Below are positions 1-25,802 of a DNA stretch of 25,802 nucleotides, in pieces. A program made the position numbers and the translations under genes. The DNA comes from a virus, in the IMG/VR virus record IMGVR_UViG_3300043294_000406; one strand, 5' to 3'. Positions within the stretch are counted from its first letter, which is position 1, and each line of letters opens with the position of its first letter. The notes under the pieces were generated by a model, which did not search any database, was not told the origin of the DNA, and saw only the letters and a list, made by a program, of their open reading frames with translations.

Positions 1-21
1 TTTCAGAATAATAAAGATTGG

Positions 22-1704
22 TTGATATCATCGTATATACGACTCCGAGTCCCTAACGAGCGAACCCACCAACCGACCTTACACAGCGAGAAGAATTTCG
101 GATATCAACCGATAACTCTCCAGAACCCCTGGGCGAAGCACATCTGCCAGAGCGTTGAGTCGGTCAATCCCAGGGAGGTCGTCCCCGAGGGACATCTGCA
201 GATCCTTGTTGCAAGCCCCGAGTGCCAGCATTTCAGCAGGGCGGCAGGGGGACGGCCGAAGCTGGACCAGCGACGCGCCTCGGCGTGGCAGGTCCTCCGC
301 TGGCTGGAGCTCTTGGAGGTCGACTCGTTGCTCGTGGAGAACGTGGTCGAGTTCGCCGACTGGGGTCCGCTGGACGCGAGGGGGCACCCGCTGAGGTCCA
401 AGAAGGGGGAGACGTTCAAGGCGTGGGTCAGCGCGATAAGGAGCCTGAATTACAACGCCGACCACAGGATCCTGAACGCGGCGGACTATGGCTCTCCCAC
501 CTCGAGGAAGCGCCTGTTTGTCGCGGCGAGGAAGGGGAGGAAGGCCGTGGTCTGGCCCGAGCCGACCCACAGCAAGAAGGGAGACAGCAAGCCGAAGTGG
601 AGGGCAGCGAGGGAGATAATCGACTGGTCCTTGAAGGGCCAGAGCATCTTCCACAGGAAGCGCCCGCTCTCCCCGAACACGACGCGCCGCATCATAGAGG
701 GGCTGAAACGGTTCGGAGGCAGGGAATTGCAGCCGTTCATCGTCCAGATGGAGCACGGCGGGGGAGTCGACGGCATAGACGTCCCCCTCCGCACGATCAC
801 CGGGACGAGGGGCGGGGCAGCGGCCCTGGTGGACCCGTTCATCCTCAGCCAGGCCAGCGGCGGAGCCCCGAGATCGGTCGACGACCCGGTCTCGACCATA
901 GTCTCTGACGGAGCTCATGCCTTGGTGGAGCCCTTCATCGTCCCATTCTTCGGCGAGCGCGACGGGCAAGACCCCAGGGTACAGTCGACGGAGGAGCCTC
1001 TCGCGGCGGTCACGAGCCACGGTGCCGGCGGACTCGTGGAGCCGTACATCGTCAGGTTCAACGGGACGGAGGACGCGGCTTCCGAGGACTCGAAGAGGGC
1101 CTGGAGGAACAGCGGCAAGTCAGTGGATGATCCACTCCCTGCGGTCACCGGTCGGCCGAGGTTCGGGCTGGCGGAACCGTTCCTGCTCCCGGTCAGGGGG
1201 TTCTTCGGCCAGAACACCGCGAAGAGCGTGGACGATCCTTTGGGGACCGTGACCCAGCGGGGCTATGGGGGCGTCGTGGAGCCCTTCATCTTAAGCCAGG
1301 GAAGCAACGGCGCTCCCCGTTCTGTCGAGGAGCCGGTCCCCGCGATCCTGACGGCGGGGAAGCATGCTCTGATAGAATCATGCCTCGTCAAGTACAATGG
1401 GAGGAGCGTCGCCCAGAGCATCGATGTGCCGCTGGGGACAATCTCGACGCATGACCGGTTCGGCTTGGTACAGCCGGTGGTCGACGGAAAGGTCCTCGAC
1501 ATTAGGTTCCGGATGCTGCAGCCGTGTGAGCTCGCCGGTGCGATGGGCTTCCCGAAGTCATACATCTTCAGCGGACCGAAGACTGACGTCGTGAAGCAGA
1601 TCGGCAACGCCGTGGCCGTCGACGTCGCAAGGGCGCTCTGCAGGTCTCTCCTCGACGGAAAGAACCACCACACCATGATTCTTGCGGAGGGCGTCGCCGC
1701 ATGA
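22..1704 (+). CDS. C5 cytosine DNA methyltransferase, phage type, with about 7 internal repeats; N-terminal motif I is missing in this window
   Basis: Motif IV SPECQHFS, motif VI LLVENVVEF, motif VIII LNAADYGSPTSRKRLF, motif IX RMLQPCELAGAMGFP and motif X KQIGNAV are present. Homology begins only near nt 121-130 (NPWAKHICQS), and there is no FxGxGG upstream. Confidence 0.92.
   Translation: MISSYIRLRVPNERTHQPTLHSEKNFGYQPITLQNPWAKHICQSVESVNPREVVPEGHLQILVASPECQHFSRAAGGRPKLDQRRASAWQVLRWLELLEVDSLLVENVVEFADWGPLDARGHPLRSKKGETFKAWVSAIRSLNYNADHRILNAADYGSPTSRKRLFVAARKGRKAVVWPEPTHSKKGDSKPKWRAAREIIDWSLKGQSIFHRKRPLSPNTTRRIIEGLKRFGGRELQPFIVQMEHGGGVDGIDVPLRTITGTRGGAAALVDPFILSQASGGAPRSVDDPVSTIVSDGAHALVEPFIVPFFGERDGQDPRVQSTEEPLAAVTSHGAGGLVEPYIVRFNGTEDAASEDSKRAWRNSGKSVDDPLPAVTGRPRFGLAEPFLLPVRGFFGQNTAKSVDDPLGTVTQRGYGGVVEPFILSQGSNGAPRSVEEPVPAILTAGKHALIESCLVKYNGRSVAQSIDVPLGTISTHDRFGLVQPVVDGKVLDIRFRMLQPCELAGAMGFPKSYIFSGPKTDVVKQIGNAVAVDVARALCRSLLDGKNHHTMILAEGVAA
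730..1470 (+). repeat. Seven degenerate ~32-45 aa repeats in the MTase variable (target-recognition) region
   Basis: Units of the form (E/D/Q)PF(I/L)...(R/K)SV(D/E)(D/E)P(L/V)x(T/A)(I/V)T...(A/G)LV, e.g. DPFILSQASGGAPRSVDDPVSTIVSDGAHALV and EPFILSQGSNGAPRSVEEPVPAILTAGKHALI. Confidence 0.85.
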
Positions 1705-2054
1705 CCGAAGAGGCCCAGCTGGCGGACGCCGAGGCGAACTACCTCGAGGAGATCGCGAGGATGCTCCAGAAGAGAGCCAAAGACGTCAGGGAGGTAGGCC
1801 AGCAGATCGCAAAGGAGGCGAAGGCCAACGACCTGGTCGCCACGCTTGAGGGCCTTCCGTTCAGGGTCGCCGCGTCTGGGAAGTGCGACTGGGTGCCTGT
1901 CGAGATGGTCTCTCCGAAAGTCCCTTCCCTCTTCGACCAGTTGGGGGACTACCGGACGGACAAATGGCACTACAAACTGATGAAGGACGGGAACATATTG
2001 AGGTTCCCCCGCAAGCAACCGACCGAGGAGAAGGAGGCCGGGACCCCTGGGTAG
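1701..2054 (+). CDS. Hypothetical protein, 117 aa, with N-terminal helical/coiled-coil region
   Basis: ATGA overlap with the MTase stop; GC3-rich codons like its neighbours. Confidence 0.8.
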   Translation: MTEEAQLADAEANYLEEIARMLQKRAKDVREVGQQIAKEAKANDLVATLEGLPFRVAASGKCDWVPVEMVSPKVPSLFDQLGDYRTDKWHYKLMKDGNILRFPRKQPTEEKEAGTPG

Positions 2055-2892
2055 AGAGACCGCGATCAGCTGGGCCGACGCGACGTGGAATCCCGTCTGG
2101 GGCTGCGACGAGGTCTCGCCCGGCTGCCAGAAGTGCTACGCCCGGAGGATTGCCCGGAACGTCGCCACCCTCCAGCATCCCGGACATGGGAGCATGTGGC
2201 GGAAGGCCTACGCGCACGCCTTCGACCTCAGGCTCATACCCGGCAGGCTCGGGGAGCCCCTGAAGTGGAAGACCCCGAAGATGGTCTTCGTGAACTCGAT
2301 GAGCGACCTCTTCCATCCTAAGGTACCGGACGAGTACATCGGCCAAGTCTTCGAGATCATGGAGAGAGCCGACTGGCACCAGTACCAGATCCTGACGAAG
2401 CGCCCGGAGAGGATGGCGGACTGGGTCGCGAAGTTCAGGAGCAAGGGGGTGGCTGGGCACGTCTGGCTCGGGACCAGCATCGAGCTGGAGATGTACCTCG
2501 GCCGCCTCGAGCCCCTGTTCCGCACGGACGCGAAGGTGAAGTTCGCCAGCTTCGAGCCCCTCCTTGGCAGGATCAGCGGGGAGGCGCTTCGGGTCCCACT
2601 GTGCGGGCTGTCCTGGGCCATCACTGGCGGCGAGTCGGACCTTCGCGCCCCGAGGCCTGCCGACCCCGAGTGGTTCAGGGAGATCCGGGACGCCTGCTTC
2701 GCGGGAGGGGTCCCGTACCACCACAAGCAGAACGGCGGGAAGGGGAAGTGCGCCTGTCATGGCGCCTGGGGTTGCCGGCTGCTTGATGGCAAGGTCTACG
2801 ACGCCTTCCCCGAGGGATCAAAGGCGGCGAGGCTGGCAACGGCCGCGGTTTCACCCGGGCCCAAGACGCCCACCCTGGAGGAGTTCGCGTAG
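2047..2892 (+). CDS. DUF5131 / phage Gp37-Gp68 family protein (three-Cys, radical-SAM-like), probable CTG start
   Basis: The frame of the 2194 ORF extends upstream as (L)GRETAISWADATWNPVWGCDEVSPGCQKCYARR, the typical family N-terminus. It also has FVNSMSDLFH, YQILTKRPER, SFEPLLG and WAITGGES. AAGGAGG lies at 2031-2037. Confidence 0.9.
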   Translation: MGRETAISWADATWNPVWGCDEVSPGCQKCYARRIARNVATLQHPGHGSMWRKAYAHAFDLRLIPGRLGEPLKWKTPKMVFVNSMSDLFHPKVPDEYIGQVFEIMERADWHQYQILTKRPERMADWVAKFRSKGVAGHVWLGTSIELEMYLGRLEPLFRTDAKVKFASFEPLLGRISGEALRVPLCGLSWAITGGESDLRAPRPADPEWFREIRDACFAGGVPYHHKQNGGKGKCACHGAWGCRLLDGKVYDAFPEGSKAARLATAAVSPGPKTPTLEEFA

Positions 2893-3098
2893 TGGAGGAC
2901 GAGGAGCTCGACGCGCTGGAGGAGCTCCTGAAGGAGGAACGGGATAAGCAGGACAGGGAGAAGGCCGAAACACCTAAGGAGAAGAAGCCCAGAGATGAGC
3001 AGGTTGGGGCCGGTATGGCGAAGTTCATCGAAGGTACGGCGTTTGGGGTCGTTCTGATGGTCGCGGTCGTCGCGCTGATTCATCTTGGAATCCTCTGA
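2892..3098 (+). CDS. Small membrane protein, 68 aa: charged N-terminus, C-terminal TM; N-terminus paralogous to the 18101 ORF
   Basis: GTG start overlaps the previous TAG (TAGTG). The C-terminus FGVVLMVAVVALIHLGIL is hydrophobic. Confidence 0.8.
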   Translation: MEDEELDALEELLKEERDKQDREKAETPKEKKPRDEQVGAGMAKFIEGTAFGVVLMVAVVALIHLGIL

Positions 3099-3197
3099 GC
3101 GAATCGAGCCGGAATCGTTCTCCCTTGGCCGTACAGACTTTCAAAGGATGCCGATAAGTTATTCAGACGCGGATTCCTACCCTCTGGGCGGATTATC

Positions 3198-3695
3198 TTG
3201 AGGGTCAAACCGCGCCTCGTGCTGGCGTTCTCCCTGCTAGGCGCTGCGACGGTCTTCGCGGTTGCGTACTTCGTCTTCGTCTACTTCAACGTGGCATTCA
3301 CCGCCTTCCATTCAGACTTCACCAGGGCGTTTCTCGTCAATCACACCTTTGGCAACGTAGGCATGGCTTCCTTCGTTTTCTATTCACTGGCCTGCCTCTC
3401 CCTCTTTTGCTTCGGCGTCATCCGTGGCTGGAGCTTGTCGCGGTCGGTCCTGGTCGCCGCGCTCGTCTTTGGATTCCCTGCGGTGATGGTCCTGACCTAC
3501 GGCCTGCTTTGGTTCGCCCCGACCCAGATGAACCTCCACGTCACGAATTTTGCCGCGTGGTCCTACCCCGGAGGTTGCTTCTACGGCCAAGCCTGCTATT
3601 ACCTCAGTAATTGGGTCGTCCTAAGAATCGCTACCGTCTCTGAAGCCATCGCCGTCTGCGGCCTCTTCCTTCGCTCTCTGGGTGGCTCTTGGTGA
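3198..3695 (+). CDS. Integral membrane protein, 165 aa, about 4 TM segments
   Basis: Four hydrophobic stretches. The stop overlaps the next gene's GTG (GTGA). Confidence 0.7.
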   Translation: MRVKPRLVLAFSLLGAATVFAVAYFVFVYFNVAFTAFHSDFTRAFLVNHTFGNVGMASFVFYSLACLSLFCFGVIRGWSLSRSVLVAALVFGFPAVMVLTYGLLWFAPTQMNLHVTNFAAWSYPGGCFYGQACYYLSNWVVLRIATVSEAIAVCGLFLRSLGGSW

Positions 3696-6600
3696 ATCCT
3701 CGCTCCCTCTTGTGGTCTTTGTTGCTGCTTGCGATCTTCCTGGCTGTCTTGCCGTCAGTACACTCGGCCTTTGCGACTTCGACCAAGGTTCAGGACTGCC
3801 ATAATGCGGGGAGTGGTGCGACTCTGACTTGCGCTCTGGCCTCTGCGGTCACGAACGGCGATCTGCTGGTTTGCGGCCCAGGGGCCGAGTACAGTTCCGC
3901 GCCCACCTTTTCGGTGACGGATAGCATAGGGACCACTTGGGTGACTCAGTCAAGTTCCTCTCAGAGCTCCGCGTCTGGGTCGAATACCGGCTACATCTAC
4001 GAGTCCACGACGATAACGACCGGGGGGGCCAGTGATACGATCACCATACACTTCACTGCCTCGGTCCATTCGTCTGAAGTGAATTGTGCGGAGTTCACCG
4101 GCGTCTCTTCAGCCACCGCAGCTGGTTCCGCCACTCCAGGCGGTGCCACTACAGGCATAGGCTCGACGTACACGGTCCCTGTCACTTCGTACACCCCTGT
4201 CACTGGCGACTTGGTAATCGCCATCGCCTTCACGCCCAGCTGCGTCAATGTCGGCACGTTCGCCGCACCCTCGGGTTGGACGGGGTATCTCACCCTGTCT
4301 GCTGGCGCGACCGGCTCTAACACGAATTGCGATAATCCAGGCGATGATCCAGACGTCACTAACGTCGCGTTCGCGTACTTCCTGAGCTATTCATCAGGCT
4401 CGACTACCTGCGCCGGCACGGTCACACCACAGACCAAGTTTGTGACTTCGCACACCGACAAGTACGTTTCTGTCTGTTCGTACTATACCGCCGTCGTCAG
4501 CGTCACCTACCACCTGAAGCTGCATGTCATGGAGAACGGCGCGACCATCTCGACCGCGTTCGTCTTTAGCGGTAGCTGCAACGTGAACGATTCCACGATC
4601 TCGGGGAATAACGTGATCCACGGCATCACCGCTGTCGCCAGTTGCACCCCCACTATCACCGTTCAGGCTGACGGCACATACACCCGCTATCGGTTCAACA
4701 GCTCTTCCGCGTCTGCCACTACCGCAACCTTCACGACCTGCCCGTCGGGCACCTGCACGGTCATCCTCGTTCTGGACTACTACTTTGAAACGGCCCACGT
4801 CATAGACGCGAGTGTGGCGAACGGCTATAATTTCGCCACTAGCATTACCGGCCTCACTCTGACGACGACTCTAGCAGGGACAGCTGGCGCGGCGCTCTGT
4901 TCGCTTTCATTCACCGTCGCTGCCACCGACTACTGCGGCAGCTCTTCGACGTACTACTTCACCGACTACGCCGCGACGATTTCAGGCTATACGAACCCGC
5001 TTACCTGGACCGGCCACACGACCGACGCCTACCAGTTTAACACCTGTTCGCCTGTCACGACCGGCAGCCACGACACCATAGGCTGCCCGTATTATTACGT
5101 CCTGTACAACACGCCCTCTGCAGCTGTGTCTCAGGGTGGGAGCTATCGTTTCGCCACTCAACTGACGGCTGTGACTGTCACCGTCACTCTGTACGGTTCG
5201 ACAGGTCAGACGGGTTGCACGATCACTTTCACCGTCGCCGTAAGTGATTCTTGCGTCTCACCCATCTGGGCTGACGCTAACACGGTCTTGGGTGGCTTCC
5301 CTTCCACGCTCAGCAACCCGCCATCCGGTTATGCCTATTCCAAGGGCACCTGCGACACCGCAGAGACTACTGGCGGCAACACTCAGATTTGTTATTACAT
5401 CGAACAGTACGCCTTCACCGCTGAGATCACATACAATCCTAGCGGCAACTTCCCGTCTGGTTTGTCAGTGATTCCGACCGGTCAGTTGGGCGGTTCTTCT
5501 GGTCAGAACCTCTGCACGGTCACCACCTCCGATTCTCACACGGCTATCCATTCGTGTACGATTGATGCCGGTTCCGTCGCTACGTTCGCAGCGACATTGA
5601 CCGGCTCGGCCACAAATGTGAAGCTCTGTCGCGCCAGCTCTTGCTCCTCGCCCACAACCGTCACTCCGTCTGCTGGCGGCACTTCGAACGTGAACTATTG
5701 GCCTGAAATGAGTCAGACCTTCAAGGCGTTCACCGTGAACGGCGTATGGAATGATTTGAGCTTCACCGTCCTAGGCACCGTGTTCGGTACTCCGAGCACG
5801 ACGGTCTGCACGGGCTTCGGATGGGCGGGGAATGTCTCCACCTTCTGCTCTGGCGCTGCCGATAACGGCACCACTCTGTATGTCGTAAGGGATATCATCT
5901 TCGGCGGTCTGCCTCCCCCTCATCAGAAGTGGGTCGGGTGCCTTTCAGGTACGAACTGTGTGGTCGCTGTCCCCATCACCGCAGGGAACGTCTTCAATCT
6001 GTATTTCTACGCCGAGTACTCGAACACCTTCACGGCTACGCCCAGCGCGAATTGGGATGCTGGCCGCAACGTGAGCCTTTCGGCTATGATTCACGGTCAG
6101 CAGGTCATCCCTGGCGGTTGCTCTTGGATTCCGAGTGCTGGCACGAGCACCGCCTTGTACTGCACGGTCTATACCGATGTCAACTATGTCGTTGGCTGCC
6201 CCGACTCGAATATAGTCTCTGGCACGGTCTGGTCCTCTGGCGAGTGGGTTTCCGTGAAGATCACTACGGTCGATGGTTCATACGGCTGCACCTACACCTT
6301 GCTCGCAGCGACTTCGACCACCACAACCTCAACCTCAACGGTCACATCGACGACTACAACGAGCACATCCTTGAGTTTTACAACTACGACATCGACAACC
6401 CAGACCCAGACACAGACTGAAACATCTCATACAACGACGACCGAAACAAGTTCTACGACCACCACTACTACGAAGCCGACGACGACCACAGAGTCCCTGA
6501 CCTACACCACCACTGAGAGCACGACCCTGACTCAGACACAGACTCAGACGCTCACGCAGAATTTCACGTCCACCTTCACTACCGTCCAGACGACGACCGA

Positions 6601-7912
6601 GAATGTCACTTCCAGTTTCACTACGACGCAGAACCAGACCCTGACCACGACTAGGACGACCACGTTCCCGACGACGCTCACGCAGACCCTCACGTCCACG
6701 GCGACCTATCCGACCACGATAACTCAGACCCATACCCTCACTTCGATGATAGCCACTGGGACGAAGACGATCACAAAAGCAAAGACCACGACCGAGTACA
6801 CCAACTCCACTTCGACAGGAGTCCTTCCGCCGTTCGACCCTCAGAACAACCGATACATCCCCGTCGGGACCGTCCTCTATCTCTGGTACGGCATGAACGA
6901 GACTTCATGGAAATGGACGGGTGGTCTTGGGACTTCGCATTGGAACGACACGAACCAGGGCATAGTCGTCGATACGCCGGACATCGGCTACTACGCCAGC
7001 CTGGACAACAACACCCTGGCCTGGCAGCTTTCCAACATGAAGAGCGCCGGGATCTCTGTCATAATCGCGTCCTGGTGGGGCATGGGCAACAACACGTCGG
7101 GGTCCAACCAGAGGCTTGACGAGGGGATCAACAACGCCACCCTGAACCTCTTCCGCTATGTGGAGTCCACGAAGAACCTCTGGAACTTCAGGATCGCGGT
7201 GATGGTCGAGCCCTTCAACACCACGGACCTGACAGCCGCCGATTACACGAACCTCTACAACTACGTGCAGAACACCTTCTATCGCCCCTTCAACGACATC
7301 GTCTTCTACAAGGACGGGAAGCCCCTGCTCCTGTCCTTCAACCCCAACTACCTTCCTTCCCTCCCAGCCGCCTCGGTCTTCACCTACAGGTCCGTGGGCG
7401 GGGTCCCCAACCCGGTCGACTGGTACTTCTGGGAGGGCGGAAGCTACAACGACTCCTCCGGGGGGACGGCCCAGATCCAGAACTACGAGTACGCCCCTGG
7501 GATCTCCGGGGACGGCGAGGTGGGCGCGCTCTGGCGCTACGACGACTATTACCTCTACGCGGCAGGAGGCAGGAGCGGGTACATGCGGTTCGACGTGACC
7601 GGTTCGCAGGGCATGTACAACTACGAATGGAACTACATAATCGCGCACAGGTCGGACGTGAAGTTCGTCCTCCTCTACGGCTGGAACGAGTATCACGAGA
7701 GGGTGGCCCTCGAGCCGCACGATGACCTGACGGTGGGAGGCTTCAGCGGGGTCGGGAACACAGGATACTACGTAGATACGCTGGAGAACACGCCGGACGT
7801 CGTGCCTGGCCAGCCTGGGACCGTGAACAGCTTCGCCTACTATATGGCAGGGGTTGTGGTCGTTCTCGCCATAGTTCTGGCGATCTTCGCCTACATGAGA
7901 AGGTTCAAATGA
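3692..7912 (+). CDS. Large membrane-anchored spike/adhesin (~1406 aa): signal peptide, Cys/Thr-rich beta domains, Thr-rich stalk, GH99-like endo-alpha-mannanase domain, C-terminal TM
   Basis: N-terminal hydrophobic signal ending VHSA|FA; Thr-rich stalk at ~6310-6815. GH99/GH71-like motifs LYLWYG, TPDIGYYASLD, AGISVIIASWWG, IAVMVEPF and GWNEYHE lie at ~6854-7790. The C-terminal TM is followed by RRFK. Many N-x-S/T sequons. TTG at 3689 is an alternative start. Confidence 0.85.
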   Translation: MNPRSLLWSLLLLAIFLAVLPSVHSAFATSTKVQDCHNAGSGATLTCALASAVTNGDLLVCGPGAEYSSAPTFSVTDSIGTTWVTQSSSSQSSASGSNTGYIYESTTITTGGASDTITIHFTASVHSSEVNCAEFTGVSSATAAGSATPGGATTGIGSTYTVPVTSYTPVTGDLVIAIAFTPSCVNVGTFAAPSGWTGYLTLSAGATGSNTNCDNPGDDPDVTNVAFAYFLSYSSGSTTCAGTVTPQTKFVTSHTDKYVSVCSYYTAVVSVTYHLKLHVMENGATISTAFVFSGSCNVNDSTISGNNVIHGITAVASCTPTITVQADGTYTRYRFNSSSASATTATFTTCPSGTCTVILVLDYYFETAHVIDASVANGYNFATSITGLTLTTTLAGTAGAALCSLSFTVAATDYCGSSSTYYFTDYAATISGYTNPLTWTGHTTDAYQFNTCSPVTTGSHDTIGCPYYYVLYNTPSAAVSQGGSYRFATQLTAVTVTVTLYGSTGQTGCTITFTVAVSDSCVSPIWADANTVLGGFPSTLSNPPSGYAYSKGTCDTAETTGGNTQICYYIEQYAFTAEITYNPSGNFPSGLSVIPTGQLGGSSGQNLCTVTTSDSHTAIHSCTIDAGSVATFAATLTGSATNVKLCRASSCSSPTTVTPSAGGTSNVNYWPEMSQTFKAFTVNGVWNDLSFTVLGTVFGTPSTTVCTGFGWAGNVSTFCSGAADNGTTLYVVRDIIFGGLPPPHQKWVGCLSGTNCVVAVPITAGNVFNLYFYAEYSNTFTATPSANWDAGRNVSLSAMIHGQQVIPGGCSWIPSAGTSTALYCTVYTDVNYVVGCPDSNIVSGTVWSSGEWVSVKITTVDGSYGCTYTLLAATSTTTTSTSTVTSTTTTSTSLSFTTTTSTTQTQTQTETSHTTTTETSSTTTTTTKPTTTTESLTYTTTESTTLTQTQTQTLTQNFTSTFTTVQTTTENVTSSFTTTQNQTLTTTRTTTFPTTLTQTLTSTATYPTTITQTHTLTSMIATGTKTITKAKTTTEYTNSTSTGVLPPFDPQNNRYIPVGTVLYLWYGMNETSWKWTGGLGTSHWNDTNQGIVVDTPDIGYYASLDNNTLAWQLSNMKSAGISVIIASWWGMGNNTSGSNQRLDEGINNATLNLFRYVESTKNLWNFRIAVMVEPFNTTDLTAADYTNLYNYVQNTFYRPFNDIVFYKDGKPLLLSFNPNYLPSLPAASVFTYRSVGGVPNPVDWYFWEGGSYNDSSGGTAQIQNYEYAPGISGDGEVGALWRYDDYYLYAAGGRSGYMRFDVTGSQGMYNYEWNYIIAHRSDVKFVLLYGWNEYHERVALEPHDDLTVGGFSGVGNTGYYVDTLENTPDVVPGQPGTVNSFAYYMAGVVVVLAIVLAIFAYMRRFK

Positions 7913-7933
7913 AGGGGAGGCCAGACTGAGGGC

Positions 7934-8200
7934 GTGCGGATAATCGGGACTTACATACGGCTCAGCGACGGCCAGAAGGTCGACGTCGAAGAGAAGGGGG
8001 GCAACAGGGTCAAAGTCCTGCTCCTGTTCGGCGCGAAGACCCGGAAATACGCGAACAAGGAGCATAAGGTCCTCCACGTGGCGACCGACGATATGACGAT
8101 CTATTCCGAGTTCAAAACGAATTATCCGACCATGAACTTGGACCTGATCGAGACGGAAGAGGAGAAGGCAGAGGCAGCCCCAGCGGTGAGCCAGCCTTGA
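7934..8200 (+). CDS. Hypothetical soluble protein, 88 aa
   Basis: GTG start, GC3-rich codons; the stop overlaps the next TTG (TTGA). Confidence 0.75.
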   Translation: MRIIGTYIRLSDGQKVDVEEKGGNRVKVLLLFGAKTRKYANKEHKVLHVATDDMTIYSEFKTNYPTMNLDLIETEEEKAEAAPAVSQP

Positions 8201-8340
8201 TCCCGGAGGCGGCGAAAGCAGCCCTCGACATGGGGATACTGTCCAATCCTATCGAGTTCGCGGAGGCCATCTCGCTTTCAGGGATCGCCATCATCTTCGG
8301 GTACTTCGTGTTCAAGGTCATCTACGACTATGTGAAGTAG
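8197..8340 (+). CDS. 47-aa single-TM protein, candidate minor virion protein (not in ORF track)
   Basis: Translates as MIPEAAKAALDMGILSNPIEFAEAISLSGIAIIFGYFVFKVIYDYVK*; TTGA overlap with the upstream stop. Confidence 0.7.
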   Translation: MIPEAAKAALDMGILSNPIEFAEAISLSGIAIIFGYFVFKVIYDYVK

Positions 8341-8408
8341 AACAAGGCCAGAACAGCCTCCTTTCGCCGTGCGGGGAACGACTCAACCACGTGGTTGCTC
8401 GGATGCCC

Positions 8409-8414
8409 TAAATA
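8409..8414 (+). promoter_or_regulatory. TATA-like box of the candidate coat-protein gene
   Basis: TAAATA lies about 30 nt upstream of the ATG at 8443 in a 100-nt intergenic gap, consistent with a leaderless archaeal transcript. Confidence 0.5.
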
Positions 8415-8442
8415 CGGTCGCTTCCTACCATCAGAACCGAAA

Positions 8443-8562
8443 ATGACTACCAACATCGACCTAACGCCTGTGATTAACATAATCATAGCGATAGTGCCAC
8501 TGATCGTAGTCCTCGCTGTCCTTAAGATGCTAGTGGACATGTTCAAGGGCTTCAGTGTGTAG
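8443..8562 (+). CDS. 39-aa hydrophobic single-helix protein, candidate major coat protein (not in ORF track)
   Basis: Translates as MTTNIDLTPVINIIIAIVPLIVVLAVLKMLVDMFKGFSV*. It has its own TATA-like box and aligns without gaps to the C-terminus of the next protein. Confidence 0.8.
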   Translation: MTTNIDLTPVINIIIAIVPLIVVLAVLKMLVDMFKGFSV

Positions 8563-8584
8563 CCATCGAGGAGATGAGCCCGCC

Positions 8585-9475
8585 ATGCGGACCTCTTCTA
8601 GACGGCTGGCCACTGCGGTTCTTGCAATATCGCTGCTAGCTCTCTTCGTTCCTTCAGCCATCTACGCCCAAGGTTCCGCCCAGACCATCTCCTTCGCAGG
8701 TGCGGACTTCAACAGCACAGAGCCCACGATCACGGCTCTTGCTCCTGCCGCGCAGCCCCAGTGGAGCGCGGTCGTCTTCACCGCCCATGAGTTCTACAAC
8801 CTCACTTCGGCCCTCACGGTAGACTTCATCAGCTCTTCGAGCCCCGCCACTCTCGCCAAATCCACCGCGGCCCCGATCGCTTACACCCAGAGTGACGGGT
8901 GGTTCCAGTATCTCAGGGTCCAGATGTTCGAGAACGGCCACGCCTACGTCTACTATCTCCAGAACTCTTCCGCAGGGACTCCACTTGAGATCTTCTCGTG
9001 CTCTGCGTGCTGGTATGCCAACCAGACGACGCTGGGGTCTCTCAGCGGCGCAGCCGGGCATGAAGCCAACATCAACTACGGCCAAGAAGTCTTCGTAACC
9101 ATCTCGAGCGATAGCCTATACGTCGGGGCCATCAACTCCACCACGGGAGCCCTTCAGTACTGGGTCAACGGGTTCGGCCTCACTTCGGTCGGGCTTGGCG
9201 GCGGCTGGTACGTCGGGGAGACCCTTAACGGAGGCCTCACCGACCTCGGAGCTGCCACAGGTTCATACAAGATCCCAGCGGTAAGCGCAGGAGTAGCATA
9301 CCCGTGCATGATGACGGGCATCGGCTACGTCCAAGTCGAAATCGACCCCCCTGGCTTCACGACCACCCAGACCATCACATCGATGATCGGCATCGTCTAC
9401 CAGATCATCCCGCTCTTCATCCTCCTCGCCGTAATGGGCCTCATCGTCAACGTCTTCAAGTCCTTCAAAGTGTAG
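8585..9475 (+). CDS. 296-aa virion-type protein: N-terminal hydrophobic helix or signal, beta-rich domain, C-terminal coat-protein-like helix
   Basis: GAGGAG at 8568-8573 precedes ATG 8585 (MRTSSRRLATAVLAISLLALFVPSAIYA). The protein ends IGIVYQIIPLFILLAVMGLIVNVFKSFKV. Confidence 0.85.
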   Translation: MRTSSRRLATAVLAISLLALFVPSAIYAQGSAQTISFAGADFNSTEPTITALAPAAQPQWSAVVFTAHEFYNLTSALTVDFISSSSPATLAKSTAAPIAYTQSDGWFQYLRVQMFENGHAYVYYLQNSSAGTPLEIFSCSACWYANQTTLGSLSGAAGHEANINYGQEVFVTISSDSLYVGAINSTTGALQYWVNGFGLTSVGLGGGWYVGETLNGGLTDLGAATGSYKIPAVSAGVAYPCMMTGIGYVQVEIDPPGFTTTQTITSMIGIVYQIIPLFILLAVMGLIVNVFKSFKV

Positions 9476-9485
9476 GGACAGCGAA

Positions 9486-9498
9486 CCCCTCTTTTTCT
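9486..9498 (+). terminator. Pyrimidine/T-tract, putative archaeal terminator after the coat-gene pair
   Basis: CCCCTCTTTTTCT begins 11 nt after the 9475 stop. Confidence 0.4.
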
Positions 9499-9513
9499 AT
9501 GGAGTAGTCAACC

Positions 9514-12500
9514 GTGACCCCGAACCAGAGGGCGCGGAAATCGAAGGTGCTTGCGGTTCTTGTCGTTTCTCTCTTCCTGGCGTCCGCCCTGTCTGTCATC
9601 TCTCTCGGAGGGTCATCGGCTACGGCAGCCGCCCCCACTGCGCCGGCATACGGAGGCCAGGACTTCTACTTCGGGCTGATGTCGAACAATTCCACCCTGG
9701 GTATCAGATACCCGAGCTACGCCTCTTCCACCTGGCCTAACTGGTCCTTCTGGGGGCAGTTGCAAACCGGTCTGGTCGAGCCCAATCCCGGGTCCGGTAC
9801 TACGATAGTCACCGTGTCATGCCTCCCGCCCTCGATTCAAATTAATGCCTACACGACCTGCACAGCCTCCGTCTCTGATGCCACAGGTTCCATTGCAGGG
9901 GAAGAGATAAGCTTCGACATCACATCGTCTTCAGTGCCCGCCCCTGGGGGAGCCATCGATGGCGGCGGCTACTGTAACATCTTGGTCAACAGTTGCTCTA
10001 TCAGATTCCACGGTGATGTTGTGGGCTGGGGGACTGTAGAGGCGACATACTGGGGGGGCGACATGCAGGGTAACAGCCGCAGCCAAGGTCATTTCACTAT
10101 CAATGTCCTCTCTGCTCCCTACTATGAAGGATGGTATAATTCTCTAGTCTCAGAGAGTGGCTGTTTGGAGGTCAAACCTAGCGCCGTGGTAACTCTGAGC
10201 CAAAATGTCGCCATTCAGCAGACGAACAGCACAGCGGCTGGTCAGAATGGATTCTCTATCCAAATGAATATCTTCGGCGGGGCGAGTGACCCTGGGCAGA
10301 CTGATGACTGGTTGGCTGGTTGGGATCAGGTGGTTGTCGTGGCTCTGCCACAGGGTACGAGTGGCCTATGGTACTACTCAGGGACGGTAGAGGTCTGGAA
10401 CGAGCAGGCGGGTATAGTCTTCGACGGGCCGTGGTTGAACTTCTCTACGAACCAGCCCGCTCCAGCCGCAGGATGGACCTTTGACCTCGCCGCGACTTAC
10501 AAGAACTCAACATCCTACACAATGACAGGTGGACAGATGAAGGTCTATAACGCGCTCGGAACCCAAGTCGGGAGCACGATGAATATCCCGATAGTGATGC
10601 CACCATTCCCCACGACGATACCCCCACAGGGCATGCAGTACGGCATGTTCACTCCGTTCTTCAAGTCGGCGGTCTACGAAGTCAACCTGGTCGGGCAGTA
10701 CAACGCCGCGATTGCCAAGTTCAATTCTGGGGCCGGAACAATCACCTACTCGTCAAGCGACGGCCAGGCCGTCCAGCAGTATGGGTCCGGCTTTCCCAAC
10801 GGCCTTCCATGCGGCTATTCGGCGGGGAACACAGGAGAGAACTCGAACCTGCACTACGGTGCGACCTCGGCATCGGGCAATTCGCTGGTCCAGAGTTTCA
10901 ACACGCAGGTCACCACCGCTACCATAGTATCATGCAATCCGGCCAGTGTCTCCACGGCGACCTCCATAAGCTGCAGAGCCACAGTGACGGGGTACTCGGG
11001 CACAATAACTGGCGAGACCCTATCATGGAAAACATCGGGTTCGGGCTCGTTTAGTTCGACCACCTGCATCCTGACAAGCTCAGGTTCCCCAGCGACAATC
11101 GGGTGCTCGGTATCCTATCAAGCGCCGAACAACCTCCCGTTCGCCGTGACCACTAGCTACCCAGGCGACAGTAACAACTTTGCAAGTTTCGGATATGCTT
11201 CAATAACTGGCACCCCAGGCTCCTATCAGAAGATTACTCAAAACGGCTGTGACAACCAGTACCCGACCGGCTCGGGATGGGAAGAGACGGTCGAGACGAA
11301 CCCGCAAGTGCAGGGAACTCCCTATGGTTGCGGCCAGTGGATAGACCAGCAGGACGGGTTCGTACAAAGCGTGAGCTCCACCAATAGTTCTCAGGTCGCC
11401 TATCAAGGGATCATCGAAACGCAAGACGACATCGTGTCAGGCACCGGCCTGACATTCTCCGTCCAGATGACGGACCTCAACGCAGGGTCAGGCACTATGC
11501 TCACCTTCTGGGATGCAAAGTGCGTGGACCAAGGCCTGCCGCAGAACGGCCCCCAGATCTGTTCGTCCGACGGGACTGCAGACACCGGCTCGTGGAAATA
11601 CACCATGTGGTCAGTGGGAGATATGGGCGGGAGGTTCGCGTTCATAGACCCCACTGGCGGAGTCCATCGGCTTACAGCCGCAGGAAGCACGGCCCAGGTG
11701 GACAGCGTGGAGTTCTTAGTACGGGCGAACACGAACAACACACTCCACATCTACTACAACATAGGCTCGGGTTATATCCTTGGCGCGACCTATTCCAGCC
11801 CGTCGCTGGCATGGGAGAACACTGATGGCGGGGAAGCCCTCCTCTGGGCCTCGACGAAGAACACCGCAGTCCAGTACAGCAGCTTCGCCTACTATTCCGT
11901 CTGGGCTCCCAATCAGGTGCTTGCGGAAGGGACATTCGATAACAACATGATGAACTTGGCGCGCCACTACGAGGTCATAAGCGGAGGCCCGTACTCTGGG
12001 GACGCGGTGATGACTGACACCGAAGCTCCGCCTTTGGTCGCGGCCCTGAGCGGTGGGACTGGTGGAACCGCCGCAACCCTTTACTCCGGAATGGCTCCCT
12101 CCTCGACTTTGACTTCCTTTTTGGGTCTGGGGGCCCCGAGCAGCACATGCTCAAACCCCTGTTCGGTCAGCCAGACCTTTTCAACAGGCAACACCGTCTA
12201 CTATACCCTCACCAACGGGGCGACTGACAAGCTGGTCATCCTGATTTCTACGAACCCTGCTTCGACAGCTTGGCGCACCGTCTACACCATCGTGATCCAT
12301 TCGACATGGAGCAGCTATTCCACCGGATCCAGAGTGATGTCCCTCTACCTGGGGAACGACCTTCTAGTCTCTGGCCTGAACATACATACGAACCAATCTG
12401 GCACGACCTACACGGTGACCGAGCCGTTCGGCCTTCCCGGGAACCGCTACGTCTCCCGCCACATCACGTATGTGACGAGCCTTCTGCTTTCGGAGCTTGG

Positions 12501-14883
12501 CTATGGATCTTACGTGGCTGGCGGACAGGAGAGCGGTTCGGCCCCTAACTTGGCCGTGAAGCTATCCAACTTCATGCAGGAAGACATGACCCTCTGCCAT
12601 ACGGCTAGCAACTACGCCTGCTCAGCCACGACCTACACCGAATACTACGGTGCCATGTTCCCGAGCTATGCCAGCAGCCTTTCGAGCAACTGGTATTACC
12701 AGTATAGCACGTTCCCGGAGGCATCCTTCTACGACAGACTGCCTTATGGCAATACTTCAGTCAGCTTCGGACCTCTGAACCAGTACGGCTACGGCTACTC
12801 CCCCACAACCCAGTTCGCAGCTCCCTATATCTCTAGGCTGGCGATCACCAGCTCACCAGTGCTGCTTGCGGCCTTTCCCGAAATCTACTTCTCCGGGTCG
12901 ACCATATCTGTGGATGGTGCTTGGGTGATCAGCGGCCAGAAGAACGGCTTCACGCCAGCGACCCAGGCGCTCAGAGCAGAGTACACGGCCCTGACTGGCG
13001 GGGGTCTGACTACGGCCGAGGCTCTTCTGGACAGCGCGGGCTGGGACGGGATGGGGACCAGCCTGACCGTATGTCTGTCGATCATCTGCACCGCCCAGGC
13101 CAGCTATCCCACCTATGACACGGCCACCTTCCTGGCCGCGGCCTCGGTCGTGGGCCAGATGGCCGGGACGAACTCGCGCTGGGCCAACGAGGCCCGGCAG
13201 GCTGCCGGCGTCCTGGTGGCGGCCATGTGGCCAGGGATCGGCTACATCACCAACTACAACATCCCGCAGCCTATCACCGACTGGAGGTTCGTCGGGGGAG
13301 AGATGGCGGCCTACGAGCCGTTGAACGTGGACCCGGCCTCTTACACCACGAACCAGGCTGGCCCCTTCGCCGACGTTTCAGGCTGGCTGCAGATCATGGG
13401 GATTAATGGGGTCCAGCCGCCCGAGTCTGCGGGCTTCATCCCCGTGGACACCGAAGCCACGGGACTCACCGCGCAGGCGCTCTACACGTTCCTCGAGTAT
13501 CTTCCGAACCAGCCTGCCATCAACACCTTCGGGATTGCGGGTAGCCCGCTCGGGAACGTCTCTCCCGTGGTAAGCGGCTGCAGCACCTACAGCACCGCAC
13601 TTACCGGCTACTTCCTGTTCAATCAGACCAGCTTCGGCGACTGCCAGGTGTCCTACACCACCAGGATCACGCTTCCGGCCGACATCAATTACGCTTCGCT
13701 TCAGGCCTACTTCCACGTGAACGGGACGTTCACATACAGCGGCTCAGCCCCCCAGGGCATATACGCCCAGGTCTCGCTGACCGACACCGGCGGCAACAGC
13801 TATGGTTTCGGCCAGAACATCACCTTCCTGACGCGGTCTCAGTCTCTGGACAAGGAGATCGGGGTCTCGGTTGAGACGAACCAACCACTTCCGGCAGGAG
13901 GCTATCTCCTGACTTACAGCTTCTTCTTTCAGGGCAAAGGAACCTTCGACAGGAACAGCCTTTCCCCTCTAGGTCTCAGAGACTACGTGAGGATAGACCA
14001 GGGAGCGTTCCTGCCCAACACCCTGACGTACAACTTTGTCTCTGACGCGAATTGGAACGACTTCACAGACCTTCAGTGGACCACGACCAGCGGGGGTGCT
14101 GCCAGCGTGACCAACAACTTCGGGACCAGAGGGCTGGAAATCAATCTGGCTTCCGGCAGCACTTCGAATGAGTATGACGTCGAGACCATCAGCTACCATC
14201 CAATCTATTACGGCCTCGGCACCACCTTGCGTTTTACCGGGAACATCACGGGGCAGGCTGCGTCGACCTATCTCTGTTTCGGGATTTCGACAGTCTCCGA
14301 CAACAGCAAACTGTTCTCGGCCCAGGCCAGCTATGCCGACTTCTGCGACAACTCCGCGGGGAGCGCCCTGATCGGCTTCAGGAACCAAGGTGGGGCTGTA
14401 CAAGGCTTCATCCCCAGCTCTACCGTGAACGGGAAGAACCTTCAGGTGGGCATGGAGATCGTGGGCAAGACCCTCGTCATAACCTACACCACTGCGTCGG
14501 GGTCGGCGGTGTCCGTTTCCTTCACGATGAACTGGAACACCAACAACTTCTACGTCTACTCCTACGCCACGACGAAGGCGACTTCCACCCAGCACGTCTA
14601 TCTGCTCAGCGAGTCCGTCCAGGGCGAAGGTGCCTCGGTCAGCATCGGTCCTTCGCAACCCATCACGACTACTTCGTCGTCTGCGACTACTTCCGCGAAC
14701 AACACCGCGTTTCCCACCATCACCGTCCAGAGCGCCAGCAGCGGCAACTGCCCCAAGGGCAAGGTCTGTACTGACCCGCCGTTCGACTCCACCATCGCCG
14801 CGGTCCTCGTCGTCATCCCGGTCGTAGCGCTGATAGCAGTGGTGGGTTTCGTAAAGCGCTACCTGAGCCAGACGAAGCTGTAG
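9514..14883 (+). CDS. 1789-aa membrane-anchored surface/virion protein: signal peptide, two Ig-like repeats flanking a thermopsin-like domain, further beta-sandwich domains, C-terminal TM
   Basis: Signal VLAVLVVSLFLASALSVISLGG. Ig-like repeat pair TTIVTVSCLPPSIQ...CTASV (~9796) and TTATIVSCNPASVS...CRATV (~10912). Thermopsin-like motifs at ~10165-10900. C-terminal TM IAAVLVVIPVVALIAVVGFVKR. Many sequons. Confidence 0.85.
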   Translation: MTPNQRARKSKVLAVLVVSLFLASALSVISLGGSSATAAAPTAPAYGGQDFYFGLMSNNSTLGIRYPSYASSTWPNWSFWGQLQTGLVEPNPGSGTTIVTVSCLPPSIQINAYTTCTASVSDATGSIAGEEISFDITSSSVPAPGGAIDGGGYCNILVNSCSIRFHGDVVGWGTVEATYWGGDMQGNSRSQGHFTINVLSAPYYEGWYNSLVSESGCLEVKPSAVVTLSQNVAIQQTNSTAAGQNGFSIQMNIFGGASDPGQTDDWLAGWDQVVVVALPQGTSGLWYYSGTVEVWNEQAGIVFDGPWLNFSTNQPAPAAGWTFDLAATYKNSTSYTMTGGQMKVYNALGTQVGSTMNIPIVMPPFPTTIPPQGMQYGMFTPFFKSAVYEVNLVGQYNAAIAKFNSGAGTITYSSSDGQAVQQYGSGFPNGLPCGYSAGNTGENSNLHYGATSASGNSLVQSFNTQVTTATIVSCNPASVSTATSISCRATVTGYSGTITGETLSWKTSGSGSFSSTTCILTSSGSPATIGCSVSYQAPNNLPFAVTTSYPGDSNNFASFGYASITGTPGSYQKITQNGCDNQYPTGSGWEETVETNPQVQGTPYGCGQWIDQQDGFVQSVSSTNSSQVAYQGIIETQDDIVSGTGLTFSVQMTDLNAGSGTMLTFWDAKCVDQGLPQNGPQICSSDGTADTGSWKYTMWSVGDMGGRFAFIDPTGGVHRLTAAGSTAQVDSVEFLVRANTNNTLHIYYNIGSGYILGATYSSPSLAWENTDGGEALLWASTKNTAVQYSSFAYYSVWAPNQVLAEGTFDNNMMNLARHYEVISGGPYSGDAVMTDTEAPPLVAALSGGTGGTAATLYSGMAPSSTLTSFLGLGAPSSTCSNPCSVSQTFSTGNTVYYTLTNGATDKLVILISTNPASTAWRTVYTIVIHSTWSSYSTGSRVMSLYLGNDLLVSGLNIHTNQSGTTYTVTEPFGLPGNRYVSRHITYVTSLLLSELGYGSYVAGGQESGSAPNLAVKLSNFMQEDMTLCHTASNYACSATTYTEYYGAMFPSYASSLSSNWYYQYSTFPEASFYDRLPYGNTSVSFGPLNQYGYGYSPTTQFAAPYISRLAITSSPVLLAAFPEIYFSGSTISVDGAWVISGQKNGFTPATQALRAEYTALTGGGLTTAEALLDSAGWDGMGTSLTVCLSIICTAQASYPTYDTATFLAAASVVGQMAGTNSRWANEARQAAGVLVAAMWPGIGYITNYNIPQPITDWRFVGGEMAAYEPLNVDPASYTTNQAGPFADVSGWLQIMGINGVQPPESAGFIPVDTEATGLTAQALYTFLEYLPNQPAINTFGIAGSPLGNVSPVVSGCSTYSTALTGYFLFNQTSFGDCQVSYTTRITLPADINYASLQAYFHVNGTFTYSGSAPQGIYAQVSLTDTGGNSYGFGQNITFLTRSQSLDKEIGVSVETNQPLPAGGYLLTYSFFFQGKGTFDRNSLSPLGLRDYVRIDQGAFLPNTLTYNFVSDANWNDFTDLQWTTTSGGAASVTNNFGTRGLEINLASGSTSNEYDVETISYHPIYYGLGTTLRFTGNITGQAASTYLCFGISTVSDNSKLFSAQASYADFCDNSAGSALIGFRNQGGAVQGFIPSSTVNGKNLQVGMEIVGKTLVITYTTASGSAVSVSFTMNWNTNNFYVYSYATTKATSTQHVYLLSESVQGEGASVSIGPSQPITTTSSSATTSANNTAFPTITVQSASSGNCPKGKVCTDPPFDSTIAAVLVVIPVVALIAVVGFVKRYLSQTKL

Positions 14884-14913
14884 CCTTAAGTAAGGAGCCG
14901 CCGCCTTCCAGCA

Positions 14914-15001
14914 TTCATGTCCACCTGGGATAAGGTCGTGATAGTCCTGACCATCGCGGCGTTCCTGGCTCTTGCGGGTTTCGCGTTCATGTCCACCTGG
15001 G
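14914..15001 (+). repeat. 16-bp direct repeat TTCATGTCCACCTGGG (14914-14929 and 14986-15001)
   Basis: Two exact copies, plus a third partial TCCACCTGG at 15020-15028. Confidence 0.85.
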
Positions 15002-15042
15002 GCTGCCAGCCCGGGAACATCCACCTGGCCGGCATGTGCTGA
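14917..15042 (+). CDS. 41-aa single-TM protein (not in ORF track)
   Basis: Translates as MSTWDKVVIVLTIAAFLALAGFAFMSTWGCQPGNIHLAGMC*. Confidence 0.6.
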   Translation: MSTWDKVVIVLTIAAFLALAGFAFMSTWGCQPGNIHLAGMC

Positions 15043-15184
15043 ACTTCCGGCCCCATTAGACCCTAAGGGCTAGAATCGGCCTCTTCACAGTAGGAGGACC
15101 GCGAACTACGGGATATGCTTAAATCAACGACTTGCCTAAATGGTTGCGGGGATTCAGACGGCGGCAAGGGCTCCGTTGGGCTGC

Positions 15185-15547
15185 ATGATTCTTGTCTTCG
15201 CCCGAGACTGCCCCATAGCCGACGAACAGGCCCACAACAACTACAGGAACCATTATCTCGCCAGAAGGCAAGTCAGCAGCGATGGATGGACCGGGTCGGA
15301 GATTCCAAGCTCGAAGCTGGCGCAGTGGTTTGGCGAGACCTCTCTGGGGCAGGGTTTCAACGACCTGTCCGAAGGCCTGTTCTTCCTCGGGCGGCTCTGG
15401 ATCGCCTGGAGGGAGCTCAAGGACGAGAGCAAGCTGGACCCCGCGAAGCACTACGTCAAGATCGAACGAGTAGAAGGCTGCAGGTTCCCCGAGAGGCTGT
15501 TCCGTCGCCCGGGCTTCAGGGAGATGGTGAACGGGTTTGCGAAGTAA
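15185..15547 (+). CDS. Hypothetical soluble protein, ~120 aa
   Basis: GC3-rich codons in this frame; overlaps the start of the next gene. The ATG at 15140 is an alternative start. Confidence 0.65.
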   Translation: MILVFARDCPIADEQAHNNYRNHYLARRQVSSDGWTGSEIPSSKLAQWFGETSLGQGFNDLSEGLFFLGRLWIAWRELKDESKLDPAKHYVKIERVEGCRFPERLFRRPGFREMVNGFAK

Positions 15548-17441
15548 CGATCTCCACCGGAAGAGAAGAGCCAATCGAGCAATAATCGTTCTTCTCACGA
15601 TTCTGTTGGGGTTGTCCTTCACATTCGGAGCGGCCCCAGCGCATGCCACTTCCGGCGACAACCTGACCATCATCAGCAAGCACTGGGTCTCGCAGGGCGG
15701 CTGGCCGCTTTGGAACGACACCAGCTACAGCTTTCAGGGATTCCTGACCAATTCGACTGGCGGCCCGATTTCAGGCGCACAAATCCAACTCTACTGCACC
15801 CCCCCTACTTCCGGCTGTTCGCCTTACAATAATGGGGCTTTGGGTAACGCCGTGACAAATTCCAGCGGCGGCTACTACTTCCCTGGCGTGCCGCTCTTCG
15901 CAGGCCTGTACCATGCCTACACCGTCTATTGGAACGGGAGCGCGATTCTGGCGACCAGTCCGGTAGTCCCCATGGTCGCCCCAGGGCTTTCACTCTGGAT
16001 AAGCCCGGCCACAGGCAGCACCCACTCTACCTTCACCTTCACCGGTCATCTGGTGGGTCTCAACGGTAGCATCAGTTATTCTGCGGTCTCCCTGTCATTC
16101 TACTACAAATCTTCTCTGACCGGGGCCAGTCACGTAATGACTGCCTTCGCCACCGCCGCGTCCGGTAATTACTCTGCCTCGATAACGGGGTTCGCCACCA
16201 GCCCAGGCTTCCCTGTGGGGAGCTATCTAGTCTGGGCCTTCCTGAACTACACCAACCCCAACCTGATAATGCAGAACAGCAACAGAGTGAACATGACGGT
16301 CACCGCCGCTGGTGACACCCTGACCCTCGGGGTGCTTCCCACTTCTGGGACTCCTGCGACGTTCTTCACGTTCTCAGGAGCATTGGAGGACGCTAACGGG
16401 AACCCGATCCAGAACGCGGTGGTCCAGCTCTACTGCCCGCTGGCTTCGTGCAATCCCCTGACGCAGGGGGTCATAGGCTCTGCGCTGACGGACGCGGCCG
16501 GAATCTACGTGATCCAGGACAACGGTTTCCCAGCCGGCAACTACACAGTCTACACGGTCGAAGTCATAATGAACTACACTGGTGGCGGCAACCACATAGG
16601 CGCGACAAGTCATTCGCTCCACTTCTCCGTGAGCGGTTCAGGGTCCAACGGCGGGAGCTACAGCCTCACGACCCTGAGCATGACTTCCAGTTCGACCTGC
16701 GTGAGCATAGGGGACGCCTTCACCCTGACCGCCTTCGTGAAGAACCTCACGACCGGACAGCCGATTTCGGGCATAAGCGTGGCTTTCAAGTACGCCCTCA
16801 ATTCCTCCGCATACAAGAGCATAGGGTCGGCGGTCACGAAGTCGGACGGCTATGCCTCGATCAGCTTCACGTCAAGCTACAACGGGTCCTACATCTTCGC
16901 AGCGTCAGCGGTCATCGGCGGAAGCAGCTACACTTCGGCTGGGGTCCTGGTCCAGACTGGCAACGGCTGCACGGCTATTCCGACGAACTGCGGCTTCCTG
17001 GGGCTGGGTTGCGTCTTTGGTTCCATCCAGAACGCATTCTCTTCTGCCCAGAGCAGTTTCACCAACGCCGTCTGGGGCGGTCTGAGCGGGATAGCGAATT
17101 TCTTTGCGGGCATAATGAACCCGATGTACTGGCTGAACAAGCTGGGCTTCGGCTGGATCGTCAACGCCTTCGGCTACATGGTGGACGCCTTCATCATCTT
17201 CCTGAGCATAGTGATCGCTACCCTCCCCTATCTCGGGATCATCATCCTGATACTCAACCTGTTCTACGTGGTCCAGTTCGACTTCGAGGGGCTACTGGGG
17301 TTCTGGACCAACGCGTACCAGATAGTCGCCATGATAGCCGACGCGATCTTCAACTTCGTGCAGATAATCATAGACCTGATCCAGGCCCTAGAGAGCAGCG
17401 TCGGGGGCGGCGGCATCGGTGCGGTGGCGGCAGGAGCTTAG
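15537..17441 (+). CDS. 634-aa secreted/virion protein: signal peptide, four Ig-like repeats, long hydrophobic/amphipathic C-terminal region
   Basis: Signal ends APAHA|TSG. Repeats such as FQGFLTNSTGGPISGAQIQLYC and FSGALEDANGNPIQNAVVQLYC. The last ~140 aa are hydrophobic. Confidence 0.85.
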   Translation: MRSNDLHRKRRANRAIIVLLTILLGLSFTFGAAPAHATSGDNLTIISKHWVSQGGWPLWNDTSYSFQGFLTNSTGGPISGAQIQLYCTPPTSGCSPYNNGALGNAVTNSSGGYYFPGVPLFAGLYHAYTVYWNGSAILATSPVVPMVAPGLSLWISPATGSTHSTFTFTGHLVGLNGSISYSAVSLSFYYKSSLTGASHVMTAFATAASGNYSASITGFATSPGFPVGSYLVWAFLNYTNPNLIMQNSNRVNMTVTAAGDTLTLGVLPTSGTPATFFTFSGALEDANGNPIQNAVVQLYCPLASCNPLTQGVIGSALTDAAGIYVIQDNGFPAGNYTVYTVEVIMNYTGGGNHIGATSHSLHFSVSGSGSNGGSYSLTTLSMTSSSTCVSIGDAFTLTAFVKNLTTGQPISGISVAFKYALNSSAYKSIGSAVTKSDGYASISFTSSYNGSYIFAASAVIGGSSYTSAGVLVQTGNGCTAIPTNCGFLGLGCVFGSIQNAFSSAQSSFTNAVWGGLSGIANFFAGIMNPMYWLNKLGFGWIVNAFGYMVDAFIIFLSIVIATLPYLGIIILILNLFYVVQFDFEGLLGFWTNAYQIVAMIADAIFNFVQIIIDLIQALESSVGGGGIGAVAAGA

Positions 17442-17444
17442 GAC

Positions 17445-18104
17445 ATGTCGGCCACAGCGGTCGTCCGGAAGCCCAAGAAGGTCAAGGCCCTCTACCTCGA
17501 CAACGGGATCCTCAGGGTCCAGAAGGTCCTCGACCTGAACGACGTCCTGTTGGTCCCCAGGGGAAACAAGGTCCTTGCGTGGGCGAAGGGGCGGCCAATC
17601 ATATCGAAGGTCAGGGGGTTACGCGGTTATACGTACATGGTCTGCCCGGAGGTGGCTTACACCCTGGACGAGTCAGCGATAGCCGAGATAGCGAGAAAAG
17701 GGAAGGCCTACCTGATGGGCATCTTCCTCGGCAAGCTGACCGAGCTGGGGAGGCAGTCGGACGGACTGGAGGACCTTGAAGCCGCCAAGCAGGAAAGGGC
17801 CGGGCTCGAGCAGCGGATAGCCGACGCAGAGAAGAGGGCCGGCGACATGGCAGCTGCGGCTTCGAAGCTGAGCGAAGAGAAGATAGCGGCAGAGGCGCGC
17901 GCGCAGGTGGAAGCGGAGGCGCGGCAGAGGGCAGAGGCGAAGGTGGAGTCGATGATGAAGGCACCTACTCCCGTAGAAACCTTACACACCGAAGTATCTA
18001 CGAAGGTGCACACTCCAGTACCCGTCGAGAAGAGGTCGCATCACAAGACGCCCGACCGCCCCGGTGCCACTTTGCTCGCAGAGAAGAAAGGAGGCCGAAA
18101 GTGA
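17445..18104 (+). CDS. 219-aa protein with an N-terminal beta domain and a central coiled coil
   Basis: E/A/K/R-rich heptads (LEQRIADAEKRAGDMAAAASKLSEEKIAAEARAQ); GTGA overlap with the next gene. Confidence 0.8.
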   Translation: MSATAVVRKPKKVKALYLDNGILRVQKVLDLNDVLLVPRGNKVLAWAKGRPIISKVRGLRGYTYMVCPEVAYTLDESAIAEIARKGKAYLMGIFLGKLTELGRQSDGLEDLEAAKQERAGLEQRIADAEKRAGDMAAAASKLSEEKIAAEARAQVEAEARQRAEAKVESMMKAPTPVETLHTEVSTKVHTPVPVEKRSHHKTPDRPGATLLAEKKGGRK

Positions 18105-18670
18105 TGGACGGCGACCAGCTCAAGGCGCTGGAGAAGCTCCTGAAGGAGGAACGCGAGAAGAGGAAACAGGAGAAGAAGAACGAAGTGCCGGTGACGCTGG
18201 AAGAACCACAAAAGGAGACTCAGAAGCAACCGCCTCAGGTTCAACCACGAGCGGCGGACCCTGAAGCGCTCACCCCAGAGGTCGCGTCGAAAGTCCTCGA
18301 GAGCCTGAACCCCAGGGACGTCGAAGTCGCCGCAGACACGTTCAACCCCTCCGCCCTCTTCGAGGACAAGAGCCAGGCCGAATGGTTCGGCAACATCGTG
18401 GCCAACGTGGAGGCGGACGCCATCAAGGCCATGCACGCGGCGGCCAACAAGATACCGAGATGGGTCTGGATCCTCGTCCTGGCAGTGGGTGCCATGATAG
18501 GCTTCATAGCGGCCCTCTGGCTGATGGGAGGCCTCGCAGGGCATGCGACCAGCACGTCGGTCTCCACCCAGACCAGCGTCAGCATCAGCATACCGCCGCC
18601 GCCAGTGTTCACCACCACGACCAAAGCCGTGACGACTGCCGTGAAGACGACGACAACGACAGGCGGATAA
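18101..18670 (+). CDS. 189-aa single-TM protein with a Thr-rich C-terminal tail; N-terminus paralogous to the 2892 ORF
   Basis: TM WVWILVLAVGAMIGFIAALWLMGG; tail TTTTKAVTTAVKTTTTTGG. Confidence 0.85.
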   Translation: MMDGDQLKALEKLLKEEREKRKQEKKNEVPVTLEEPQKETQKQPPQVQPRAADPEALTPEVASKVLESLNPRDVEVAADTFNPSALFEDKSQAEWFGNIVANVEADAIKAMHAAANKIPRWVWILVLAVGAMIGFIAALWLMGGLAGHATSTSVSTQTSVSISIPPPPVFTTTTKAVTTAVKTTTTTGG

Positions 18671-18673
18671 CAA

Positions 18674-19108
18674 ATGTCAGGAATCCTCTCTGAGTTCAAG
18701 ACGGTCGACAAATCCGTCGCCGACGGGCTCGACAAGCTGTCGTGGGTCGAGCCTGGGAAGATCGAGCAGTTCACCGACCTTACCTACACCGAGGTATGCA
18801 ACATCACGTATCTGCTCACGGTGGCGCAGACGCGCCAGACCGGCTATTTCCCCTTCACCGAGAAGGTCTCGGAGGCGTCCACCGTCAAGGGGACGGCCCC
18901 GATAATCACGAAGGAGGTCCCGCTGACCTACCGCTTCGGGAAGAGCATGGACCTCCTGGCCAGGACTTACATGCAGACGAAGGTCTCGATGGGGCGCAAG
19001 TCGAGGATAGAGACGCAGGGGGTTGCGAAGTCGTTCGGAGGAGGACAGTTCCAGCAGCAGCAGGGGATGCTTGGCCGGTTCAGGGGGTGGGTAGGGAACC
19101 ATGTCTGA
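18674..19108 (+). CDS. Hypothetical protein, 144 aa, probably part of the morphogenesis module
   Basis: Coupled to its neighbours. It contains a basic motif YMQTKVSMGRKSRIE reminiscent of small proteins found near ATPases in archaeal viruses (recalled, unverified). Confidence 0.75.
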   Translation: MSGILSEFKTVDKSVADGLDKLSWVEPGKIEQFTDLTYTEVCNITYLLTVAQTRQTGYFPFTEKVSEASTVKGTAPIITKEVPLTYRFGKSMDLLARTYMQTKVSMGRKSRIETQGVAKSFGGGQFQQQQGMLGRFRGWVGNHV

Positions 19109-19502
19109 GAACAGAGTGAGCCGCTATGTCCATGTCGAGGGAGCCCCGATCTCGCTGCCCAAGGTCAGCGCGCCGTCACCGAGGCCGCGCCCTAGCCCCG
19201 TTTCCGGCTTCAGGCAGACCGCAGGGAGATTCCAGCAGATCAGAGCCGACAGGGCCAAAGGCCAGTACACGGGACGCTTCGCCAGAGCCAGCAAGGGAAT
19301 CGGCGGCGCAAGGTCGGGACTCAGGAAAGGAGGGAACGCCCTGAAGTCCGCGAGGGACTTCGCGCACAGGCACAGGATGACCTCGAAGGCGAAGGGCGGG
19401 AGGACGCCGGGAGAGCTAGCCGCTGCGACGATGCACGACGCGAGGCAGAACATACCGCTCATCGGGACCAAGGCGCGGAAGAAGGGGATCCGGAACCAGT
19501 GA
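19101..19502 (+). CDS. 133-aa Arg/Lys/Gly/Ala-rich basic protein, candidate genome-binding protein
   Basis: Strongly basic composition, no TM; overlaps both neighbours. Confidence 0.7.
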   Translation: MSENRVSRYVHVEGAPISLPKVSAPSPRPRPSPVSGFRQTAGRFQQIRADRAKGQYTGRFARASKGIGGARSGLRKGGNALKSARDFAHRHRMTSKAKGGRTPGELAAATMHDARQNIPLIGTKARKKGIRNQ

Positions 19503-19573
19503 CAAGCAGGGAGGCCATCACGTTCACGGTCATCGTCCTCTGCCTGCTCCTGATTGGGAAGTATCTGCTATGA
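19499..19573 (+). CDS. 24-aa hydrophobic peptide (not in ORF track)
   Basis: Translates as MTSREAITFTVIVLCLLLIGKYLL*; GTGA and ATGA overlaps at both ends. Confidence 0.55.
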   Translation: MTSREAITFTVIVLCLLLIGKYLL

Positions 19574-19719
19574 AGGAGTCTCAGGTCACCTTCAGGCTGT
19601 CTTCGAAGATGCAAGATAGGCTGAAGCAGGAGATGGAGAGGCTGGGCCTACTCACGGAGGATGAGCTAATGAGGTTCATTGTCGTGACCTACTTTGAAGC
19701 GGTGAACATGACGGCATGA
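19570..19719 (+). CDS. 49-aa ribbon-helix-helix (CopG-like) DNA-binding protein (not in ORF track)
   Basis: Translates as MKESQVTFRLSSKMQDRLKQEMERLGLLTEDELMRFIVVTYFEAVNMTA*, with an alternating beta strand VTFRL followed by two helices. Confidence 0.7.
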   Translation: MKESQVTFRLSSKMQDRLKQEMERLGLLTEDELMRFIVVTYFEAVNMTA

Positions 19720-19823
19720 ATCCGCTTACCGCTTCACAGGACGCGATCGCTGTCTTCGTCGTCGTCCTGGCCTTGGGAGGGCTCACCACTTTCCGCTACC
19801 GGAAGCTGTGGATGAAGCAATGA
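19716..19823 (+). CDS. 35-aa single-TM peptide (not in ORF track)
   Basis: Translates as MNPLTASQDAIAVFVVVLALGGLTTFRYRKLWMKQ*; ATGA overlaps at both ends. Confidence 0.6.
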   Translation: MNPLTASQDAIAVFVVVLALGGLTTFRYRKLWMKQ

Positions 19824-19963
19824 TACTCCCGACCGGCTTCGGCCTCACACGGACAGGGCGCTTCCGGGTCGCCGCTCAGGGAAGGAACCCGATCATCAGG
19901 GCCGACGGGCTCGAAGCGAAGCCGAGACTCGATGTTCCCCTTGTCCTGGCGGAAGGGGCCTAG
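19820..19963 (+). CDS. 47-aa hypothetical peptide (not in ORF track)
   Basis: Translates as MILPTGFGLTRTGRFRVAAQGRNPIIRADGLEAKPRLDVPLVLAEGA*. It fills the gap exactly, ending 2 nt before the ATPase start. Confidence 0.55.
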   Translation: MILPTGFGLTRTGRFRVAAQGRNPIIRADGLEAKPRLDVPLVLAEGA

Positions 19964-19965
19964 AC

Positions 19966-21321
19966 TTGGTACTGGTCATCGGCGTCCTCGGCGCGTGGGG
20001 GAAAGGCAAGACCATGACGCTCAACATGCTGGCCGACCTCATCAAGCAGGACCCCGTGTCTTTGGGGCTGCCCTCGGTCCCCTTGAACTACATGAACTTC
20101 AAGTCAATCTACATGGACGGCTACCTGATGATAGACCCGCCCCCCGACCTGCAGCGGATAACATTCGACCCCAATCATATCGAGGGGCAGCCTCCGAATC
20201 AGTATCCTGACCTAAAGCCGAGGACCGCTCCCGTCATCGACTTCCTCGAGTTCCTGAGGCAGGCGAGGAGCCCCGTGCCGATAATGATGTTCCTCGACGA
20301 CGTCTACGGCTGGCTCGCCAGCTACTTCTTCGGCTCCAAGTTCAACCAGATAGCCTTCCGCCTCCTCGCGGCGGGGCGAAAGAAGAACCTCAACATAGCG
20401 GAGTCCTCGGTCCGCTTCAAAGACGTCGACCCCCGCCTCCGCGCCCTCCACTCGCACTTGTTTCTCCCCCGTTTCTCGGAGGCCTTCGAGACCGTAGCCG
20501 TGGAGAGATACGTGGTCGACGTCTTCGAGGACAAGAAACTGAACCCCGACATCTACTACTCCGCGAAGGCCTACTACGGGACCTACGACACAAACGAGGT
20601 GATCGAGTCAGTGTACGACTCCGGAAGGGGCGCCACGGCGGTGAACAGCCTGGGGGCGGTCCCCATCGGCCACAACGGGCACTCCGATTCTGACCCGGCT
20701 AAAGAAACCCTGCCAGATTTGGCCCTCCCTCTCGGAAACGACGGCCATTCCGCTCCGACTGCCCCAATCAGGGCCGTAGACACCATGCTTCCACGCCCCA
20801 GAACCATGCCGACAGCTCCCGCGACCGCGCTGGGGGCGAAAAGGACCCCTGACGGCTACGAGGCCTACGCCGTGGGCTTCCAGTGGCAAGGGCAGATCGC
20901 CAGCGAGTACCAGTCGGAGGGGTACTTTGTCAGGCAGGGCTTCAAGGCCAGCGACCCCGACCTGCTCTGCTACTCCGACCGGGAGATGACCAAGCCCGCG
21001 AAGGTGGTGGCGGTCAAGGCCTTCCACCTGATCAAGTCCGCCGACGCATTCACTCCAGACCCTTTCACACCTCTCTTTTCAGAGCGGAAGGGGCTAGGGG
21101 ATGGCAGGGGTAGCTGGAGCAGCGGGCGGAAGAGGCACGTGGGGGCTAGCGGAAGGACGATAACAAGGACAGACATAGAACCAGAGATAAGGACGAGCAG
21201 GCTGCTGGGCATACCGTGCGAGCTGGTCATAGTGAACACCAGGAACGGGGCCAGGGCCACGTTCGGGATCACTGATCAGTTCGAACGATTACCAACACCA
21301 TCAAGCCTGAATGATGATTGA
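19966..21321 (+). CDS. Zot/pI-like P-loop ATPase fused to a C-terminal Hjc-like PD-(D/E)xK domain
   Basis: Walker A GVLGAWGKGKT at the N-terminus, Walker B IMMFLDDVY, and GRKKNLNIAESSVRFKDVDPRLR matching the RK...vD..lR pattern. A Pro/Ala linker follows, then EYQSEGYFVRQGFKASDPDLL...KVVAVK. Confidence 0.82.
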   Translation: MVLVIGVLGAWGKGKTMTLNMLADLIKQDPVSLGLPSVPLNYMNFKSIYMDGYLMIDPPPDLQRITFDPNHIEGQPPNQYPDLKPRTAPVIDFLEFLRQARSPVPIMMFLDDVYGWLASYFFGSKFNQIAFRLLAAGRKKNLNIAESSVRFKDVDPRLRALHSHLFLPRFSEAFETVAVERYVVDVFEDKKLNPDIYYSAKAYYGTYDTNEVIESVYDSGRGATAVNSLGAVPIGHNGHSDSDPAKETLPDLALPLGNDGHSAPTAPIRAVDTMLPRPRTMPTAPATALGAKRTPDGYEAYAVGFQWQGQIASEYQSEGYFVRQGFKASDPDLLCYSDREMTKPAKVVAVKAFHLIKSADAFTPDPFTPLFSERKGLGDGRGSWSSGRKRHVGASGRTITRTDIEPEIRTSRLLGIPCELVIVNTRNGARATFGITDQFERLPTPSSLNDD

Positions 21322-21352
21322 GATGACAAGTAAGATGGACGAGGTGTGAAGG

Positions 21353-21496
21353 GTGGATTCGAAATCAGCCATCGTGAAGCGCGTTGCCCTGTTCCCGTTC
21401 AGGCTCGCGTGGTCAATCGTCGGCTGGGCATGGGGCCTCTGCCTTGACATCTGGTACTGGGTCATAGATATGATCAGCGACCTCATCACTGGCTGA
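21353..21496 (+). CDS. 47-aa Trp-rich hydrophobic protein (not in ORF track)
   Basis: Translates as MDSKSAIVKRVALFPFRLAWSIVGWAWGLCLDIWYWVIDMISDLITG*; SD GAGGTG at 21341-21346. Confidence 0.65.
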   Translation: MDSKSAIVKRVALFPFRLAWSIVGWAWGLCLDIWYWVIDMISDLITG

Positions 21497-21692
21497 CTGG
21501 CGGAGTGTAATTCTTCCATTCTTTGTAGTAGCCGCAGAACTTGCAGTCCACGGCACTAGTTCTTCCCTTGACATCTCTCGCTGACGTAAACAGTGGCTTC
21601 CCACAGTGAGGGCAGTGCGGAAGTTTCTCTCTCATGTCCTCCTTAGGTCTGTATGACCTGTCGTTCTTCTCAACATCCCAAGGATCACTCAT
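21486..21692 (-). CDS. 68-aa zinc-ribbon protein
   Basis: CPHC...CKFC; SD AGGTGG upstream of the ATG at 21692. Confidence 0.75.
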   Translation of the reverse strand: MSDPWDVEKNDRSYRPKEDMREKLPHCPHCGKPLFTSARDVKGRTSAVDCKFCGYYKEWKNYTPPVSQ

Positions 21693-21900
21693 GCTTTCCA
21701 CCTAACCTTGCAAGGATAAGGGCCATCCGCCTCTGCTGTTCGGGGTCCTTCCGCCTCTTCTCGATAGCAACGTCCGAATCGAACTTGTCACAGCCAGTGT
21801 AGTAGTACCCGACTGGTACCCACTTCGTCCGTTTGACCCTGACGTATGCTCTGACGACTCTGCACTCGCGCCCGCTCTTGCATCCCCAGTGTCTTGCCAT
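21685..21900 (-). CDS. 71-aa basic hypothetical protein with Cys residues
   Basis: Begins MARHWGCKSGRECRVVRAYVRVK; overlaps the start of the zinc-ribbon gene. Confidence 0.65.
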   Translation of the reverse strand: MARHWGCKSGRECRVVRAYVRVKRTKWVPVGYYYTGCDKFDSDVAIEKRRKDPEQQRRMALILARLGGKHE

Positions 21901-21957
21901 CGCGCCGTGTCTACACAAATCCCCTTATTGAACTTGTGTATACACTTCTCCTGAGAA

Positions 21958-22000
21958 TCCGACAGTGTCGAGTTTTGATGTCGAAACCTGACAGTGTCAG
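21958..22000. promoter_or_regulatory. Two palindromic GACAGTGTC boxes in a divergent intergenic region
   Basis: CGACAGTGTCG at 21960-21970 and CTGACAGTGTCAG at 21988-22000; a third copy in reverse complement, GACACTGTC, at 23654-23662. Confidence 0.65.
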
Positions 22001-22074
22001 ATTCCAACCACCCAACCATGTCATTAGTCGGATAGCAATTATGCAGGCTCGTTCCTATCTCAGCCCCGATAGCA

Positions 22075-22341
22075 ATGCCGAAGATTACAGGCCCCAGCAG
22101 AGGGATAAAGCACGAAGGCAGCCTCACGAAGCTGGGTTACAAAGAGCACGAACCTACGAAGACCAGGCACCGCGCCTTGGGGAAGTCCGTGAGGAAGTTC
22201 GGCTACAAGAGGACCACGGACAAGCTGATCGACCTGCAGGTCCTCAACAAGAACCGCAACCCTGAGTTCTCCCATGTGGTCAAGTCGGACCGCAGCTGGC
22301 TCAGGGGAACCTACCGTCCCAGTTCTGTGAGGAATCGCTAG
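22075..22341 (+). CDS. 88-aa basic protein, candidate DNA-binding or virion protein
   Basis: Contains GIKHEGSLTKLGY...RHRALGKSVRKFGY...LQVLNKNRNP...DRSWL and is strongly basic. Confidence 0.8.
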   Translation: MPKITGPSRGIKHEGSLTKLGYKEHEPTKTRHRALGKSVRKFGYKRTTDKLIDLQVLNKNRNPEFSHVVKSDRSWLRGTYRPSSVRNR

Positions 22342-22400
22342 TGTCCCGAAGGTCGAATCTGGACAGGCTCAAGAAGAGACGCAGAAGCAAGGGCAGATAG
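22341..22400 (+). CDS. 19-aa protamine-like peptide (not in ORF track)
   Basis: Translates as MSRRSNLDRLKKRRRSKGR* (10 of 19 residues R/K). It uses the same TAGTG coupling seen at 2892. Confidence 0.4.
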   Translation: MSRRSNLDRLKKRRRSKGR

Positions 22401-22482
22401 TTTCAACGTCGCCCTGACCGTCCAAACCCTAATTTCACCAACCCCCCCACCCTTAAAACGCGTCCAGTCCCACCCTACCTAA

Positions 22483-23649
22483 GTGCAGCAGGTCCAGTCC
22501 GCGACGAGGATGTCCGAGTTCGATTCCTTCCTCCTGACGAGGATCTCCCAGGCCACCAGAGTGGGCTATGCCGAGTGGGTCAGGAAGCTGGTGGGGGACC
22601 CCGACGCCTTCCTTGCATTGGCTAAGACCGACAGGCAGAAGGCGGAGCGGCTGGTCGCTGACTCAATCGTCGCCTACAGGTCGAAGGCCGGAGGCGCGAG
22701 GATCAAGACCCTGGTGTCTGCGACCAAGTCCTTTCTCGACTACTACGAGGTGCAGCTGTCATGGAAGAAGCTGAAGGCGCTGGTCCCCAAGGGGAAGAAG
22801 GTCTCTGCGGACAGGGCCCCAGAGCTCTCGGAGATCAGGCGGATGTGGGCGGTCGCCAGTCCCAGAGAGAAGGCCCTCGTGTCGATGTTGGTATCCCTTG
22901 GCGGAAGGAGGGGCGTCTTCTGGTTCCCATCCTCGAGGGGAGGGTATGGCTACATGAAGCTGAAGGACGTTATGTTCGACGGAGACGGACCGGCCACGGT
23001 GACCGTGTACCCGGGCGAGCCCGAGGAGTACAGGACCTTCATCTCCCCGGAGGCTGTGGCTGCTTTGAGGCTGACCTTCGAGCTGAGGGAACGTGTGGGT
23101 GAAGTGCTCGCCCCAGACTCCCCGGTCATGCGTGACATGTGGGAGGTGGAGTACAAAGCAGATCATAGCAGGGGGGGACTCTGGCATCCGGAGGAGGCGC
23201 ACCCTCTGAGGGCGGAGAACACATCGGAGATGTTGAAGAAGCTGAAGAGGAAGGCAGGCATCTGCTCGACCTCAAAGGACGGGGGGTTCAAGGCCGCCCA
23301 CGGCTATCGGAAGTTCTTCAAGTCGAATTTCCCGGCCTGTCCTTTGCATGGTGACATGGAGGCCGAGGCCCTGATGGGCCACAGGGAGGCCTATGACAAG
23401 ATACCTTGGGCTCACATCAGAGAGAGATACGTCGTAGCGGTCCCCCATCTGACCATAGACGAAAAGTTCAGCCTGAAGGAGGAGATGGAGGCGAAGGACG
23501 AGCAGCACTCCGCGCAGTTCAAGGAGCTCAGAGCCGACCTCGACCACGAGAAGCTGAAAGGGATGGAGCTCGAGAAGACGATGAATGAGATGCTCCCGCT
23601 GATGGAGGAGATGAAGAGGCGGCTGGGAGTATCGGATTCTCACACGTAA
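22483..23649 (+). CDS. int: Tyrosine recombinase / integrase with a C-terminal coiled coil
   Basis: Catalytic set: R in SLGGRRG, H-x-x-R in AHGYRKFF, H in LMGH, and Y in EAYDK. TTAAAA at 22453-22458 fits the GTG at 22483; ATG 22510 is an alternative start. Confidence 0.92.
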   Translation: MQQVQSATRMSEFDSFLLTRISQATRVGYAEWVRKLVGDPDAFLALAKTDRQKAERLVADSIVAYRSKAGGARIKTLVSATKSFLDYYEVQLSWKKLKALVPKGKKVSADRAPELSEIRRMWAVASPREKALVSMLVSLGGRRGVFWFPSSRGGYGYMKLKDVMFDGDGPATVTVYPGEPEEYRTFISPEAVAALRLTFELRERVGEVLAPDSPVMRDMWEVEYKADHSRGGLWHPEEAHPLRAENTSEMLKKLKRKAGICSTSKDGGFKAAHGYRKFFKSNFPACPLHGDMEAEALMGHREAYDKIPWAHIRERYVVAVPHLTIDEKFSLKEEMEAKDEQHSAQFKELRADLDHEKLKGMELEKTMNEMLPLMEEMKRRLGVSDSHT

Positions 23650-23737
23650 AGTTGACACTGTCGCGTTTGCCCTCCCCCCTCCAGTTTCGGCTTTGAACTC
23701 GCTCTCCATATTACCCAGCGGTTTGTCTGGGTCTACG

Positions 23738-23947
23738 ATGAAGGTTGAGGTCGAACTTGCCGACAGCACCCGTGACATTTTGAGCTTCTGGGCGAGGCTG
23801 AACGGGAAGACGCTCGAGGAGCATCTGGCCGAGCTGCTCAAGGCCGACGCGCGTCTGACTCTGAAGGCGCTCGAAGGGGACGAGCTGGACGAGTTCCTCG
23901 GGTTGCAGTCCCTCACTGTGAAGGTCGCTTTTCATCAGAGTGCTTGA
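23738..23947 (+). CDS. 69-aa RHH-like protein
   Basis: Begins MKVEVELADSTRDILSFWARLNGKTLEEHLAELLKAD, a beta strand followed by two helices; overlaps the 3' end of the convergent RHH gene. Confidence 0.6.
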   Translation: MKVEVELADSTRDILSFWARLNGKTLEEHLAELLKADARLTLKALEGDELDEFLGLQSLTVKVAFHQSA

Positions 23948-24068
23948 GCATGGCGAGCGCCAGGTCCACGGCGTGGGAGAAGTCCGCGAACCGCTTCTCC
24001 TGAATCTGCTTGTCGACCCACTTGGCAGTCTCCGGGTCGATGGTGACAGAGACCTTCCGTTTGACCAA
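23913..24068 (-). CDS. 51-aa RHH (CopG/MetJ-like) repressor candidate (not in ORF track)
   Basis: TTG start; translates as MVKRKVSVTIDPETAKWVDKQIQEKRFADFSHAVDLALAMLKHSDEKRPSQ*. A minus-strand TTATAT at 24099-24094 lies 26 nt upstream. Confidence 0.85.
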   Translation of the reverse strand: MVKRKVSVTIDPETAKWVDKQIQEKRFADFSHAVDLALAMLKHSDEKRPSQ

Positions 24069-24093
24069 GGTCGGGCATACTGCTGTGTTGCTG

Positions 24094-24170
24094 ATATAAG
24101 GCCGAGTGGGACAAAGCGTCTATTATCCGATAATGTTATATAACATTCCGACAAGTACGCTGGTGTCGGA
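24094..24170. promoter_or_regulatory. Divergent promoter/operator region between two RHH genes
   Basis: Perfect 16-bp palindrome AATGTTATATAACATT (24132-24147) containing TTATATAA; ATTAT-ccg-ATAAT (24122-24134); inverted repeat TCCGACA-N10-TGTCGGA (24147-24170); minus-strand TATA box at 24094-24099. Confidence 0.8.
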
Positions 24171-24176
24171 TAACTC

Positions 24177-24332
24177 ATGAAGAATCTGAGCATCACCCTT
24201 GAGGACGAAGACGAAGACAAGCTCGGGAGAATTGTCGAATCGGGCGAGGCAGCCAACATCTCCCATGCGGTGAGGCGCTGCATCAGGGCCTATCCAGAAC
24301 CGGTCAAGGCAAAGGTGAGGGTCCCCAAATGA
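24177..24332 (+). CDS. 51-aa RHH protein, first gene of the rightward early operon (not in ORF track)
   Basis: Translates as MKNLSITLEDEDEDKLGRIVESGEAANISHAVRRCIRAYPEPVKAKVRVPK*. Confidence 0.8.
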   Translation: MKNLSITLEDEDEDKLGRIVESGEAANISHAVRRCIRAYPEPVKAKVRVPK

Positions 24333-24454
24333 GCGCCCAGCAGAAGCAGAGGCCCGACCCGTTCAAGCTCTCCACCTGGAAGCGCTACCTGAAGGAGACG
24401 ACGAAGGAGTTTGGAGAGGCGCTCTCGGAAGTGGTGGGAGGCAAGAAGGAATGA
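24329..24454 (+). CDS. 41-aa hypothetical protein (not in ORF track)
   Basis: Translates as MSAQQKQRPDPFKLSTWKRYLKETTKEFGEALSEVVGGKKE*; ATGA overlaps at both ends. Confidence 0.7.
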   Translation: MSAQQKQRPDPFKLSTWKRYLKETTKEFGEALSEVVGGKKE

Positions 24455-24576
24455 GCGAGTACCAACACCTGTGCCTCCACGTGGGGTGCGTAAAGTATGT
24501 CCCTCGTGGGGAAAGCTTCTGCGAGCCTCACCGCATCGCCGAGATGGAACGAAAGAGAAAGGAGGGACAGGGGTAA
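24451..24576 (+). CDS. 41-aa Cys/His zinc-finger-like protein (not in ORF track)
   Basis: Translates as MSEYQHLCLHVGCVKYVPRGESFCEPHRIAEMERKRKEGQG*, with a C-x4-C...C-x2-H pattern. Confidence 0.65.
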   Translation: MSEYQHLCLHVGCVKYVPRGESFCEPHRIAEMERKRKEGQG

Positions 24577-24577
24577 G

Positions 24578-24790
24578 TTGAGCACTGTCGTTCCTGCTCA
24601 GTGGCTCGGCAAGAAGCCGCTTTCCGAGATGACCAACGAGGAGCTTTGCGACGAGATGGACAGGTACGAGGCCGAGTTCTACAGGATCCTCGGGAACGGT
24701 CAGTCTAATCAAAGGGGGGGAGCCTTGGCTAAGGGGCCCGCACAATCTCCCCATTCTGATTCATATACGAAGGTGGAGACCCCAAAGTGA
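24578..24790 (+). CDS. 70-aa hypothetical protein
   Basis: TTG start 1 nt after the previous stop (MSTVVPAQWLGKKPLSEMTNEELC...); GTGA overlap at the end. Confidence 0.65.
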   Translation: MSTVVPAQWLGKKPLSEMTNEELCDEMDRYEAEFYRILGNGQSNQRGGALAKGPAQSPHSDSYTKVETPK

Positions 24791-24960
24791 AGAGCCTCAC
24801 CCTAGAAGTCTCCAAGGCGGAGTCCGGTTACGTCGCGGTGCTCAGCAGGGGAGGCAGGATGAACCCCCTGCCCTTCGGCAAGAAGACGTTCGCCGGGGAC
24901 GACCTCGACAAACTGCTGACGGATGTAACGGCCAAAATCAAGGAGAGTTTTTCAAAGTGA
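24787..24960 (+). CDS. 57-aa protein, weakly HicB-N-terminal-like (not in ORF track)
   Basis: Translates as MKSLTLEVSKAESGYVAVLSRGGRMNPLPFGKKTFAGDDLDKLLTDVTAKIKESFSK*; GTGA overlaps at both ends. Confidence 0.7.
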   Translation: MKSLTLEVSKAESGYVAVLSRGGRMNPLPFGKKTFAGDDLDKLLTDVTAKIKESFSK

Positions 24961-25802
24961 CCCTCACAAAGTTCTACAAGCTTGCCCAGCCCGACGGCTG
25001 GGACTTCAGGACGGGACAAACCATCAATTATCGTGAAAACATTGGGAAAGCCGTCAGGGTCCCGAGGTTCGATTTTCCCGACGAGAAGAGAGCCCTTTGC
25101 ACTGATACCGTTCTCCACGCCTCCAGGACCGCAATCGACGCACTGCAGTACGCCAAGATTCCCTGCAGCATCTACTGTGTCCAAGGGAACCCGATAGTCA
25201 GGGACACGGACAAGTTCGGCTTCAAGGAACTGAAGGTCCTCGAAGAGGTCCCGCCGACGGAGTTTGACGAGCTGCTCGGGTTCAGGTACCAGGAGGTGCT
25301 GCACCCATTCGACCCTAGGACGATCGGAAGGAAGGAAGTGGGGCGCGAGGAGCTCGAAGAGCTCCGAGCGTGGGCCTCAGTCTGGGACTCAGTCAGGGCC
25401 TCAGTCTGGGCCTCAGTCTGGGACTCAGTCAGGGCCTCAGTCAGGGCCTCAGTCTGGGCCTCAGTCAGGGCCTCAGTCTGGGCCTCAGTCAGGGCCTCAG
25501 TCTGGGCCTCAGTCTGGGACTCAGTCAGGGCCTCAGTCTGGGACTCAGTCAGGGCCTCAGTCAGGGCCTCAGTCTGGGCCTCAGTCAGGGCCTCAGTCTG
25601 GGCCTCAGTCAGGGCCTCAGTCTGGGCCTCAGTCTGGGACTCAGTCAGGGCCTCAGTCTGGGACTCAGTCTGGGACTCAGAAGCTGCCTACATCGGCAGT
25701 CTCTTCGTCGGCATCAAGAAGTGGAAGTACACGGAGAAGCTGAAGGTCAGGGGCTACCCGTTCCAGACATGCGTCGACCTCATCAGGAAGGGCCTCGTGC
25801 CG
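24957..25802 (+). CDS. Phage-type protein with 26 (W/R)(A/D)SV tetrapeptide repeats; 3'-partial (not in ORF track because it has no stop)
   Basis: GTG at 24957 starts MTLTKFYKLAQPDGWDF...LHAS...ALQYAK...DKFGFKELKVLEE...LRA, then WASVWDSVRASV..., then WDSEAAYIGSLF. The frame is open to the window end. Confidence 0.85.
   Translation, partial: MTLTKFYKLAQPDGWDFRTGQTINYRENIGKAVRVPRFDFPDEKRALCTDTVLHASRTAIDALQYAKIPCSIYCVQGNPIVRDTDKFGFKELKVLEEVPPTEFDELLGFRYQEVLHPFDPRTIGRKEVGREELEELRAWASVWDSVRASVWASVWDSVRASVRASVWASVRASVWASVRASVWASVWDSVRASVWDSVRASVRASVWASVRASVWASVRASVWASVWDSVRASVWDSVWDSEAAYIGSLFVGIKKWKYTEKLKVRGYPFQTCVDLIRKGLVP
25371..25680 (+). repeat. 12-bp tandem repeat (T/A)GGG(C/A)CTCAGTC, 25 full copies and 1 partial
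   Basis: Read unit by unit: 8 WASV, 6 WDSV, 11 RASV, and a final WDSE. Units 6-15 are identical to units 16-25 (120-bp higher-order period). Confidence 0.97.

Follow-up and report, generated by a model that had tools for sequence, protein, structure and literature searches.

A near-invariant 39-residue membrane peptide and its helix copy on a secreted neighbour: a candidate particle subunit of a probably integrative, virus-like element of peat archaea

The window, i.e., the whole stretch of 25,802 nucleotides of DNA that was analysed, carries on its plus strand two adjacent ORFs of 39 and 296 codons, which had been singled out in an earlier note on this DNA and which are both present at the positions given there. 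The pair, termed here g39 and g296, and the features immediately relevant to it are as follows:

8197..8340, plus strand: g47, a second small single-pass membrane protein, just upstream of g39 and ending in KVIYDYVK
8408..8415, plus strand: TATA-like box CTAAATAC, recognised by its sequence, 28-35 nt before the g39 ATG
8443..8562, plus strand: g39, the 39-aa ORF, encoding a tiny single-pass membrane peptide
8568..8573, plus strand: Shine-Dalgarno-like GAGGAG, recognised by its sequence in the 22-nt spacer between g39 and g296, with a putative role as such
8585..9475, plus strand: g296, the 296-aa ORF, encoding a secreted, β-rich protein with an N-terminal signal peptide and a C-terminal membrane anchor
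9359..9472, plus strand: the copy of the g39 helix, i.e., the last 38 residues of g296, defined by alignment and profile
9490..9498, plus strand: T-tract TCTTTTTCT, recognised by its sequence 15 nt past the g296 stop, terminator-like and putatively functioning as such
14794..14868, plus strand: C-terminal anchor of a 1789-aa surface protein, with an IP....L.AV.G pattern and a marginal profile match

The central observation at this locus is that g296 ends in a copy of its small neighbour. The earlier note had described an ungapped alignment between g39 and the end of g296, and this is borne out over a greater length than was claimed: in BLASTP, residues 2-39 of g39 pair gaplessly with residues 259-296 of g296 (38 residues), with 16 of 38 positions identical, 27 of 38 similar and a composition-corrected E-value of 2e-9. 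The ungapped BLOSUM62 score of this pairing is 87, a value reached by none of 2000 shuffles of the peptide (score 15.4 +/- 5.7, maximum 40). Further, no other hydrophobic segment in the window scores above 26, and this holds for signal peptides as well as for the membrane anchors carried by the 1407-aa and 1789-aa proteins. Hence, the likeness is specific to the two proteins as opposed to being a general property of membrane helices. A family profile run against the six-frame translation of the window recovers exactly two copies, with E-values of 6e-21 and 1.5e-15. As judged by these alignments, the C-terminal helix of g296 is homologous to g39. The same profile gives a marginal match (E 0.045 among the 655 six-frame ORFs of the window) to the anchor of the 1789-aa protein, which is possibly a remote third copy of the helix.

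In terms of its layout, g39 combines a Ser/Thr-rich N-terminal tail, a hydrophobic helix with an invariant proline (Pro19) and a short amphipathic tail which carries K28, D32 and K35 and has a net charge of about +1; its one hydrophobic segment spans residues 13-31. A word search recovered 11 clusters of 38-40-aa proteins that are 76-97% identical, two of them called with longer 5' extensions. The earlier note had made its proposal depend on conservation of this ORF, and the conservation is strong: across nine loci compared by tblastn, g39 is 76-100% identical as against 23-60% for the remaining genes of the element, and it is the best-conserved gene at every related locus compared. Nei-Gojobori estimates between the window and the related locus L005 give a dN of 0.038 and a dS of 0.75 (dN/dS about 0.05), and codons 9-38 have a dN of 0, and hence a dN/dS of 0, relative to both L005 (dS 0.59) and L010 (dS 0.15). 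By the same method, the entire g296 gene shows a dN of 0.11-0.49, a dS of 0.49-1.24 and a dN/dS of 0.23-0.40, and its last 38 codons, which encode the g39-like helix, a dN of 0.18-0.54, a dS of 0.21-1.18 and a dN/dS of 0.44-1.1. The free helix of g39 is about 10 times more constrained than the anchored copy in g296. As the dS of g39 equals that of g296, the constraint acts on the peptide and not on the DNA. These substitution patterns indicate that g39 is a genuine gene under very strong purifying selection at the protein level. Two other accounts of its conservation were rejected: an overlapping RNA or DNA signal, given that the synonymous divergence is that of the neighbouring gene, and a pseudogene remnant, given the pattern of selection seen in dN/dS. 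The near-invariant peptide provides a short and specific marker for the whole element family, and the contrast in constraint between the free and anchored helix offers a clean case for how helix-helix packing limits sequence change.

The association of the two genes extends well beyond the window. A small gene followed 18-32 nt on by a signal-peptide protein of 213-300 aa is found at 11 loci (the window, L005, L008, L009, L010, L012, L013, L015, L020, L021 and L023), and the contigs of all four g296 homologues have a 39-aa ORF directly upstream, which in two loci had been missed by the gene caller. At most of the 11 loci the large protein ends in a g39-type helix, L012 having the strongest match and L015 and L023 weak ones; the 213-aa protein downstream of the small gene in L020 gives no match to the helix profile. 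The spacer between the small and large genes contains a purine-rich GGAG or GGTGA in most relatives. Both flanking signals claimed in the earlier note are present. The TATA-like box before g39, a putative promoter element, has counterparts in most of the eleven loci, namely A/T-rich TATA-like sequences of six or eight nucleotides situated 26-43 nt ahead of the small gene's start (L012 and L020 being the ones without a clear box among the eleven inspected). The T-tract closing the gene pair has equivalents in all nine relatives checked, with 4-8 consecutive T residues no more than about 40 nt away from the large gene's stop codon (nine of nine loci). In distant loci, the two-gene unit is divergent from a block running from g135 to an ATPase (see below), with a gap of only 66-72 nt between them. 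In this recurrent organization, g39 is the leading gene of a conserved pair, which has a promoter-like box and a terminator-like T-tract of its own.

The large protein of this unit has four cluster homologues that are 48-83% identical to it, and is without a match in Pfam, PHROG or NCBIfam. Its signal peptide occupies approximately residues 1-28, with a basic start, a hydrophobic run and a small-x-small site (IYA/Q). The alternative raised in the earlier note, that this N-terminal helix is helix 1 of a VP1-like hairpin, is not supported, as the segment looks like an ordinary, poorly conserved signal peptide. The AlphaFold model of g296, derived from a 5-row alignment, is poor (pLDDT 35) and unusable, and the ESM Atlas model is likewise poor and gave no usable match. 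A prediction of a complex of the g296 tail with three copies of g39 scored 0.01; having been run without controls, it is evidence in neither direction. With its proline signature, hydrophobic helix and basic tail at the extreme C-terminus of secreted proteins, the shared segment also has the appearance of an archaeosortase-type C-terminal sorting signal, of which the 39-aa ORF would be a stray or decoy copy. However, no NCBIfam CTERM sorting model matches g39 or g296 even at E-values up to 1, a stray copy is unlikely to be the most conserved gene with its own start and promoter-like box, and a fixed length of 38-41 aa is kept in dozens of clusters. We therefore regard this sorting-signal reading of the shared helix as highly improbable.

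A wider view of the helix family was obtained with a profile of 39 columns, built from both free peptides and anchors, which was searched against 1.84 billion representatives and retrieved 47 proteins (cluster representatives) at E <= 1e-3. These range from mesophilic peat archaea to hyperthermophilic Desulfurococcales and take four forms: free peptides of 34-41 aa; versions of 47-93 aa that begin with a basic and hydrophobic stretch running up to ...LLG(Q/E)T, followed by a Ser/Thr/Asn-rich linker; proteins composed of two or three tandem units; and secreted proteins of 200-300 aa with the helix at the extreme C-terminus. One proline is invariant throughout, and the typical pattern is (I/V)(V/I)P(L/I)... 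A(V/I)L.M ... F. Some distant relatives of 60-80 aa start with an additional hydrophobic segment, perhaps a leader. A protein with three units, with a fourth in the adjoining ORF, is encoded, along with an SSV-type integrase, by an integrated element of about 12 kb on a Desulfurococcales chromosomal contig. The family is further found in elements that have no ATPase of the type discussed below within 10 kb (L019, L020). Scans with g296 and with the small-protein alignment detected no relatives of either gene in IMG/VR viral contigs. The GenBank phage and archaeal-virus records likewise contained no relative of g39 or g296, and tblastn searches of these records with g39, the ATPase and two proteins of the L019 element found no match.

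These data bear on the possibility that g39 is a membrane partner or assembly factor of g296, i.e., a chaperone, cap or regulator of the anchor that acts by helix pairing and is no bulk component of a particle. The two genes are always adjacent and, from their arrangement, apparently co-transcribed, and their homologous helices would lie parallel in the membrane. However, a dedicated partner should co-vary with its client, and the dN of g39 (0-0.09) is set against 0.18-0.54 for the client helix. Additionally, in distant relatives the helix recurs as 2-4 tandem units that are not directly fused to a large client of this type. On these grounds, we consider it unlikely that g39 is dedicated to g296 in such a manner.

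The element in which the two-gene unit resides is about 32-38 kb long and virus-like, and is probably an integrative dsDNA element of peat archaea. Contigs bearing the element are mostly 20-50 kb in length and were recovered in about 19 metagenomic studies of peat and wetland; similarly, all 20 of 20 public runs with the element are DNA runs from peat or wetland. Relatives are embedded in chromosomal contigs, and in one 175-kb contig a relative of the ATPase adjoins F420 biosynthesis genes (CofC, CofD and F420 ligase), indicating that related elements integrate. When GTDB species genomes were scanned with the small-protein alignment, three loci emerged, every one in a MAG labelled as Nitrososphaerales or Nitrososphaeria; as the contigs are short (7-20 kb), this assignment could reflect mis-binning to Nitrososphaeria. 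The gene content of the window includes a C5 DNA methylase, a DUF5131 protein, two huge anchored surface proteins, an Ig-domain protein, a weak XerA-like recombinase and the following two genes:

19101..19502, plus strand: g133, a very basic (Arg/Lys-rich, by composition) protein of 133 aa within the conserved module
19966..21321, plus strand: a 451-aa ATPase with an N-terminal P-loop domain (aa 1-210) and a C-terminal Hjc-fold domain (aa 300-448)

g39 adjoins a conserved module that combines membrane proteins with the very basic g133 and this ATPase, which is Zot/pI-like by fold. Identity among relatives is 46-78% for g47 in the closer ones, this protein being unrelated to the g39 helix, and 27-81% for g133, whose composition makes it a candidate DNA-condensing protein. 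No rolling-circle Rep family was found in the window, and no capsid, portal or terminase families were found in the element in Pfam, PHROGs or NCBIfam. The earlier note had left room for another ORF to emerge as the major capsid protein, and the element yielded no recognisable capsid candidate besides g39. Nevertheless, the conserved g135 or g144 could instead be the true main structural protein, because both are without a recognised fold: g135 and g144, like g133, have no PHROG match, and a profile of g144 found no match among PDB sequences. More generally, non-icosahedral archaeal viruses and elements evade standard detection on account of lacking capsid, portal and terminase genes.

Both domains of the ATPase are well modelled by AlphaFold (pLDDT 69 overall). 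In Foldseek searches of the PDB, the N-terminal domain of Neisseria Zot ranks first (2R2A, E 2.4e-6, TM 0.58 by target), the top matches in BFVD are inovirus Zot proteins, an AMD virus protein and an Acholeplasma phage L2 protein, and the nearest ESM Atlas clusters carry PF05707. VIA-align superimposes the ATPase on Zot with a Z of 10.4 and an rmsd of 4.2 over 164 aligned residues; as Rad51, RadA and STIV B204 are tied with it at a Z of 10-11, this method cannot separate Zot from other RecA-like ATPases. The C-terminal domain in the model clearly adopts the archaeal Holliday-junction-resolvase (Hjc) fold, superimposing on Hjc 1GEF with a Z of 13.2 and an rmsd of 2.3 over 105 aligned residues in VIA-align. 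The protein has no sequence match to Pfam Zot (PF05707) and no membrane segment, and its comparison with SSV1 B251 is not significant. In our reading of the model, the ATPase is Zot/pI-like by fold, with membership in that family not established.

The P-loop ATPase also figures in the argument that the element is a conjugative or vesicle-forming integrative plasmid, with the peptide being part of its surface or transfer apparatus or of a plasmid vesicle. The fold class is common to DNA translocases, several huge anchored surface proteins are present, and there is neither a hallmark capsid gene nor a match in IMG/VR. On the other hand, Zot/pI ranked first in three structure libraries, there are no VirB4, TraG or relaxase-type matches in Pfam or NCBIfam, and the gene layout fits the IME1 lineage of budding or filamentous viruses (10.64898/2026.09.15.751708). 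Hence, a plasmid strikes us as a rather unlikely identity for the element, and even in that case g39 would probably be the main membrane subunit of the transfer structure.

Comparison with known virion proteins identifies similar designs. The best annotated PHROG for the g39 family is phrog_2186 ("virion structural protein"), which 6 of 19 members match with a best E-value of 0.023, below safe significance, over positions 40-70 of the 80-residue profile. The LVPLF motif cited in the earlier note does occur in both SSV1 VP1 and VP3, in which LVPLFYIL lies in the last helix and the C-terminal end reads YK(I/L)YK. Kinship with these fusellovirus proteins is not supported: hhalign aligns 11-12 columns around VPL at 0.8-3.6% probability, the family HMM finds no match among the six-frame ORFs of SSV1, His1 and HRPV-1, and 1 of 19 family members matches phrog_11172 (SSV1 VP1), at E 0.082. 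SSV1 VP1 and VP3 themselves match their own PHROGs, phrog_11172 and phrog_5402, at E-values of 1e-15 to 1e-73. What the two groups have in common is that they are small, very hydrophobic proteins from archaeal elements, with paralogous copies side by side, a last helix that has (V/I)PL(F/I) close to its beginning, and a tail with aromatic and Lys residues. However, VP1 and VP3 are 73-92 aa long with two helices, as opposed to the 39 aa and one hydrophobic segment of g39, with the longer g39 relatives resembling them in having a second, N-terminal hydrophobic segment. Further, the g39 element is about twice the size of SSV1 and its ATPase differs from that of SSV1.

With respect to inoviruses, the pVIII of Ff phages ends in FKKF, and the coat of Pf3, like g39, has no signal peptide. 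The suggested kinship with inovirus coats again failed to appear in profile searches: no Pfam coat family is matched even at E-values up to 10 and no PHROG significantly, the match to phrog_1646 (major coat protein) being confined to 1 of 19 members at E 0.067. At the level of architecture, g39, with 39 aa and one hydrophobic segment, falls within the range of 30-90 aa and the single transmembrane domain used as a criterion for inovirus coats (Roux et al. 2019). The layout also corresponds: in both cases the small gene directly precedes one for a minor protein that bears a signal peptide and is anchored at its C-terminus, and an ATPase, in the present element Zot-like by fold, is encoded further downstream. 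The differences are that the tail of g39 has a charge of about +1 as against the clearly basic, DNA-contacting tail of inovirus coats; that inovirus-like elements (Tubulavirales) are about 4-15 kb with a rolling-circle Rep, as against 25.8 kb for the window and 32-38 kb for contigs here; and that the ATPase, as compared with inovirus pI/Zot, lacks the membrane segment and the Pfam Zot match and possesses an Hjc-like domain. As far as these profile comparisons go, the likeness of g39 to both fusellovirus and inovirus coats is one of architecture and not of demonstrated kinship.

The same searches bear on a role of g39 in egress or superinfection exclusion as a holin-like or viroporin-like protein, which would suit a small, single-pass membrane protein and towards which 8 of 19 family members point with faint matches to a holin PHROG, at E 0.5 or worse. 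These matches are at noise level, however, and holins evolve fast, unlike g39, the slowest-evolving gene of the element. Moreover, g39 heads a surface-protein operon and no lysis cassette, with no lytic enzyme recognised beside it, and we view a holin-like function as very unlikely.

The closest published analogue is IME1 of Dehalococcoides, a group of integrative dsDNA elements of >20 kb without tailed-phage hallmarks (Nesbo et al., bioRxiv 10.64898/2026.09.15.751708). IME1 encodes a pI-like ATPase together with small hydrophobic SSV1-VP1-like proteins, dominates viromes that contain filamentous particles, and has been proposed to be a budding or filamentous virus (10.64898/2026.09.15.751708). 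Both IME1 and the g39 element are integrative dsDNA elements above 20 kb, are devoid of tailed-phage hallmarks and have a pI/Zot-like ATPase in a module with small hydrophobic and anchored surface proteins. They differ in that IME1, described in a 2026 preprint, has a bacterial host (Chloroflexota) and the g39 element is archaeal, and in that the small proteins of IME1 matched SSV1 VP1 by structure, whereas the g39 family shows no such match by sequence. By this analogy, the g39 element looks like an archaeal counterpart of IME1. The description of IME1 includes neither the 39-aa peptide nor a copy of its helix on a neighbour (10.64898/2026.09.15.751708); new relative to it are a different, unannotated family of small proteins and the use of a putative coat helix as an anchor.

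Several of the above features converge on a role for g39 as a major particle subunit. Such a role fits better than that of a regulator, holin or sorting signal because of the extreme constraint on every core position; it is also favoured since g39 heads the surface-protein unit with its own promoter-like box, since relatives amplify the helix in tandem, and since no other capsid gene was recognised. Points against it are that g39 shows no significant similarity to any known coat family, that neither g39 nor g296 has a relative in IMG/VR or in the GenBank viral records, that the tail is only weakly charged, that VIA-align and Pfam do not single out Zot for the ATPase, that g135 or g144 could be the main structural protein, and that the helix family also exists in elements with no such ATPase within 10 kb. 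We propose the particle subunit as a candidate role of g39, for which the chances are about even. The same evenly balanced judgement applies to the combined statement that g39 is a real gene, the most constrained protein of the element and the main membrane/coat subunit of a transfer particle. A more specific version, in which g39 is the major coat or envelope subunit of an undescribed temperate dsDNA virus lineage of Nitrososphaeria and other archaea with a pI/Zot-like ATPase and assembly at the membrane, is put forward only tentatively.

Under the proposal of g39 as the main particle subunit, it would enter the cell membrane with no need of a signal peptide, oriented N-terminus out and C-terminus in, and would pack side by side into a dense homotypic array, which could make up the principal layer, coat or membrane-embedded, of a particle released by budding or extrusion. 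g296, exported by the Sec system and tethered via its looser copy of the helix, might slot into this array as a minor, outward-facing subunit, and the looser constraint on the anchored helix is as would be expected of a minor subunit fitting an array made by g39. The basic g133, rather than the coat tail, might neutralise the DNA, and the ATPase could load or resolve DNA at the membrane. The weakly charged tail together with a separate basic g133 points to a lipid-containing or spindle/pleomorphic-type particle, or to a filament with the DNA neutralised otherwise, and argues against a pVIII-like coat in direct contact with DNA.

Should the more specific version with a new virus lineage be true, g39 would be the smallest known major structural protein of any archaeal virus, and larger surface proteins would be mounted via a copy of the coat helix as an anchor, a natural counterpart of phage display. 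If g39 is indeed a coat, it would point to a very simple way of attaching surface proteins to a particle, and the recently proposed class of dsDNA budding or filamentous viruses with pI-like ATPases would extend from Chloroflexota to archaea.

A last comparison concerns the pleolipoviruses, which share the gene order seen here: a small membrane protein, a spike with a signal peptide and C-terminal anchor, membrane proteins and an ATPase. In HRPV-1, the genes in that order include those for the VP3 membrane protein, the VP4 spike and the VP8 ATPase. HRPV-1 VP3, of 132 aa (phrog_5900), is unrelated to g39, and neither the family HMM nor an HMM of the ATPase finds anything significant in HRPV-1, with the comparison of the ATPase to pleolipovirus VP8 giving an hhalign probability of 0.6% and an hmmsearch E-value of 9.3. 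The sole likeness noted between these two proteins is a KDVDPxLxxL stretch that they have in common.

Besides the C-terminal anchor of g296, the secreted 296-aa neighbour, these sites carry or may carry copies of the membrane helix of g39, the 39-aa single-pass membrane peptide:

14794-14868 (+), window: membrane anchor at the C-terminus of the 1789-aa surface protein, a marginal match to the helix profile (E 0.045)
10001-10801, locus L019: 197-aa protein with three tandem leader-plus-helix units, followed by an ORF with a fourth unit

The first shares an IP....L.AV.G pattern with the helix profile, and this anchor could be a remote third copy of the helix. The second is encoded by an integrated element of ~12 kb, with an SSV-type integrase (PF16795), on a Desulfurococcales chromosome; here the three-unit protein is followed by a 65-aa ORF supplying the fourth unit and then by an 854-aa protein.

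Immediately 5' of g39 is a further small membrane protein. It shows no relationship to the g39 helix and is conserved among the closer relatives, with 46-78% identity:

8197-8340 (+), window: 47-aa single-pass membrane protein with a TTG start

It may be a further component of a particle. Its C-terminal end reads KVIYDYVK.

The block running from g135 to the ATPase lies downstream of g39 on the same strand in the window; it is inverted in the more distant relatives (L008, L013, L015, L021 and L023), where a 66-72-nt spacer separates g39 from the divergently transcribed block. Two members of the conserved module are as follows:

19101-19502 (+), window: g133, 133 aa, extremely Arg/Lys-rich, just before the ATPase
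19966-21321 (+), window: ATPase with a C-terminal domain of the archaeal Holliday-junction-resolvase fold

Structure comparison of this C-terminal domain with 1GEF gave a Z of 13.2 and an rmsd of 2.3. Between this domain and the P-loop domain runs a disordered linker, ~80 residues long and rich in Pro and Ala. The g133 protein is a candidate for DNA condensation, with the basic VP2 of SSV1 as its suggested functional counterpart.

A GH99-like domain is found both in the window and in relatives:

6850-7800, window: domain with a WNEYHER motif, fused at the end of the 1407-aa surface protein
10950-11888, L013: counterpart
7417-8508, L015: counterpart
7604-8974, L005: counterpart, with a weak Pfam Glyco_hydro_99 match on record

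In the relatives it forms a stand-alone anchored protein of 312-456 aa, whose gene in some of them lies immediately 3' of the g296-like gene.

Finally, a transposase precedes the methylase gene in three related contigs:

32-1165, L001, L003 and L004: DDE transposase (rve, IS240-like)

It is absent from this position in L002, although these contigs are otherwise near-identical. Because the length of the methylase gene (560-652 aa) differs in step with the presence of the transposase, the latter appears to be a polymorphic insertion.

Follow-up and report, generated by a model that had tools for sequence, protein, structure and literature searches.

A thermopsin-like domain in an optional cassette of a giant predicted surface protein from a peat virus-like element

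In 2013, peptidase family A5, the thermopsins, was described as confined to archaea, specifically to hot-acid species, and as lacking a defined mechanism. The catalytic residues of thermopsin are unknown according to Rawlings 2013 (PMC3842238), who listed the well-conserved residues Q109, N111, Q128, N148, and E305 as non-Asp candidates for the active site, besides the Asp candidates D129, D144, D228, D257, and D302. The 80% consensus given there in Fig. S1 contains the blocks shSlQLN, aWhQsV, sNlWN, DhEllbtG.ssG, and G.DTsEss, and the mature N-terminus of thermopsin carries a PAPxGIxxYG segment in which P53, P55, G57, and G62 are invariant. Besides the thermopsin of S. acidocaldarius, the family includes the multi-domain SsMTP proteins of S. 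solfataricus, and active thermopsin-family proteases are known that consist of a signal sequence, the catalytic domain, repeats, and a transmembrane (TM) helix. SsMTP-1 is insensitive to pepstatin, a finding that removes the objection raised by Rawlings to a glutamic-type mechanism. A Sulfolobus member of the family, Saci1846, serves as an anchor of the S-layer. Surface proteins of the thermopsin type that have a membrane anchor and Ig-like repeats are already known from Sulfolobales and Nanobdella.

Other peptidases are built on a beta-sandwich as well. In the eqolisins (family G1; scytalidoglutamic peptidase, 2IFR, 2IFW, and 1S2B, and aspergilloglutamic peptidase, 1Y43), Q53 and E136 are the catalytic dyad, and residues Q53, W67, and E69 lie on neighbouring strands. 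The di-glutamate peptidases include neprosin (G3, 7ZVC) and HC7, a B. cereus mucinase (8PMU) that cleaves glycoproteins adjacent to glycans. CPAVM1 (8XAI), a relative of YncM of B. subtilis (4HFS) and small and secreted like it, is reported to be a protease that cleaves viral proteins.

The DNA considered here, called the window, is a stretch of 25,802 nucleotides (IMG/VR record IMGVR_UViG_3300043294_000406). An earlier note on it had proposed that a thermopsin-like domain, flanked by two Cys-paired Ig-like repeats, lies within a 1789-residue viral surface protein. This protein, P0001, shows the overall design of thermopsin and SsMTP: a signal sequence, a head domain, Ig-like repeats, and a C-terminal TM helix (Table 1). 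As read from the sequence, a hydrophobic stretch of the signal type (aa 12-31) comes after its basic N-terminus; its composition is rich in Ser, Thr, and Gly, with a Ser/Thr-rich stretch (a predicted stalk) close to the C-terminus; and its one membrane helix is succeeded by a short basic tail. The two segments that flank the domain, each of about 100 residues with four Cys, are relatives of one another, with a BLASTP E of 2e-5 over 35 aa, and the first has a weak match to Big_3_5 (E 0.006, below the cut-off). The domain is predicted from the sequence to be extracellular, with an Ig-like spacer on either side, and to lie in an optional N-terminal cassette of a surface protein that is rich in Ser and Thr and anchored in the membrane. 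In thermopsin the arrangement differs, since the P0001 domain is internal and has no propeptide. The counterpart of the PAPxGIxxYG segment is faint: the consensus VPxPxxGLxSNxNYFL of the domain's own family, described below, and the P0001 segment SAPYYEGWYN align with it at a permissive threshold only.

Table 1. Features of the P0001 gene, with positions in the window
Feature	Position	Strand	Length or basis
P0001 ORF, 1789 aa, predicted membrane-anchored surface protein	9514..14883	+	5370 nt
Optional N-terminal cassette, Ig / thermopsin-like domain / Ig, aa 87-568	9772..11217	+	BLASTP of P0001 vs P0017
Ig-like repeat 1; Cys 103, 116, 154, 161	9802..10128	+	
Thermopsin-like / eqolisin-like beta-sandwich domain, aa 215-466	10157..10911	+	AF2 model, family HMM, fold matches
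Motif 1, GFSIQMN, aa 246-252 (S248, Q250, N252; thermopsin Q109, N111)	10249..10269	+	
Motif 2, WDQVVV, aa 270-275 (W270, Q272; thermopsin W126, Q128; cf. eqolisin W67-x-E69)	10321..10338	+	
Motif 3, VEVWN, aa 292-296 (E293, W295, N296; thermopsin N145, W147, N148)	10387..10401	+	
Motif 4, YEVNLVGQYNAAIAKF, aa 388-403 (E389, G394; thermopsin E259, G263/264)	10675..10722	+	
Motif 5, GYSAGNTGENSNLHY, aa 434-448 (T440, E442, N445; thermopsin T303, E305)	10813..10857	+	
Ig-like repeat 2; Cys 474, 487, 518, 531	10915..11214	+	
C-terminal transmembrane anchor, aa 1761-1780	14794..14853	+	from sequence

Intact copies of the P0001 gene occur in metagenomes of peat or wetland (20 runs, 18 studies, 2017-2025), and the copies in the 20 cluster members are at least 99.7% identical. 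RNA datasets are absent from the sequencing runs listed with the gene. Peat and wetland are usually acidic. Together, the sequence data suggest that P0001 is carried by a mobile, virus-like element in acidic peat, which is not a thermoacidophilic habitat like the hot acid of thermopsin. The sole divergent relative, P0017, is 74% identical, and in BLASTP it aligns only to aa 4-86 and aa 569-1789 of P0001. The Ig-domain-Ig cassette is missing from it, and the cassette is thus dispensable, or optional, in a close relative.

All five motifs listed in the earlier note occur in the stated order, between aa 246 and aa 448, and the consensus that it gives for thermopsin agrees with the 80% consensus of Fig. 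S1 in Rawlings 2013 (PMC3842238). The span first assigned to the domain (10165-10900, aa 218-462) also fits the folded unit, whose confidently modelled strands run from aa 231 to aa 464. The AlphaFold (AF2) model, an all-beta sandwich with a pLDDT of 71 and a pTM of 0.72, shows aa 215-466 as a concanavalin-like beta-sandwich of the glutamic-peptidase type, in which C217 and C433 probably form a disulfide. Like the eqolisins, the modelled domain has two seven-stranded sheets and a half-pipe cleft. In a Foldseek search scytalidoglutamic peptidase ranks first (2ifr, E 5e-5) and GH16 glucanases, YncM, and neprosin come next, in line with the glutamic-peptidase-like fold for which the earlier note had suggested a search. 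Both the domain and thermopsin, when modelled with AlphaFold, group with the glutamic-peptidase-type beta-sandwiches of scytalidoglutamic peptidase, YncM/CPAVM1, HC7, and neprosin, at moderate model confidence (pLDDT 71 and 68) and with low TM-scores (0.37-0.45).

The Q...W-x-(E/Q) arrangement of the eqolisins on neighbouring strands recurs in the family of the domain, where Q250 and W270-x-Q272 are similarly spaced. However, identity to eqolisins is 9-10%, with no match at the sequence level in Pfam or in sequence and profile searches of the PDB with the domain, and there is no conserved Glu about 70 residues past the Trp, where sequence count would place E136; the candidate Glu residues, E389 and E442, lie elsewhere. 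YncM and CPAVM1 are 7-10% identical to the domain, and neither is a module of a giant anchored protein. HC7 and neprosin share the sandwich class, and the match to them is weak.

Curated libraries do not recognize the domain. Neither Pfam nor NCBIfam gave a match over it at E<=1, PF05317 (thermopsin) included, with the whole of P0001 or the domain as query; the domain alone gave none at E<=10 either, and PF05317 matched none of 54 members of its family at that threshold. Control thermopsins pass the PF05317 cut-off of 25 bits at 207-294 bits. Sequence and profile searches of the PDB with the domain found no match, and no GH or PL family in Pfam matched the domain or its family. Matches in the ESM Atlas were to unnamed clusters only (0.92, low recognition) and were unusable. 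Thus, the membership in family A5 that had been proposed for the domain is not borne out.

The domain belongs instead to a family without a name. HMMER over 1.84 billion representatives returned 14 weak matches (E 3.5e-7 to 6e-4), and a profile made from them retrieved 59 proteins, with E down to 5e-85, none of which has a Pfam domain over the equivalent region. The first match among the representatives, the SprB/Ig-repeat protein P0003, was set aside as a match of repeats or composition; it covers only query residues 4-90, in eight stretches. Against a family HMM built without it, the P0001 domain scores 83.5 bits in a match that runs from position 1 to position 215 of the 218 in the profile, and it retains all 14 invariant or nearly invariant residues (S248, Q250, N252, W270, Q272, W295, G394, G406, G408, T440, E442, N445, Q460, and F462), of which T440, E442, and N445, in motif 5, are invariant. 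Sequence comparison thus shows the domain to be a full-length member of this SxQxN...WxQ...TxExxN family of about 60 proteins. Across the family, D, E, or Q occupies position 293, N296 is variable in the wider membership, and 45 of 52 members have Q or T in place of E389. Named members come from Solirubrobacteraceae, Bryobacteraceae, Acidobacteriaceae, Alphaproteobacteria, Actinomycetota MAGs, a Solibacteraceae MAG from peat soil, and a lichen fungus. Most have neither signal peptide nor propeptide, and the domain is usually C-terminal to a lectin-type module; the other domains present are hemopexin, ricin-B, DUF346, STIG1-like, and fucose lectin.

Profile comparison points to a distant relation between this family and thermopsin. 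A set of bona fide thermopsins was fetched with a 63-residue stretch from the Rawlings supplement, and its diverse members (about 30% identical) come from metagenomes. When the trimmed family alignment is compared with this set by hhalign, the score is 33.5 (P 0.0009, probability 23%) over 167 colinear columns that cover all five motifs. Shuffling of columns gives 13.9+-2.2 with a maximum of 20.5 (0 of 80 reach 33.5), shuffling of blocks 19.3+-2.5 (0 of 60), and the reversed alignment 13.6; the observed score lies 5.7-8.9 SD above the two shuffle nulls. Leaving out the P0001 sequence changes P to 0.0011 and leaving the alignments untrimmed to 0.0045, whereas extending the family alignment 45 residues upstream lowers the score to 26.4 (P 0.013), and a shallow alignment of seven close thermopsin sequences gives P 0.28-0.38. 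Across runs the hhalign probability is 3-23%. The thermopsin HMM finds 37 of 52 family members at a per-sequence E<0.05, these members being related to one another; against the P0001 domain alone it scores -4.2 bits, under most shuffles.

The family invariants Q250, N252, Q272, W295, T440, and E442 align with thermopsin Q109, N111, Q128, W147, T303, and E305, and at seven aligned positions the two families have identical invariant residues. The positions common to both are Q, N, W-x-Q, (N/D)-x-W, G, and T-x-E, and the distance in sequence from Q to E is 192 residues in the P0001 domain and 196 in thermopsin. The whole non-Asp set of Rawlings is matched in P0001, Q109, N111, Q128, N148, and E305 corresponding to Q250, N252, Q272, N296, and E442. 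The conserved Asp residues are missing: D144, D257, and D302 are replaced by V292, V387, and N439. Thermopsin E259 is kept as E389, and D228 falls in an unalignable stretch. On these sequence data the unnamed family is probably a remote homologue of thermopsin and not a member of A5. The description of the domain as thermopsin-like is apt for remote homology at the family level and for the order of the motifs, and not for curated A5 membership or the conserved Asp.

The opposing view, that the resemblance arose by chance in an unrelated concanavalin-like sandwich, is unlikely, although the failure of PF05317 to match, an hhalign probability of at most 23%, the dependence of the result on alignment depth and trimming, and the score of the P0001 domain by itself would all be expected from it. 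Chance would have to account for five motifs in the same order with similar spacing, for the identical invariant residues, for the distance of the score from both shuffle nulls, and for the overlap between the structural neighbours of the domain and those of thermopsin.

What the domain does is a separate question, on which the evidence is more evenly divided. Its most likely activity, put forward tentatively from the sequence relations, is that of an acid-active, glutamic-type endopeptidase. In the model, conserved residues recur with i/i+2 spacing on neighbouring strands (S248/Q250/N252, W270/Q272, E293/W295, E389/N391, and Q460/F462), and the T440-x-E442-x-x-N445 loop adds further ones. Because of this spacing on successive strands, model and conservation together suggest that the residues all point to the same side of the concave sheet and there make up a cleft for the substrate. 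In it, a Gln and one or two carboxylates (E442 and E293, and in P0001 also E389) would activate water, and the substrates would be surface glycoproteins of the S-layer type, on the target cell or the carrying cell. For cleavage of an S-layer glycoprotein, HC7 is a plausible analogue. Peptidase activity would be consistent with the kinship to a proven acid-protease family, the peptidase fold matches, the intact conserved site, and the acid habitat, and active thermopsins of the same overall design are known. Four family-matched thermopsin residues (Q109, N111, Q128, and E305) are on the non-Asp candidate list of Rawlings. Arguing against it are the missing Asp residues, the lack of a propeptide, the dispensability of the cassette, the S-layer-anchoring role of Saci1846, and relatives that have no signal peptide and are fused to lectin modules, unlike secreted acid proteases. 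Several of these points would suit a non-catalytic head whose conserved cleft holds a glycan or a surface protein, that is, an exchangeable module for receptor binding or S-layer docking. Such a binding role is nearly as likely as protease activity, if itself somewhat doubtful. Q, N, and W abound among the conserved residues, as they do in sugar-binding sites; the partners within the family are of the lectin type, and most members have neither signal peptide nor propeptide; a thermopsin-family protein, Saci1846, helps to anchor the S-layer; one lineage has the cassette and the 74% relative lacks it, as for a swappable specificity module; and the Asp residues conserved in thermopsin are absent. 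However, the best whole-domain structural matches are peptidases rather than lectins, and two carboxylates, D/E293 and E442, are nearly invariant. In addition, lectin modules are usually joined to an effector domain rather than to a second lectin. The conserved carboxylates, with the Trp and the fusion to carbohydrate-binding modules, would also be compatible with a glycan-active enzyme (a glycoside hydrolase, lyase, or transglycosylase) of concanavalin-like fold, using D/E293 and E442 as an acid/base pair on envelope glycans. This is improbable, given that the ExDxxE motif of the GH16 type is absent, that no GH or PL family is matched, and that kinship at the sequence level is to a protease family.

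Families recognized in the window are a cytosine methylase, DUF5131, an Ig/CarboxypepD_reg protein, and a weak KAP-type P-loop match; it gave no match to any capsid, portal, or terminase family. Searches of deposited phage and archaeal-virus records by megablast and tblastn with the gene, the domain, and thermopsin gave no match, IMG/VR yielded no relatives when scanned with the domain, with P0001, or with the alignment of thermopsins, and genome contigs scanned with P0001 gave no match. A location on the virion, which the earlier note had considered, is accordingly not supported, and, with P0001 and thermopsins both missing from the phage records and IMG/VR searched, "viral surface protein" is an interpretation. 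The proposed glycosidase partner fares no better. The neighbouring protein of 1407 residues scores 23.7 bits to GH99, against a cut-off of 33, and this match appears only in a scan restricted to its C-terminal region; phmmer with the GH99-like region against the PDB gave nothing relevant. Thus, the "two-enzyme kit" of a GH99 glycosidase and a protease is unsupported.

Among the closest known parallels are the cellular proteins Saci1846 and M164_1049 and the thermopsin-like surface proteins of Nanobdella, for which docking to the S-layer or its degradation has been proposed. These are annotated as thermopsin family, whereas P0001 is on a mobile, virus-like element and outside the curated family. 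What is new, then, is an unnamed and mainly bacterial sister family outside curated A5, and its occurrence as an optional module on the giant surface protein of a mobile element. If the domain is a binding module only, it would be an ordinary adhesin domain without a database name. The more far-reaching possibility is, as a whole, rather unlikely: the family would be a new class of peptidases of the glutamic (Gln/Glu) type, found widely in acid soils and in peat; thermopsin would likewise be of a Q109/E305 type and not aspartic; and the copy on the peat-archaeal element, on the surface of a particle or of the host cell, would cut S-layer glycoproteins at entry, exit, or cell-to-cell transfer.

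For the thermopsins, the sister family ties A5 to the fold class of the glutamic peptidases. Drawn from soil bacteria, a fungus, and a peat mobile element, it keeps only Q, N, W-x-Q, W, and T-x-E, and so leaves only a few residues as candidates for catalysis or binding. For the element, the Ig-domain-Ig cassette, optional and outermost on a giant anchored protein, is likely to help determine which cell surface is acted on.

The 1789-residue surface protein has a sole divergent relative, P0017 (74% identity, 1296 aa), from which the thermopsin-like domain and its two flanking Ig-like repeats (aa 87-568, window 9772-11217) are missing exactly. In P0017 the junction at this site lies between WGQ and QNG. 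The Ig-domain-Ig block thus acts like a cassette that is gained or lost in frame. The rest of the surface protein, about 1150 residues, has no Pfam match, and separate scans of two parts of it with a threshold of E<=10 likewise gave none. Twenty sequencing runs on peat or wetland, which come from 18 studies (2017-2025), contain an intact copy of the gene (9514-14883), and identity among the 20 members of the protein's cluster is at least 99.7%. Such variation is unusually low for a surface-protein gene of 5.4 kb.

The neighbouring 1407-residue protein includes a Thr-rich stretch of about 200 aa and as a whole has no Pfam match. Only when its C-terminal region was scanned alone did GH99 (PF16317) appear, at E 3e-5 and 23.7 bits (cut-off, 33), covering profile positions 59-158 of 341. 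With this region as query, phmmer found no GH99 in PDB.

Features of the two proteins outside the Ig-domain-Ig block
Feature	Position	Strand	Remark
GH99-like region, C-terminal part of the 1407-aa ORF 3689-7912	6836-7828	+	sub-threshold PF16317 match
Remainder of the 1789-aa surface protein, aa 569-1730	11218-14700	+	conserved in P0017

Bona fide PF05317 thermopsins (207-213 bits) are encoded by two metagenome contigs, L050 (Ga0326728_10033616) and L051 (Ga0326727_10110070). Unlike the low-GC thermopsin genes of thermoacidophiles, they lie on contigs of 64-67% GC and are parts of larger proteins (>570 aa).

Within the unnamed SxQxN...WxQ...TxExxN family, about 25 members (P0011, P0032-P0064 and others) share a conserved 130-aa N-terminal module, beginning MASQWGNNSLAPG, that has neither a Pfam match nor a signal peptide. 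Other members carry hemopexin or ricin-B modules in its place.
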